A stretch of 64,000 bases of DNA from an uncultured bacterium. GTDB lineage: Bacteria > Babelota > Babeliae > Babelales > Vermiphilaceae. The position numbers and the translations under genes are program-made. The stretch covers positions 320,001 through 384,000 of the forward strand of contig OY969699.1 of NCBI GenBank assembly GCA_963702025.1. Reading direction: 5' to 3'. Below are positions 1 to 64,000 of this stretch, piece after piece. The notes beneath the pieces were generated by a model. That model did no database searches. It saw nothing but the letters and a program-made list of their open reading frames with translations, and had not been told where the DNA came from. How positions within the stretch are numbered: position 1 is the stretch's first letter; every line of letters begins with the position of its first letter.

Positions 1-2
1 GA

Positions 3-692
3 ACTGAACGTCAAGAAGAAGAGAATAAGAAAGCAGTAATAGCCACAATCAATGAACGATTAGAGAAAAAAATAGATCTAAATGAACTCATGCTTGCTTG
101 GCCGGGCCATAAACTGTTACATCGAGCGGTTCATTATGATCACACTGGTGAATTGGTGCTAAAATTACTCAAAGCTGGGGCATTCCCGGATGTATTCGAT
201 AACTGTGGACGAACTCCTCTCCATTGGGCATGCAATTCATTATCTCCCGAAAATCTAAAAATACTTCTTGCATATAATGCCAATCCCAATACTGCACTTC
301 GCAACTCTACCCCTTTGCATAAAATATCCGAATCAACTAATAATTCGAGCTCCAACACACAAATAGCAGTTAAGCTTTTACTTGCTCACGGTGCGCATCC
401 TTTAAAAAAAAATTGTTATGGAGAAACATGTTTGCAAATATTAGCTAAATATAATCCGAAATTAGAACAAATAACCAGGCGGATTTACCATCATAAAATT
501 GCTGCCTATATTTTGTTGCTGAGAGGAAAAGAAACAAATGAGTCTTTATTCAGACGCCTGCCAAAAGATTTGCTCAAATTGATTCTGGGTAGCATTTTCC
601 CCAATTTTCCATGGCCAGGAGAAATTTTGAATTCCGCCAAACTTCTTGATCTTTTGAAATCAGAGCAAAAGCAAATTAAAGGAGATTCATGA
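3..692 (+). CDS. Ankyrin-repeat protein with C-terminal F-box-like motif (5' truncated by window edge)
   Basis: Frame is open from position 3. Ankyrin motifs GRTPLHWAC, STPLHKI, GETCLQIL; C-terminal SLFRRLPKDLLKLILGSIFP. Confidence 0.85.
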   Translation, partial: TERQEEENKKAVIATINERLEKKIDLNELMLAWPGHKLLHRAVHYDHTGELVLKLLKAGAFPDVFDNCGRTPLHWACNSLSPENLKILLAYNANPNTALRNSTPLHKISESTNNSSSNTQIAVKLLLAHGAHPLKKNCYGETCLQILAKYNPKLEQITRRIYHHKIAAYILLLRGKETNESLFRRLPKDLLKLILGSIFPNFPWPGEILNSAKLLDLLKSEQKQIKGDS

Positions 693-1762
693 AAAAAAAA
701 TTTGTAGTTTTGGTAGTGTTAATCGTGCTCAACTCAAATACCATAAAAGCATGTTATAGCACACTTGAACATATGTCACGGCGACATACAGCAACCGAGA
801 CGGCAGAAACACTGAGAGCACTACGCGAAAGCAAAGAAAAAGAAGAGCGTGAAAAAAAAGAAAAAACACAAAAATTGATAAAAACTCTTGAAGATGCACT
901 GGCAAAAAACGAAAGTGTGAGCCATTTCTGCAATCTAACTGACCCGAAAAATGCTCTCTTTCAACTTGCCCAAAGCGATGAATATATTGAGATAACAAAA
1001 AAAATTTTAAAATCGGGAATAATGCTCAATCCATACACGTTGCAGCCTTATCAAAAATATTCTCCCTTACACGGTGCCGTGCAAAATTTGGCCGTAGAAA
1101 CAACTAAAGAATTACTACGTCATGGCATCCTCCCCAATACCTACGATACTGATGCTGAAACGCCACTCTATAAAATTTGCAATTTTTCCAATGACTCGCC
1201 ACCGCAAATGGTGCAAAAAAGAATAACGATCGCTCGTGTTTTGCTGGCAAATAAAGCTGATCCTAATGCAATAAATGGGCACTTTGGCTATACGCCCAAT
1301 CCAACTGTATTATTTCCATTACTTGCGCCTTGCCTCGATCGTGATCGCTCTATTGAACAATTGGCTATACCCGAGCGCAAATCACTTTTTGATCTCTTAT
1401 TTAAAGCAGGAATAAAAATCCATATCGAGAACTCACAAAACATTACTGCTATGCAAAAAGCGTATGCAGAACTTGGCACGATACCCGAGTTTGTGGAATT
1501 GATAAATTATGTCTTTCAGCGTGAACGTGAAAAAGTATTAAAGATTCTACGCAAACCAGGAAAGGGACCAAAGGCGTATTCACCTTTTAAACTTTTACCT
1601 TTAGAAGTATGCGAGATGATCATTAGTTTTGCATATCCAGAAATAACCCTAAAACCTAAAAATCAGTTCCAATCTTCACTTACAAAGATGGAGTTTCTAA
1701 ACATGTTTAAAGAGGTAAGCACTGAAACCCTGTATCAAAGATCTCTCGGGAAAAATGCGTAA
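689..1762 (+). CDS. Secreted ankyrin-repeat protein with C-terminal F-box-like motif
   Basis: N-terminal signal peptide; YSPLHGAV and ETPLYKIC ankyrin motifs; SPFKLLPLEVCEMIISFAYP; ATGA overlap with the upstream gene. Confidence 0.85.
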   Translation: MKKKFVVLVVLIVLNSNTIKACYSTLEHMSRRHTATETAETLRALRESKEKEEREKKEKTQKLIKTLEDALAKNESVSHFCNLTDPKNALFQLAQSDEYIEITKKILKSGIMLNPYTLQPYQKYSPLHGAVQNLAVETTKELLRHGILPNTYDTDAETPLYKICNFSNDSPPQMVQKRITIARVLLANKADPNAINGHFGYTPNPTVLFPLLAPCLDRDRSIEQLAIPERKSLFDLLFKAGIKIHIENSQNITAMQKAYAELGTIPEFVELINYVFQREREKVLKILRKPGKGPKAYSPFKLLPLEVCEMIISFAYPEITLKPKNQFQSSLTKMEFLNMFKEVSTETLYQRSLGKNA

Positions 1763-1849
1763 TCCATCTTTGCTCCTTTCTGCAACCTGACATACAGGCC
1801 GTTTTATGCTATTATAGGGTATAATTAACCCTTTTTTTACAAGAATTTA

Positions 1850-2992
1850 ATGAAGAAAAAAATAATCATTTTCACCAGTTCAGGTGGCCAGGGCCATATT
1901 AGTGCCATGAAGGCCATTCAGGCTTACTTGGGCAACGAATATGAAACTAAACCAGTATTTATTTTCGATGAAGTCTTTAAAGGAATAGACCCAAGCTCGC
2001 GGCTCACTTTTGGTGCCATCAACGGGGAAGATATTTACAACTATTTCCTGCGAAAACGTTGGTATAAAATATTAAATTGCATGTATAATCTGGGCAACTG
2101 GTATTTTGGGTTGCGCGCCAAAAAAATGACGCGACTTGCCACTCAGTATTTACAACAGCACAAGCCGGATTTGGTTCTTTCAGTTACCCCGATTATCAAT
2201 GGGGTGCTTCTGCAAGCGTGCCAAAATGCTGATTTTCCCTTTCTTTTAATTCCTACCGATCTTGATGTTACCAGCTTTATTACCGGTATAAAAAATCCAA
2301 CCTATGCCAAATTTCAACTGGTTATCGGCTTTGATGATCCCATAATTAAAGAAAAGTTGAGTGCGGCACATATAAACCCTGCACAAATTTCAGCAGCCGG
2401 ATTACCGGTGCGATCCAGTTTTTTTGAAGAAAAAAATATTCCTGAACTTAAAAAGAAATACAACGTTCCAACGGATAAGCCGGTGATTGTGCTCATGATG
2501 GGCGGTCAAGGCAACACCAATATTGTCACATTTGCCAAACAATTGGCAACGCTTACCATCCCTGCGCATATCATAATTTTTACCGGCAAAGATGGCAAGA
2601 TCGCAAAACGTCTTGAGCGCTTAAAGCTTAATCCCATGCTTTCTTTAACCATCATCAGATTTACCGAACATGTTGCGGATCTTATGGCAACTGCCGACCT
2701 TTTAATCACCAAATCCGGCTCGGTGAGCTTTTGCGAAGGAATATATTTAAATATTCCTATGATTTTGGATTCAACAGCAACGTTACTTTACTGGGAACGG
2801 CTCAATCATACCTTGTTAACCGCACACGATTGGGGAATTTGCTTGCAAAATGCACATGATTTGCGTCAAGCAGTCACCACCATTATTGCAAATCCGGGTT
2901 ATGATGAAGCGATCAAAGAACGGCTTAAAAAATATCCAAAAAAACGGCTCGATCAGGAAATAAAGCCGATTATAGAAAAATTGATTGGATAA
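1850..2992 (+). CDS. MGDG synthase/UgtP-like glycosyltransferase (GT28)
   Basis: SSGGQGHISA, PTD, MGGQG and DLLITKSGSVSFCE motifs typical of diacylglycerol glycosyltransferases. Confidence 0.85.
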   Translation: MKKKIIIFTSSGGQGHISAMKAIQAYLGNEYETKPVFIFDEVFKGIDPSSRLTFGAINGEDIYNYFLRKRWYKILNCMYNLGNWYFGLRAKKMTRLATQYLQQHKPDLVLSVTPIINGVLLQACQNADFPFLLIPTDLDVTSFITGIKNPTYAKFQLVIGFDDPIIKEKLSAAHINPAQISAAGLPVRSSFFEEKNIPELKKKYNVPTDKPVIVLMMGGQGNTNIVTFAKQLATLTIPAHIIIFTGKDGKIAKRLERLKLNPMLSLTIIRFTEHVADLMATADLLITKSGSVSFCEGIYLNIPMILDSTATLLYWERLNHTLLTAHDWGICLQNAHDLRQAVTTIIANPGYDEAIKERLKKYPKKRLDQEIKPIIEKLIG

Positions 2993-3057
2993 GCAACATT
3001 CCGATTCATTAATGCAATAGAGAGCGCATAAGCGATATGCTTAAAGAAATATGCTAA

Positions 3058-3603
3058 TTACTTCTCCGACCTCATTAGCAAGAAACCCTTCAAAATACTT
3101 AAAATAACTGTTCGTTCGGCTAAATACTCAATCTCTTTATCCGGGCTCTTGATGCATTTTATTGCAACATCCTGTTGAATACGTTCGACTATAGAAACCA
3201 GAGGCAGAAGGTTATTTGTATCTTCAAGGTTTGCTGTTCGCAAGATACTCCATTCCTTTGAACTCAAAATTGCACGTAGTTTTTCCTCTACCGCCTGAGT
3301 ACTTTTAGTCACCCGCGCAGAGAAGCTATTTTCTTCATGACCTGCCTGCGCTTTTTTTTCGTACAACGCTTTAAACACATGCGTGGAAAATTCTATAGTT
3401 TTTATTTCTTTCTGCTTTTCCTTAATTTGCAGATCAGCTACTTGATCAAATAAATTTTTATTGCAGGCAACAAAATTCTGCAATTCTTCTTTATCTTGTG
3501 CCAACTGAGCCGCCAGTAACGCCTCTTTGGCAGACTGATTTGGACCGGTTGCACCGATATAGTTTGCGCTGAAAGTAAGAACAACAATTAATTTGTATTT
3601 CAT
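3058..3603 (-). CDS. Hypothetical secreted helical protein
   Basis: 181-aa ORF with signal-like N-terminus and a GGGGA SD-like sequence upstream. Confidence 0.7.
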   Translation of the reverse strand: MKYKLIVVLTFSANYIGATGPNQSAKEALLAAQLAQDKEELQNFVACNKNLFDQVADLQIKEKQKEIKTIEFSTHVFKALYEKKAQAGHEENSFSARVTKSTQAVEEKLRAILSSKEWSILRTANLEDTNNLLPLVSIVERIQQDVAIKCIKSPDKEIEYLAERTVILSILKGFLLMRSEK

Positions 3604-3618
3604 AATGTCCCCTATAGT

Positions 3619-3647
3619 TAAAAAAAGGGGCTGAACATTCAGCCCCT
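3619..3647 (-). terminator. Intrinsic terminator after OmpA/Pal gene
   Basis: AGGGGCTGAA-c-aTTCAGCCCCT hairpin; the A-run on + reads as a U-tract on -. Confidence 0.8.
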
Positions 3648-3665
3648 ACAATATTATCAAATTAT

Positions 3666-4313
3666 TTACGCAGCAACCGCAATCACTTGAATTTCATCAC
3701 GACGATTCGGCGCTTGTTGATCCTTATTGCCGGTGCATGGTTTACCATTAACCAGCTCAGGGTAATCAGTTCCACGACCCACAATCTTGATACGATCGGC
3801 AGGAATTCCTTGCGCTACAGCACAATCTTTGAGTGTTTTTGCCCGTTTTTCTGAAAGGAAATAGTTATATGTCTTGGATCCTGCAAAATGATCGGCATTT
3901 CCATTAATCACAAATTCAACTCGAACGCCGGTTTTTTCTTCCTCAGCAAGCAACTGCTTCATGTGAGAAACATTATAATCAACAGACTCTTTTTCAGATG
4001 ATTTTATGCCATATTTATCAAAATCAAAATATACTTTCTTAAGACTTTGTGCCGTCTTGCCTGATCGATTTATCCAGACATACTGATTATCGTCTTCCTC
4101 AATAGGCGCCGCAAAAGAAGGATCATTGAGCGCTAACTCGTCAAGATCTTCTTCAAAAAAACTCTTAACACCATCACCGGCAACCGGAATATCAACATCC
4201 GTTAATATCTCTTTTTTATTAACCGGTCTTTTTTCCGCTTTTTTTGACTTAAAGAACCCGCAACCTGGCATTAAAACAATTACAGATAGTAATGCAATGA
4301 CTTGCTTATTCAT
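3666..4313 (-). CDS. OmpA/Pal-family peptidoglycan-associated lipoprotein
   Basis: Lipobox LMPGC; VYFDFDKY, YNYFLSEKRA and NRRDEI OmpA_C motifs. Confidence 0.88.
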   Translation of the reverse strand: MNKQVIALLSVIVLMPGCGFFKSKKAEKRPVNKKEILTDVDIPVAGDGVKSFFEEDLDELALNDPSFAAPIEEDDNQYVWINRSGKTAQSLKKVYFDFDKYGIKSSEKESVDYNVSHMKQLLAEEEKTGVRVEFVINGNADHFAGSKTYNYFLSEKRAKTLKDCAVAQGIPADRIKIVGRGTDYPELVNGKPCTGNKDQQAPNRRDEIQVIAVAA

Positions 4314-4461
4314 GAATACTCCCTAGTTGAGAAGGAAAGAAAAAAACTATTTTTATCCAAAAGCATAAGGACTTTAACACAAATTTGGCCAATTTTCTAC
4401 TCATTATCATCAAAATAAGCTATAGTTAAGAAAAGAAAAAATTAAAAAATGGCAAAAAAGC

Positions 4462-5979
4462 ATGAAAAAAATTTTAATTAATGAAAATCCCTGGCAAACG
4501 CGAATTGCTATTACCACCGATGGGCAATTGCAAAATGTCTACTTTACCGGGCACACAGAAAATCCCCTGGAAAGAGCGTTTTTCAAGGGAATTGTAACCA
4601 AAGTTTTACCCGGCATTCAAACAGCGTTTGTTGATATTGGCCAAGAAAAGGCCGGATTCTTGCATATTTCAGAGATCGATCGGGATCTTGCAATCGCAAA
4701 AATAAGCAAACATAGCCAAATTGACGATGAAGATGGCGAATCACCGCCCCGTCGTCACATTTCCCGTCAGCAAATCGATATTAGTAAAATCTTCAAAGAG
4801 GGCGATCAGATACTGGTACAAGCGAGCAAAGAACCGGTATACGAAAAGGGGGCAAAACTCTCCACCTGCTTCACGCTACCTGGCCGCTTTATTGTATTAA
4901 TGCCAAATATTCCACGAATTGGTGTTTCTAAAAAAATAGAGAATCGTGACGAGCGCATACGATTAAAAAACATCGTAAAACAAAATCTTCCTGACGGCAT
5001 GGGCGCCATTATTCGCACCACCAGTGATGAGCGTCCGGAAGCAGAAATTGTTAAAGATATTCAGTTTTTGCTTGAAACATGGGAACTGGTTCAAACTAAA
5101 TTCAAGAGCGCCGAGCCCAAAGAAAAAATATTTCAAGATATTGAACTGCCTCTTCAAATTGTGCGCGATCACCTTGACGATGACGTTGAAGAAGTGATTA
5201 CTGACAATAAAGACGGCCTGAATAAAGTATATAAGTTCGTTAAATCGATAGCCCCCGAATACAGCCAAAAAATAAAATTATATGAGGGCCCTTCACCGCT
5301 CTTTGAACATTTTGGCATCGAAAAGCAAATTGATGCGGCACTTGAGAAGAAAGTTTCATTAAAATCGGGCGGCTCATTAATCATCGAAACCACTGAAGCG
5401 ATGACCGTAGTTGATGTGAACACGGGTAAATTTACTGGCAAAAAGAATCTTGAAGAGACAATTCTTGCCACAAATCTTGAAGCTGCACAAGAAGTTGTTC
5501 GCCAATTACGGCTGCGCAACATCGGTGGCCTTATTGTAATTGATTTTATTGATATGGCTTCGGGCGCCAATAAACAGAAACTATTCAGATTCTTTGAAAA
5601 AATGCTCCGGGAAAAAGATAAATTCCAATCAGTAGTGCTCAAAATTTCTGAATTCGGCCTAGTTCAGATGACCCGAAAACGATCAGGCATTACTTTGCAG
5701 CAGCAGATGATGCAGAAATGCCAGGCCTGCAAAGGTCTTGGGTATGTAAAATCGCTAGAAACAGAATGTCATTTAATTTTGCGCCAGCTGCAAGAAAAAA
5801 TTAAAGAACAAAAATGGGGCAATGTGGCAGTTTTATATGTACATCCGGAAAATTTCAACCACTTGACCAGTGTTGAATACAATGCCATTTTATCATTAGA
5901 AAAAACGTATAAATGCAAAATTACCTTAGCAAGTGATAAAAATTTAAGTACAAGCACTTATAAAATCGAAAAAAAATAA
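4462..5979 (+). CDS. rng: Ribonuclease E/G family (short, RNase G-like)
   Basis: S1 domain VLPGIQTAFVDIG; VDVNTG; LRLRNIGGLIVIDFIDM; CQACKG zinc link. Confidence 0.93.
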   Translation: MKKILINENPWQTRIAITTDGQLQNVYFTGHTENPLERAFFKGIVTKVLPGIQTAFVDIGQEKAGFLHISEIDRDLAIAKISKHSQIDDEDGESPPRRHISRQQIDISKIFKEGDQILVQASKEPVYEKGAKLSTCFTLPGRFIVLMPNIPRIGVSKKIENRDERIRLKNIVKQNLPDGMGAIIRTTSDERPEAEIVKDIQFLLETWELVQTKFKSAEPKEKIFQDIELPLQIVRDHLDDDVEEVITDNKDGLNKVYKFVKSIAPEYSQKIKLYEGPSPLFEHFGIEKQIDAALEKKVSLKSGGSLIIETTEAMTVVDVNTGKFTGKKNLEETILATNLEAAQEVVRQLRLRNIGGLIVIDFIDMASGANKQKLFRFFEKMLREKDKFQSVVLKISEFGLVQMTRKRSGITLQQQMMQKCQACKGLGYVKSLETECHLILRQLQEKIKEQKWGNVAVLYVHPENFNHLTSVEYNAILSLEKTYKCKITLASDKNLSTSTYKIEKK

Positions 5980-5980
5980 C

Positions 5981-7441
5981 ATGTCAAAAACAGCTTCCGT
6001 TTTGGATAATTATCCAAATTATGAACTTAACATCGGTATTGAGGTCCACGTTCAATTACTTACCAAGAGCAAAATATTTTGTTCCTGCGCCAATCAAGTT
6101 GGCAAAACTCCCAATACTAATATTTGCAATATCTGTACCGCACAACCGGGCTCATTGCCGGTGCTCAATAAAAAAGTGGTCGAATATGCTATTAAAGCAG
6201 GACTTGCCACCAATTGCGCCATAACGCCGCGCAACACATTTGCTCGTAAACATTACTTTTATCCGGATCTGCCCAAAGGGTACCAAATAAGCCAAAATGA
6301 AGATCCTATTTGCACGGCCGGTTATGTGCCGATCCGTTTGGAAGACGGATCGATTAAAAAAATTCGATTGATCCGTATTCACATGGAAGAAGATGCGGGC
6401 AAAAATATTCATGCCGAGCATGAAAATGCAAGCTTTGTTGATCTCAACCGTGCCGGCACGCCGCTTCTTGAAATCGTAACATATCCTGATATTGCAAGCA
6501 CTTATGAAGCAAAAGCATACTTGCGCGCCCTGCGATTAATTGTGCAGTATTTAGGCATTTGTTCGGGCAATATGGAAGAAGGAGCCTTCCGCGCCGATAC
6601 CAATATTTCTGTCCGCAAAAAGGGCGCGGAAAAATTAGGAACGCGGTGCGAATTGAAAAATATTAACTCATTTAAATTTATCGGCGACGCGATTGAACAT
6701 GAAATTGAGCGCCAAATTGAACTTATTGAGAGCGGCCAAAAAGTACGCCAAGAAACGCGCTTATGGGATACAAAAAATAAAAAAACCATCATGATGCGCA
6801 GCAAAGAAGAGGCAGCCGACTACCGGTATTTCCAAGATCCGGATTTACCGATTCTGGAAATTAACCAAGATATGATCGATGATGCTAAAAAAACAATGGC
6901 AGAATTGCCCTACGATCGGTTTGATCGCTATGTAAATCAAAACGGTTTATCTGCCTATGAAGCCGAGATTTTAGTTGATGATATTGAACTGGCATCCTAT
7001 TACGAACAGGCGCATAAACTCAATCCAAGCAAATCGATTGTGAATTGGATATTGCGCGATATTATGGGCCATCTCAAAGAACATAAAATACCGCTAAACG
7101 AATTAAAAATGACCCCTGATAAACTGGCAACGCTCATTGGCTTAGTGGAGAAGGGCGTTATTAATAATCGCGCGGCGCAAGAAGTTTTTGCCATCGTTTG
7201 CCAAACCGGCCAAAACCCGGAACAGGTTGTTAAAGAAAAAGGGCTTGAACAAATCGGATCAAGCGAAGAACTTGAAGCAATGGTTAAAGAATTGCTTGCT
7301 GCCAATGTGGCACAAGTTGCCGATTATAAAGCGGGCAATGTAAAATTATTTGGCTTTTTTGTTGGGCAGATGATGCAGAAAACAAAAGGCAAAGGCGATC
7401 CGAAAGTAATTCAGGAATTACTTAAAAAACATTTGAGTTAA
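5981..7441 (+). CDS. gatB: Asp-tRNA(Asn)/Glu-tRNA(Gln) amidotransferase subunit B
   Basis: IGIEVHVQL, RKHYFYPDLPKGYQISQ, DLNRAGTPLLEIVT, ADYRYF and a YqeY-like tail. Confidence 0.97.
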   Translation: MSKTASVLDNYPNYELNIGIEVHVQLLTKSKIFCSCANQVGKTPNTNICNICTAQPGSLPVLNKKVVEYAIKAGLATNCAITPRNTFARKHYFYPDLPKGYQISQNEDPICTAGYVPIRLEDGSIKKIRLIRIHMEEDAGKNIHAEHENASFVDLNRAGTPLLEIVTYPDIASTYEAKAYLRALRLIVQYLGICSGNMEEGAFRADTNISVRKKGAEKLGTRCELKNINSFKFIGDAIEHEIERQIELIESGQKVRQETRLWDTKNKKTIMMRSKEEAADYRYFQDPDLPILEINQDMIDDAKKTMAELPYDRFDRYVNQNGLSAYEAEILVDDIELASYYEQAHKLNPSKSIVNWILRDIMGHLKEHKIPLNELKMTPDKLATLIGLVEKGVINNRAAQEVFAIVCQTGQNPEQVVKEKGLEQIGSSEELEAMVKELLAANVAQVADYKAGNVKLFGFFVGQMMQKTKGKGDPKVIQELLKKHLS

Positions 7442-7453
7442 AAAGCGTGGGCG

Positions 7454-7798
7454 ATGCGTAAAAATGTACTGCTATTTTTACCAACACTTATCACTCTGCA
7501 CACGGTGGCATTTCAGCATGATGCTTCAAATATCCTTAAAAAAGAGATAAAAATTATTTATTATTACCCGGACTACGATCCGAATTCTATGGAAGTTGAA
7601 TTTCAGGATGGTGAAAGTGTTCAAATTAAATTGGCAGTTCAAAAACCAAGCGCTCGCTATTGCATGAAAAATAGAAAAACGGGAGAAGTTATAGGCACTA
7701 TGCAAATAACCGATCCACCACCTCAAGAATTGTTTGAATTTTATCAGAAAAAATATAATGATTTCTATGCAAAAACTTTAACAAGGAAAAGCACATGA
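7454..7798 (+). CDS. Hypothetical secreted protein
   Basis: 114-aa ORF with signal-like N-terminus; operonic with gatB. Confidence 0.65.
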   Translation: MRKNVLLFLPTLITLHTVAFQHDASNILKKEIKIIYYYPDYDPNSMEVEFQDGESVQIKLAVQKPSARYCMKNRKTGEVIGTMQITDPPPQELFEFYQKKYNDFYAKTLTRKST

Positions 7799-8190
7799 CC
7801 ATTTTTAAACACTTTCTTGCCATTTCATTATTCACATCAACCATTAACGTTTTGTGTATCGATCGTGTCAATCAAATCGGTTCAGCAATCGCTGTTATTG
7901 CCAGCGGCCAGCATATGATTCGGGAGTATAAACAGAGTGTGCAAAAACTAGAACAAGCGCAAAATAATCAAATTCCTTACATGGTTCCGGAAAATACCAA
8001 TGATACAAAATATGTTGCGCTTGCAAAACAACTACGGAGCAAAATTAATTGTGCATTGCAAAGCCCCCAATTCAGACTCTGGACCGGTACCACAGTAGCC
8101 TCTGCATGTATATTAATTTACAACCTTATACCAGATTCACCAAAAATGTCCGGTGCGAGAACGTTTAAAGTAAGAACTTTTCAAACTTGA
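7795..8190 (+). CDS. Hypothetical secreted/membrane protein
   Basis: ATGA overlap with upstream ORF; hydrophobic N- and C-terminal segments. Confidence 0.65.
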   Translation: MTIFKHFLAISLFTSTINVLCIDRVNQIGSAIAVIASGQHMIREYKQSVQKLEQAQNNQIPYMVPENTNDTKYVALAKQLRSKINCALQSPQFRLWTGTTVASACILIYNLIPDSPKMSGARTFKVRTFQT

Positions 8191-8203
8191 TCTTGATTAA
8201 TGG

Positions 8204-8339
8204 CCGCTCGTGGTGAGTGATTGCGAAGCAATCGTATCGAACCATGCGGCCTAAAAAAGTATAAGAAATTTTATTGATGAATATTTATTAAACCCGCATG
8301 GTTCGATACATTCACTGCGTTCGCACTTACCACGAGCGG
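8204..8339. repeat. Inverted pair of REP-like palindromic units
   Basis: 8204-8249 CCGCTCGTGGTGAGT-GATTG-CGAAG-CAATC-GTATCGAACCATGCGG and its inverted, partly diverged copy at 8294-8339. Confidence 0.85.
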
Positions 8340-8397
8340 GCATGATTGACTTTTACAATTCTTAACTCCATTAGCGTTAGATTAAAGGAAATTAATT

Positions 8398-8643
8398 ATG
8401 ACTAAAAAACTTGTTAAGCATGGCAACAACCTTGCATTAATTATTGATAAATCAACATTAAAAAAGCTAAATATTGATGAAAAAACCGATTTAAAAATAT
8501 CTGTCTCGGGGGACTCATTAATTATTGCGCCTGATAAAACAAAAAAAACTGTACCTAAAAAAGAAAAAAGTGACATAAAAACTATAGCTAAGCAAATCAT
8601 GAAGGCTCATGATGCGACATTTAAAAAATTAGCCAAAACATGA
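8398..8643 (+). CDS. AbrB/MazE-fold antitoxin
   Basis: MTKKLVKHGNNLALIIDK AbrB signature; C-terminal HDATFKKLAK typical of Doc-associated antitoxins. Confidence 0.88.
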   Translation: MTKKLVKHGNNLALIIDKSTLKKLNIDEKTDLKISVSGDSLIIAPDKTKKTVPKKEKSDIKTIAKQIMKAHDATFKKLAKT

Positions 8644-9025
8644 AAGATATAATCTTTCTTACTGTCTCAGAAGCAATTGAGCTTCATAATTTGCTGATTA
8701 AAAAATATGGTGGCATTGCCGGAATTCGCGATAAAAAGCTATTAGAATCTGCTATGGCACAACCCAAATGACTATTTTTGGGCAATTTGTTTGCAAAGAT
8801 ACTTTTGAAATGGCTGCAGCTTATTGCTATCACATTGCTAAAAATCATCCTTTTGTTGACGGTAACAAACGGGCAGCCTTGCTAACTTCTCTTACTTTTC
8901 TTAAAGAAAATGGATTCTCCATCAACCAAGAAGTTGATTTCTATGCCTTTATGCTTGATGTTGCCTCTTCAAAGCTATCAAAAGAACAGATTGCTCACTT
9001 TTTTAAAACTAATTTCAAAAAGTAG
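8640..9025 (+). pseudogene. doc: Doc/Fic-family toxin interrupted by a 1-nt frameshift
   Basis: ATG 8640 gives MKDIIFLTVSEAIELHNLLIKKYGGIAGIRDKKLLESAMAQPK, then stop at 8769-8771. The -1 frame continues MTIFGQ...HPFVDGNKR to 9025. Confidence 0.85.
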
Positions 9026-9140
9026 CTTCTTTCCCTGCAAAAATTGCAAATAGAAAACATACCATTTATTGACATTAATTAAATTTCTATTATATTTAAT
9101 ATCAAAATAGATTATTTTCTATCATTCAAATGGAGATTTT

Positions 9141-12100
9141 ATGAAATTGCCTACTTTTGCTGCAAAACTATTTGCATCCACACTATTGTTAGTTCTAGCG
9201 ATTCCCGGCATGCAGGGTTACAATGGCCCAGAAACTGCTATCAACCGCGCTAACCAACTCGCTTCTCAACTGCACAACAACGCCTTTGATCAAAAGACTT
9301 TTGATGCCTATGCAACAGAATATGGTAATAAAGCAGCAAATTTAGAAGAATTACGCAAAATTGCCCCTACAATTCCGGTCAAAGGAAAATGCGTTCAAGT
9401 GCCCTCCTTTTTTGCAATCAGCGATAAAGAGGTTCAACAATTTTTGTCAAAAACAAGAGCTATGAATGCTGTACATCCATTCGTTTTAGAAGAAGTTAAA
9501 TATCAACTGGGTATAATGCGGCAATTTGCACATAAAAGTAACCAGGTCCACATTGAAAATGCATTCACCAATTCCACGTTCAAATTTGAGCACCCCAAAC
9601 GCCAAGCAACATTCGAAGAATATGTTAAAAATGCCGTTGGCAACAATAACCTTTTTATGGTTCGCAGTTCCGGCAAAGAGGATACTAAAGAATTTGCCAA
9701 TGCGGGTGGCAATAAAAGTATCGCCGCTGTATGGCCCCATGATCAGGCAATTTCCAAATCAATGGGCCAAGTAGTGGCATCATATTTTAGTGAAAAATCG
9801 ATTTCTCAACGCTTGCTGGCCGGCGATAAGACAGTATTCAATACCGTGTTTATGCCGGCTTTGGTACAAGTGATGATATGCAAAGATCCCATATCGGGCG
9901 TAATCTTTAGTCAAGAGGCCGAGGGCCAAACCCCGGGCGTTACCCATATCGAAGCTGCATACGGACACGGTGAAGGAATTGTTAATGGTTTAGTGCCGGT
10001 GGATAGTTATTATATTGGCCAATCAGGCATCATTCACCCGATAATAAGAAATAAACATGAACGCATTATGCCTTCAGCAGATTTTACTCATCTTGAAAAG
10101 GTACCAAATAGCACCGATAGAGCAACCAAGCCCTGCCTCACGCCGGCCCTTATTAAAGATTTAAAAATTGTTGCTGACACGGTTCAGGCATATTACGGCT
10201 ATCCCGTTGATATTGAATTTGTGATCCAAGATGATGTTATTTATTTGGTGCAAGCGCGCCCGATCGTTGCAAAGCAACAAAAAGCTTCTTATTTATCAGA
10301 TGATTTTGTTAAAAATGCACAAGAAAAAATCACTGTTTTGCCGATAGTCAGTGGGAAGAATGCAGTATGCGCAAATCTGTTTCAAAAATACCCAATTAGG
10401 TCTATCAATGAGCAAACCATCAACCTAGCTCTAGATACATTTCTAAATCTAAATGCTGAGACTAAATCTTCTTTAGAAGCTATTATCGTGGGTCAGATGG
10501 CACCATCAACATCTCATGAAGCAACCACATTTCGCGGCGCCAATAAAGTGGTGGTGTATGTTGCTGAATCTGATAGAAAACGAATTATGCAATGGATCGC
10601 GGGACACGCACCTGTAGCTCTCGATGTTCAAAGAGGATTAATTATCCTCCTTGATCCATCAAAAAAACCAGAGATGTTTCTTCTTGAAGAAAAGCCTGGA
10701 TCATCTGCATTGAGACACGGATGGTTCGCTCACCCGATTCCTGCAAAATGCTCCTTGTTTTCGGAATTTATAGAACTCAATCAAATGCCTGGTTTAAAGC
10801 CGGAAGAATGTTTTAAAGGAAAAAATATATCAACAACTCAGCTATTGAATATGCTTAAAAATGGATCCGCGCAAGAAGCAACCGATGCGCTCAAAACAAT
10901 TTTAGCCCGCGTATCGGGGCAAATTGCACATGCGCAAAAACAAGCTCATGATAAAACAACTATTTTACAATTAAAAAATATCTACGCTCACGCGATCACG
11001 TGTGCACAAGAAACGATGATGGCATTGACCGCATGGGAAACATCGGCTAAGACAGAATCCGATCGGTTAGCACGTTTATACCCAATCACCTTCTTTGAAG
11101 CTGTGATCCGCCAAACACCAATGAAAGATGAATTTCTTAATGGTTATTCTGCAGCGGCACTTTTAAAGATTGATCATGCAGAACAAAAAATTGCCGACAC
11201 AGTAGCAAAAGTAAAACAAGGATTCAGGCCATTTGCGGTGCAACTTGCAAAAGTGGGCAGTTATGCTTTAACTCCGGAATTGGAACAATTGTGGAACGCG
11301 TTCATTACTGAGTTGAGTGAAGAACCATTGGCTACGCGTCTTGATTTTACCCGCATGATCCATAGTTTGGCACAAAACAATATGTTGGCGGAGTGGATAA
11401 ATATCTCATTCGCCCAAGCGATTCAAAAGAAGCCAACTACTTTTTTTGGAAAAACTAAGCAACAGTTAGGAATAACGCACTATGAACCGATTAAAGAATT
11501 ATTACAACAATACAATGAAATTATGCCGCTGCTTATTCAATTGCAATCATGTAAAACAAAACTTGATCCGATAGCCAAAGCGCCGTGGCAAAATCCTGAA
11601 AAATTTATCGGATTAAGAGATCAGTTGAGCAAAGAATGCATACAGCCTCTTGGATCACGACTCTTTTTTAAAACCTATGAAAATACTCCACTATTGGGAA
11701 AAATTGCTATCCAGCACTATTTATATGAGTTAATAAATACCTTCGATGGCATTATAAAAACATTCAAATCAAGCCAAGACTACCCTGATATACATTTGCT
11801 TATTGGCAATTTTAGAGAACTCTTACTCGACTATTGGCAACTTATGGATCATTTAGCCAAAATCCCATGCATTTCTGCAGATATCTATGCCATGCGGGAT
11901 AAAAACACTTTTAAATCGACTAAGGAATATTTCGATGATATTAATAGAAATATAACTAACGCTAATAGAATGAATCCGGAAGAGTTATTACTTCCTTCAC
12001 GCGGAACTCTTTTAAGCTCTTTTAGTGTTGCAGCAGCAATGCTTGGCAGCAAGGCAAATTATACACGACATTGCCCAGAAACGTTGGAAGACATCTTTAC

Positions 12101-12575
12101 CCTTATCCATCAAAACTTGCTAGCAATTGTCCGTACGCTTGCTGCTAAAACCAATCTTGTATCAATGCTTCCAATGCCACCATTAGTCAAAAAGGTTATC
12201 GATAATTTCAAGAGTTTCAAACCCGGTTTTTGGTGGCCTTCCCCTTCTTTCATAGGTATTTCTATCGATAAAAATACGGTCACTTATTTTTACAATCTCC
12301 CCCTGAATAATCACAGCAGCACGTTCCAAATTACTTTTGATAAAAAAGATCCGAACATGGCAATTTTATCAATCCAATTTCTGGGCCAAGCAAGAGATAG
12401 ATTTGCAAAGATAGCCCGGTACATAAATCAAGAATACGGCCATAGTTTGCGTCAAACCCCTACGCTTGATGAAAATCGAGGCATTTTATCATTCGCTTGG
12501 AAAATAACCCCTACAACTAACCTTAAGGAAATTTATGTCGCTTACAAGACAGCCTGTGAGATGACCTTTGCTTAG
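9141..12575 (+). CDS. Large PEP-synthase/PPDK-family dikinase-like protein with signal peptide
   Basis: YGNKAANL, VRSSGKED, ANAGG and DIEFV..YLVQARP (nucleotide-binding domain); PSTSHEA phospho-His-like motif; unrecognised ~650-aa C-terminal region. Confidence 0.8.
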   Translation: MKLPTFAAKLFASTLLLVLAIPGMQGYNGPETAINRANQLASQLHNNAFDQKTFDAYATEYGNKAANLEELRKIAPTIPVKGKCVQVPSFFAISDKEVQQFLSKTRAMNAVHPFVLEEVKYQLGIMRQFAHKSNQVHIENAFTNSTFKFEHPKRQATFEEYVKNAVGNNNLFMVRSSGKEDTKEFANAGGNKSIAAVWPHDQAISKSMGQVVASYFSEKSISQRLLAGDKTVFNTVFMPALVQVMICKDPISGVIFSQEAEGQTPGVTHIEAAYGHGEGIVNGLVPVDSYYIGQSGIIHPIIRNKHERIMPSADFTHLEKVPNSTDRATKPCLTPALIKDLKIVADTVQAYYGYPVDIEFVIQDDVIYLVQARPIVAKQQKASYLSDDFVKNAQEKITVLPIVSGKNAVCANLFQKYPIRSINEQTINLALDTFLNLNAETKSSLEAIIVGQMAPSTSHEATTFRGANKVVVYVAESDRKRIMQWIAGHAPVALDVQRGLIILLDPSKKPEMFLLEEKPGSSALRHGWFAHPIPAKCSLFSEFIELNQMPGLKPEECFKGKNISTTQLLNMLKNGSAQEATDALKTILARVSGQIAHAQKQAHDKTTILQLKNIYAHAITCAQETMMALTAWETSAKTESDRLARLYPITFFEAVIRQTPMKDEFLNGYSAAALLKIDHAEQKIADTVAKVKQGFRPFAVQLAKVGSYALTPELEQLWNAFITELSEEPLATRLDFTRMIHSLAQNNMLAEWINISFAQAIQKKPTTFFGKTKQQLGITHYEPIKELLQQYNEIMPLLIQLQSCKTKLDPIAKAPWQNPEKFIGLRDQLSKECIQPLGSRLFFKTYENTPLLGKIAIQHYLYELINTFDGIIKTFKSSQDYPDIHLLIGNFRELLLDYWQLMDHLAKIPCISADIYAMRDKNTFKSTKEYFDDINRNITNANRMNPEELLLPSRGTLLSSFSVAAAMLGSKANYTRHCPETLEDIFTLIHQNLLAIVRTLAAKTNLVSMLPMPPLVKKVIDNFKSFKPGFWWPSPSFIGISIDKNTVTYFYNLPLNNHSSTFQITFDKKDPNMAILSIQFLGQARDRFAKIARYINQEYGHSLRQTPTLDENRGILSFAWKITPTTNLKEIYVAYKTACEMTFA

Positions 12576-12651
12576 GAGTTCTAAAAATGAGGCAATCATT
12601 CAAATAGAATGAAAACCCCTTCAATATCGACAATTGTCGCAAAAATACCAT

Positions 12652-12680
12652 TTGACAAAGTTTTCTATCTGTATTAGGAT
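12652..12680 (+). promoter_or_regulatory. sigma70 promoter of DEAD-box helicase gene
   Basis: TTGACA (12652-12657), 17-bp spacer, TAGGAT (12675-12680). Confidence 0.75.
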
Positions 12681-12692
12681 AGGTAAGAATAC

Positions 12693-12789
12693 TATTAGGG
12701 CAGTGATAGCGGTGCCCTAGCCTAAAACGGCTTTGAGTATGTGGATATTCGCTATCACAAGCGACTGATTATCAGTCATAACCCTAATA
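12693..12789 (+). promoter_or_regulatory. Structured 5' leader (candidate cis-regulatory RNA)
   Basis: Nested complementary segments TATTAGGG/CCCTAATA, GTGATAGCG/CGCTATCAC and GACTGA/TCAGTC; alternative pairing TAGGGCA/TGCCCTA. Confidence 0.6.
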
Positions 12790-12804
12790 TGTGAGTTTAA
12801 AACT

Positions 12805-14526
12805 ATGATTACTTCCTTTAAGGAACTTCCTTTACATCCCCAAATTATTACTGCTCTTGATGGTCTTGGCATCACCCAGCCAACAGACATTCAAAGCAAG
12901 GCGATCCCTTTACTTTTAACCCCTAAAAAGGTTGATTTTTGGGGTCAAGCCCAAACGGGGACCGGCAAAACGCTTGCTTTTGGTATTCCTCTGATTCAAG
13001 GTATTAATGCCCAAGATAGACGCCTTCAGGCGCTTATTGTGGCCCCTACCCGAGAATTGGTTGTCCAAATTATGCAAAGTTTGCGCCCTATTGCGCAGCC
13101 CCTTGGCATTAGCGTTGAGGCAATTTATGGCGGCGCATCAATGCGCGATCAAATGAGCGCCCTCAAGCGTGGCATACACATCGTTGTGGGAACACCCGGA
13201 CGTATTAATGATCACTTGACCAGAAGAACACTCTCTTTGGCTAACCTGCAAACATTAATTCTTGATGAAGCTGATATCATGCTTGATATGGGTTTTAAAG
13301 AAGAAATGGATGAAATTTTAGCGGCAGCCCCGGAAGAGCGCCAAATTTGGCTCTTTTCAGCAACGGTAAAACCGGGCATTAGTGGCATTATGCACGAGCA
13401 TATGCACGATACGGTGAGCGTGAGCGCAAGCAGACAACAAGTGGGGACATCAAACACCAAACAATATTTTTCTATGGTACCCGGCAAAAATCGCTTTGCG
13501 GCTCTTTGCAGATTTATTGACAGCAATCCGACATTTTATGGTTTCATTTTCTGCCAAACAAAAATTTTAACCGCGGAACTTGCTGATAAATTAGTTGCCG
13601 CCGGATATCCGGCCAATGCACTTCATGGTGATATGAGCCAAGGATTGCGCAATGCGGTAATCAAAAAATTTAAAAATAAAGATTTTACTATTCTGGTTGC
13701 CACCGACGTGGCAGCACGTGGCATCGACGTGGCCGATTTAACACACGTTATCAACTATTCTTTACCTAATGATCATGAAGGCTACGTTCACCGTATCGGC
13801 AGAACAGGCAGAGCGGGCAAAGAAGGTATTGCTATCAGCTTTATTGGTGGCAAAAATGAGTTGCGCAGCGTCCGCATGCTTGAGAGGAAATTTAAAGTAA
13901 CAATCAATCCGATCGATGTGCCAACTGCCCAAGATATTCAGAAAGTTCATATGCAAAAAGCGATCGACTATTTGAGCGTACTTGCCAATAGTCCGGCAGC
14001 CAAAACATCAACTGAACTAGAGTCGGCAATTAAATCATTTGACCAAGAAGAGCTTGCGCGGATGATAAGCGCCGTTGTTTCTGAAAAATTCTTTCCCACA
14101 ACACGCCAAGATAACTTTAATTTTACCAGCATTTCCAACCAATCATTTGATAATGGCGCAATGGATAGCACCGATGACGGCCTTCAAGAGCTTATGATTC
14201 ATTTGGGAACCGATGATGGTATTACCAAAGAAGATGTTCTTAACTTCTTGCTGCAAGAAGGTGGCGTTGCTGATGAACAACTTGAAAAGCTCAAAGTAAT
14301 TAAACGTCGAACATTCATTAAACTACCCGCTCAGGAAGCTGAAGCACTTATGAATAAATTACGCGGAAAATCAATTAATGGTAAAAAAACACGCGTAACA
14401 GTGGCTCCGGCATCTGATGACGATTGGTCATCGTCAGGTCGGCCAGGCAATCGCCGCGGCGGCAGATCAAGAAATGACCGCGATGGCGGCCGTGAACGTT
14501 CATTTGGCAGACGCAACCGCTACTAG
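12805..14526 (+). CDS. deaD: DEAD-box RNA helicase (DeaD/CsdA-like, DbpA-type RNA-binding domain, RG-rich tail)
   Basis: Q motif, AQTGTGKT, PTRELV, DEAD, SAT, ARGID, HRIGRTGRAG. Confidence 0.93.
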   Translation: MITSFKELPLHPQIITALDGLGITQPTDIQSKAIPLLLTPKKVDFWGQAQTGTGKTLAFGIPLIQGINAQDRRLQALIVAPTRELVVQIMQSLRPIAQPLGISVEAIYGGASMRDQMSALKRGIHIVVGTPGRINDHLTRRTLSLANLQTLILDEADIMLDMGFKEEMDEILAAAPEERQIWLFSATVKPGISGIMHEHMHDTVSVSASRQQVGTSNTKQYFSMVPGKNRFAALCRFIDSNPTFYGFIFCQTKILTAELADKLVAAGYPANALHGDMSQGLRNAVIKKFKNKDFTILVATDVAARGIDVADLTHVINYSLPNDHEGYVHRIGRTGRAGKEGIAISFIGGKNELRSVRMLERKFKVTINPIDVPTAQDIQKVHMQKAIDYLSVLANSPAAKTSTELESAIKSFDQEELARMISAVVSEKFFPTTRQDNFNFTSISNQSFDNGAMDSTDDGLQELMIHLGTDDGITKEDVLNFLLQEGGVADEQLEKLKVIKRRTFIKLPAQEAEALMNKLRGKSINGKKTRVTVAPASDDDWSSSGRPGNRRGGRSRNDRDGGRERSFGRRNRY

Positions 14527-14549
14527 TCGAATTGTAAAATTAGTTACAC

Positions 14550-14632
14550 ATCCTGAGTAAAAAATCGAAGATTTTTGTATCGAAGGATATTCAGAATATG
14601 GTTCGATACGGCCCTTCGGGCCACTCACCATG
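14550..14632. repeat. Inverted pair of REP-like palindromic units (same family as 8204-8339)
   Basis: ATCCTGAGT-AAAAAAT-CGAAG-ATTTTT-GTATCGAAGGAT, then inverted ATGGTGAGT-GGCC-CGAAG-GGCC-GTATCGAACCAT. Confidence 0.8.
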
Positions 14633-14761
14633 TGTTAAAAATTAATGTATTAAGCAATTCGTATTTCACAATGCGACTACTAATTTAATTTATTAAATAT
14701 TGATTCCCCTTCTCATTACGCCCTATCCTAGGTAAAAAAGGTACCAAAGGGGAGTGCGTAC

Positions 14762-15538
14762 ATGAAATATAGTATTTTAGGGGTCTGTCAGCTTTTTATT
14801 ATTTATTCCATGGCGATGGAATTGCCTGCAGATAAACTTGTTTCCGAATGGCGAACAATGGAAATTGGTAGCTATAGCGGCACCCCTTTAATTCGTTATT
14901 ATTCTCGAAATAAAAAGGATCGCGAACAAATCAACCTCATTACCTACAACTCATCGCAAGTAACACTTGATCTTTCAAATAAGGGGATCTACAATCTCGC
15001 TAAACTTGAAGTTCTTATAAACAGAATAAATCCGTTTGATGTACTAGGCTTGGATCTTGCGGATAATCATATTAGCTCTTTTTGCATCGAAGAATTGCGC
15101 AAAGTTTTTCCAAATTTAATCACGTTAGATTTACGCAATAATGAAATAAACAAATTGAATGCTCACAATCTTGCGGGCATTCCCATTAATTTTGGGCTCC
15201 TTTTATCAAACAATAAAATCACTACTCTCGATGAAGACATTCTCAAAATATTCTGCCCGATGATTTCCAATGAAAAAATTTTAGTAACCACCTCAACCTT
15301 ACCACTTTGTAAAACATATGAAACTAATGTTAATACTTGGGAAAGATATCAAAAAAATTGCGGTGCAATGGATTTAACAAAAAATCCCATTAATCCAGAA
15401 ACAATAAAAAAAATAAAATTATGGCTGGAAAGTTGTCAGAAATTATCTTGGCACGAAAAAATACTCAAGAAGGCAGTCTCTTTGGTTAAAGAGGAACCAA
15501 AAAAAAATGGTTTTGAAATAATTTTTGATGAAAAGTAG
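14762..15538 (+). CDS. Secreted leucine-rich-repeat protein
   Basis: LDLSNKGI, LDLADNHI, LDLRNNEI, LLLSNNKI and MDLTKNPI LRR units; signal peptide. Confidence 0.85.
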   Translation: MKYSILGVCQLFIIYSMAMELPADKLVSEWRTMEIGSYSGTPLIRYYSRNKKDREQINLITYNSSQVTLDLSNKGIYNLAKLEVLINRINPFDVLGLDLADNHISSFCIEELRKVFPNLITLDLRNNEINKLNAHNLAGIPINFGLLLSNNKITTLDEDILKIFCPMISNEKILVTTSTLPLCKTYETNVNTWERYQKNCGAMDLTKNPINPETIKKIKLWLESCQKLSWHEKILKKAVSLVKEEPKKNGFEIIFDEK

Positions 15539-15631
15539 CGAAATGGACCCCATGGATTGACATGGGATTTTATTTTCCGTTACCATTTGGGGAATTTGTG
15601 AGAAGTATGCGAATTCCAAAAAGGAGTATTA

Positions 15632-16504
15632 ATGAAGAACACCTTAAATTATCATATGATGGTTCGCGCATTGCGTTCTTTCTTTCTAGAAAAAAAAGGT
15701 TTTATAGAAGTGCCGGCACAATCTCGGCTTTCCATCTTAGCTGCCTGCGAGCAACCTGAAACCATAACACAATTTGCTCTCAACAATGTTCTTTATCCGT
15801 TACCCCAGACTGGGCAAATGTGGTTAGAATATGAACTCTTAAATAATCCAGAATGGCCAGGCGTTTTTTGTGTCACTACCAGCTATCGAGATGAACCAAA
15901 TCCAATCGAAGGGCGCCATTGGCGAATTTTTCCGATATTTGAATTTGAAGCAAAAGGAAACTTTGAGACTCTCAAGCAACTGGAAGAAGAATTGCTGTTC
16001 TTTTTGGGGTTTGAAATGCCGATTGCAATCGACTATGAACAAACGCGCAAGAAATATGAAACGCAAACTATCGAGCATGAACATGAAAATGCCTTATACC
16101 AAGAACTTGGCTCATGCATCAGTTTGGAAAAGTTTCCCGCGAGCACTCAACCATTCTGGAATATGAAATATGCAGGCAACGGTTTATATAATAAAATTGA
16201 TATATTGTTGCACGGCATGGAAACTATTGAATCATCAGAACGTGAAACAGATAAACAAAAAATGAAAGAACAATTTTTCTCTATTTCGCAAGGCAAATAT
16301 GCCCAATTGCTTTTTAACAGATTCTCTAAAGAACGCGTTTTAAAAGAACTTGATGAATATTTATCGTTTGATATGTTTGAACGGTTTGGCGCAGGAATAG
16401 GATTAAATCGTCTTGAACGGGCGATGGTACTTTCTGGGCTGTTAACACAAGATATGCCAAATGCCTTACCATCGCATACATTTGCACCACAATTACAGGT
16501 ATAA
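15632..16504 (+). CDS. Class IIb aaRS catalytic-domain-only paralog (AsnRS/AspRS-like, no anticodon-binding domain)
   Basis: Motif 1 LRSFFLEKKGFIEV, motif 2 SYRDE..GRH..F.IFEFE, motif 3 FGAGIGLNRL; only 290 aa. Confidence 0.8.
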   Translation: MKNTLNYHMMVRALRSFFLEKKGFIEVPAQSRLSILAACEQPETITQFALNNVLYPLPQTGQMWLEYELLNNPEWPGVFCVTTSYRDEPNPIEGRHWRIFPIFEFEAKGNFETLKQLEEELLFFLGFEMPIAIDYEQTRKKYETQTIEHEHENALYQELGSCISLEKFPASTQPFWNMKYAGNGLYNKIDILLHGMETIESSERETDKQKMKEQFFSISQGKYAQLLFNRFSKERVLKELDEYLSFDMFERFGAGIGLNRLERAMVLSGLLTQDMPNALPSHTFAPQLQV

Positions 16505-16515
16505 AAAAGAACCAA

Positions 16516-17895
16516 ATGGCACATTACAAAAAATCTGTTTTTATCTTTCGCAGAGATTTAAGGCTTACCGATAATACTGGTCTTTTACACGCATTGGAGC
16601 AAAGCAGGGAAGTGATTCCCTGCTTTATCTTCGACCCACGGCAAGTTGGAAATAAAAATACCTATCGAAGTCTCAATGCGATTCAATTCATGCTTAAAAG
16701 CCTGGAAGAGCTTGACAAGGCACTCAGGAAGAAAAAGTCTCGTCTTTATTTTTTTTATGGAGAAGCAGAAAAAATTATTGAAAAACTCATTATTGATGAA
16801 AGAATTAATGCGATCTGGATTAATCGAGATTACACTCCATTTAGTATTGAGCGTGATGAACAAATAAAAAAAATATGCCATCATTACAATTGCAAATTTG
16901 AAAGTACCGGCGATTTATTACTCAATGAACCGGAACAAATCAAGAGTGCAAACGGCACCCCGTACTCAATATTTACCCCTTTTTATAAAAGATCGGTACG
17001 TGAACCGGTTAAAAAACCGGTTACTAATGTCTCAGGAAATTTTTATCGGGAGAAAATAAAAGGCTCCCACACGCAAGATATTTTCAACAAAATAGATTCG
17101 GCTCAGAATAACAAAATTTGGCTACTGGGCGGGAGGCCAGAAGCATTACACTTGCTCCACGAAACAAAAAAACTAAAAAATTACGCAAAAACCCATGACT
17201 TTCCTGCACAACATACTTCCTGGCTTTCTGCCCATTTAAAATTTGGCACCATTTCCATTCGTGAAGCATATCATACGATCAGCGATCATCTTGGCAGTAA
17301 CCATCCGTTATTGCGCCAACTCTATTGGCGCGATTTTTTCACACATCTAGCCTATAATTCACCGTTTGTTTTTGGCCATGCTTTTCATGAAAAATATGAT
17401 AAATTACCCTGGAAAAACAATGCGCACGATTTTAAAGCATGGTGCCAAGGAAAAACGGGTTTTCCCATCGTTGATGCGGGCATGAGGCAATTAAATACAA
17501 CCGGCTGGATGCATAATCGAGTTCGCATGATCGTTGCGTCATTTCTTGTAAAAGATTTGCACATTGACTGGCGATGGGGCGAAAAGTATTTTGCGCAGCA
17601 ATTAATTGACTACGATCCGTGTGTTAATAATGGGAATTGGCAATGGAGCGCTTCCACGGGCGCGGACGCACAACCCTATTTTCGTATTTTTAATCCATGG
17701 CTTCAACAAAAGAAATTTGATCCCGAATGTATTTACATTAAAGAGTGGGTGGCTGAATTAAAAAAATATGATCCATCTTCGATACATACATGGTATGCTC
17801 AAAAATACCCAATAAAAAATTATCCAAAACCAATGGTTGATCATGCGGTAGAAAGCATGAAAGCGAAAACTATGTATAAAACAATTAAGGAGTAA
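16516..17895 (+). CDS. phrB: Deoxyribodipyrimidine photolyase (class I CPD)
   Basis: FRRDLRLTDN, GKTGFPIVDAGMRQL, WMHNRVRM, NNGNWQW, FRIFNP. Confidence 0.95.
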   Translation: MAHYKKSVFIFRRDLRLTDNTGLLHALEQSREVIPCFIFDPRQVGNKNTYRSLNAIQFMLKSLEELDKALRKKKSRLYFFYGEAEKIIEKLIIDERINAIWINRDYTPFSIERDEQIKKICHHYNCKFESTGDLLLNEPEQIKSANGTPYSIFTPFYKRSVREPVKKPVTNVSGNFYREKIKGSHTQDIFNKIDSAQNNKIWLLGGRPEALHLLHETKKLKNYAKTHDFPAQHTSWLSAHLKFGTISIREAYHTISDHLGSNHPLLRQLYWRDFFTHLAYNSPFVFGHAFHEKYDKLPWKNNAHDFKAWCQGKTGFPIVDAGMRQLNTTGWMHNRVRMIVASFLVKDLHIDWRWGEKYFAQQLIDYDPCVNNGNWQWSASTGADAQPYFRIFNPWLQQKKFDPECIYIKEWVAELKKYDPSSIHTWYAQKYPIKNYPKPMVDHAVESMKAKTMYKTIKE

Positions 17896-17899
17896 GACA

Positions 17900-18541
17900 G
17901 TGATTTGGCGTGATAAATTAATACTATCCTCTGCAATTGCACTTGCAATAGGATGTGCAAGCGGATATCTTTTTTCCTCAAAATTTTGCCGAGCAACCAT
18001 CATCAACCGGACAGAAAAAACTCTCGCATTAAATCAAACATTGCGAAAGGTTCTTTCTGAGCATGCATTTTGGATCCGGAATTATTTACATGCCGCTTTT
18101 TTTAATTCACCCGATCAACAGGCAATTGAAGCCCGCCTAGAAAAAAATCAAGAGGATTTGGTTTCTGTCTTAGCCGCCTATTATGGTCAAGTTCCCAAAA
18201 GCAAGTTAAGCCTTTATTTAAAAGAAAATATTATTTTAATTACTAGGGCAGTTGCTTTAGCAAAAAATAACAAGCCGCTAACTGAAATAAATAACCAATG
18301 GCGTAAAAATGCGGAACTTATTGCAACGCTTATATCGGGTCTTAATACGGCATGGTCGTTTAGTTTCATAAAAACAAAACTCACCGATCAGTTTCTTCTT
18401 ATTATGCAAGAAATAGAAGCAATGCAAGCAAATAATTGGAAAAGGGCATTAGAAATTTTTGATAAAAATTTAGATTACACACTGCAATTTGCAGACGAAT
18501 TGGATAACGGAATATTACAACAATTTCCAAACAAATTTTGA
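17900..18541 (+). CDS. Hypothetical N-anchored helical protein
   Basis: 213-aa ORF, N-terminal hydrophobic anchor, LRKVLSEHAFWIR helical-bundle-type motif. Confidence 0.7.
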   Translation: MIWRDKLILSSAIALAIGCASGYLFSSKFCRATIINRTEKTLALNQTLRKVLSEHAFWIRNYLHAAFFNSPDQQAIEARLEKNQEDLVSVLAAYYGQVPKSKLSLYLKENIILITRAVALAKNNKPLTEINNQWRKNAELIATLISGLNTAWSFSFIKTKLTDQFLLIMQEIEAMQANNWKRALEIFDKNLDYTLQFADELDNGILQQFPNKF

Positions 18542-18620
18542 ACACCTGAAGTAATTACGATTGACAAAAAACAGGAAAAAGATTATTGTATAAGGAACTT
18601 TTTTACTTGAAAGGCACCTT

Positions 18621-18986
18621 ATGAATTCATACAAATATTTATTTTTTCTGTTGCTTGGATTTTTTCAGCATTCATTTTCATGCTCTCCTCCAAAAGTAAA
18701 GAATTCGCCGCTCCCGGCGTATGGCTATGTTCAAAAAGACTATGCGACAGAATTTCCGGGAGTTTGTTATAACCCATATTCTTATAGAGAGCAAGAAGAG
18801 CAAAAAGTTTCAATAGCTGCCGGCGACTCTGAGCCAGCCGTTGAAAAAGAGCCAACGCCGCCGCAATCTGCTCGATCAAGCGTTAGAGGAATTTCTAAAA
18901 TAGAGATCACCATTACAACTTCGAGCGGTAATGCTACAAGAGAGGTGCTCAAACAATTGATACCATTGTTCCCTGTCGATGAATAA
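18621..18986 (+). CDS. Hypothetical secreted low-complexity protein
   Basis: Signal-like N-terminus; TTGACA-17-TATTGT promoter-like site at 18561. Confidence 0.6.
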   Translation: MNSYKYLFFLLLGFFQHSFSCSPPKVKNSPLPAYGYVQKDYATEFPGVCYNPYSYREQEEQKVSIAAGDSEPAVEKEPTPPQSARSSVRGISKIEITITTSSGNATREVLKQLIPLFPVDE

Positions 18987-19761
18987 ATTTCTCATCAGCT
19001 AATTGATCGATAATTTTTTTAACACGAACATAATCTTTACCGATTATGTTCGTGAGTTTTTTTTCATCGATTGCCGCGTCTGTTGCCGTTAATATTTTTA
19101 TGATCATACCGCGTATTTGTCTGTCTGATCCCTCAAACTTTGATTGCTGATGATGGTGAAGGCTTTTACGGCTAGGATTTTTGAATCTTTTTTTAAGCAT
19201 TACTCCATAATCCATCAGCGCATAATACCATTCACGGGGATTCTCTTGATCAACGGTTTGTAGAACCAACGGCAGTATTTCATTATCATGCACATTGTCT
19301 CGAGACGGGAAGAAAAAATAAATAAAAACTGTTCGAATATTTGTTTCTATGAAAACTGTTGGCTCATTAAAGGCAAACGCCCGAATTGATGCAGCGGTTG
19401 CTTTACCAATCCCCGGTAAACTTTCTAGAATTTCACTATTGTTGGGTAAAATTCCATCATATTCTGAGGCTATTATCTGAGCCGCTTTATGCAAAAAAAG
19501 GCCACGCCTGTTGTAGCCAAGTCCTTGCCATTGAGCCAGAACATCTTTGAGTGAAGCCTGTGCAAGTGTTGTAAAATCAGGGAACACCGTGATCCATTGG
19601 ATATATTTTTGCGTAACACGTTGTGTTTGAGTTTGTTGCAGCATAACCTCAGAAACAAAAATCTTATACGGATCATCCGCATGCCGCCAGTCAAAAATAC
19701 GGCCCTGCGTGGCATAGTGATGCCAAATTGTTTTCTTAAATTCGTTGATACAGGTAATCAT
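18949..19761 (-). CDS. MutY-like HhH-GPD adenine glycosylase (short form, no FeS cysteines)
   Basis: PYKIFVSEVMLQQTQ, WQGLGYNRR, LPGIGKATA, ETNIRTV. Confidence 0.88.
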   Translation of the reverse strand: MITCINEFKKTIWHHYATQGRIFDWRHADDPYKIFVSEVMLQQTQTQRVTQKYIQWITVFPDFTTLAQASLKDVLAQWQGLGYNRRGLFLHKAAQIIASEYDGILPNNSEILESLPGIGKATAASIRAFAFNEPTVFIETNIRTVFIYFFFPSRDNVHDNEILPLVLQTVDQENPREWYYALMDYGVMLKKRFKNPSRKSLHHHQQSKFEGSDRQIRGMIIKILTATDAAIDEKKLTNIIGKDYVRVKKIIDQLADEKFIHRQGTMVSIV

Positions 19762-19844
19762 TGTTTTGTAGTGTTAATGTATAGAGATAATAAGTAAGGC
19801 AGCCTATCTATGACTCTAGGATATATTATTATGCAAATAAATTA

Positions 19845-19866
19845 ACCTCGCAGCAAGCAGCGAGGT
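19845..19866. repeat. Isolated intergenic hairpin
   Basis: ACCTCGC-AGCAAGCA-GCGAGGT. Confidence 0.5.
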
Positions 19867-19963
19867 ATTTGCCACTCCACTCAATGCTAAAGAACAGGAA
19901 CAACTAAAAAAATCGGTTAAAATACTTGCCAAAACGATAAAACAGGTAATACAACTATAACCT

Positions 19964-22771
19964 TTACTCGCTTTTTTTGCTTTCTTTTGGCTCTAATCTT
20001 CCAACCTTGAGCGTAAACATTGCCTCATTGCGCAATACTTTTTTAACCGCTTCTTTTACTTGATCAAGAGTAACGGCAGCTAAGGTTTGTGCTCGGGTAT
20101 CAAAATAATTGACCGGGAAACCCATTCTATCAATGGCTAAAAACATTGACGCAGTACCAAGATTTGTTGCAAAATTATTCACCATAGAACTATTAAGAGC
20201 ACGTTTTGCTTCTAAAAGTTCTTCGGGAGTAATTTCATCAACGGATTTGGTGATAACTTCTTTAATAGCTTTTTCTGCTTCCGCCAAACGATCAAGAGAA
20301 ACGATAGTTTTCACGATCACCATGCCCGGCTGCTCATTGGCACCGGAAATTAAGGTGCCGCCGATGGTGTAGAAAAGGCCTGATTGCTCGCGCAACTGGA
20401 ATAATTTTGAATGCATTGATCCGAGTGTGCCACCGCCAAAAATCTGATCGAATAACAATAACTTATCAAAATCAGGATTTTTACGTTCCACCGATAAACC
20501 CGCAAAACAAAGGACCGCTTGATCACGATTGATAGGGTGAATTTTTTCGCAGGCTTTGATCGGGCTCAATGCCGGGAAATCTATATCTTCTACCTTTGGC
20601 CCTTTCCAGACACCAATAGTTTTTTCTAACATTTTATCGAGTGGATAAGACCCTAGATCTCCAACAATAGCCAATCGGGCATCGGCGGGACTAAAATATT
20701 TCTTATGAAACTCAATCAGATCTTTTTTGGTGATTTTTTTAATAGATTCTTCCGTTCCAAGGATATTTTTGCTGTAAGGATGGCCTTTGTAAATTTCCTG
20801 CGAAACTAAAAGACCCGCAATTTGCTGTGGATTGTCCCAAAAGCTTTTAATCTTTGCAAGAATCTGCTCACGAACTTTTTCAATCTCTTGGTCATCAAAA
20901 CGGGGATGCTCAACAATTTCCAAAAGAAGCTCAAGTCCTTTCTCAAAATCAGTTGCAAGCATACTTAAGGTGATCATCCCTGGAACAACTTGTAAATCCA
21001 TGCCACGAGATTCAAGCTCATCGGCCAACTGGCCGGCAGTATATTTTTTTGTTCCTTCAGAAAGCATTTGTGCGACAAAGTTATAAAGTCCCGGGAGAGA
21101 TTGGCTATCATAAAATGAACGAGCCTTCAGTTCCATGACTAGATCAATTTTGGGAATACTCGAGTTATCATAATAAAGAACCTTTAGCCCATTTTTCAAA
21201 GCTAGGGTCTTATATTTAGGAAAATCAAATTTGGTGGCTTCTTTAATTTTTAATGTTTTAGCATAATGGGGTGGTTCAATTGGGGTTGTTCTTGCCCGTT
21301 TTGCAAGAAACTTTGTGTCATACTCGTCAGAAGCTTTTTGCAATGCTTGCCATTCTTTTTTGTCTTGCTCCGAAAGTGGTAACAATGTTCCCTTGTGCAT
21401 AACCGAATTTTTAAAGTAAGCAGCAAGAAGCTTTTTGATTTCAACTTCAGCTTCTTTTTTTGGCTTATCCATGAAATGGAATGCAAAATTTTCATCGCCG
21501 GTAGCCAAATAGGCTTTGCCAATTTCACGCGCCTGTGTTTCAATGTTTTCCAAGAGTCCGTAATAGTTCATGCGAGCTTGATTGAGCGCTCGCACGTATT
21601 CTAAATCGGTAAGGCCATTTTCTATAATTGAATCGATCTCTTCTTGGATCAAATCATAAATTTTGGGCAAGTCATCACTATTTTTTGGCTCAAAGCTGAT
21701 CAAAAATACACCTGCTTCAAAAAGTAAAAATGGTTGCGCTGCAAAAGATGTTACCAACTGCTCTTCATTAACAAGCTTTTTATATAATCGCGATCCCTTA
21801 CCAAGGCCAAGTATATAGGCAATCACATCCATGAGATGCTCATTTTTAGTTTGTGCACCCGGAACCACAAATGCGGCAACGGCCAACGGTTTTTGCACAT
21901 CACGATACAAAGTTACTTGGTGGGAAATTATATCTTTATTAAAATAAAACTGATCTTTTTTATACTGTTTATTGGCAGGAATTTTCTCAAAATATTTTTT
22001 TGCCAGATCAAATGCTTCTTTTACTTCTACGTCTCCTACAATAACCAGAGTGGCATTGTTGGGCCAGTAATGTTTTTTATAAAACTCTCGTAACCTATTG
22101 GCATGGACATCAAATAAATCCTGCTTAAACCCAATTATCGGATAATGGTATGGATGGTCAGGAAAAATTGCTGCCATCAGATCCATAATTAAGCTTTGAG
22201 AATAGTTATCTTTATACATTTTTAATTCTTGAATCACCGCTTTCATCTCAGAATTAAGATGGTCATCTTTAAAGCCAACATTTTGCATACAGTCAGCTAA
22301 AATTGGCAACCCTTCATGCCAATTTTGCACCGGCAAATTAAATAAATAGCCGGTATAATCCCAGGAAGTGAACGCATTGGTTGATCCGGAAAGCATATGC
22401 GTGATGACACTAATATCTGATTCTGAAAGGTATGGTAGCTTGTCAGGCTTAGAAACTGTCCCTTTGAAGATCATGTGCTCAATCAAATGCGCGTCCCCCT
22501 TTTCGCCTGTTTTTTCATCTTTGGAACCAACGTTATACCATATTTGCATAGAAACTTTGGGCAACGTATGAACCACGCGGACCAAAACGGTCATACCATT
22601 ACTCAAGATTAATTTTTGTACAAAGGGATTATTTTCTTTTTGGTCGTGTAGCATTTCTTTTTCCTGATCAAAATCATCCAAGATAGGCTCTGTGCATTCT
22701 TCTGCAAGAAGCGTATGTGTTATAAAACAAACAAACAAAGTAATACAAAGATATATTTGCTTTTTTTCCAT
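19964..22771 (-). CDS. M16 (pitrilysin/insulinase) zinc peptidase, secreted, fused two-half form
   Basis: HLIEH (HXXEH), NAFTS; second inactive half; signal peptide. Confidence 0.92.
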   Translation of the reverse strand: MEKKQIYLCITLFVCFITHTLLAEECTEPILDDFDQEKEMLHDQKENNPFVQKLILSNGMTVLVRVVHTLPKVSMQIWYNVGSKDEKTGEKGDAHLIEHMIFKGTVSKPDKLPYLSESDISVITHMLSGSTNAFTSWDYTGYLFNLPVQNWHEGLPILADCMQNVGFKDDHLNSEMKAVIQELKMYKDNYSQSLIMDLMAAIFPDHPYHYPIIGFKQDLFDVHANRLREFYKKHYWPNNATLVIVGDVEVKEAFDLAKKYFEKIPANKQYKKDQFYFNKDIISHQVTLYRDVQKPLAVAAFVVPGAQTKNEHLMDVIAYILGLGKGSRLYKKLVNEEQLVTSFAAQPFLLFEAGVFLISFEPKNSDDLPKIYDLIQEEIDSIIENGLTDLEYVRALNQARMNYYGLLENIETQAREIGKAYLATGDENFAFHFMDKPKKEAEVEIKKLLAAYFKNSVMHKGTLLPLSEQDKKEWQALQKASDEYDTKFLAKRARTTPIEPPHYAKTLKIKEATKFDFPKYKTLALKNGLKVLYYDNSSIPKIDLVMELKARSFYDSQSLPGLYNFVAQMLSEGTKKYTAGQLADELESRGMDLQVVPGMITLSMLATDFEKGLELLLEIVEHPRFDDQEIEKVREQILAKIKSFWDNPQQIAGLLVSQEIYKGHPYSKNILGTEESIKKITKKDLIEFHKKYFSPADARLAIVGDLGSYPLDKMLEKTIGVWKGPKVEDIDFPALSPIKACEKIHPINRDQAVLCFAGLSVERKNPDFDKLLLFDQIFGGGTLGSMHSKLFQLREQSGLFYTIGGTLISGANEQPGMVIVKTIVSLDRLAEAEKAIKEVITKSVDEITPEELLEAKRALNSSMVNNFATNLGTASMFLAIDRMGFPVNYFDTRAQTLAAVTLDQVKEAVKKVLRNEAMFTLKVGRLEPKESKKSE

Positions 22772-22882
22772 TAGTTTCCTTTTTCTTTACTTGCAAAAGT
22801 GTACCATTTTTTCAATCCTTTGCTCAATAACTCTCTCATTTTGTATATTGAAGAAAATATGGTAGTAAAAAAGGAGGTAAGA

Positions 22883-23119
22883 ATGGCTCAAGGGTTATAT
22901 CTCACTATTTTCACCATGCTTATCATGGCAGGGCAAATAAATGGGATGAATGATAAAGTAAAGAAACCTAAAAAAACTCCCCCATCACCGCCCGGCTGCA
23001 TCCGCCAAAATTCAGACGAACTACAAAAGGTAATTCTTGAAATTGCCGTACAACAAGGAAACACTGAATTAGCTAAAACATTACAAAAGATTACCGCTCA
23101 GCTGGGTGATAAAAGCTAA
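22883..23119 (+). CDS. Small hypothetical secreted protein
   Basis: AGGAGG SD before ATG 22883; signal peptide ending INGM. Confidence 0.6.
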   Translation: MAQGLYLTIFTMLIMAGQINGMNDKVKKPKKTPPSPPGCIRQNSDELQKVILEIAVQQGNTELAKTLQKITAQLGDKS

Positions 23120-23157
23120 AGCGGTGACATTTTTTAATAGCAGCTATTGAGGTCTGT

Positions 23158-23604
23158 TTAGCGCCAGACAGAAAGAATAACTGCTGATAAAATGACGCCT
23201 ATTACTTGGTAGCCAGCATCGATCAAAAAAAGCTTTATTGATCGGCTTTCCCATATAAAAACGCCCGCAATTGCTGTTGCTGAAAAACCAAGCGCAATGA
23301 TAAGACCAAGCATTAAGCCAGATTCCAGAGTTGTTGAACCGGACATATGGACCAAGCAGGCCATAGCAAAGGCAATAATGGTATCTTTTAAGAAGGTGAG
23401 ACCCATATTGGTCAGAAGTTTATCTTTTGAGGGCTCCTTAATGGTAACATTATGGCGACTCAATTCGTGCACCCAAGTTTTTGCGAATAAAACAGAAAAC
23501 CAGATTGCCCCCAAGAAGAAAAAGATGATAGCCGAAACGGCTACTGCCAGGTAATTAATGTGCGGTAAAACAGTGAAATCCATTGAAAATCCTTTAAAAA
23601 ACAA
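23158..23604 (-). CDS. DUF1761-like membrane protein
   Basis: INYLAVAVSA..GAIWFS.LFAK.W and LFLIDAGY; four TM segments. Confidence 0.8.
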   Translation of the reverse strand: MFFKGFSMDFTVLPHINYLAVAVSAIIFFFLGAIWFSVLFAKTWVHELSRHNVTIKEPSKDKLLTNMGLTFLKDTIIAFAMACLVHMSGSTTLESGLMLGLIIALGFSATAIAGVFIWESRSIKLFLIDAGYQVIGVILSAVILSVWR

Positions 23605-23664
23605 TGTTATGCATACTATCAGTATAACTAAAATTCATTTTTACAAAAGTCTCAAAAAGCCCGA

Positions 23665-26286
23665 TTAGACTCTACCAATTCTGATTTTGACCAGCTTTTT
23701 AATATCAAGGATTTCTTTAACTGCTTTTTGTACTGCTTCCACTGATATTTTCTGCAAAGCGGTAATACGCGTATCAAAATAATCTGCGGGAAGTTTATAT
23801 TGATCTAAAAAAAGAAAGCATTGCGCGGTGCCATAGGATGATTCGAAATTATCAACAAGGGAATTAATAATTGCATTTTTAGCATGCTCAAGATCATTTT
23901 CATTCATCTTTTGTGGTGCCTCTTGTATTGCTTTTTCAATTAACACTTCTGCTTCATGCAAGCAATCATTAGAAACAATCGTCCTGATAAAAATCATACC
24001 CGGCTGCTGGTCAGCGTTAACCGTTAATGATCCCCCGATGGTATAAAAAAGCCCTGTTTGTTCGCGCAATTGAAAAAGCTGTGAGCTCATGGATCCCAAA
24101 ACCCCACCGCTAAAAATCTGCTCAAAAAGTAATAAGGCGCTATAATTGGGATTTGTTTTTTCTAATGAAATCCCGGTATAACATAAAACTGTTTGATCTC
24201 GCTGAATTTGATGGGTAAGAGTTTTTTGAATCACGGGGGTAAGTGCCGGGAAAGTTATCGGCTCAAGAGGAGAGTTTTGCCAGACGCCCAAAGATTCCGT
24301 AATTGTTTGAAGAATATCAACGCCTTCAAGATCACCAACAACGCCAAGGCGCATGGCATTTGGGGCTAAATACTTTTTGTATGAGGTCTTTAAATCAGCC
24401 TCTGTTATTTTTTTAATAGTTTCTAAATCTCCCAACGGATTTTTGTGGTATGGATGCCCTTTATAAACTGCATTTCTGGCAATTTGGCCGACAAACTCCA
24501 ATGGCTCATCCCATAATTGTTCAATATCAGCAACTATTAATTGCCTAACTTTTTCAACATTTTTTTTATTAAATAATGCTTTGGTGAGCATCTGATTGAG
24601 CAAATCAAGACCGGTTGCAAACTCATCTTTTAGCATGGTGAAACTAATTATGCCCGGCTGCACATCAATGCCGATGCCATGTGATTCAGCAAAATCAGCA
24701 AATTCTTCCTCAGTATATTTCTGAGTGCCTTCCAAAAGCATTTGAAACATAAAATTAATGAGCCCTTGCTTATCCTCGGGATCAAAATAGGAGCGCACTG
24801 AAGAATCAACTATCATGCTAATTTTTTTTGAGCCTGGCATAGAGTGAGAAAGTATAACAAGGCCATTCTTTAGTATATCTTTTTTTGCATGCGGATAATT
24901 AAAAGCAGCATACTCTTTTATCGTAACCTCTTGCACATAGGAGCCACATTCAACTACTGATTCGCGGATTTTGCGTGATAAAATTTTTTGGTCCTCAAGA
25001 TCTGATTGTTCTTGCAATGAGAGCCAATATGTCTGCTGCTCATCAGTGGAAAACGGCAAAATCATCCCGGTATATTTAGCGCCGGCCAAGAGATTTTCTT
25101 TAAAAAAGTCATGAACCGCACTTGCAATGTTTTCTTGCTGCCGCATTGGCGTAAACAGTTCTTTTTCATCACCGGTGGCCAAATAAAGCTTCCCAATCTC
25201 ATGCGCAATTTTCTGATTATTTTCAAAAATCCCCAAATACTCCAATTCCGCCTGCTTTTGCGCGCGCAGAATTTCATGAGCCTCTGGCCCATCTTTTTTT
25301 ATTTTTTCTATTTCTTCGCTAACAATTTTTTCTATCGATGCAATTGCTTGCTCATCAATCGGATCAATATGCACAAAAAAGACGCTTTGATCAAATAGAT
25401 CGTAAATATCAACCTGTAAATCGGTTGCCAACTCCTGCTCATTGATCAATTTTTGATATAATCGTGATCCGCGACCTTCTCCCAACACCCAGCTGGCAAT
25501 CTCTGAAACAAAATTTTTGCGTTCTTTGAGTCCCGGAGCGGTCCATGCAAACATAAGCACCGGCTGTTGCACATCGCGGCCCATTATAATCGTTTGATTT
25601 TTAATATCTTTATGGTGATGAAAATGTTGCTTTTTATAGCTCCAATCAGGCTGAATCGCGCCAAATGCATGTTGCACATTTTTTATTGCGTCATCGATTT
25701 GCACATCCCCGGCTATCACCAATGTTGCATTGTTAGGAATATAATGGCGATGGTAAAAATCAAGCAACCCCTGCCGCGTAATGCTCCATAAATCTTGTTT
25801 AAAACCGATAATAGGGAAGTGGTACGGATGCCCTTTGAACATGGCACCGATCATTTCTTCACACAAACTGGTGGCATAATCATCTTTATACATTTTAAGT
25901 TCTTGGATAACCGCCTTTAATTCAGTATTTAAAAGATCTTCTTTAAATGTGCATTTATTCATGCAATTCGCCAAAAGCGGTAACGCCGTGCGCCAATTTT
26001 GTTTGGGGAAATCAAAAATATACGCCGTATAATCATAAGAAGTAAACGCGTTGCAACTACCCGAAAGTTTATGCGTAATCAGATTTATATCCGATTCAGA
26101 AAGTAGATCGGTTCCTTTAAAAATCATATGTTCAAGCAAATGGGCAAGCCCGCGCTCGCCATCTTTTTCGTCTTTTGAGCCCACATTATACCACAATTGC
26201 ACAGCTACTTTGGGGATGGTGGCATTGGGATAAATAAGAACGGTAAGGCCATTATCCAGTATAAATTTAGAAATTGTTTGATGCAT
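23665..26286 (-). CDS. M16 zinc peptidase, cytoplasmic paralog
   Basis: HLLEH, NAFTSYDYT; co-linear with 19964-22771 but without a signal peptide. Confidence 0.92.
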   Translation of the reverse strand: MHQTISKFILDNGLTVLIYPNATIPKVAVQLWYNVGSKDEKDGERGLAHLLEHMIFKGTDLLSESDINLITHKLSGSCNAFTSYDYTAYIFDFPKQNWRTALPLLANCMNKCTFKEDLLNTELKAVIQELKMYKDDYATSLCEEMIGAMFKGHPYHFPIIGFKQDLWSITRQGLLDFYHRHYIPNNATLVIAGDVQIDDAIKNVQHAFGAIQPDWSYKKQHFHHHKDIKNQTIIMGRDVQQPVLMFAWTAPGLKERKNFVSEIASWVLGEGRGSRLYQKLINEQELATDLQVDIYDLFDQSVFFVHIDPIDEQAIASIEKIVSEEIEKIKKDGPEAHEILRAQKQAELEYLGIFENNQKIAHEIGKLYLATGDEKELFTPMRQQENIASAVHDFFKENLLAGAKYTGMILPFSTDEQQTYWLSLQEQSDLEDQKILSRKIRESVVECGSYVQEVTIKEYAAFNYPHAKKDILKNGLVILSHSMPGSKKISMIVDSSVRSYFDPEDKQGLINFMFQMLLEGTQKYTEEEFADFAESHGIGIDVQPGIISFTMLKDEFATGLDLLNQMLTKALFNKKNVEKVRQLIVADIEQLWDEPLEFVGQIARNAVYKGHPYHKNPLGDLETIKKITEADLKTSYKKYLAPNAMRLGVVGDLEGVDILQTITESLGVWQNSPLEPITFPALTPVIQKTLTHQIQRDQTVLCYTGISLEKTNPNYSALLLFEQIFSGGVLGSMSSQLFQLREQTGLFYTIGGSLTVNADQQPGMIFIRTIVSNDCLHEAEVLIEKAIQEAPQKMNENDLEHAKNAIINSLVDNFESSYGTAQCFLFLDQYKLPADYFDTRITALQKISVEAVQKAVKEILDIKKLVKIRIGRV

Positions 26287-26418
26287 AAAATTCCATATTT
26301 ATAAACTTTTCTTTATAATTATGCCTCAGCGGCTCTTTTTTGACAAACCCAGGAAAACCTATGAAAAAATTTTTATTTCTTATCTGCATAGCGCCATATT
26401 CTTGAAAGAAAGTCCAAC

Positions 26419-27612
26419 ATGTCCATATTGCCGGCAATCTTTACACCAAACACCATAAAATCTTTTATCACACGCATTTTTATTGCGCCAAATCTCCATA
26501 TCCTATTTTTTGTTACCGTCTTGGTAATGGCCGGCATAACGGCTCAATTTCTCACGGTGCCATTATACCTTCAAGCATTCATGGGTATTGCAATGTCCAT
26601 TCTCATGGTAATTATCAACAAAGTTTGGCGCCTACACAATTATTATTACGCTGTTTTGCCGCTCAGTTTTGCACTCGGGGCACTGCTTTGCTATAAACAA
26701 CAAGAAGTGCAAAAAAAGTTTACTCAGGAAGTAACCCGGCACATCATAACCGTTCATGCAACGGTATGCAACATCGAGCCGATTCAAAATAATCCGCGGT
26801 TTAGAGGCCGCATTACTATTGATGCGCATCTTATAAAAAAGGATGACGGCACTATAATGCAACAAAATCGAAATCTTTCACTATATGTAACCAGAATTCC
26901 TACCGAACTATTGGTTGGCGATGTTATTGAGATTACCGATTTAATATGCAAGGAAATAAAAAACCCTTCATTTGGCACCTATTTGGCCAAGGAAAAAATA
27001 TCGGCAACTCTTTTTCTAGATAATTTTACTTATACCCTTTTAAAGAGACCCACATTTTCTGTTGCACGGTCACTTTTTTACATGCGCAACACGATTTTTA
27101 ATTCATTGCGCAACAAAATAAACAAAGCAACATTCACATTATTTTCCTCAATATTTTTGGGAAATCGCACCGGGGTAAAAAATCAGATAGAAAAAACCAA
27201 AGAATCATTTAAAATTTGGGGACTCAGTCACCACTTGGCCCGTTCGGGGCTGCATCTGGTAATTTTTGCCATGCTTTGGCATTTTATTCTGAATATTTTA
27301 CCAATTGCATTCTTGGCGCGTCAGTTTTTATTTATTTTGTTCGTGTTGCTTTATGCTCTTCTTTCATGGTCAAGCATTTCTTTTGAACGGGCACTCCTCA
27401 TGCTCATTTTTTATAAGCTCACGCTTTTTATCAAAACTCCGTTGCACTACATTCACTTAATAACTTTAGTTACTCTTCTGGTGCTCTTGCTAAATCCATT
27501 ACAACTTTTTTTTCTTGATTTTCAATTAAGCTTTGGCTTGACGTTTGCCCTTGCGTGGTTTAGCGCCATAGAGTCCCGTAAAAACCGACACACCGGCGCA
27601 AATATATTGTAA
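26419..27612 (+). CDS. comEC: ComEC/Rec2 competence-domain membrane protein (no beta-lactamase-like domain)
   Basis: GLSHHLARSGLH and FQLSF motifs; OB-like region; many TM segments. Confidence 0.8.
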   Translation: MSILPAIFTPNTIKSFITRIFIAPNLHILFFVTVLVMAGITAQFLTVPLYLQAFMGIAMSILMVIINKVWRLHNYYYAVLPLSFALGALLCYKQQEVQKKFTQEVTRHIITVHATVCNIEPIQNNPRFRGRITIDAHLIKKDDGTIMQQNRNLSLYVTRIPTELLVGDVIEITDLICKEIKNPSFGTYLAKEKISATLFLDNFTYTLLKRPTFSVARSLFYMRNTIFNSLRNKINKATFTLFSSIFLGNRTGVKNQIEKTKESFKIWGLSHHLARSGLHLVIFAMLWHFILNILPIAFLARQFLFILFVLLYALLSWSSISFERALLMLIFYKLTLFIKTPLHYIHLITLVTLLVLLLNPLQLFFLDFQLSFGLTFALAWFSAIESRKNRHTGANIL

Positions 27613-27677
27613 ACTACGTATCAAATTGAATACCTTTAGTGAGTAAAGGGACAACTACCATTATAGGGGAGTAGGAT

Positions 27678-29003
27678 ATGGTACCTGTTTCAAGCTCATT
27701 GTTATCAAAAAAAATTTTTATCGCACTCTTGTTTTTTACCATTTCTGTCGGGGCTCGAGAAAAAAAGCCCTGGACATTTATTGTTTACACTGCTGCGGAC
27801 AACAGCTTGCGTGATTTTGCATCCAGGAACATTAAACAAATGTCATCGATCGGGTCAAATAACAACGTTAACATTTTGGTACATCTCGATATCCGGCTCA
27901 TAGGCAGCAAGAAAATGACACGCCGATATTATGTTGAAAAAAATAATCCGGTGCAATTAGAAATGCATGAAAAAACTCCGATGAATAGCGGTGATGCACA
28001 AACACTTATTTCTGCTTGCCAATGGGCCATCGAAGAATACCCTGCCGACCATTATATGCTCGTTCTATGGGACCACGGCACCGGCATTATCGATCCGTAT
28101 GGCCGCAGACACATTGATACTAGAACACTCTTTGTGTATAACCCAGAGGCCAATGCTTATGAACTTGATAGAAGTATTGGATTTTTGGAACTCATCGAAT
28201 TAATTAATGATCCTAGGGGAATCTGCTGGGATGACAGTAATGGAGAGTATTTGACGAATCAGAAGTTTGAATTTGCATTAAATGAAATTGTAACAAACAT
28301 TTTACATGGCAAAAAATTTGAGATCATTGCTTTTGATGCATGTCTTATGTCGATGATAGAAATCGCAAATATCACCAAGAATTATGCAAATATCCAAATC
28401 GGTTCTGTTGAAGTTGAGCCAGGTCCTGGTTATCGCTATGATGAAGTATTGTCTCCGTTTTTACACGGTTCGCCAGATCCCCGTGCCTTTGCAAGCCATG
28501 TTGTTGATTCATTTGCAAAAGCATACAAACCCGTGGGCAACCATCCGGGTTTTGTGGATTACACGCAATCTGCGCTAGACTTAAATCTTATCGGCCTATT
28601 GGAACAAAACGTCGATCAGCTAGGCCAACTTTTTGCCAGCGCCTTACAATCGCCGGATTCTTCACAGTTTAAAAATCTCATTAGTGTAAGCCGCAACAAA
28701 AAAAATTGTACTCATTTTAACGAGCCAAGCTATATTGATTTGCATCACTTCTATGCCAATATTCTTCGCAACCTAACGCCACTAGAAAATAATGTTCTTG
28801 GAAAACAAGTAAAACAGGTTGTACAGGACGGCATACAATTAATTAATAAGGTGGTAATACACACAGTATCTGGCACCAATCTGCCCAACACAAAAGGAAT
28901 TTCAATTTACTTCCCCGAAAGGAAAATACATCCATCCTACAAAAAGACAACCTTTGCAAAAAATGCTTGGGTTAAATTTTTAACTGACTATTTATTAAGC
29001 TGA
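27678..29003 (+). CDS. Clostripain-family (C11) cysteine peptidase, secreted
   Basis: WTFIVYTAADNSL, WDHGTG, FDACLM, GISIYFP. Confidence 0.9.
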   Translation: MVPVSSSLLSKKIFIALLFFTISVGAREKKPWTFIVYTAADNSLRDFASRNIKQMSSIGSNNNVNILVHLDIRLIGSKKMTRRYYVEKNNPVQLEMHEKTPMNSGDAQTLISACQWAIEEYPADHYMLVLWDHGTGIIDPYGRRHIDTRTLFVYNPEANAYELDRSIGFLELIELINDPRGICWDDSNGEYLTNQKFEFALNEIVTNILHGKKFEIIAFDACLMSMIEIANITKNYANIQIGSVEVEPGPGYRYDEVLSPFLHGSPDPRAFASHVVDSFAKAYKPVGNHPGFVDYTQSALDLNLIGLLEQNVDQLGQLFASALQSPDSSQFKNLISVSRNKKNCTHFNEPSYIDLHHFYANILRNLTPLENNVLGKQVKQVVQDGIQLINKVVIHTVSGTNLPNTKGISIYFPERKIHPSYKKTTFAKNAWVKFLTDYLLS

Positions 29004-29047
29004 CAAGAAATTTATACTAAGGGGCATACTATCTTCCAAAGGAGATC

Positions 29048-29647
29048 ATGGACATAAAAATATATAAACAAGGCTTACTTGATAAATTGTATGCCCCCTA
29101 TAGAAACTGCACGCAATGCCCGCTAGGCAAGCTTGGCAGAACCAACGTTGTATTTGGCGAAGGAAACCCCGATGCGCGCATTATGTTTATAGGGGAAGGG
29201 CCCGGACAAGATGAGGACAGGCTTGGTCGTCCTTTTGTAGGACGATCGGGAAAACTACTTGATAAAGTGTTAGAGCTTGCCGCGATTAAACGAACAGATG
29301 TCTTTATCACTAATGTTGTTAAATGTAGACCGCCAAACAATAGAAAACCGTTGGAAAACGAAGTATCGATATGCACATCACTATTTCTATTTAATCAAAT
29401 TAAAATCGTACGCCCCAACATACTATGCACGCTGGGAGCATCGGCATTACAGGGCCTCCTTAATAATTATGAGATTAAAATTAGTCAGATGCGAGGCAAG
29501 CCGATAGTTGCAAAGAATATTCCAGGCCCGGTTATTATGCCCACTTATCATCCGGCCTACATCTTAAGAAACCCAAAAGAACTTAAAAACATGTTTGAAG
29601 ACATAAAAAAAGCCTCAGAAATTGCAATTCAATTGCAGAACAAGTAA
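29048..29647 (+). CDS. udg: Uracil-DNA glycosylase family 4
   Basis: CTQCPL, GEGPG, PFVGRSG, VKCRPPNNR, TYHPAY. Confidence 0.93.
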   Translation: MDIKIYKQGLLDKLYAPYRNCTQCPLGKLGRTNVVFGEGNPDARIMFIGEGPGQDEDRLGRPFVGRSGKLLDKVLELAAIKRTDVFITNVVKCRPPNNRKPLENEVSICTSLFLFNQIKIVRPNILCTLGASALQGLLNNYEIKISQMRGKPIVAKNIPGPVIMPTYHPAYILRNPKELKNMFEDIKKASEIAIQLQNK

Positions 29648-30033
29648 CTTTTTAGCATTTGTGCAACAAAATGCAGGATTTTTGCAAAAAGCAACATTCT
29701 AGTCTTGTGAGCAAGTTTTTATCCCGAAAGACCATTGGCAGAATTTTTTCATACATTAGAAATCATTTATTTATGAACACTTTTAACTATTTAAATACTA
29801 TAAGAAACAACAAAACTTACCATCTCATTTCATACAGAATAAAATAGCTAAATATTTGAAAACAAAAAATCTATTTTAGAGTCTTAAAAAACTTCTTCTT
29901 ATTGATTAAATTAGGATGCACTCGTCTCTTCACAAAGGCAAAACCAAGCATATGCAACCATAACCGGCCCATTGCACAATTTGCATATTTGAAATTAACA
30001 TTTAAACTGTAGGCTTCAACATTACTGTTATGC

Positions 30034-30346
30034 TGGTGGATAACTTGGTGGATAAGTGGTGGATAAGTGGTGGATAACTTTTTGTGAGTATCTGAATACG
30101 AAGATCCTTGGAGGCTTTCTCGCCCTAGAACACTCTTTAAGTTGCTTTAGTTCGGCCTAAAAGAAGGGGGGGCAAAAGTTATCCACAAGTTATCCACCAC
30201 TTATCCACCAAGTTATCCACCACTCGTCGAACATGCTATTTTGCTTTCTGATCAATGTATTGCGCGTTAACTGGCCAAGTTATCCACCAAAAAACAGCTC
30301 GCCTATTATTATTATAGTTAATATATATTTATATAAATAATAATAA
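30034..30346. other. Chromosomal replication origin (oriC) candidate
   Basis: Nine DnaA boxes TTATCCAC(C/A): reverse at 30035, 30047, 30058, 30069; forward at 30179, 30190, 30201, 30213, 30280. These are followed by GCTCGCC and an AT-only tract starting TATTATTATTA. Confidence 0.88.
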
Positions 30347-30500
30347 GCAAACCGGGTAGCCCTGCCTGTCTTACAAAACATATGTACGAAACTTGCGCAA
30401 AAAAATAGTTTGTACTAAACTAATTCAAAGTATCAAAAACAATTTCTCTATTTTTCTAAAAATAGTTCATCACGCATAACTCTATAGAAGGCAATTAACG

Positions 30501-31568
30501 GTGAAACTCACTGAAGTGATCGACGAGCTTGTTGAAGAACGTGGTCTAGATAGAAGTATTTTAAGTGGCATAGTATGCGAAGGCATGCTTGCAGCATATC
30601 AAAAAAAATATCCAGATTTAGCGCTCAACGTTAATTTCGATAAAAAAACCAATGAAATGGTTGTTCTCATTGAAAAAGAAGTGGTTTCCTCAGTTGAAGA
30701 TGAAGATCGAGAGATAACCCTTCGCAAAGCTCGCGTGTTCAACGAAAAAGTTGAGCTTGGTGACAAGACCTTTGTTCCCTTTGATGGTTCTATAGGTAGA
30801 ATTGAGATATTGCGTGCAAAACAAGTAATTGCCAACAGCATTCGCAAAATAGAAGCCTCGGCTGTTTACGAAGAGTTTAAAGACAAAGAAGGCACCATAA
30901 TTCACGGTACGGTGCATAAAAATGAGCGTGGCGGCGCTGTTATAAAAATTGGTGACACGCTGGCTTTCCTCCCTAAATCTCTTATGATTCCTGGGGAGAA
31001 ATGTGCTGCCGGATACACCATTCGAGCCCTTTTAAAAGAGGTTTTACCGGAGCCTCGTAATGACAATCAACTTATCTTGGATCGCGCTTCAGAACTATTC
31101 TTGCAACGTCTTTTTGAATTAGAGATTCCCGAGGTTTTTGAAAAATTAGTCGAAATAAAAAAAATAGTGCGTACACCAGGATATAAATCCAAGGTGGCCG
31201 TAATTTCAAATGACAAAAATATTGACCCGGTTGGTACCTGCGTGGGTATTGGCGGCGCGCGTATAAAGCCGGTGCTTAAAGAGCTAGGCGGCGAAAAAAT
31301 CGATATTATAGTTTGGAGCGATTCCCCGGAAATATTAGTTAGAGATTCTCTTAAGCCGGCTCAAATTAATCGAGTAGAGATTATTGATCAGCATAATTGT
31401 AACGTGTGGCTCAATGATGACCAGCGTTCGCTGGCAATCGGCAAAATGGGACAAAATATTTCATTAGCTTCCCGTTTGAGTGGATATGATATTCACTTGG
31501 TTAAAAGCGAGCCAAGCCAACAGGATTCAGCAGCTGAGATAGCTATTGACATAGAAGAATATGATTGA
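30501..31568 (+). CDS. nusA: Transcription termination/antitermination factor NusA
   Basis: GRIEILRAKQVI, FELEIPEV, R.PGYKSKVAV, DPVGTCVG, SLAIGKMGQN. Confidence 0.96.
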   Translation: MKLTEVIDELVEERGLDRSILSGIVCEGMLAAYQKKYPDLALNVNFDKKTNEMVVLIEKEVVSSVEDEDREITLRKARVFNEKVELGDKTFVPFDGSIGRIEILRAKQVIANSIRKIEASAVYEEFKDKEGTIIHGTVHKNERGGAVIKIGDTLAFLPKSLMIPGEKCAAGYTIRALLKEVLPEPRNDNQLILDRASELFLQRLFELEIPEVFEKLVEIKKIVRTPGYKSKVAVISNDKNIDPVGTCVGIGGARIKPVLKELGGEKIDIIVWSDSPEILVRDSLKPAQINRVEIIDQHNCNVWLNDDQRSLAIGKMGQNISLASRLSGYDIHLVKSEPSQQDSAAEIAIDIEEYD

Positions 31569-31598
31569 CGATTTTAATAGAAAGTGTCATGAAGGCCA

Positions 31599-33650
31599 AT
31601 GCGTGTATATGAGTTTGCAAAAAAGCATGAAGTTTCATCGAAAACATTAATTTCTCTATTGGCTGAGCAAGGATTCGTTGTTTCTAGCCACATGGCCGTG
31701 CTCCCTGACCAAGCATTAGAATTTCTCAATAAAAAGTTTAAAGAAAAATCTAACGTATCAGTCCAAGAAGAAAGAAATAATTTGGAAGCCAAACAAGGTA
31801 TATCACACACCCCTCCCGTCAAAGAGTCAATTCCCCTTGAAACCAAGCCTGTACGAGTAGCGGCTACTCAACTAACTGGAAAAAAAGAGCAGTATCTTGA
31901 GCAAGCACCTAAGGGCGTTCCGGAGAAAAAAAATCAGCTCACTTTGCAGCCATATATACTCTCGGATTTAGCTGAGTTGTTGTCAAAGACAACGAGCGAT
32001 TTGATTTTAGTCTTATTAAAATGGGGCATTCTTTCAAGTAAAAATCAACAACTTTCTGAAGAGCTTGTTGAAAGAATTGCTGTTCATTATGAAATCCCTA
32101 CAATAAAGAAAATTGAAAAGCCCAAAGATGAGCAACGGGTTGTTTCTGCTGCGTCCGGCGGACAATTAAAAGAGCGATTGCCGGTTGTTGTTGTAATGGG
32201 ACATGTGGATCATGGTAAAACAACGCTGCTCGATTTTATAAGAAAGTCTCGCGTGGCTGCCAAAGAAAAGGGCGGCATTACTCAACATCTTGGCGCTTAT
32301 GAGGCTAAAACACCTCAAGGAGATCTCGTTTTTATTGATACTCCTGGGCATGAAGCCTTTCCAAAAATTCGTATACGCGGCACAAAGGTTGCCGATCTAG
32401 TTATCTTGGTTGTAGCTGCCGATGATGGTGTTATGCCACAGACGATAGAAGCACTTAAGCATGCGCAAGGCATGAATGTCCCTATTATCGTGGCAATAAA
32501 TAAGATTGATAAAGTTGATAAAGCGCGCATTGATATTGTTAAAAGAGATCTGGCCACACAACATAATTTATTGCCTGAAGAATGGGGTGGGCAGACGGTC
32601 TATATGCCTATTTCGGCAAAGACTGGAGCGGGCATAGATAAATTGCTTGAAATGCTTGTGCTGCAATCGCAACTCATGGAATTAAAAACTGAAGCAGTTG
32701 GTCCGGCGCGAGGATTTATTCTTGAGTCAAAGTTAGAAAAAGGAAGAGGCGCTGTTGCAACAGTATTAACGCAACATGGTATTTTATCGGTCGGCGATTA
32801 CTTTGTTGCAGGAAAAACAACGGGGAAAATTAGCTCCATGGTTGATTCTTTTGGCAGACGCGTTGACAATGTTGCGGCTTCTCATCCGGTTCAAGTTGCA
32901 GGCTTCAATGAGTTGCCTGAGGCGGGCGATTATTTTGAGATAGTTGATAAAGATACCTATTTAAAAACAAAAAATGTTTTTGCGGGCCAAAAGCATCCAA
33001 CGCTGGCCCGTGCAATGAACGCAGAAAATGCGGTAACGCTTATTGTTAAAACCGATACCAATTCCTCAAAAGAGGCGCTTTTGGAATCAATCGGTAAATT
33101 GTCCAAAAAAAGCGAAAAGCCATTTATTATTTTACAATCGGGTATTGGTAATGTTACCGAGTCCGATGTAATGCTTGCTGCTGATACCAACTCGCGCATT
33201 ATAACTTTGCATGTAAAGGCGGAGAGTAATGCCACAAATTTAGCACAGCGCAACGAAGTATCAATACATTCCTTTGATATCATTTATAAATTACTCGAGT
33301 TTTTACAAGATCTTCTAAAAAGCTTAGAGCCGGTAAAAACAGTAAAAGTAAAAACTGGTGAAGCCTTTGTTCGCAAAGTATTTGATATAAAAAACATCGG
33401 AGTGATTGCTGGCTGCTATGTAAAACAAGGCGTTCTTTCGCGAGATGGCCAAGTTGTAATCTGGCGTGGATCCAAAAAAATCGGCGAAGGTAAAATCTTG
33501 AGTCTGCAACGTGACAAAAATACCGTTAAAGAAGTTCATGCCGGTTTCGAGTGTGCCTTTACGGTTGAAGATTTTAAAGATTGGCAGATCGACGATCGGA
33601 TTGAATGTTTTGTGGAACGAGCAGAACAACAACCCAAGAAATCTAATTAA
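31599..33650 (+). CDS. infB: Translation initiation factor IF-2
   Basis: MRVYEFAK N-terminus, GHVDHGKTTLLD, DTPGHEAF, NKID, EVHAGFECA. Confidence 0.97.
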   Translation: MRVYEFAKKHEVSSKTLISLLAEQGFVVSSHMAVLPDQALEFLNKKFKEKSNVSVQEERNNLEAKQGISHTPPVKESIPLETKPVRVAATQLTGKKEQYLEQAPKGVPEKKNQLTLQPYILSDLAELLSKTTSDLILVLLKWGILSSKNQQLSEELVERIAVHYEIPTIKKIEKPKDEQRVVSAASGGQLKERLPVVVVMGHVDHGKTTLLDFIRKSRVAAKEKGGITQHLGAYEAKTPQGDLVFIDTPGHEAFPKIRIRGTKVADLVILVVAADDGVMPQTIEALKHAQGMNVPIIVAINKIDKVDKARIDIVKRDLATQHNLLPEEWGGQTVYMPISAKTGAGIDKLLEMLVLQSQLMELKTEAVGPARGFILESKLEKGRGAVATVLTQHGILSVGDYFVAGKTTGKISSMVDSFGRRVDNVAASHPVQVAGFNELPEAGDYFEIVDKDTYLKTKNVFAGQKHPTLARAMNAENAVTLIVKTDTNSSKEALLESIGKLSKKSEKPFIILQSGIGNVTESDVMLAADTNSRIITLHVKAESNATNLAQRNEVSIHSFDIIYKLLEFLQDLLKSLEPVKTVKVKTGEAFVRKVFDIKNIGVIAGCYVKQGVLSRDGQVVIWRGSKKIGEGKILSLQRDKNTVKEVHAGFECAFTVEDFKDWQIDDRIECFVERAEQQPKKSN

Positions 33651-34049
33651 TTAGCACCTTTCTTCCTTTTATCCAATTCATCTAAATAACAGTCTATTAT
33701 TAACAAAGAGCTTTTTTGCTGTCTAAAAATTTTTTGTTGCAATTTTGTTGTTTTTTGAAAAAATAATCACGAAAATCAAAAAAACACGGTAAAACAGCAC
33801 TTTTGTTGTTGTTGCACAAAGAGCCTAAAGAGAATTTGTTGTTTTTTGTTGTTTTTGTATCAGAATTGATATCGCCTTTGATTGACATTTAGTTGCTCCT
33901 TCAACAAATAGGTCAAAGGACGTATGGTTAGATGCACTGCTTGTTGAGAAAGTAATAGATAATCAGCTTTAGGGATTACTACAATTTCTTCCTAGCTCAA
34001 AATAACTTTAAGGCTGTTATCTATTACTTTACTCACCTTTCTATACGAT

Positions 34050-34949
34050 TCACTCAACCCCCAAAAGCTCTTTAGTCTTATCGGTCAGTAAAGATTTAAT
34101 TGTTTCCATATTCATTTTGTCTTCAGTAAATGGTTCTTTGGTAACTTTTGGAGTTTCCAGGATTTTTGGGATATCAAAAAAGCGCTCATCATTAAATAAT
34201 AGTTCAAATGGCGTAAGCCCTAACTGCCCCTTGCCGATATGTTCATGGCGATCTATATGGCTATCGAGGCCTTTTTTAGAATCATTTACATGAATTACCT
34301 TTAAATAATTAAGCCCTATTGTTTCATCAAATGATTTCCACATTTTTTCATACGTGGCAGAAGTTCTAAAATCATAACCAGCAACAAATGCATGGCAGGT
34401 GTCAAAACAGACGCCCAATCTTTTCTTGTGGCGAGAGTCATCAATAAGTGTTGCAATCTGTTCAAAAGAAGAGCAGAGAGACGAACCTTGTCCGGCCATT
34501 GTTTCTAAGGCGATCATTGTTTTTGCCGAAGAACTTTCCAGTACTTCTTCAAGGTTGTTGTGCAGTCGCCGCATACCATCTTGTATGGTTCCGTTACCGT
34601 AAGATCCGGGGTGCAGCACAAGAAATGGTATTGCTAATTCGTCGCAACGCGCAAGCTCATCTATGAGAGCTTTCACCGATTGTTGGACTATTTTTGGATC
34701 TACCGATGCAATATTGATGAGGTATGTTGCATGTGCTACAACCGGATAAATGCAAGAGTCGGCCGCCGTTTTTCTAAAGAGTGAAATTTGCTCATGGTCC
34801 AGTGACTTAGCGCGCCATTGGCGATTGCTTTTGGTAAAAATCTGTATCGTAGTGCAGCCAATTGATTCGCCCCGTTCTATTGATTCTTCTAGCCCACCGG
34901 CAATAGACATATGTGCGCCTAAGAGCAGGCGATGTTTTTTCAAGACCAT
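34050..34949 (-). CDS. nfo: Endonuclease IV
   Basis: GAHMSIAGG, HATYLIN, LHPGS, LETMAGQG, DTCH, DRHEHIG, ILETP. Probable start MVLKK at 34949. Confidence 0.95.
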   Translation of the reverse strand: MVLKKHRLLLGAHMSIAGGLEESIERGESIGCTTIQIFTKSNRQWRAKSLDHEQISLFRKTAADSCIYPVVAHATYLINIASVDPKIVQQSVKALIDELARCDELAIPFLVLHPGSYGNGTIQDGMRRLHNNLEEVLESSSAKTMIALETMAGQGSSLCSSFEQIATLIDDSRHKKRLGVCFDTCHAFVAGYDFRTSATYEKMWKSFDETIGLNYLKVIHVNDSKKGLDSHIDRHEHIGKGQLGLTPFELLFNDERFFDIPKILETPKVTKEPFTEDKMNMETIKSLLTDKTKELLGVE

Positions 34950-35153
34950 TAATATTCCTTTTATAGCAATAATATTTGACAAAAAAGTTGGTTAAAGTAC
35001 CCTATTTACTGTAGAAAACTCAGTTGTAATCACATAATCAATGTATCACAACCGCTAGTTTTTTCCCCCCGTAATAATTAATATCCCCCAACAAAAAAGC
35101 TTCCAGAAGAAGTTTTGCTTTTTACTGCAGTGGCAGTATTGGCAGGAGTTAGC

Positions 35154-37154
35154 ATGATCTTTTCTAAAAAAATAATAATGCCCCTCATCGCCCTTTTTAG
35201 CTTGTTCTATTTATCCGAGGTGGATGCAAAAAGTTGTTTGCTGCATAAAAAAGATTGTGACATTGAAATTGATGTATGGGGATTTTTTAGACCGGAAGTA
35301 TTTGCGGGAAAAAATTTTAATCTACTCAATAAAAGTATTCACCAAGATACGATTTTCTATTTCAGGCACACCAATGACTACTTTCTTGATTTAATCTATG
35401 GCAAAGAAACATATGGATGTCCGGCAGTAGAATTTAAGACCTCTGTACGTAATCGCGCAGTCTGGGGAAGCCCAAGCACTATTGCCTTAACCCTGCCAAC
35501 TACGCCGCGCATTGCAAAGATCGATGCGGGTGAGCATAACCACGCATTCCCACGGCTTTTCTTTTGGATGAGAGAAGTGTGGCTTAAGTTATCGCTTTCT
35601 GAATTGCTTAAGATGGATCTTAGTTGTGATCACAGCTTTACCCTTGGAGCATTTTCTTTTGAACTGGGCCGCGGTATTGCGTTGGGTGCTGCGTATGCTA
35701 TTGGTCAGGGGCCCCTTGGCTTTTATTCAGATGCCATGATCGATCAGTTTGCCTTTGGCTTTAAATATTCTGGCGGGTTCCTTAAAGATGTTCTGACATA
35801 TGATATTTATGGCGCTTTGTTGCAAAGTAGAAGCAATTCATTTAGTGAAACAAATAGGCCGATTCTTGCTAATGAGATTGGACATCGCGATCACCCAGCA
35901 CGTGGGTTTGGCAAAGATAACTACCTGATTGCCGGCCGCTTAAACTGGACCGTGTGCAATTCTGATGAATATGGCACCCTAGCATTTGAACCATATATGT
36001 TATATAACAATGATCCTGAGCAAAAAGTTGAGTTTCAGGCAGATGCTAAAAGCCAACTATGTACCCTTGGTTTTGCAGGAGAATATGTTAAGGGTCCTTT
36101 TGAATGTGGATTTGATGCAGCCTTTAACCGTGGCCATCAAACAGTCTTGCCATGGGATAGAAATCAGATCGTTCTTGAAAATTTTAATGGGATGATTGTT
36201 GGAGTAAATAATCACGTTAAAATTGAAAATGATAATGAGTTCCCTCAATATAATGGGCTAAAAGCGCCAAATGTTCCCGGCAGCAATGCGCAAAAAGCGA
36301 TTGACGCGCAAAATGCCGATGGAAATTCCAATTTTAATGGGCAGCCGGTACCTGGCGCGCAACAGTTGCAAGGTCTTGGGTACGCGCAGGGGACGCTGGA
36401 TCTAGTCAATGGAAAGTATAGGTTCCGCAACCGTAAAGTGAATGGTTATCAGGGCTGGATGTTTGTTGCGGATGCTTCCTATTGGGTATATAAAAATAAT
36501 GTGCAAGTGGCGGTAACTGGGGGTTATGCTTCTGGAGATCAAGATCCCAATTATCATCACAATGATCATGAATTTAATGGATTCATTGGATTGCAAGAAG
36601 TCTATGCAGGTAAACGGGTGAAAAGTGTATTCTTATTAGGAACCGTTGGCAAGGTGCGCCGTCCGGGTACGCAGCCTGAGTTGCCCTATGCTGATAAAGA
36701 TTACACCTCGGGGTATTCTGGATTTACCAACCTTGCATTCTTTGGTGCCGGCACCACGTGGAAGCCAAGTTTCTGCAGTAGTGAAAGTCGTGTGGTGATT
36801 AACCCGAACGTTTTTGCTTATTGGGCACCGCATCCGGGCCACAAATTTAACCCGTTCACTGGCAGAAATATTAAAGGTCTGCTTGCGGGCAAGTATATGG
36901 GAACCGAAGTAAACGCATTCTTAAGCTACTATCCGCTTGAAAGTGTAAAATGTTTTGTTATAGGCTCAGTATTTGTGCCGGGCCAATTTTTTACTGACCA
37001 TCGTGGCAAGCCGTTTAATACTGATGAGAAGAAGGAGCTCGATGCATGGCGGGAAAAGAATCCGAATCCGGAAAAAGCTGACTTTGGCACTTTGCCAAAT
37101 ATCCGCGATGATATTGGATATACCATTAATATTGGCGTGGAATTTGCTTTCTAA
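35154..37154 (+). CDS. Outer-membrane beta-barrel protein (porin-like)
   Basis: Signal peptide, aromatic/Gly-rich alternating strands, C-terminal beta-signal INIGVEFAF, own terminator. Confidence 0.75.
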   Translation: MIFSKKIIMPLIALFSLFYLSEVDAKSCLLHKKDCDIEIDVWGFFRPEVFAGKNFNLLNKSIHQDTIFYFRHTNDYFLDLIYGKETYGCPAVEFKTSVRNRAVWGSPSTIALTLPTTPRIAKIDAGEHNHAFPRLFFWMREVWLKLSLSELLKMDLSCDHSFTLGAFSFELGRGIALGAAYAIGQGPLGFYSDAMIDQFAFGFKYSGGFLKDVLTYDIYGALLQSRSNSFSETNRPILANEIGHRDHPARGFGKDNYLIAGRLNWTVCNSDEYGTLAFEPYMLYNNDPEQKVEFQADAKSQLCTLGFAGEYVKGPFECGFDAAFNRGHQTVLPWDRNQIVLENFNGMIVGVNNHVKIENDNEFPQYNGLKAPNVPGSNAQKAIDAQNADGNSNFNGQPVPGAQQLQGLGYAQGTLDLVNGKYRFRNRKVNGYQGWMFVADASYWVYKNNVQVAVTGGYASGDQDPNYHHNDHEFNGFIGLQEVYAGKRVKSVFLLGTVGKVRRPGTQPELPYADKDYTSGYSGFTNLAFFGAGTTWKPSFCSSESRVVINPNVFAYWAPHPGHKFNPFTGRNIKGLLAGKYMGTEVNAFLSYYPLESVKCFVIGSVFVPGQFFTDHRGKPFNTDEKKELDAWREKNPNPEKADFGTLPNIRDDIGYTINIGVEFAF

Positions 37155-37162
37155 AGATTAAT

Positions 37163-37189
37163 AAGCCCCCGCAGGATCCGGGGCTTTTC
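37163..37189 (+). terminator. Intrinsic terminator
   Basis: AAGCCCC..GGGGCTT hairpin followed by T-run. Confidence 0.7.
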
Positions 37190-37204
37190 TGTTAATGAAA
37201 AATT

Positions 37205-38080
37205 ATGAAGAAAAAAATATTTTCTCTCATTGCTTTATGTTTTTTTAATGTTCTCGATGCTATGGAGATGCTACAAACGGGAAGTTTAAAAAAAGATAAT
37301 GTTCGTCATCAAGTGAGAAAATATAATGCAGAAGCCACTGAATCTTTAAAAAAAATTATTCGCAAATGGAGTAAATCGGACTCTAATAAACGTTTTCAAG
37401 ATATCAAAAAATGCATTGAAGCAGATGCAGATCCAAATTGTGAAACTAAAGGGAGATTTGCTTTATCGCGCGCGGTGGTTTGCAAGGAATATGGACTCAT
37501 GTGCTATTTATTGCAGAACGGTGCCGACCCTGATCACGTTGGGCAATTGGGGACTACTGCTTTAAGAAGTGCTGCCTCTTTAGGAGATAAGCAGGCTTTG
37601 CAAATATTGTTTGAATCTGGTGCGGATGTGAATATACGAAGAAGGTCATTTGGGGATTATGGCGCTTTGTTTCAAGCAATTTCTCAAAGAAAATCAGAAA
37701 TTGCCGTTTGTTTGTATCAGAATGGCGGTCGATTTGATTTAAAAGGAGAAGGGCATGCTCATATCTTAACCACATGTATTACCTACTATGATGATCAGGC
37801 TTTGCAATTTCTACTTGATCAGGTTCATTGTGACCCAAACTCTAAAATGTATCCCATTATTACTTATAATAATGAGCCTGTGCATCTTACGCTATTGCAA
37901 TGTGCAGCAACTTTAATACATAAAAGAACAAAAAAAATAGTACAGGTATTACTCGATAGTGGGGCTGATTTGATGCTTAAAAGCTCGAATGGAATGAATG
38001 CGTTGGATTATGCAACGAAATGCAATAACTATCCTATCATGCAGTTATTAAAATCATATTTGCCTGAGAAGATACCTTAA
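37205..38080 (+). CDS. Secreted ankyrin-repeat protein
   Basis: Signal peptide; LLQNGADPD, GTTALRSAA, GADVN, GMNALDYA. Confidence 0.88.
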   Translation: MKKKIFSLIALCFFNVLDAMEMLQTGSLKKDNVRHQVRKYNAEATESLKKIIRKWSKSDSNKRFQDIKKCIEADADPNCETKGRFALSRAVVCKEYGLMCYLLQNGADPDHVGQLGTTALRSAASLGDKQALQILFESGADVNIRRRSFGDYGALFQAISQRKSEIAVCLYQNGGRFDLKGEGHAHILTTCITYYDDQALQFLLDQVHCDPNSKMYPIITYNNEPVHLTLLQCAATLIHKRTKKIVQVLLDSGADLMLKSSNGMNALDYATKCNNYPIMQLLKSYLPEKIP

Positions 38081-38178
38081 ATTAAGCCCTTTCTTAACAA
38101 TAGATTGCAAGCATGCTAAGCTAAAAAAAAGCTTTTAAAACTATAATATATTCCTCGAATTTCTAAGGTATAAAAACA

Positions 38179-39945
38179 ATGCAATATGCGCGAACCGCGA
38201 GTTGCGGATTAATTACGGCAGATCATTTAAATAAAGTAGTAGATGTTTGTGGCTGGGTTGATCGGCGCAGGGATCACGGGGGTTTAATTTTTATCGATCT
38301 TCGGGATCGGTCTGGCATTGTGCAATTGGTTTTTAATCCCGATTTTTCAAAAGAGGCCCATACGTTGGCCCATTCTTTGCGTTCAGAATTTGTAATTTCA
38401 GCTCGTGGCACGGTGGTTAAAAGAACGGCTGAAACAATTAATAAAGATTTGCCTACCGGCCAATTTGAAGTGCATGTTAATCAATTAACCATTTTGAATA
38501 AAGCGAAGACGTTGCCCTTTACGCTGGAAGAGGCGGATAAGGTGGATGAAGAGCTACGGCTTAAATATCGTTATCTAGACTTGCGCCGCCCAAAGATGCG
38601 TATTGGGTTGGAATTACGCAATCAGGTATTTTTTGCTATGCGTGAATTTCTTCATGCGCGCGGTTTTTTTGAGGTCGAAACCCCGATATTAACAAAAAAC
38701 ACTCCCGAAGGAGCACGTGAATTTGTGGTGCCTTCACGAATTCATCAAGGCTCATTTTATGCGTTGCCGCAGTCTCCGCAATTATATAAACAACTATTGA
38801 TGGCGGGTGGCATCGAAAAATATTATCAAATTGCGCGTTGTTTCCGTGATGAAGATTTACGTGCTGACCGACAACCGGAATTTACGCAACTTGATATGGA
38901 AATGTCGTTTGTGCAGGAGAGCGATATTCAGGAAACTATTGAACAATTGCTCAAAACAATTTGGAAAAAAGCGTTGGACATTGAAATTAAAACGCCATTT
39001 GCCCGCATGACTTATGATCAGGCATTTTCATTTTATGGGTCAGATAAGCCCGATTTGCGTTTTGAACTTAAAATATCAGATGTAACTTCTTTATTTGAAA
39101 ATACCGAACTTAAATTCATAAAAGCGGTGCTTGAAAGAAAGGGCAAAATCGGCGCACTGCATGTTGCTGATTATGAATTTGCCCGATCTGAACTGGATGC
39201 CACGGTTGATAAAGCAACCCAATTGGGAGCTAAAGGTCTCTTGTGGATTCGTTTTAAAGATGGTGTGGTTGATTCGCCTGTTGCAAAATTTTTACCTGCA
39301 GACTTCTTTGAGCGGGCAAAACAACTGTTTGGTAATTTGACCCACAAAAGCACGCTCTTTCTTATCGCCGGACCTTATGACCAAGCATGGACCCTTTTGG
39401 GCCGTTTGCGTCTGGAACTGGCTCATAAACTTAATCTAATTCCCCATCATGAGTTTAATTTCTCTTGGGTTACCGATTTTCCTATGTTTGAATATGATGC
39501 CGAAAGCAAGCGCTGGAATGCCATGCACCATCCATTTACCAGCCCACAAGAGGGCTGGGAAAATAAGCCCACGGGTGAAGTTAAAGCCCGCGCATATGAT
39601 GTGGTGCTCAACGGCATAGAGCTTGGCGGCGGTTCGATTCGTATTCATGATGCAACGGTGCAAGATAAAGTTTTTGAGGTCCTTGGATTAACCAAAGAGC
39701 AAGTGCAGGCAAAATTTGGATTCTTGCTTGAAGCGCAAGAACTTGGGTTTCCGCCCCATGGCGGCATAGCCTTGGGGCTTGATCGTTTAGTGATGCTGAT
39801 GCTCAGAGCGTCATCGATTCGTGAAGTGATCGCCTTCCCTAAAACGGCTCGCGGCATTGATCCGATGATGGAAGCACCCAGCCCAATTGAGCCAGAAAAA
39901 TTAAAAGAATATGGGCTTAATTTGCTGCCGCGCAAAAAAGATTAA
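38179..39945 (+). CDS. aspS: Aspartate--tRNA(Asp/Asn) ligase, probably non-discriminating
   Basis: GWVDRRRDHGGLIFIDLRD, YALPQSPQLYKQ, CFRDEDLRADRQPEF, PPHGGIALGLDR. Confidence 0.97.
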   Translation: MQYARTASCGLITADHLNKVVDVCGWVDRRRDHGGLIFIDLRDRSGIVQLVFNPDFSKEAHTLAHSLRSEFVISARGTVVKRTAETINKDLPTGQFEVHVNQLTILNKAKTLPFTLEEADKVDEELRLKYRYLDLRRPKMRIGLELRNQVFFAMREFLHARGFFEVETPILTKNTPEGAREFVVPSRIHQGSFYALPQSPQLYKQLLMAGGIEKYYQIARCFRDEDLRADRQPEFTQLDMEMSFVQESDIQETIEQLLKTIWKKALDIEIKTPFARMTYDQAFSFYGSDKPDLRFELKISDVTSLFENTELKFIKAVLERKGKIGALHVADYEFARSELDATVDKATQLGAKGLLWIRFKDGVVDSPVAKFLPADFFERAKQLFGNLTHKSTLFLIAGPYDQAWTLLGRLRLELAHKLNLIPHHEFNFSWVTDFPMFEYDAESKRWNAMHHPFTSPQEGWENKPTGEVKARAYDVVLNGIELGGGSIRIHDATVQDKVFEVLGLTKEQVQAKFGFLLEAQELGFPPHGGIALGLDRLVMLMLRASSIREVIAFPKTARGIDPMMEAPSPIEPEKLKEYGLNLLPRKKD

Positions 39946-39950
39946 ACAGA

Positions 39951-40152
39951 CACGTTCGCGTCCCAGCCTTCGCTAATTCCGTTCGTGCTGACCTCTCGAC
40001 TACGCTCGAGACTAAAGGCCTTAGCTTTCGGTGCCCGGCGAAGTCTTGACGAAGACGGGTCCAAGCATGCAGCTTCGGAGGGCAGGCGAGTGAGGCCAAA
40101 GGCCGAATCGAGAAGTTTTTTTATTTATCGACCCAGCCTTTCGCTATAGCTT
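39951..40152. repeat. Nested cluster of palindromic miniature elements
   Basis: GC-rich patch with hairpins TCTCGA/TCGAGA, CCCG..CGGG and GGCC-AAA-GGCC; near-direct repeat CCCAGCCTT(T)CGCTA at 39962 and 40132. Confidence 0.65.
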
Positions 40153-40159
40153 AATATCT

Positions 40160-40903
40160 TTATGCTGCTGCAACTACGAATTGAAGTGTAACTTTATTGA
40201 ATGAAGCAACTATTTTGTCAAGTTTCTTGCTGCCCGCAACTACTGATAAATGAAGTGCTTGCTGTTGACAGCTCAAAGGAATCCCTTGTGCGTCTCTTTT
40301 TTCGAATTTATGACGCATGAGTGAGTCTTGAAATTCCTTTTCAGCTTTATACTTTGCAAAAACCAGTTGTTTCTTTGCGATTTTTGCATCCATTTTAGTA
40401 ATACTTTCTTGTAACTTTTTGGCATAAGCAATTTGCTCAAGCGTAGGATTATAGATGCGATAGATTTTATAACCACCGTAACATATTACAATTACACCAA
40501 CGCCAACTGCTACATACGGTAAAACAGCTGGAGATGTTACGGCAAGAGCAGCTTTTTTAACGGCTAATGCTGCCACCTTTGCCTTAGCTGAAACAACTGC
40601 GGTTGCTGAACCAGCCAATGCAACCGCCTTATCAACAGTTTTAGACCCTGCCTCTTGCAGTCCAATCTTAAGATTCTCAGTTGCTGCAAGAAGTTTGTCA
40701 CCAGTTTCAGCACTTATAGCCTGAGCTTTCTTGCCAAGCTGGTCGATTGTTTTTATGCCCTCTTCGAAGGTAGGTTTTGCCTCGTTCCACGTATTAATGC
40801 CTACAGAACTACCTACGGCCCAAGAATCTCCAGAAAGAGATAATATCGATACAGAATTAATAAGAACAACTAAGATTAATTTATTACTATTTTTCATGTT
40901 CAT
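40160..40903 (-). CDS. Secreted protein with long Ala/Val-rich hydrophobic segment and coiled coil (paralog A)
   Basis: Shares YGGYK.YR.Y.PT.E.IA.AKK.Q and AQGIPL.CQ..A..L..VAGSK with 41494-42186. Confidence 0.8.
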   Translation of the reverse strand: MNMKNSNKLILVVLINSVSILSLSGDSWAVGSSVGINTWNEAKPTFEEGIKTIDQLGKKAQAISAETGDKLLAATENLKIGLQEAGSKTVDKAVALAGSATAVVSAKAKVAALAVKKAALAVTSPAVLPYVAVGVGVIVICYGGYKIYRIYNPTLEQIAYAKKLQESITKMDAKIAKKQLVFAKYKAEKEFQDSLMRHKFEKRDAQGIPLSCQQQALHLSVVAGSKKLDKIVASFNKVTLQFVVAAA

Positions 40904-40905
40904 TC

Positions 40906-41430
40906 CTATTGTTGAGCAGTTTCTAATTCGGTCTTTTTTTGCATAATTATAAGTAACTCATATTGTAGTTTTTCATACTGAACAATAAGATTCTCCAAAA
41001 TTAGATATTCGTTAATAATTCGTAGACAGAAAAATTTTTTAGATTCAAATTTCCCCAACATATCATTTGTAGAGTCTTTAAGGAATTCTTTAACCAATAA
41101 GCCTGTCGCTGCTTTTGATAAGAAAACTGCTTCGCGAAACGCATTAAAAGCCTTATCAAACTCTCCGGCTGCATTAATAATGGTTTTCCAGAATTCTTCT
41201 ACTTGCTCAGGTGATAGTTTTTTTTCTTTAACAGTGCGCTGTAAATCACCGATGATATTTGTTCGTATCGAATGCATATATGCATCTTGCTCTGCTATTC
41301 TTTTCCCCAATTCAGAGATTTGCATAAGCTTGTTTGCATATTCTGCATTGAGTTCTTGTAGGTTAGCATTAAGAAAAAATGCCTGAGTCAAACTAACGCT
41401 AAGAATGATACCTTTGAGAACATTAAACAT
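40906..41430 (-). CDS. Secreted coiled-coil helical protein
   Basis: Probable start MFNVLKG after AAGGA; signal peptide; heptad-rich. Confidence 0.7.
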   Translation of the reverse strand: MFNVLKGIILSVSLTQAFFLNANLQELNAEYANKLMQISELGKRIAEQDAYMHSIRTNIIGDLQRTVKEKKLSPEQVEEFWKTIINAAGEFDKAFNAFREAVFLSKAATGLLVKEFLKDSTNDMLGKFESKKFFCLRIINEYLILENLIVQYEKLQYELLIIMQKKTELETAQQ

Positions 41431-41493
41431 AGTGAGTCCTTTGAGATTGACGGTTGATGTAACTATTTTGTTGCTTATTACTATTCTCATTTA

Positions 41494-42186
41494 TTAATCG
41501 GAAGCAGCTTGAGGCGCATGGTGCTGTATATCAGAAACTATTTCTTCCACGCATTTACTACCAGCCACAATAGCAAGATTTACCGCTTCTTCTTGGCATG
41601 CTAAAGGAATTCCTTGTGCATTCTTCTTAGAATTAATATTCCTTATCAACGCTTCTTTAAATTCTGTTTCCCTTTTTAATTTATCTCGCTTAGCCTGAGC
41701 TCTTGCTATTTCTAATTCAGAATTTACAAGAGCTAATTGTATCTTTTTGGCCGATGCTATTTCTTCAGGCGTTGGATAATAGTAGCGGTAAGCTTTGTAC
41801 CCACCGTAACTGGCAGCTCCAATTGCAACAACAGGCATGGTAACGGGTGAAGCAACGACAGCGAGTGCCACAGCTTTTATTGTTAGTAACGAGCCTGCAA
41901 CTACAGTTGAGCTACCCCCTGCTGTAACCACGGCTGGCGCAATAGCAACTTTAGCAGTACCCATAACAACAGCCCCACCCATAACAATTTTAGCCGCAAC
42001 TACACCTGTCGTCATAGCAGTTCCTGCTAGCAATTTTTCGGTACAACTGGGCGAAGAAGGTTTATTAATAGCTAATTGTTGTATTTGTTCTTTATTGACG
42101 CAGCTATTGATAGGGCTACTGGCATAAATAGAAAGTGGCAGCACGAGTAAAGCGAGAAACTGACTTTTAAATGAAGGCGAGATCAT
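41494..42186 (-). CDS. Secreted protein with long Gly/Ala/Val-rich hydrophobic segment and coiled coil (paralog B)
   Basis: Signal peptide, ~75-aa nearly uncharged segment, motifs shared with 40160-40903. Confidence 0.8.
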   Translation of the reverse strand: MISPSFKSQFLALLVLPLSIYASSPINSCVNKEQIQQLAINKPSSPSCTEKLLAGTAMTTGVVAAKIVMGGAVVMGTAKVAIAPAVVTAGGSSTVVAGSLLTIKAVALAVVASPVTMPVVAIGAASYGGYKAYRYYYPTPEEIASAKKIQLALVNSELEIARAQAKRDKLKRETEFKEALIRNINSKKNAQGIPLACQEEAVNLAIVAGSKCVEEIVSDIQHHAPQAASD

Positions 42187-42262
42187 ATGACTCCTAGTTA
42201 CGTTTGTTTTGTTTATACACCGCTTGCATCACTAGGGAATTTCTTTTTTTGCATCGTAGCCA
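42187..42262 (-). promoter_or_regulatory. Conserved leader, copy 1 (shared with 43529-43612)
   Basis: Minus strand CAAAAAAAAGAAATTCCCTAGT..TGTATA..AACGTAACTAGGAG; CCTAGT pairs with ACTAGG over the SD. Confidence 0.55.
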
Positions 42263-42394
42263 CTATGCGAATTGATTTATTTAATGAAAAATACTATATC
42301 TTTTATTGAAGAAATCAAGGCAAATGCCTATTGCTACAGCAGGTTGGAAAATATCATTACATTTTTTTACTCTTATTATCTGAAAAATTAAATA

Positions 42395-42420
42395 GAAAAA
42401 GGGAACCCTTTCGAGTTCCC
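42395..42420 (-). terminator. Intrinsic terminator ending the 43528-42478 cassette
   Basis: Minus strand GGGAAC-TCGAAAGG-GTTCCC-TTTTT. Confidence 0.75.
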
Positions 42421-42477
42421 ACACTCAGAAAAATCCGTCTTCACTAGATGGCTTTGTTGCACATGTAATAGGGCTCT

Positions 42478-42684
42478 TTAAACCTTGGCGACTCTTTCAT
42501 CGTCACCATTTTTTCTGACTCGATTACCTGTATATAAAACTAGGCTCATAACCAAAAAAGAAATAATAAAATTAATAATAGTTAACAGATCCTTATGCCC
42601 TTGTTGATAGAAAACGGTATACATAAGAATGCATGTAACAAAGCTATCCAGTAATAATATAAGTATTTCTTTCATTTTAATCAT
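42478..42684 (-). CDS. Small two-TM membrane protein
   Basis: Start ATG overlaps the upstream stop (ATGA); MIKMKEILILLLDSFV... with two hydrophobic helices. Confidence 0.6.
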   Translation of the reverse strand: MIKMKEILILLLDSFVTCILMYTVFYQQGHKDLLTIINFIISFLVMSLVLYTGNRVRKNGDDERVAKV

Positions 42685-42890
42685 TGATCCATTTGGGAAG
42701 TCCATTGTAGAAATGCACCCAAGAAAATGTAGCCCAGGCACATTCCCACATAGCACTCAAATGGCAAGTTAACAGCAGGATGAAGTCCAAGCCATATTGC
42801 CGTCTTATACATAGTTATAATAATGAAGAATATAATTAAAAAGCTTTTAAATTTCTTTTCAATGCATTTAATGTAAGTCATCATAGTCAT
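42681..42890 (-). CDS. Small two-TM membrane protein
   Basis: ATGA overlap with the stop of 42887-43528; two hydrophobic helices. Confidence 0.6.
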   Translation of the reverse strand: MTMMTYIKCIEKKFKSFLIIFFIIITMYKTAIWLGLHPAVNLPFECYVGMCLGYIFLGAFLQWTSQMDQ

Positions 42891-43528
42891 GGTAAAAAGG
42901 GAATCGCAGTGAAAAATGCCGCAGCAGCTAATGAGCCTGTTTCAACAGCGGCTATTGTTCCGGCTATCCCACCAGAAGATGTAACAACCGCAGCGGTAAG
43001 GGTTGCAGCTTCGGATGCATATCCTGCACCTACAATCGCGCCTGCTACAACTGTGGCGCCAGTTGTAGCTCCTGCAGTTGTACCAGCAACGAGGGCTCCT
43101 GTTAAAGCTCCTGCGGCACCACCGGTGGCAACTACTGCCGTTGTGGCTGCAGCTGCCGCTGTTCCGTAACAAAGAGTTTTAGTTGCCCAGTATGCAATTG
43201 CTCCTGATATTGGGCCACCGCCATTGCCGCGAACTTTTGCCAAAAGGGCATACTTGCCACCTTCATCTTTATTGATGCGGATATAACCATCACCCACAAA
43301 TTTTTCTAAGGCTTTATGTTGCGCAATGGCTCTAAGCAATGGATTCATATTATGCTTTTCAACACGATATGCCGCATTCTTATCTTCAACATAAAAATCT
43401 CTCTGATTTGTATACAGCTTAAGATCATTTGCTGATGATACCACATTTTGCTCTACCAGTTCCATTGTATGAACTAATGATGAGCTGAATAATAATAATG
43501 ATAAAGAAGTGATGTTACGTATCTTCAC
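42887..43528 (-). CDS. Secreted precursor: polar pro-domain, RGNGG motif, ~110-aa Gly/Ala/Thr-rich hydrophobic C-terminus
   Basis: Signal peptide then ME; YALLAKVRGNGGGP; C-terminus with repeated small-xxx-small motifs and very few charges. Confidence 0.8.
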   Translation of the reverse strand: MKIRNITSLSLLLFSSSLVHTMELVEQNVVSSANDLKLYTNQRDFYVEDKNAAYRVEKHNMNPLLRAIAQHKALEKFVGDGYIRINKDEGGKYALLAKVRGNGGGPISGAIAYWATKTLCYGTAAAAATTAVVATGGAAGALTGALVAGTTAGATTGATVVAGAIVGAGYASEAATLTAAVVTSSGGIAGTIAAVETGSLAAAAFFTAIPFLP

Positions 43529-43612
43529 GTATTCTTCCTAACGTTTACGTTGTTAATAAATATACAATTGCTTATTACTAGGAACTTCTTTTTTTTGATC
43601 AGATTCGCTACA
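43529..43612 (-). promoter_or_regulatory. Conserved leader, copy 2
   Basis: Minus strand CAAAAAAAAGAAGTTCCTAGT..TGTATA..AACGTAAACGTTAGGAAG. Confidence 0.55.
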
Positions 43613-43863
43613 GCTGAAACTGAATGCTCATTACTACAATGGGTCGGGAACTATCATAGGCAGATATTTTTTTTAAAAAAAGCATTATTTTTTGATTTGT
43701 TGCAATAATCGAATTGCGCTCGATCTGATCAGCGATAAGAAGCATGCGTTGCGCAAATTTTATGTTACGTTGCAAAAGTATAATTTTGTGAAGTTGTGCA
43801 ACAAGAAAAAACCGATGCGGTATTTAAGGCAGTCACTATACGTTAATTAACTAACCTATCAAG

Positions 43864-44163
43864 CTATAATTTCCAAGCAGTTGCTCGCGCGATAATTGCT
43901 TTTCTTTCATGTTCACTTACACCATTAAGATCATATAAATAAATAGTGTAAGGAATTTTGGTTTCGCTGAGTGCCGATTGTGCCTGGGCAATATCTTTTG
44001 TGCCGATAATTCTGCCAAGATCAAGCGCTATATCAATCTCAGGTTTCTTGCCCTCTGCATCATACGACTTTTCTTTGTTGCCATAATAATAAATAAGTAC
44101 GCCCGGAAAAATATCAGTTAAAATATGGATGATTTTTTTTTGGTCTTGTGAATTGATTGTCAT
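43864..44163 (-). CDS. Minimal nucleotidyltransferase (MNT)-like protein, degenerate
   Basis: IYYYG..EIDIALD and IPYTIYLYDLN resemble the MNT fold, but the FGS/DxD motifs are altered. Confidence 0.6.
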   Translation of the reverse strand: MTINSQDQKKIIHILTDIFPGVLIYYYGNKEKSYDAEGKKPEIDIALDLGRIIGTKDIAQAQSALSETKIPYTIYLYDLNGVSEHERKAIIARATAWKL

Positions 44164-44303
44164 AGTTCTCTCCTTGTATTTTTTTTATTCTAAACAAAAG
44201 AGCAACTAAAACAAAACCATATTACGTAAAAAACACTGTCAAAATTATTCTTAAGGCATGTATACTAAAAAAAAGATGTTTAGCTTTTGCAAAAAGGTGA
44301 GTT

Positions 44304-45560
44304 ATGAAAATTGAAAAAATAGCCGGTAGAGAAATTTATGATGCGCGCGGTTGGCCAACCATAGAATGCGAACTCACTTTAGAAGATGGCTCATTTGTTA
44401 CCGGATCGGTGCCTGCGGGCATTTCAAAAAGTAAATTTGAAGCCTTTGAGATGCGTGATAATAGTGAACGCATGATGGGTAAAGGCGTGCTTGAGGCTAT
44501 CGATTCATTAGAATCAAAAATTGCACCATTGTTGATCGGGCAAGAACCAAATTTAGTGAGTATGGATTTGGCTATGATCGAACTGGATGGCACCCCCAAT
44601 AAATCAAAGCTTGGCGCTAATGCTATGCTTGCAGCCAGCATTGCGGTCTTGCGTGCTCATGCCACAGTGGAAGGTATGGAGCCTTATGAGCTGGTTGGTT
44701 ATTTGTGCGAATATAATTCAGTAACGTTGCCATTTGCTATGTTTAATATGATCGGTGGTGGCGCACATGTGCAAAACAACGTTCGCATTCAGGAGATGAT
44801 GGTGATTCCCATCGGCACCCAAAGTTTTAGAGCATGCATGGAAGCGGCAGTATTGCTTCATCACTATTTATATAAACTATTACAAAAAAATTTTTCCTGC
44901 GCATGGGTAACAGTTGAAGGGGCCTTAAGCGCAGATTTTAAAGATGATGCTCAAGCGCTGGATATTCTTATGGAAGCGATCGAAGCGGTGCAAAAAAAGA
45001 CAAACCACCGATTTTTAATTGCGCTTGACGTTGCGGCATCACAATTTTATGATAGCAAGAAAAATAAATATGACTGGTTTGGTAAAACTTTAACATCAAA
45101 TGATCTTATTGATCTCTATGAACGCTTAAGTAAAAAATATCCAATTTTTTCTATCGAGGATGGTCTTGCTGAAACTGATGAGAAAGGTTGGATCTCTTTA
45201 ACTGCAAAAATGCGAGAAAAAATACAACTAATTGGTGATGATATTTTTGCAAGCAACCCAAACCTTATTGCCAATGGTATTGAAAAAGGTATTGCTACCG
45301 GATCGTTGATCAAGCCAAATCAGATTGGGACGATCACTGAAACGCTTCAATCAATAAAATTATGCCGTGAATACGATATGACCTGCATTGTTTCTCATCG
45401 TTCTTCAGAAACCAATGACAGTATTATCGTTGATCTTGCTGTTGGCACGAGCGCCGGTTATATCAAAGCAGGTGGCCCTGCTCGCGGTGAGCACTTAGCC
45501 AAGTATAATGAACTTCTACGAATAGAAGATAACCTTATGCTTTCGCTGTTGAATTCTTAA
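44304..45560 (+). CDS. eno: Enolase (divergent)
   Basis: REIYDARGWPT, LDGTPNKSKLGANA, LDVAAS, SIEDG, GDD, KPNQIGT, SHRS, KYNELLRIE. Confidence 0.93.
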   Translation: MKIEKIAGREIYDARGWPTIECELTLEDGSFVTGSVPAGISKSKFEAFEMRDNSERMMGKGVLEAIDSLESKIAPLLIGQEPNLVSMDLAMIELDGTPNKSKLGANAMLAASIAVLRAHATVEGMEPYELVGYLCEYNSVTLPFAMFNMIGGGAHVQNNVRIQEMMVIPIGTQSFRACMEAAVLLHHYLYKLLQKNFSCAWVTVEGALSADFKDDAQALDILMEAIEAVQKKTNHRFLIALDVAASQFYDSKKNKYDWFGKTLTSNDLIDLYERLSKKYPIFSIEDGLAETDEKGWISLTAKMREKIQLIGDDIFASNPNLIANGIEKGIATGSLIKPNQIGTITETLQSIKLCREYDMTCIVSHRSSETNDSIIVDLAVGTSAGYIKAGGPARGEHLAKYNELLRIEDNLMLSLLNS

Positions 45561-48180
45561 ACGGATTTTCCATGTCCGCTAAAATCACTTTTAAATCATT
45601 TGGTTTGGCATTATTCTGCTCAGCAGTTTTTTTGGGGCTCGCGATCACGAATGATTTTTCAGGTATTTGGGCAGTCGCTTTATTTTGAGCCAATAATTGT
45701 TGATCTGCCGGAGTCTCCATTTTTTGTGGTGATGGCGATGCGAGCACGATAGTATCATCTTTTTGTATTTCATCTTTTTCTGGCTCCGCAATTTTTGCCA
45801 AAATGCGCCGCTCTTTGCGAACATCAAAGATTGTTGGTGCGATGAATTCATCTTGAGCAATGAAATCATCAATATCTGTTTCAGCGTCATCACGTTGTGC
45901 TTTGAAGAACCAACGCGTGATTGGATCGCGAAGATTATCAAATAACATTCCTTCGCGAGAATAGCTTTTTATCAACTGAACCTGATTCTTGGTATACGCC
46001 CCAATACCGCCTCGTATGCGAGGCTCAATAATGGTTGGAGAAATAAATACCGTAAGATTATTTTTATTGGTTGTATTAGTTCGATTTTTGAACATCCAGC
46101 CGATGATCGGTATTTTGGCTAGCAAGGGGGTTTCAAGTTGTTCCACCGTGGTGTCAACGCGTGTTAAGCCGCCAAGCGCTAAGATTTGCCCAGTGCGCAC
46201 ATTCGCACTGGTAGTAACGTTTCGCGTTATTCTGTTAGCGGTGTTTTCTGATTGCACCCCAACGTTGCTAAAATCGGTCGCGGGAAACTCAAACTGATTA
46301 ATATCGACAACCACTTTTAAATTAACCATATCTCCTGAGCTAATGCGTGGAGTAATTATAACCTTTAATGCTGCGGGGATCCATTTACGAGTTTGTGTAG
46401 TGGTACCACCGGTGCTACCAGAACCCTGGTCTCTGGTCAAACGTTGTTCTTCCAATACAATTTCTGCCTCTTTATTATTGGTTGCGATTAAGTGCGGATG
46501 AGAAAGCACCTTAGAATTATCAAGAAACTTGCGAACCTGTGCGATGCCCCATGTTTGCCCTGTTCCAGCATCGTTGAAGGAAAAGAGTGTGGTTCCTTGA
46601 GAAAAGAAGGTGGCCGCACTCAAGCAAGGTGTAGTGCCTCCCGGATCGCAATCAGCAGTTATTTGTTGATTTTGATTGTATGCCTTGCGTAACAAATCAG
46701 ATTGAATGGTTGCCGGATTTGCAACCGCATTGGTCAAGAACGTACTATTACCGCTGCCGGTGTTTAACATTGATGATTGAAAGTTAACTTTGTCTGGCAA
46801 CCCTGAATTGAGCGGATTGCGCACATTGGCACCCAAGGAGGCAATATCTTGTATGGTTAAATCGGCGATCAGTACTTCAATGATCACCTGGCGCTCAGGA
46901 ATATCAAGCTCTTCTATTAATTTTTTTATACGCACATAATCATCATTACGAGCGGCAATAATTAATGAGTTGCTACCCATTGATGAAGTTCCCGGTTGTT
47001 CGCCGCTAATTGTTTCTGCTTGGTCAGCAATAACAATAACTTCATCAAAGAAACGTTCAACCCCACCTTGCGTGCCTTCTGTCTTTGACTGCTCTGTGCC
47101 ACCTTGACGTTGGTTCTTTAAGATATTTTGCAAGAGAGGGGCGAATGGTTTTGCATCCAAATATTGCAATTGGTATACATGCAAAATCGATTTTCCCGAT
47201 TCTAATTCAACATCGATATATTTATGAATAAATTCGCGAACACGTTCGATTGCTTGTGGTTTGCCAAAAACAATTAAGCGATTGCCACGCTTATCGGGAA
47301 CAATTTTCACCTTTTTAAAATAGGTGGCATTATTGGGTTGCTTTATGCCTAAACGTAATTGATTTGCATCAGCTGCTGTTCTTAATAATTGTTCATTGAA
47401 TAAATTTGCAACAACTTCTGCTGGCAAGTAACGCAATTGTATGATTTCGGGTTTTTCTTGTGCTTCAACTTGATCTAGGGTAACAATAATATTCATTGCT
47501 GCCCTGATATTATTTGCTTTATCAGTGATTAGAAGACTATTTGTTTGTGGATCCAAGGTATACCATGATGTATCAGCAGGTAACACATCTTTTAGTATGC
47601 CCAAAATCTCATTTTGAGGATTTTGTGCAAAGTCGGATATTCGTATATTTGAAAAATAATAAAGATAACGAATTCTTTTATCAATATTGGGAATTTCTTC
47701 CGGTTTTACAATATATAATGGTAATGGTTCTCTGGTCACCTCTTTTGTTGTTTTTACAATACTATAGGTGTCTGCTTTTGCAATCATTGAATAGCCTGCC
47801 ATATCAAGCAAGGTATATAAAATATCCCATGCCTCATCAACGGTTATTTTTTCTTCAAGATGCAAGGTAATATTTGAATTTATTGGGTTAAATACCGGGA
47901 AAATAATATTTATTTCTTTTAAAGATGCCAGAAAATTAATAATATCTATGAGTGGTTCATTTTCAAAATAAAAATTGATCATTTTTTCTGGTTTTGGACG
48001 TGATGATCTTCTTCTATTCTGGGCATCCGGAATTTGATTAATTTTATCATGCAAAACAAAATGGGTATCTTCTGCCTTTGCGAGTAAATCAGCATTGCAG
48101 AAAAAAAATAGCAAAAATAATAAATGTAATCTTCTAAAATTGGATTTTTTTCGAGAGAGGTTATAATTCATAGTCGACAC
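45535..48180 (-). CDS. gspD: Type II secretion secretin GspD (copy 2)
   Basis: N0-N3 repeats, LDIPERQVIIEVLI, VLSHP, ITPRIS, PLLAKIPIIGWMFK, LTVFISPTII. Confidence 0.9.
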   Translation of the reverse strand: MSTMNYNLSRKKSNFRRLHLLFLLFFFCNADLLAKAEDTHFVLHDKINQIPDAQNRRRSSRPKPEKMINFYFENEPLIDIINFLASLKEINIIFPVFNPINSNITLHLEEKITVDEAWDILYTLLDMAGYSMIAKADTYSIVKTTKEVTREPLPLYIVKPEEIPNIDKRIRYLYYFSNIRISDFAQNPQNEILGILKDVLPADTSWYTLDPQTNSLLITDKANNIRAAMNIIVTLDQVEAQEKPEIIQLRYLPAEVVANLFNEQLLRTAADANQLRLGIKQPNNATYFKKVKIVPDKRGNRLIVFGKPQAIERVREFIHKYIDVELESGKSILHVYQLQYLDAKPFAPLLQNILKNQRQGGTEQSKTEGTQGGVERFFDEVIVIADQAETISGEQPGTSSMGSNSLIIAARNDDYVRIKKLIEELDIPERQVIIEVLIADLTIQDIASLGANVRNPLNSGLPDKVNFQSSMLNTGSGNSTFLTNAVANPATIQSDLLRKAYNQNQQITADCDPGGTTPCLSAATFFSQGTTLFSFNDAGTGQTWGIAQVRKFLDNSKVLSHPHLIATNNKEAEIVLEEQRLTRDQGSGSTGGTTTQTRKWIPAALKVIITPRISSGDMVNLKVVVDINQFEFPATDFSNVGVQSENTANRITRNVTTSANVRTGQILALGGLTRVDTTVEQLETPLLAKIPIIGWMFKNRTNTTNKNNLTVFISPTIIEPRIRGGIGAYTKNQVQLIKSYSREGMLFDNLRDPITRWFFKAQRDDAETDIDDFIAQDEFIAPTIFDVRKERRILAKIAEPEKDEIQKDDTIVLASPSPQKMETPADQQLLAQNKATAQIPEKSFVIASPKKTAEQNNAKPNDLKVILADMENPFKNSTAKA

Positions 48181-48190
48181 TCCAATTCAT

Positions 48191-48751
48191 TCATGCCGTC
48201 TCTTTGGGCATCATGGCGGCAATTTTAATATCAACATCAATGGTTCGTGGGATCTTTTTTGATCTACTTATTTCTAGCTCTTTTACAAAGAGCCGTTTAT
48301 TTTGATTGATTTCATTTAAAAATTCAGTCAGTTGTTTCATGGTAATACCGCTTAATTGATACGTTGCCACATTCTCGAGATAATTATCTTCTCGCGGTGT
48401 TGGCACAACTTTTGCTACCGTAACATTATTCTGCATGGAGATGCCAACCTTTTCAAGGGTCTCTTGAACATGTGGTTGTATTTTAAAGTACGGATCCTCT
48501 TCTAGCAATGCTGTAACCTGCGCACGTTCTTTTTGGACGCGTACTGCTTTGTTGAGAATCTTTTTTGTTTCTTGGCGCTGTTCATTGAGTGTGGCAAGCT
48601 CATTTTCCAAACGATTAATTGATCGGTAATAAAAAAAGAGGATCATACCAATTATGATTAAAAATAAGCCACCTGTAATCGCTAGGTATTGATACCAGCT
48701 TTTCTCATCGAGCGCAGCAATTCGTTGTTGAAGATTATCAAAAAAAGACAT
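48191..48751 (-). CDS. gspM: T2SS GspM/PilO-like protein
   Basis: Single TM, coiled coil and ferredoxin-like C-terminus (LSGITMKQLTEFL); follows the GspL-like gene. Confidence 0.7.
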   Translation of the reverse strand: MSFFDNLQQRIAALDEKSWYQYLAITGGLFLIIIGMILFFYYRSINRLENELATLNEQRQETKKILNKAVRVQKERAQVTALLEEDPYFKIQPHVQETLEKVGISMQNNVTVAKVVPTPREDNYLENVATYQLSGITMKQLTEFLNEINQNKRLFVKELEISRSKKIPRTIDVDIKIAAMMPKETA

Positions 48752-50373
48752 TAACGCTCCCGTTTTGTTTTTTTGGCCAAGCGAAGGGTCATGCTGAATT
48801 TAGTTTCGTGAACTGGCTCTACATAAGAGAATAATTTTGATTCTTTCAATTCGCGCTCTAACGTTGCAAGTTCTGGATAGTCTCTTACTTGTGCTTTGAG
48901 CACAATAGTATCGGGCGTCATAGTTAATTTTTCTATTTCAAGGCCAAGTTCATTTTTATTTAATTTGGTAGTCAATTCCATTAAATATTCGAGGAAATTT
49001 GTTCGCGCTGTCGCAGAGAATGCTGACCACACTTTTTCTTCTTGATTCACAATATTATTTGCCATCCCCAATGCTTCTTCTAATGAGCCGACATCGGCAG
49101 GCATTTTCTTTATGTGTTCTTTGAGTGATAGAATTGCATCTTGTTCAGATTGATAGGCTTCTCGTTTTAGTTTTCTTGTTTGCCAGAAGGTATTAAACAA
49201 GAGTCCGCCCAAAATAAGGCCTGCAAGCGCGCAACCTGCAATAAACTGTTGTGCAAAGAGATTGGTTTGAGAAAGAGCAAAATCTTTTTGGCGCAAATTA
49301 AAATCGGTTGTTGCGGATAATGGCAATGCCGTTGCCAAACTTACCAAGTTTATTTGTGGAACGGCACTTTTCGCGTTAACTCCATAGCCATTATGTATCA
49401 AAGTGTTGATGCTAAAAATTTCTGTTTTTATATGGGAGAGATCCGTGATGAGTTCAGGCAATCCTTTGATTGTAGCGCTGGTGCCAAAAATAATGATCTT
49501 ATTTATGGATTGTGATGGCTTGGATTGCATCACAAATGATTGTAATGTAAAAAGAATATCATTAAAAAAAGCAGAAAAAGATTCTTTCATGGGTCCAATA
49601 AGCGCATTATTATCAGGCTCAAGGCCAAATCGAATAATTTGCTCCATTGCTTCTTGCTCGGTTGTGTGTGTTCGTTGTGCAATTAATCGCGCTTGATCAA
49701 TTAGACCCTTTGGCAAGGTTCGTATAAAACGAAGTTGGCCATCATAGATATAGGCCATGCGCGTACCACTCGGCTCAATTTCCAGAAGTACAACGGCTCC
49801 TTTTTGATCGGCATATGTTGGGACGATTTTATATAATCCATACAGGGCAAAAATATCTATAGTAATTTTTTCGGGTTGGATGCCCGCGGCTTCAAAAAGA
49901 GCAAGATGTTGCGCCATGTATTGATTTTGAACTGCCGCCACCAAAACTTCTGAGCTTTTTTCTTCGGGAAGCTCTTTGGTGACTATGCAATCAATAACAG
50001 TATCTTGTAAAGGAAATGGTAATAACGGTTCAACCTCATAGCCAATAACTTTTTTTATTGTTGAAATTCCCATGAAAGGCAATTTTAATTCTTTAAAAAT
50101 TGCGTTAGAGCTTGGTAATGCGGAAATGATGGAATCTACGGGTGGACACTGCGCTAGTATTATTTTAATAGCATCGGCAACTTGATCTTGATATGGTACG
50201 GTTGCAGTTGATGCAAGTGGTATATCGAAATTTTTTTCGATAGTAATCTCTTTTTTTCGCGCCAAAATAAGCGTTGCTTTGACGGCAGTCTTGCCAATAT
50301 CAAAACCAAGTATGCGTGTAGAAAAGAGAAAATAATTACCAATACTTTGAGGAATAAATAGATTCTTAATCAT
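48751..50373 (-). CDS. gspL: T2SS GspL (PilM-like actin fold + TM + PilN-like domain)
   Basis: ILGFDIGKTAVK, LKLPF, YEVEPLLPF, single TM, periplasmic domain. Confidence 0.78.
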   Translation of the reverse strand: MIKNLFIPQSIGNYFLFSTRILGFDIGKTAVKATLILARKKEITIEKNFDIPLASTATVPYQDQVADAIKIILAQCPPVDSIISALPSSNAIFKELKLPFMGISTIKKVIGYEVEPLLPFPLQDTVIDCIVTKELPEEKSSEVLVAAVQNQYMAQHLALFEAAGIQPEKITIDIFALYGLYKIVPTYADQKGAVVLLEIEPSGTRMAYIYDGQLRFIRTLPKGLIDQARLIAQRTHTTEQEAMEQIIRFGLEPDNNALIGPMKESFSAFFNDILFTLQSFVMQSKPSQSINKIIIFGTSATIKGLPELITDLSHIKTEIFSINTLIHNGYGVNAKSAVPQINLVSLATALPLSATTDFNLRQKDFALSQTNLFAQQFIAGCALAGLILGGLLFNTFWQTRKLKREAYQSEQDAILSLKEHIKKMPADVGSLEEALGMANNIVNQEEKVWSAFSATARTNFLEYLMELTTKLNKNELGLEIEKLTMTPDTIVLKAQVRDYPELATLERELKESKLFSYVEPVHETKFSMTLRLAKKTKRER

Positions 50374-52916
50374 GCCCGAATCTCCTTATTAGATTCGCGA
50401 CGTTGCGATGATACATTCTTTCGTTTAGGGCCTTGTGCTACAGTAAAGCTTTCATTATTTTTTACCGGAATATCATTTTTTGCTATTGGTGTCACGATAT
50501 CTCGTGGCATTTTGGACTTTTCAGCCGTTTCTCGTTGTTTGCGATAGACAAATTCATCGGTGGCTGCTTCATTTAAATTTTTACCATCAAAGAACCATCG
50601 GCTTACCGGATCGCGTCTTTGGTTTGTTTCATACATATCATCAACGGTATCGGTGTAATCTGAAATATGCGTATTAGTAAATGCAATCATCGCTTCATCA
50701 GTTTCCGGCTCAATAATACGTGATGATATTAAAATTAATAAATTAGATTTGGATGCCGTTTTCTGCTTATTTTTAAAGAGCCAACCAACAACGGGAATAT
50801 CACCTAAAACTGGCACTTTAGTGGTTACCGAGTCAATATTAGTTTGAATGAGTCCGCCCAGCGCAAGCACTTCTTTATTGGACACGATTGTTTTGGTTTT
50901 TATCCTGCGTGAAGTGCGAACCGCATTATTTGGATTTGCTTCGCCTACGAATTGGTTGAGCTGCACTTCAATTTCAAGAACTATCATACCATCAGAATTG
51001 ATTTGTGGTGTTATCTCAACCCGCAATTCTGCCGGCGCATCACCAAATGTGTCAACAGGGGTTGTTGCTCCTATAATGGTACCGGTAGTCACCCGTCGCA
51101 CTTCACCAAGAGATACAACTGCTTTTGTTTTATTTGTTGCAATTAAAAACGGGTTGGCAAGGACCTGCACATTGCTTGCCGTTTGGAGGGCCGAAACAAT
51201 TGCCCAAACGTTTAAGGAATCGCCCAAAGAGATAATGGTATTACCCGCGGCAATACCACTGGAAACTAAATTGAGTAAATTGCCTAACAAACGATCAATG
51301 CCCGCGCCATTCGGGTTGGTTTGTACGGTGCCGGTACCAAAGAGCCCTGAGGTTTGAAATTTGGTATTACCGAAAAATCCTTCAGTGCCCGGAACTCTGC
51401 TGCGCATTTGAGTGCCAAGTTGTTGATTGGTGTTGAGGCTCACTGCAAGCAGGAGCACTTCAATGGCAACCTGTGGTTGGGGAGCATCAAGCTGGGTAAT
51501 AACTTCTTTAGCCTTGAGAAAATCCTCGTAATCTCCCTTTATTATGAGTCGATTTGTCTCCGGTTCTGCGGTAAAAAAAATTGGTTTCATATATTTGTCG
51601 CCACCACGAACACCACCGCTTTTACCCGCTTCGGTATTTGCGCCCCACTGAGTTGCTCTGTTCATAATTTCAGCAATCACTTTTGCGTCAGCATATTTTA
51701 TCGGTAAAACATGCAGTGGCGAATAAGGTTGCGATAGTTCAACGTCTACTGATTGAGTTATAAAATCTTCAATACGTTTTATTGAGTCTGCTGGGCCCAA
51801 CAATATTAAAGAGTTTGTGCGAGGCTCTGCAAATATTCCCACATTATCAGGAAAGTACGAGCTTGATGGTGCTTTCCGACCTTGGAAAAAGCGTTGTTGC
51901 GCGATATCTTTGTCGCTGGTGCCTGCAAGAGACTTATACAATTGTTCCACTTCTCGCGCATCTGCTCTTCGCAGTTTGAGTACCGACATTGCTTGTGGCA
52001 TGGTTAATTTATCAAGCTCTTTAACAATGTTCATCAAACTTTTGATATTGTAGGCTTTATCAGTGATCAAAAAGCCTTTCAATTCATTTAACATAACCAG
52101 ATTGGCGCCGGGGCTCTTGAGAGAATTGACAACGCCATCAATTGTTTTTAAATCAGCATTTTCAATAAAATAGACATAACGTATCATCTCATCATTGCTG
52201 GGCAGTGTTGAGGGGGAAACACCGATATAGGCGGGCAATGGAGATTTTTTTGCAAGATCCAAAGTGACGATTCGTTTTATTCTTGGGCTTGCTTCGGCAA
52301 TTACGGTGAATCCTGAAATCTCCAAAAATGCCAAGAAGATATCCCAGGCTTCCCTCTTGGTAAGTAAGCTGTGTGTTTTAAATGAAATTCTATTTTTTTT
52401 GACCGACTTTACTAGGGGGTTCTGAGACATGGGGCTAATTGCATCGTCAGTGATGAAGGTGATATCAAACAGATCTGCAATTTGATTGATTAACGTTTCA
52501 AGATCCGCATCTTCAAAATTAAACTCAATGCTTGGTTCATCTGCTTCAGGGGCGGGCAGAGGAGGCGTAGGTTCATTGGTTTTTTCCGCTTTTGCTTCAG
52601 GCTTTTTCTCTTCTTTCTTTTCTTCGATGGATTCGGTTACAACTGGGGTGGCTGGCGATTGAGCGGCCTGCTGCTCTTCCGCTGATGCAATTTTTTCGCC
52701 GAGTTCACTCGAAATGCCTATTTTTGAGAGTTTTTCATCTCTAAAAGTCTCAGCAATATCTATCGATGTATTGAGTGAAGAAGCCTTGTTTGGCATCGAT
52801 TTTTTTTCTTGCTTACCGCCGCAGCCACTTATAAGGCTCAGTGCAAAAGCAAGACACAAAAAAATGTATATGCGATTCATTGGCATAAATTTACTCATTG
52901 AGGTTTGATAACACAT
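50370..52916 (-). CDS. gspD: Type II secretion secretin GspD (copy 1, predicted lipoprotein)
   Basis: Lipobox LISGC; FNFEDADL N0 domain; LDAPQPQVAIEV; KVPVLGDIPVVGWLFK. Confidence 0.9.
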   Translation of the reverse strand: MCYQTSMSKFMPMNRIYIFLCLAFALSLISGCGGKQEKKSMPNKASSLNTSIDIAETFRDEKLSKIGISSELGEKIASAEEQQAAQSPATPVVTESIEEKKEEKKPEAKAEKTNEPTPPLPAPEADEPSIEFNFEDADLETLINQIADLFDITFITDDAISPMSQNPLVKSVKKNRISFKTHSLLTKREAWDIFLAFLEISGFTVIAEASPRIKRIVTLDLAKKSPLPAYIGVSPSTLPSNDEMIRYVYFIENADLKTIDGVVNSLKSPGANLVMLNELKGFLITDKAYNIKSLMNIVKELDKLTMPQAMSVLKLRRADAREVEQLYKSLAGTSDKDIAQQRFFQGRKAPSSSYFPDNVGIFAEPRTNSLILLGPADSIKRIEDFITQSVDVELSQPYSPLHVLPIKYADAKVIAEIMNRATQWGANTEAGKSGGVRGGDKYMKPIFFTAEPETNRLIIKGDYEDFLKAKEVITQLDAPQPQVAIEVLLLAVSLNTNQQLGTQMRSRVPGTEGFFGNTKFQTSGLFGTGTVQTNPNGAGIDRLLGNLLNLVSSGIAAGNTIISLGDSLNVWAIVSALQTASNVQVLANPFLIATNKTKAVVSLGEVRRVTTGTIIGATTPVDTFGDAPAELRVEITPQINSDGMIVLEIEVQLNQFVGEANPNNAVRTSRRIKTKTIVSNKEVLALGGLIQTNIDSVTTKVPVLGDIPVVGWLFKNKQKTASKSNLLILISSRIIEPETDEAMIAFTNTHISDYTDTVDDMYETNQRRDPVSRWFFDGKNLNEAATDEFVYRKQRETAEKSKMPRDIVTPIAKNDIPVKNNESFTVAQGPKRKNVSSQRRESNKEIRA

Positions 52917-53997
52917 TTTGTGTTGGGCGGCTGCCCTTCTCTAGCATATTTGCTTTTTCTCTATTTCTAATTTCTTCCAAGGTTGGAGCAAAAGATTTTT
53001 TCTGTTCCAGCTGTTTGCGTTGCTCTTCTTCTTTTTTTTCTTGCGTTTGTTTAACGGCCCCGACATCTTGCTTGCGCGGTTGCACTTCATGCAGCACATA
53101 ATGCAATACAATTTCTCTATTATTTCTTGAGACGGTCACTGAAACAATGTCATCTGTCTTTAAGCTCGTTATTTGATTATAAATAGTCAAGCGATTTTGC
53201 GTTTGATCAACAGGAATGTCATTTATCTTAAGAATAACATCTTCTCTTAATAAGCCTAGTGCTGCTGCCAGTGAGCCAGGACCGGTATTGTTAATACGAG
53301 CGCCGACGCTTTCCCCTTGGCGATATGCCGTAGTTACTTCAAGCGTATCGATAAATTGGCCAAGGTTTTGTATGCGATTAATGAATTCGGCAGTATTTAC
53401 CGTGTAGCGATATTCGCCAGTTGGGGTTATGACATTGTCCCAACTATCAATATTTGCGTAGCTTGGATCGAGTTTGGCGTCTTTTTCCCGCATGTAAATT
53501 ACTTCTTGTTGACCATTTGATCGCATGAGAATAACTTTGTTGCTAAAAATGCGTATTAATTGTGCATCTTCGATAATGTCCCCTACGCGATATATCGCTT
53601 CTCTGTCGGTACGATTATCTCTTATTATAGCCCTATTTTTTGTGTCATCGGTTCGCACAACAACTACCCCTTTCAGGGTTATTGGTAGCGGCTCAACAAA
53701 TTGCGGCTTTGGTTCCTCCGGTACCCGAATTGGAAGGGGAGAAGGCGGTTCGGGAGCTGGGCCGACACTCTCAAATTTTTCCGGGAGAAGCTCTTTTTGA
53801 TAGGTATCAAAAAGGTCATTTTCATAAATTTTACTAATGTTGACCGTTGTCGCTTCAGCCTTAATCGGGGCTCGGTATGGGGCGGGTTCGATAGATTCTC
53901 GCTCAGGCAAGGCTGGCCGTGCAAAATAGATAAAACCTGCACTGAGCAGGCCAAAAAGAAATAATGTGCTGTTGATGATCCAGAATGGCTGTCTCAT
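52891..53997 (-). CDS. gspC: T2SS GspC (TM, HR domain, PDZ)
   Basis: LKGVVV..RAII..YRVGDII..VIL..NGQQEV HR domain; LGLLREDVILKIND PDZ. Confidence 0.85.
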   Translation of the reverse strand: MRQPFWIINSTLFLFGLLSAGFIYFARPALPERESIEPAPYRAPIKAEATTVNISKIYENDLFDTYQKELLPEKFESVGPAPEPPSPLPIRVPEEPKPQFVEPLPITLKGVVVVRTDDTKNRAIIRDNRTDREAIYRVGDIIEDAQLIRIFSNKVILMRSNGQQEVIYMREKDAKLDPSYANIDSWDNVITPTGEYRYTVNTAEFINRIQNLGQFIDTLEVTTAYRQGESVGARINNTGPGSLAAALGLLREDVILKINDIPVDQTQNRLTIYNQITSLKTDDIVSVTVSRNNREIVLHYVLHEVQPRKQDVGAVKQTQEKKEEEQRKQLEQKKSFAPTLEEIRNREKANMLEKGSRPTQNVLSNLNE

Positions 53998-54068
53998 TCA
54001 AATTTTTCCTTATTAATAAGCATTACCTCACAATACCCCTCATCTTGAAATTTTGTCAAGCACGGTCA

Positions 54069-55070
54069 TTATGGGCAGGGAACTGCATTCAGTATTGTTT
54101 GAATTATTGCTTCACGGCTTATTTGTTCCGCTTCTGCTTGGTAGGTTACCGTGATGCGGTGAGCTAATATTTTTGGTGCAACTTTCTTTACATCATCTGG
54201 AATCACAAATTGGCGCCGTTTTAAAAATGCATGTGCTTTTGCCGCTTGAAAAAGGGCAAGTGTTGCGCGAGGAGAGGCGCCATGTTCTATGTATTCTCGT
54301 GCCCCTTCTATCTTTTTTACATCAGGTTGCCGTGTCGCATGCACGATATTTACAATATATTCAATAATTCGTTCATCAACATAAATTTCCTTGATTAATT
54401 TTTGTGCCGCCAGAATTTCTTGCGCGGTAAAAATATGAGTAAGTGTTTCTAAATTCAGCGATCGGCGCAATAATTCTCGCTCTTCTACTTTGCTGGGATA
54501 GGTTACTACCAACTTAAACATAAAGCGATCAACTTGCGCTTCAGGCAAGCGATAGGTGCCTTCTTGTTCAATTGGATTTTGAGTTGCAAATACTAAGAAC
54601 GGTTGTTCAAGCGCAAAGGTTGTTGAACCGATAGTAATTTGTTGCTCTTGCATTGCTTCAAGCAAAGCGGATTGCACTTTTGCCGGCGCGCGGTTAATCT
54701 CATCTGCTAAAATGAGGTTGGCAAAAATGGGACCTTTTTTAGTTTCAAATTCTTGTGTTTTTTGATTATAAATGAGTGTACCAATTAAATCGGCTGGCAA
54801 TAAATCCGGTGTAAATTGGATACGATTGAATTTTAGACCAAGAACTTTGGTGATTGCTTTGATCATGGTGGTCTTTGCCAGACCCGGAACCCCTTCAAGA
54901 AGAATATGTCCTTTGCACAGAATGGCGATAAGAATAAATTCTATAATTTCTTGTTGGCCGACAATAAGTTTTGAAACTTCGTGTGCGATCCCGTAAAATT
55001 GTGTACTCTGATATTTAATCTGTTCAATCACCGCAGTATTTACCGGTGATACGTTTTGAGGTTCTAACAT
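54069..55070 (-). CDS. moxR: MoxR-family AAA+ ATPase
   Basis: HILLEGVPGLAKT, RIQFTPDLLPAD, DEINRAPAKVQSALLEAM, ATQNPIEQEGTY. Confidence 0.95.
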   Translation of the reverse strand: MLEPQNVSPVNTAVIEQIKYQSTQFYGIAHEVSKLIVGQQEIIEFILIAILCKGHILLEGVPGLAKTTMIKAITKVLGLKFNRIQFTPDLLPADLIGTLIYNQKTQEFETKKGPIFANLILADEINRAPAKVQSALLEAMQEQQITIGSTTFALEQPFLVFATQNPIEQEGTYRLPEAQVDRFMFKLVVTYPSKVEERELLRRSLNLETLTHIFTAQEILAAQKLIKEIYVDERIIEYIVNIVHATRQPDVKKIEGAREYIEHGASPRATLALFQAAKAHAFLKRRQFVIPDDVKKVAPKILAHRITVTYQAEAEQISREAIIQTILNAVPCP

Positions 55071-55154
55071 ACGGTAACCTTTCTTGCAATTGGTTTTCTG
55101 GTATGATCAGATTAGCAGGCTTATAACAAACTTACAAATTCTGAGGTTTTGCTT

Positions 55155-55676
55155 ATGATATTATCGGGCAAAGAAATAAAGCGGAAATTAAACAAAGCTA
55201 TTTTTATTGAGCCGTTTAATGAGCGGCAACTTGGTCCTAATAGTTATAATCTTCGTTTGCATCACGAACTGGTGGTCTATGAAGATGCTGTACTTGATAT
55301 GAAAAAACAGCACTCGGTAAGAAAGATTACCATTCCTGAAGAAGGGCTTGTGCTTGAGCCGAATAAATTATATTTAGGACGGACTATCGAATACACCAAG
55401 ACCGACCATTATGTTCCCATGCTGGAGGGCAGATCATCGATCGGGCGCCTTGGCATGTTCGTACACATAACTGCAGGATTTGGTGACGTTGGCTTTAACG
55501 GATTTTGGACATTAGAAATCTTTTGTGTGCAACCGATTCGTGTCTATCCGGGCGTGGAGATTTGCCAGATATTTTACCACACCATCGAGGGCGATTATAC
55601 GCGGTATGTGAGCAATAAATACCAAAATAATCAAGGCATTCAGCCAAGTTTGTTGTATAAAGATTTTGAACTCTAA
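55155..55676 (+). CDS. dcd: dCTP deaminase
   Basis: MILSG, PNSYNLRL, EGRSSIGRLG, AGFGDVGF.G.WTLE, KYQ. Confidence 0.93.
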   Translation: MILSGKEIKRKLNKAIFIEPFNERQLGPNSYNLRLHHELVVYEDAVLDMKKQHSVRKITIPEEGLVLEPNKLYLGRTIEYTKTDHYVPMLEGRSSIGRLGMFVHITAGFGDVGFNGFWTLEIFCVQPIRVYPGVEICQIFYHTIEGDYTRYVSNKYQNNQGIQPSLLYKDFEL

Positions 55677-56299
55677 TAATTACTTGCTTTCGTTAGCTTG
55701 CTCTTTTCAGCATCTTTAAGTTCATCCAATGCGCGTTCAAGTGCTTTAACTTTTTGCTCCACGGTCATTTCGCGATCAGTTTGAATTTCTTCGATTTTTT
55801 TGTTGATGGCGATACGATCGAGAAATAAGGAGAATGAGTGCAATGCCTGGGGATTAATTTTTTCTTTAAGTAATTGCGCATGCACCAGCAATTCCGATTT
55901 ATCCTTATGAAGTTCATAATTGACTTGGTCGCACACGGTGTTGTCTGATTTTGGTAAATTGCGAGCGAAGAACATATATTTTTGTTTTTCACGGAATGTA
56001 AGGATCAAGCAGTACTGTTGTGTCTGAATTACTGCTCCGCTGCTTTTTTCATTTTTTTGCAAATTGAGCTTATGTATCTCTTCAATAAAAGTTTTTAAAT
56101 GATTAAGAAAGAGCTCAGTATTGATAGCATCGCGTCCAACGCTGGCAGCATGAGGACCATCCATGTTGAGATTAAGTGCTTTTTTTACTGCTTCTTTTTC
56201 TTGTGAGGCTCGTGAGTAAAATATGCTTTTTATCCATTGCATGCCCAAGGATGATGATACGAATGAAAGACTTGCAAGAATAAAAAGTAATAATTTCAT
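55673..56299 (-). CDS. Hypothetical secreted protein
   Basis: Probable start MKLLLF at 56299 (GGAG SD); signal peptide ending SLG-MQ. Confidence 0.7.
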   Translation of the reverse strand: MKLLLFILASLSFVSSSLGMQWIKSIFYSRASQEKEAVKKALNLNMDGPHAASVGRDAINTELFLNHLKTFIEEIHKLNLQKNEKSSGAVIQTQQYCLILTFREKQKYMFFARNLPKSDNTVCDQVNYELHKDKSELLVHAQLLKEKINPQALHSFSLFLDRIAINKKIEEIQTDREMTVEQKVKALERALDELKDAEKSKLTKASNY

Positions 56300-56310
56300 A
56301 ATAAAACTCC

Positions 56311-56351
56311 AAAAAAAATTCGCAGAAACTATAAACAGTCTCTGCGAATTA
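56311..56351 (-). terminator. Intrinsic terminator
   Basis: AATTCGCAGA..TCTGCGAATT inverted repeat with an A8 run on + (U-tract on -). Confidence 0.75.
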
Positions 56352-56380
56352 GATTGCCTAATCAAGAAAATCTTTTTGAA

Positions 56381-56971
56381 TTAGTCAACGATTGCTTCTT
56401 TAAGATCTTTAACAACGTCAACAAAGCCATCCCATGCGCTTACACTAACATTTTTGATCGCAGTGCCTGCTTGAACCGGAGCATCAACAAAAAGTTGAGT
56501 AGCAACATCCGCAGCATCGCTATCAGCAACTGCTTTTGCCGCATCTTTTGCTACATCAGCAGTTTTTTGTGCTGCATCTTTAATTTTTTCGCCTGCTTTA
56601 ATGCTTGCATCTTTAACGGCGACTGCACCGTCTTTGAAAGCGTCGCCTACTTTTTGGCCCGCTCTTTTGACTGCCAGTGCTGCTTCTTTGGTTGCGCTGG
56701 CAACTTTCTTACCTGCTTTGCTGTCGGCTATTTCTTGCGCAGTTTCTTTAACGCCATTTTTGATTTCCCCCGGGATACTGCCAAATTGGCCCATTACGTC
56801 CATAAAATCGCCATCGATATCGTTATCTTTGATCACATTTTTAATTGCCACGAATGGTAAAGTAACAGCTTCAAGAAGTTGATCGCCAATTTCTCGCATA
56901 TTTCCTTTGAAAGATTCTGCTTGTGTCATTGATACTGAAACAAGAGAAAGAATGAGAAGTTGCTTTTTCAT
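56381..56971 (-). CDS. Secreted Ala/Lys/Asp-rich amphipathic-helix repeat protein (LEA/apolipophorin-like)
   Basis: Signal peptide MKKQLL..; repeats such as AVKRAGQKVGDAFKDG/AVKDASIKAGEKIKDA. Confidence 0.75.
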   Translation of the reverse strand: MKKQLLILSLVSVSMTQAESFKGNMREIGDQLLEAVTLPFVAIKNVIKDNDIDGDFMDVMGQFGSIPGEIKNGVKETAQEIADSKAGKKVASATKEAALAVKRAGQKVGDAFKDGAVAVKDASIKAGEKIKDAAQKTADVAKDAAKAVADSDAADVATQLFVDAPVQAGTAIKNVSVSAWDGFVDVVKDLKEAIVD

Positions 56972-57108
56972 AGTTTTGTCCCTTTGGTAAAAACTGTAAT
57001 GATACAATGCAATACTATTTACAATTCTCAAGCATAGCAGAAATATAAATATAATAAAGTTTCTGCAAACAAAGTTATTAAGAAAACTGATAAATTTCAG
57101 CTAGTGAA

Positions 57109-57417
57109 TTAATACTCGGACTCAGCTGGCATAGTTGGCGCTGATGCAGGTGGAATTTGCTGGCGAGCATAACGTAGCTGCGGTGCACTTGATGATTTCA
57201 TCAGCGCAAGAAGTAGGGAGCCGGCCATAAAAAGGGCTCCCAAAACCCAGGTAATCTTTTGCAAAATGTCTTGTCCGCCTGAGCCACCAAAGAGCATTTG
57301 AGCGCCGCCGCCTAAGTTACCAAGGCCCATGTTGCCTTTGCCTTGTTGGATGAGAATAATAAGAATGAGTAAAAAACAGGTGATAACAAATGCGCTTAAT
57401 AGTAATCCGTAGAGCAT
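57109..57417 (-). CDS. secG: Preprotein translocase subunit SecG
   Basis: ILIQQGKG.GLG..GG..LFGGSG..L.KIT; follows tpiA. Confidence 0.92.
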   Translation of the reverse strand: MLYGLLLSAFVITCFLLILIILIQQGKGNMGLGNLGGGAQMLFGGSGGQDILQKITWVLGALFMAGSLLLALMKSSSAPQLRYARQQIPPASAPTMPAESEY

Positions 57418-57441
57418 GGAAAATCCTTTAGTTAATATTTC

Positions 57442-58194
57442 TTAAGATAATACTATTTTTTCAAACTTTTGAAAATCAGTACTTGCATGCCCAATTAAAA
57501 CACCATCAAGAATGGATAGGTCTTTAAAGAAACGAATGTTTGTTTCATCAACACTGCCACCATATAAAACGAGTGATGAATAATGTGGTGCATACGAGGC
57601 GCAGAGCCGTTTAATGGTTTCTAGGCAGGTGATCAGATATTCTTGAGGTGGAATTTGGTTGTTTCCTATTGCCCAAAGAGGTTCATAACCAATAATAATG
57701 CGATTGCCAAGCTGGTTTTTAGCAATCGCGGTGAGTGGGGAAATTAGTTGATCTTCAAGAACAGCAATTCCTCTTTGCTGTTCGTAGTCTTGCTCTGTTT
57801 CACCTATGCATATGATAGGAGTGATGGAGTTCATTAATAATAAAAGGGCTTTTGTGGCTATAGCATCATTATTTTCTGGGCACTCATTTTTTGTTTCAGA
57901 ATGACCAATGATGGTGTAGGCACACCCTATTTGAGCCAAAGAGGCGGCGAGCACTTGGCCGGTATAAGCCCCGGGATGATGGGCGCTGCAATCTTGTGCG
58001 GCAATGGTGAGGGGCGTTTCTTTGAGTTCATGGGCTGCCATGGTGAGCGCATCAAAAGATGGGCAGATAATGATTGAGTGATTTTGCCCCAGCGTTTGTA
58101 ATTGCTGTTTATGAGTAGATATCCAATTTTTTGCCTGATTAAAAGTAAAATATGCTTTCCAATTAGCTATATATACAAAAGGTTCAGTATTCAT
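57442..58194 (-). CDS. tpiA: Triosephosphate isomerase (divergent)
   Basis: ANWK, AQD, GAYTG, IIGHSE, CIGET, YEPLWAIG, LYGGSV. Confidence 0.92.
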   Translation of the reverse strand: MNTEPFVYIANWKAYFTFNQAKNWISTHKQQLQTLGQNHSIIICPSFDALTMAAHELKETPLTIAAQDCSAHHPGAYTGQVLAASLAQIGCAYTIIGHSETKNECPENNDAIATKALLLLMNSITPIICIGETEQDYEQQRGIAVLEDQLISPLTAIAKNQLGNRIIIGYEPLWAIGNNQIPPQEYLITCLETIKRLCASYAPHYSSLVLYGGSVDETNIRFFKDLSILDGVLIGHASTDFQKFEKIVLS

Positions 58195-58266
58195 AATGCT
58201 TCATCCTTAATTTATTGTCGTTCAGATTGTTTGCTTCTTTCCATTTTGGGGGAAAATCGTATTTTT

Positions 58267-58419
58267 CTATATTCTTGATATGCGTGAATTGGATTGCCTA
58301 ATGGCTTTTGCAAATCTGTGGAGGCTTTTAAGTTGTATTTTTCTTTTTTCATCATCTTGCTGCATAGCTAAGGAATAGAGTGGTAATAGTGCTAATGACC
58401 AGTAACAAATATAATTCAT
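58267..58419 (-). CDS. Short hypothetical secreted peptide, possibly a gene remnant
   Basis: GGAG SD, then MNYICYWSLALLPLYSLA-MQQ. Confidence 0.4.
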   Translation of the reverse strand: MNYICYWSLALLPLYSLAMQQDDEKRKIQLKSLHRFAKAIRQSNSRISRI

Positions 58420-58557
58420 AATATATTTCTCCGTTGAATTACTATGGTGAAACCATTTTCTATTACATACCTTACAAATATGATTTTTTTTGTCTATTAT
58501 GAAAATGAGGGGAAATTGTGACTGTGTACCGCGAATACGTATCAGGAAACATAATTT

Positions 58558-59086
58558 ATGATTCTTATTGACCATAAAAAAAAGCGACTCAAACTAATGG
58601 TTGGTTTTCTGGGGGTACTTTTTGGCATCGCTTTTGCAGGCATCATCTATTATTGGAACCATGAAACCTATGTTAGTTCTTCGTTACTCAAATTGCCTTA
58701 TGGGCTCAATTTATTGCGCTTTCCCATTTCAATGCTATGGATAAGTATATTCCTTTTTATGCTTTGGATGGGCGCTTTTTGTTATAGGAAGAATGCTGTA
58801 TCATAATAAACCGGTCGCTACTCTCTATGAGCATGGCATTGTAATAGATGGTTTTGAGATGATACCGTGGCACGGTATTGAGAAAGCAATTATAAGCTCT
58901 GTTAAGGGGCAAGAATTTGTGGAAATTCGTTTAAAAGATTTTCTTTCCTATAAAAATCGGTTATCGTGGCGCAAGAAAATATTAGTGGCCTTGAATTCAT
59001 TGGTAGGTGATTATCACGTGACACTTCCTCAAAGATTGACCATGAGCAATCAAGAGATACTTAAAGAAATTTCAGATCGCCTATAG
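58558..59086 (+). pseudogene. Two-TM plus PH-like membrane protein split by a probable 1-nt frameshift
   Basis: Overlapping ORFs 58558-58806 and 58793-59086. Removing one base near 58770 yields continuous ..WMALFVIGRMLYHNKPV..GIVID..IPW..I. Confidence 0.55.
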
Positions 59087-59103
59087 CAAACGAAATAGTC
59101 TAC

Positions 59104-61665
59104 TCACTCGATTACAATTTTTTTATCTTGGTAGTGTAGTGAAATGTTCTTTTCTTCCGGATGCTTAAGCAGATGCTGCGAAATCGGCACCATAACTTGT
59201 TGCTGAATTACTCGTTTTAATGGGCGCGCGCCAAATTCGGGCGAATAACCTTCTTGCGCAAGATGAGCAATCACCTCATCATCAATTGAGAGCGTAATAT
59301 GTTTTTCCAACAAGCGGTTTTTAAGCGCGTTAAGTTGTATCACGGTGATTTTTTCAACATCTTTTTGCGCGAGCTTTTTAAAGAAGACAACTGCATCAAT
59401 ACGATTTAAAAATTCCGGGCGGAATGATTTTTGCAGCAACTGTTCAATCTGATCTTTTATTTTGTCAGTGAGTTCTTTTGCTTCTAAAATAAGTGGCGAT
59501 CCGATATTAGAGGTCATGATGATAATCGTATTTTTAAATGAAACAGTACGGCCCTGGCTATCGGTGAGGTGCCCTTCATCAAGAATCTGCAAAAAAATGT
59601 TGAAAACATCCGGATGTGCTTTTTCAATTTCATCAAATAAAATAACCGAATATGGATTGCGGCGCACTTGCTCAGTGAGTTGTCCGCCCTCTTCATAGCC
59701 AACATATCCCGGAGGAGCGCCGATCAGGCGCGCAACCGCGTGCTTTTCCATATATTCAGACATATCAATACGGATCATTTTATTTGGATCATTAAATAAA
59801 AAGTCTGCCAGTGTTTTGGCAACTTCTGTTTTGCCAACGCCCGTAGGGCCCAAAAATAAAAATGAACCGATTGGTTTATTCGGGTCAGTAAGGCCCGCGC
59901 GATGCATTTGCACCGCATGGGAAATTTTCTCAATTGCTTCCTCTTGGCCGATCACGCGCATGCCGAGCGTTTCTTCCATGACCAATAATTTTTCCGATTC
60001 GCTCTTTTTAAGTTTGGCCACCGGAATTTTGGTCCAGCGAGAAAGCACCATTGCCACATCATCTTCATCAACTTGTTGCTTAATAAGATGAGTGTCCAGT
60101 TTTTTAAGTTTTTCTTGTTCTTTTGCCACTTCAGCTTCCAGCTTTGCAATTTTGCCATATTTAATTTCAGATGCTTTGGCATAATCGCCATCTCGCTCGG
60201 CAGCTGCAAATTGGAGCTTTGCCGCTTCAATATCATCTTTTAATTTATTGATACGCTCGAGTGGTGCTTTTTCAGCTTTCCAGGTTGCTTGCAGCTTTTT
60301 GTGTTCTTCTTTAATGTTGGCAAGTTCTTGTTCCAGTTCCGCGAGCCGTTTTTTGGCAACCGGATCCTCTTTTTCTTTGGCAAGGGCAACTTTTTCAATC
60401 TCTAATTGTCTGATTTTACGTTCTAATTTATCAATTGATTCAGGCTGCGAATTGATTGACATTTTAATCATTGATGCTGCTTCATCAATTAAATCGATTG
60501 CTTTATCAGGCAAAAAACGGTCAGGAATATATTTTGATGAGAGTAGTACCGCATCAACCAATGCTTGATCCTTAATGCGGATGCCGTGATGGAGTTCATA
60601 ACGATCTTTTAAGCCGCGCATAATAGAAATTGCATCTTCAATTGTTGGCTCTTCCACCAATACTTGCTGAAAGCGGCGTTCGAGTGCTGCATCTTTTTCA
60701 ATATATTTTTTATATTCTTTGAGAGTTGTGGCGCCGATGCAATGAAGTGTGCCACGCGCAAGGGCCGGCTTTAAGAGATTTGAGGCATCCATGCCGCCGC
60801 CATGAGATCCGGCTCCCACGAGCATGTGCAACTCATCAATAAAAAGAATGATGTCATCTTTACCATCTTCAATTTCTTTGAGCACCCCTTTTAGGCGCTC
60901 TTCAAATTCGCCCTGATATTTGGCACCGGCGATTAAAAGTCCCAAATCAAGGGCGTAGAGTTGTTTATTTTTTAAACTTTCAGGGACGTCATTGTTTACT
61001 ATTCGTTGGGCAATTCCTTCAACAATCGCAGTTTTGCCGACGCCCGGTTCGCCGATAAGCACCGGATTATTTTTGGTGCGACGCGATAAAATTTGTACCA
61101 CGCGCCGAATCTCTTCGTGACGACCAATAACCGGATCAAGTTTGCCATCACGGGCCTGTTTGGTGATATTAACACAATATTTTTCTAAGATTTGGTATTG
61201 TTTTTCTGCGTTTTGTGAATTCACGGTTTTGCCCTTTCGGATCTCTTGCATGTGTTCAAGCACTCTGCTTTTAGTAAACCGATATTGTGCAAAAAAGTCA
61301 CGAATTGATTGTAGTAAAAAGTGCCCTTGAGCCCATTGTAATAAAAATGTTTCCACGCTGATGTAGGTATCACCCAGCTCATGCGCCTGCTTTTGGCAAT
61401 TATTTAATAGTTCTTCAAAATTATGATCGATAGTGAGTTGAGTGCCTTGTGCGCGTGGCAACCGATCAAGCTCTTGTTTAGTTAACTGCTCAAGCTGATC
61501 AAGGGGAACGCCTAAACTAAAAAAGAATGAGCGGCAAAAATCATCATTAATGCTTGCGGCCAAGACATGCAACGGTGTTAAAGTGGGATTATTTTTTTCT
61601 TGCGCCAGCGCCGCTGCTTTTTGAATTAGTTCTTGGCTGGCATGAGTGAATTGTTCAAGTTTCAT
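59104..61665 (-). CDS. clpB: ATP-dependent chaperone ClpB
   Basis: [17 protein letters not shown], middle coiled-coil domain, [28 protein letters not shown]. Confidence 0.97.
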
Positions 61666-61667
61666 AA

Positions 61668-62135
61668 CTACACACTTTCTTTAAGGCGATATTTCTTAGC
61701 ACAATCATATTTTTCTAAGTATTCTTTGAGCAAAGGGGCTATTTCCTGATTTTCCGCGCATAAATCATTCGCTGTTTTGTTATTATTATTTTCGAAAAGA
61801 AAGATAAAGGTACGTTCGAGTGCAAATTGCTTTATTTCTTTGTTGTTTTTGTTCTCAATTGCTTTATGCAATAATTCAATATCTTTTTTGATTTGTTGTG
61901 CCGTTAACTTGCAAGCATGCAAGCAGATGTGGCTTTTCCAGTTGATAGGAAGATCGTAACGTTCAGGTTCATCTTCTCGAGGATTGTTAATATCTATCTC
62001 ACGTTGATTAATAAAATAATTGAGAGCTTTGAGGCTATAATCTGGTGAAATTCGGCAAACAATATGGATCTCTTCGGGTTTCATGCCGAAGGAAGAGCCG
62101 CTCAGAAAAATGAGGCTTATTATAATTTTCTTCAT
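61668..62135 (-). CDS. Hypothetical secreted protein (degenerate ankyrin-like end)
   Basis: Signal peptide ending SFG-MK; NNNKTANDLC..IAPLL. Confidence 0.65.
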   Translation of the reverse strand: MKKIIISLIFLSGSSFGMKPEEIHIVCRISPDYSLKALNYFINQREIDINNPREDEPERYDLPINWKSHICLHACKLTAQQIKKDIELLHKAIENKNNKEIKQFALERTFIFLFENNNNKTANDLCAENQEIAPLLKEYLEKYDCAKKYRLKESV

Positions 62136-62202
62136 AAAAAACTTTCTTATATTATGATTGTTTCAATTATTCACCCGCAATTGTAATAAGGATAAAAGAA
62201 AA

Positions 62203-62610
62203 ATGAAAAGAGTTTTTTTGCCCATTACTTTTTTTATGGTTATAGCTTTTTCTAATCATCTACCAGCAATAGAGATTACCTCTCTAGCAGATACAAAAAC
62301 TTCCACAATCGATAGGATTTTTATGGGTAGCGTTGGAACGCTCAGTGGCATTTGTTTTGGCAATCAATTGTATCAGCTATTGATGACTGATCAGTGTACC
62401 GTATCGTCCTGTGGCGCTCTGCTCGCCGTAACCATTTCAGGATTCACATTAGCTGGTTTGATGTATAAGGCGGCAATCCCTGAACCTGGCGCTTCTTATG
62501 CCCATGAACAAATCAGGAACCTGGAAGAACGGAAAAAAACCTCATTTCAGGTCAATAATACCTGTTTAGGTTCAATTCAACTCCTTTTTTACTCCTTGTT
62601 TTTTCTGTAG
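62203..62610 (+). CDS. Hypothetical secreted/membrane protein
   Basis: Signal peptide MKRVFL..; two hydrophobic segments. Confidence 0.55.
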   Translation: MKRVFLPITFFMVIAFSNHLPAIEITSLADTKTSTIDRIFMGSVGTLSGICFGNQLYQLLMTDQCTVSSCGALLAVTISGFTLAGLMYKAAIPEPGASYAHEQIRNLEERKKTSFQVNNTCLGSIQLLFYSLFFL

Positions 62611-62665
62611 ATATATGTATATTTGTAATTAAATAGACAAATTATACTGTATTAAGGAGGTTCAA

Positions 62666-63529
62666 ATGTTGATTAGTAACAGATTATTTCAGGTATTGTT
62701 AGGCGTTTTATGGGTAATAAACGCCTTAGGCATGGAGATGCCACAAGCTCAAACCCTTCTTGAAGCTCTTAAAAAAAACGATGTTAATGAATTAAGGGCC
62801 CTTATTAGAAAGGGTGAAAAAATACAAAAATGGCAACTTCCAAGTCTGCTTGCTCTTCCCAAAGAATCGTGGGTTGAATCTATGCCTCTTTTGATGACTG
62901 AGTGCCCTATTGAGATTGAGCAGGAGATAGATAAAGGGGTAAAATCACTTAAAGAGCTTGTTAAAAATTTTATTCTCAAAAATAAAATCTCTCCATCTCC
63001 CAAGAATATTCCTAACGAAGTTTTACTTTTAATAATGAAGCAGGCTGATCAAGATTGCCCTGATCACCTTAAAATCTTGCAACAAATGATGGAAGATGGT
63101 CGTAGTAATAAGAATAATAATATTTGCTCTGTTGCGACGAATTTAGTAAATACCGTAACAATTCCTAAAGCCAAGGAACTTATTCTTATGATGGCAGAGT
63201 ATGTGCCGGCTGAACAAAAACAGCTCTTGTTTGGACCCGCAAGTAAAAATATTCGCGTTGACTGGTGTACCTGTCTGGTATCGGAATTGATAAGTAAACT
63301 AGTTAATCGGCAAGTCGCGATCAGAAAATGCTATATCGATGAATTTAAGGTAGTTAATCAAAGAGCAACTCAGATTATTGATAGAAAAATAAGAGAACCG
63401 GATTTTATCATTCAACAGCGTGCATTTATTCCTAAGATCAATGATTCTGCGTATAATGCGGTTAAAGAAAGTTCGAGTACGTGCCATCAATTTTGTTTAA
63501 ACAACTTACTGGCGAAAATTAAGAGATAA
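62666..63529 (+). CDS. Secreted hypothetical protein with BC-box/SOCS-like motif
   Basis: AGGAGG SD; signal peptide then MEMP; VKSLKELVKNFI...IPNEVLLLI. Confidence 0.7.
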   Translation: MLISNRLFQVLLGVLWVINALGMEMPQAQTLLEALKKNDVNELRALIRKGEKIQKWQLPSLLALPKESWVESMPLLMTECPIEIEQEIDKGVKSLKELVKNFILKNKISPSPKNIPNEVLLLIMKQADQDCPDHLKILQQMMEDGRSNKNNNICSVATNLVNTVTIPKAKELILMMAEYVPAEQKQLLFGPASKNIRVDWCTCLVSELISKLVNRQVAIRKCYIDEFKVVNQRATQIIDRKIREPDFIIQQRAFIPKINDSAYNAVKESSSTCHQFCLNNLLAKIKR

Positions 63530-63543
63530 ATGGAGGAAAAATA

Positions 63544-64000
63544 ATGAAACGAATTTTATTAGGCCTTGCGCTATTGATTGGTGCTCCCTTTCAAGCATTC
63601 GGTATGGAGATGCCGTCCAAGCCTACGATTAATAAGTCTTTGCTTGATAACGATCATGATTCTTTTTTTAAAATTATTGAGGATAGTGAATCTATAGAAA
63701 GTGCAGAATTTTTAGATCTACTTTTCAACGTGCGAGTTCAAAAAGTTCATCCCTACTTATGGGTTATTTGTGGTCACAGAATTTTAACGGAGTGCCCATT
63801 GTTATCGCCAGAAAAAACAAAGCAAGATTCACTAGATCAGGAAGAGCCAAAAGCTCTTACGCTCACAGAATTAGCGCTCAATAGCTGTATCAAAAACAAA
63901 AAGCTTATTTTTGATGAAAACTGCATTTCCGGAACCATTGCAAAAAAAGTGGGTTATATAAAAAAAACAGGTGAAGAAGTTGTATGCAATCAAAAAATAA
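63544..64000 (+). CDS. Secreted paralog of 62666-63529 (3' truncated by window edge)
   Basis: My translation: MKRILLGLALLIGAPFQAFG-MEMP...ILTECP...LTLTELALNSCIKNK; frame open to the end of the window. Confidence 0.7.
   Translation, partial: MKRILLGLALLIGAPFQAFGMEMPSKPTINKSLLDNDHDSFFKIIEDSESIESAEFLDLLFNVRVQKVHPYLWVICGHRILTECPLLSPEKTKQDSLDQEEPKALTLTELALNSCIKNKKLIFDENCISGTIAKKVGYIKKTGEEVVCNQKI

Follow-up and report, generated by a model that had tools for sequence, protein, structure and literature searches.

Colicin V exemplifies the class II double-glycine bacteriocins and microcins, Gly/Ala-rich hydrophobic peptides that follow a Gly-Gly and are encoded upstream of a coupled, small transmembrane (TM) immunity gene. 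Circular bacteriocins have conserved ends with a middle of variable length between them. Polymorphic toxins of the Sec/PT-HINT type consist of a signal peptide, a constant N-terminal part, and a variable C-terminal part preceded by a release point, and have a linked partner; their Hint domains release whatever follows them (PMC3482391). [quoted passage not shown] They are Amoebophilus-specific, are described in terms of anchoring and clustering, and are without immunity genes, while cleavage goes unmentioned in the parts available (PMC3482391, PMC3417536). GrUBCEP12, from an animal (nematode) parasite of plants, is a secreted fusion with real ubiquitin that is split inside the host, yielding an N-terminal unit and a peptide from the C-terminus (PMC4312480). 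In AvrPphB, cutting exposes an internal Gly as an acylation site in the host (PMC2708883), and AvrPphB, ORF4, and NopT all cut themselves on the host side, thereby baring a Gly for fatty acylation (PMC2708883, PMC4951486). Babeliales/Dependentiae isolates, the relatives of the bacterium considered here, are parasites of protists (PMC6561590).

Here, we describe a cassette of three minus-strand genes in a 64,000-nt stretch of contig OY969699.1 (the window), which derives from an uncultured member of the Babeliae with a genome of 1.6 Mb that is 95% complete. The first gene (42887-43528, GTG start) encodes a 213-aa precursor composed of a predicted Sec signal peptide (aa 1-21, 43466..43528; judged by eye from the sequence), a folded prodomain (aa 22-104, 43217..43465; predicted from an AF2 model, a profile, and junction counts) that ends in a strand and R-G-N-G-G, and a hydrophobic tail of 109 aa (aa 105-213, 42887..43216; delimited by composition) that starts with Gly-Pro and ends with Pro. 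Two genes for small two-TM proteins follow, each coupled to the preceding gene by an ATGA overlap: a 69-aa protein (42681..42890), which is a candidate cognate immunity protein based on its cluster and a profile match, and then a 68-aa protein (42478..42684), which a profile match points to as a diverged second copy of the same family. A sequence-only reading of the window had proposed this order of a precursor and two coupled TM genes, and all three were found where it placed them, on one strand and with both overlaps present.

Upstream of the precursor lies a leader with a probable promoter region (43529..43660, minus strand) that is common to the two paralogous loci of the genome, and blastn matched the leader DNA only at these two paralogs (best E 3e-11). 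A promoter scan of the leader called none; a TATGAT hexamer at 43653-43658, absent from the scan calls, was spotted by eye, and comparison with Rfam returned no match of note. The residue at position -1 of the signal peptide is Thr in the window precursor and Ala in both paralogs. It is directly followed by Met-Glu, a start common to many ORFs of the genome, as a crude pattern of a signal plus [ACSG]M[EQDN] fits 201 of its 1470 ORFs. At the other end of the cassette, an intrinsic-terminator-like hairpin with a T run (42395..42420, minus strand; hairpin 42401-42420) was called with an 8-pair stem. The terminator that had been proposed is therefore present as a hairpin and T run, but the scan found four hairpin-type sites against 3.3 expected in shuffles, and this site alone is not above chance; both paralogs also have hairpins at the corresponding place, by eye. 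RNA contigs from two runs of one study, which as assembled contigs cannot show transcription, cover only the 3′ end of the precursor cassette (42336-42625) and a flank.

Judged from sequence, the cassette has the genomic features of Sec/HINT polymorphic toxin-immunity systems: a constant N-terminal part with interchangeable cargo (in three paralogs), a partner that tracks the cargo and, in some precursor homologs, PT-HINT itself. The release step before the cargo is supplied by PT-HINT in two homologs (L026, L054) and is presumed for the window protein. It differs from polymorphic toxins in two respects: where these have a peptidase, most members of the family have a non-catalytic 83-aa domain that ends in R-x-x-G-G, and Pfam and NCBIfam contain no match to the cargo, a short, uncharged hydrophobic peptide. 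The nearest described idea, likened by description, appears to be APD1/APD2, which shares with our precursor a conserved domain after the signal peptide, varied effectors, and a bacterium inside protists; the window precursor is set apart from it by the points of description given above, and the lipobox is missing, as there is no Cys in the first 104 residues. Like GrUBCEP12, the precursor may be a secreted fusion that is divided by the host, whereas the prodomain gives no ubiquitin match and partner genes are present.

With class II bacteriocins, the cassette shares a Gly-Gly before a hydrophobic peptide and a TM gene downstream. Unlike in these bacteriocins, the tail is preceded by 104 residues, with a signal-like start and a folded domain that ends in a strand. 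C39 peptidase exporters, on which the classical double-glycine export route depends, are absent from the window genome and were found in 2 of 261 genomes across the phylum, both as partial matches. Given this near absence and a long leader that consists of a folded 83-aa domain behind a signal-like peptide, we reject both class II membership and C39 export, and the comparison drawn earlier with GG-cleaved bacteriocin precursors is not supported as far as the classical route is concerned. For circular bacteriocins, an informal reading of the loci noticed no DUF95/ABC genes of their type.

The prodomain is polar, with 13 K/R and 11 D/E residues in the window protein, where it ends in AKVRGNGG. 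Across the family it spans 83 aa with R-[G/L/I/V]-x-G-G at its end, and the hydrophobic tails behind it are interchangeable. The genome has three precursor copies and no further ones; the prodomains of these paralogs are 77% common and their leader DNA is common to all, while their tails measure 109, 59, and 58 aa. Pfam and NCBIfam gave no match of weight to the three cassette proteins, in line with the statement of the sequence-only reading that it recognised no described family. A search of openly available literature likewise listed no description of the precursor family, and an earlier description may exist.

A protein search with the precursor gave 101 matches among 8000 scored candidates, and within the window's phylum, which homolog names identify as Babeliae, a full-length precursor profile matches 88 of 261 genomes. 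With a profile of the prodomain only (A2), the family widens to 1159 clusters at 50% identity, 718 of them at E < 1e-10. It also occurs in phages of Babeliae, in Chlamydiae, and in two proteobacterial lineages, and named homologs come from Candidatus Babeliales/Dependentiae, Chlamydiae, and proteobacterial MAGs. Of 400 genomes sampled from the phylum to which a Chlamydiae record belongs, 23 were matched by A2 and 35 by a broader profile (A5), with one chlamydial genome left unscored in both counts; A2 also matches one gammaproteobacterial MAG and, in another proteobacterial order, 4 of 62 genomes. The alignment of divergent copies to A2 has a probability of 98.5%, although these copies were chosen with A2 and are not fully independent of it. 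One copy is encoded by a cultured strain, Neochlamydia sp. S13. A tblastn search of plasmids and phages with a Babeliae prodomain gave no match.

In the AF2 model of the prodomain (mean pLDDT 85.9), four strands are followed by two helices and then two more strands, and the GG extends from the last of these. This predicted order of elements presumably differs from the beta-grasp order of ubiquitin, and we take the last strand to be in register with the ubiquitin C-terminus. Ubiquitin-family profiles matched none of 61 members in one set and none of 32 in a second. A fold search with the full-length model gave no clear match (best Z 6.8, rmsd 3.6, 66 residues aligned, to generic helices). With the prodomain model, the best match was the SAS-6 head (Z 4.2, rmsd 2.8, 71 residues aligned) and at E 0.001 other fold searches with it returned nothing; the matches listed included no ubiquitin-like entry. 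Sequence searches of the PDB and the ESM Atlas gave no usable match. The prodomain is thus not a ubiquitin-family protein by sequence, and the ubiquitin-family domain suggested earlier finds no counterpart in Pfam matches or in the predicted order of elements. Self-cleavage was considered and rejected, as Cys, His, and Ser are all missing from the columns that reach ≥55% conservation in 288 prodomain rows, which would call for a protease in trans.

Several lines of evidence indicate that the R-x-x-G-G junction is very likely a cleavage site. Among 144 new proteins in the listed A2 matches, the junction was complete in 139 (five were dropped). Here, P10 is L/I/V in all 139, P5 is Arg in 129, P2 is Gly in 137, and P1 is Gly in 132 (Ser, Ala, or Asn in the other 7), and the first residue after the junction is Gly in 127; these counts are partly circular, as the ranking profile itself holds the motif. 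The RGxGG junction of the earlier reading is thus conserved in homologs, whereas its motif was drawn too narrowly, P4 being Gly in 65 and L/I/V in 62 of the 139. A C-terminal strand that ends in a diglycine, with Arg at P5, is a ubiquitin-type feature. P4 is Leu in ubiquitin, unlike the Gly found in about half of the prodomain family.

Independent evidence comes from homologs that reach the same tail by another route. In P0073, P0080, P0101, and the loci L026 and L054, a Hint domain ending in HN directly precedes the same tail, with PT-HINT above the cut-off in L026 and L054, and in the phage-borne P0084 and P0087 (loci L090, L091) only a signal-like peptide and Lys-Pro stand before it. The Hint-fused and signal-only homologs thus share a mature start, and these routes converge on the residue after the GG. 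Based on this, we consider cleavage of the window precursor after Gly104 to be highly probable.

Copies of the prodomain from outside Babeliae are mostly without a signal-like peptide and stand in front of ankyrin repeats, GTPase-like domains, and other cargo. Among 43 non-hydrophobic fusions (paralogs included, hydrophobic-tail copies and five rows without a full GG left out, and one register corrected by hand), 24 have Gly and 11 have Met directly after the GG. Ten of the 24 Gly fusions have a G-x-x-x-S start; they fall into five unrelated sets, and six come from one related set. In a set of related chlamydial proteins (L113, L114, L120, L121, L123, L124), the prodomain is joined to a Ser/Asn-rich cargo with a myristoylation-like Gly start. 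Cargo that begins with Met or a myristoylation-like Gly would be sensible if the new N-terminus arises in a eukaryotic cytosol, and such starts suggest cutting in the host cytosol. The G-x-x-x-S fusions may be compared to AvrPphB, ORF4, and NopT, from which they differ in that these proteins cut themselves, while the prodomain has no conserved catalytic residues. The prodomain can also be internal: in L132 (262-2520, minus strand), it lies within a longer protein with an inverse-autotransporter-like start, a J-domain-like segment (by eye), the prodomain, GG-Met at the cargo border, and a methyltransferase-like cargo. Of nine hydrophobic-tail copies outside Babeliae, three pass the rule for a TM partner, and none is convincing on inspection.

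The tail of the window precursor contains 1 K/R and 2 D/E residues and is 63% Gly, Ala, and Thr. In the model it is helical, with pLDDT 76-87 at its ends and 50-68 in its middle. Across homologs, the tail keeps its sequence at both ends and differs in the length of its middle. Similarity between tails is uncorrelated with similarity between prodomains (rho -0.01). Pfam and NCBIfam models, including those for circular-bacteriocin precursors, match none of 14 tails, and no proteins >373 aa with this tail were found, which is weak evidence. The Gly-Pro start of the window tail is a poor myristoylation site. One homolog (L053/P0054; L053:1129-1662, plus strand) has no prodomain; instead, the 50 aa between its signal and the same tail include 7 K/R and no D/E, and we take this segment to resemble a mitochondrial presequence. 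On sequence grounds, the tail is predicted to be a mature, membrane-active peptide.

Short TM genes recur behind the hydrophobic tails. A short TM ORF follows 62 of 82 hydrophobic-tail precursors (Babeliae and phage loci), compared with 136 of 1234 ordinary ORFs of the genome; among the remaining precursors, the next gene is another precursor in four cases, and 16 have neither behind them. The 69-aa ORF belongs to a cluster of 16 members, all of them behind long YWxTK tails that follow a prodomain, a Hint domain, or a bare signal. Against a family profile built without them, the 69-aa ORF scored best of 12,246 frames (E 1.9e-11) and the 68-aa ORF second (E 0.0037), a match that places both in one two-TM family. 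Similar tandem pairs of partners occur in L022, L011, and L089. Behind the two short-tail paralogs of the genome lie TM genes of a different family (111-114 aa), and three long tails have partners from an STM3941-like family (match below the cut-off). Over 56 loci, similarity between partners follows the tail (rho 0.15, p 0.016) and not the prodomain (rho -0.06, p 0.81), a weak covariation that is not one-to-one and in which kin are not independent and 26 of 62 partners are singletons. Partners that track the tail type rather than the prodomain are as expected of cognate immunity genes, and we regard the two small membrane proteins as candidate immunity proteins that probably shield the producer. 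That the tail is toxic to membranes and that this toxicity is coupled to immunity seems to us somewhat more probable than the opposite.

If the prodomain is cut in trans, the question becomes by which enzyme. The protease families searched were C39, C48, and USP. C48 peptidases were found in 2 of 80 genomes of the family, and USP-type peptidases in 90 of the 261 phylum genomes, with up to nine matches per genome. A point against a ubiquitin-type protease is that USP-type enzymes usually read the ubiquitin body plus its tail. The window genome has one USP gene, unlinked to the cassette. Beside it, at L073:3156-3941 (minus strand), lies a gene for an ankyrin-like protein whose signal-like peptide precedes a basic segment similar to a mitochondrial presequence. 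According to the available part of a 2026 review (PMC13720258), just a few USPs are known from bacteria. In four loci of three genomes and two families (G203 twice, G205, G177), a USP gene with Cys/His/Asp motifs and a signal-like start lies directly upstream of the precursor, and all four of these precursors are without the P5 Arg; the four loci may reflect one event. An obligate USP of the bacterium's own was rejected, as no USP was matched in 53 of 88 precursor genomes and the co-occurrence is not significant (p 0.22), so that most would need another enzyme. The wide distribution of the prodomain points to the host as the source of the protease, and a ubiquitin- or Ubl-type protease of the host cytosol is the candidate that we favour as the usual enzyme, with modest confidence. 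In the available parts of two recent reviews, we found no bacterial effector that is matured by host deubiquitinases (PMC13720258, PMC12751079).

Combining these observations, we propose that the cassette encodes a polymorphic pro-toxin that is armed by a ubiquitin-type protease inside the protist. The 213-aa precursor would be exported by Sec and reach the host cytosol, with the prodomain keeping the tail soluble and inert until then. A ubiquitin-type protease of the host would cut after R-G-N-G-G, and the freed, proline-capped 109-aa tail would insert into and damage membranes, most likely those of co-resident rival bacteria, while the two small membrane proteins would shield the producer. 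As a complete chain of steps, this falls slightly short of an even chance. Should the tail be toxic, we lean towards a bacterial rather than a host target, as the diversity of tails, the matched and tandem partners, and the carriage by phages favour rival bacteria. Against this stand the near lack of positive charge in the tail and the absence of an evident way into the target bacterium. The presequence-like segment of L053/P0054 favours a host target, and after the same cleavage the tail may act as a host-directed membrane effector (on the mitochondrion, the vacuole, or in lysis), with the TM proteins shielding or chaperoning it across the producer's own envelope. We regard this as unlikely: the presequence-like case is a single sequence, and the many tail types with their matched partners fit bacterial conflict better. 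It would agree with the ankyrin and GTPase-like cargo that the prodomain carries elsewhere and with the observation that copies without a signal-like peptide are also without a TM partner. Chromulinavorax, moreover, replicates wrapped in the host mitochondrion and lyses its host (PMC6561590); on the other side, host-directed effectors of endosymbionts are without immunity genes in the available account of Zhang et al. (PMC3482391).

The protease may also be of bacterial origin, in which case a secreted USP or other envelope protease of the bacterium would free the tail and no host enzyme would be needed. The four USP-linked precursors look as if fitted to a private enzyme by their loss of the P5 Arg, the window genome has its unlinked USP, and a G1 peptidase is encoded near the cassette in three phage loci. 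The many precursor genomes without a USP, the rarity of C39 and C48, and the possible single origin of the four linked loci make this route improbable. We hold it to be similarly improbable that the precursor stays uncleaved as a module for secretion, anchoring, or clustering, with the GG as a flexible hinge and the tail as a structural membrane protein or a cyclised product. A conserved N-terminal domain on polymorphic C-termini is the very pattern of APD1/APD2, for which anchoring has been proposed (PMC3482391), and the conserved tail ends around a middle of variable length are reminiscent of circular bacteriocins. Such a module would leave unexplained why Hint domains end at the identical residue, and Met directly after the GG in 11 fusions would have no clear purpose unless cut; in L132, with its internal prodomain, GG-Met stands at the cargo border. 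Returning to the pro-toxin armed by the host, its widest form would be that a portable prodomain in unrelated intracellular bacteria copies only the C-terminal strand of ubiquitin on a different fold and is cut by host deubiquitinases, giving the cargo a designed N-terminus (Met, myristoylatable Gly, or Gly-Pro), and that Babeliae and their phages use it to arm bacteriocin-like peptides inside the protist against co-infecting bacteria. This broader idea is tentative, and we are more inclined to doubt than to accept it.

If true, bacterial proteins would be matured by ubiquitin-type proteases of the host, by way of a domain without the sequence of ubiquitin. It would also account for the way in which effectors that depend on an export signal at the N-terminus can still present a eukaryote-style N-terminus. 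Cutting of a non-ubiquitin prodomain by host deubiquitinases across lineages would amount to a new principle of effector maturation. Babeliae, a little-studied phylum, would gain a toxin-immunity system with testable cognate pairs, and the prodomain profile offers a way to pick out candidates for delivery to the host among more than a thousand unannotated clusters.

The cassette had been described as self-contained, which is contradicted by two neighbouring gene families that travel with precursor loci. Family X (41494..42186, minus strand; no Pfam match) has a signal-like start, a Gly/Ala/Val-rich hydrophobic stretch, and a helical end with two Cys, and a second copy, assigned by sequence family, lies at 40160..40903 (minus strand). 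Between them, family Y (40906..41490, minus strand) has a signal-like start, is helical, and recurs in precursor loci. In a set of 99 loci, some of which were fetched twice, X occurs in 18 and Y in 14; all three copies of X and three of four copies of Y in the genome adjoin precursor loci. Both families are predicted to be secreted, and this X-Y-X stretch (40160-42186) travels with the cassette in genomes and phages; X and Y could be delivery or pore partners.

Phage carriage is seen for the tail on eleven viral contigs, and in the nine that were read, the precursor and TM gene stand together among phage genes. The pair sits among morphogenesis genes, with a portal gene in L096. The phage contigs (L090-L100, up to about 38 kb) combine the cassette with other predicted secreted proteins, and some encode a G1 (Peptidase_A4) protease, which is confirmed by Pfam for L091. 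In the window itself, a 99-aa ORF upstream of the cassette (43864-44163, minus strand) looks nucleotidyltransferase-like by eye and has no Pfam match. A type II secretion-like run lies 2 kb from the cassette (45535-53997, minus strand), with an 881-aa secretin-like ORF and GspL/GspM-like ORFs recognised by eye, and a 679-aa ORF that ends in Phe (35115-37154, plus strand) appears, also by eye, to encode an outer-membrane-protein-like product.
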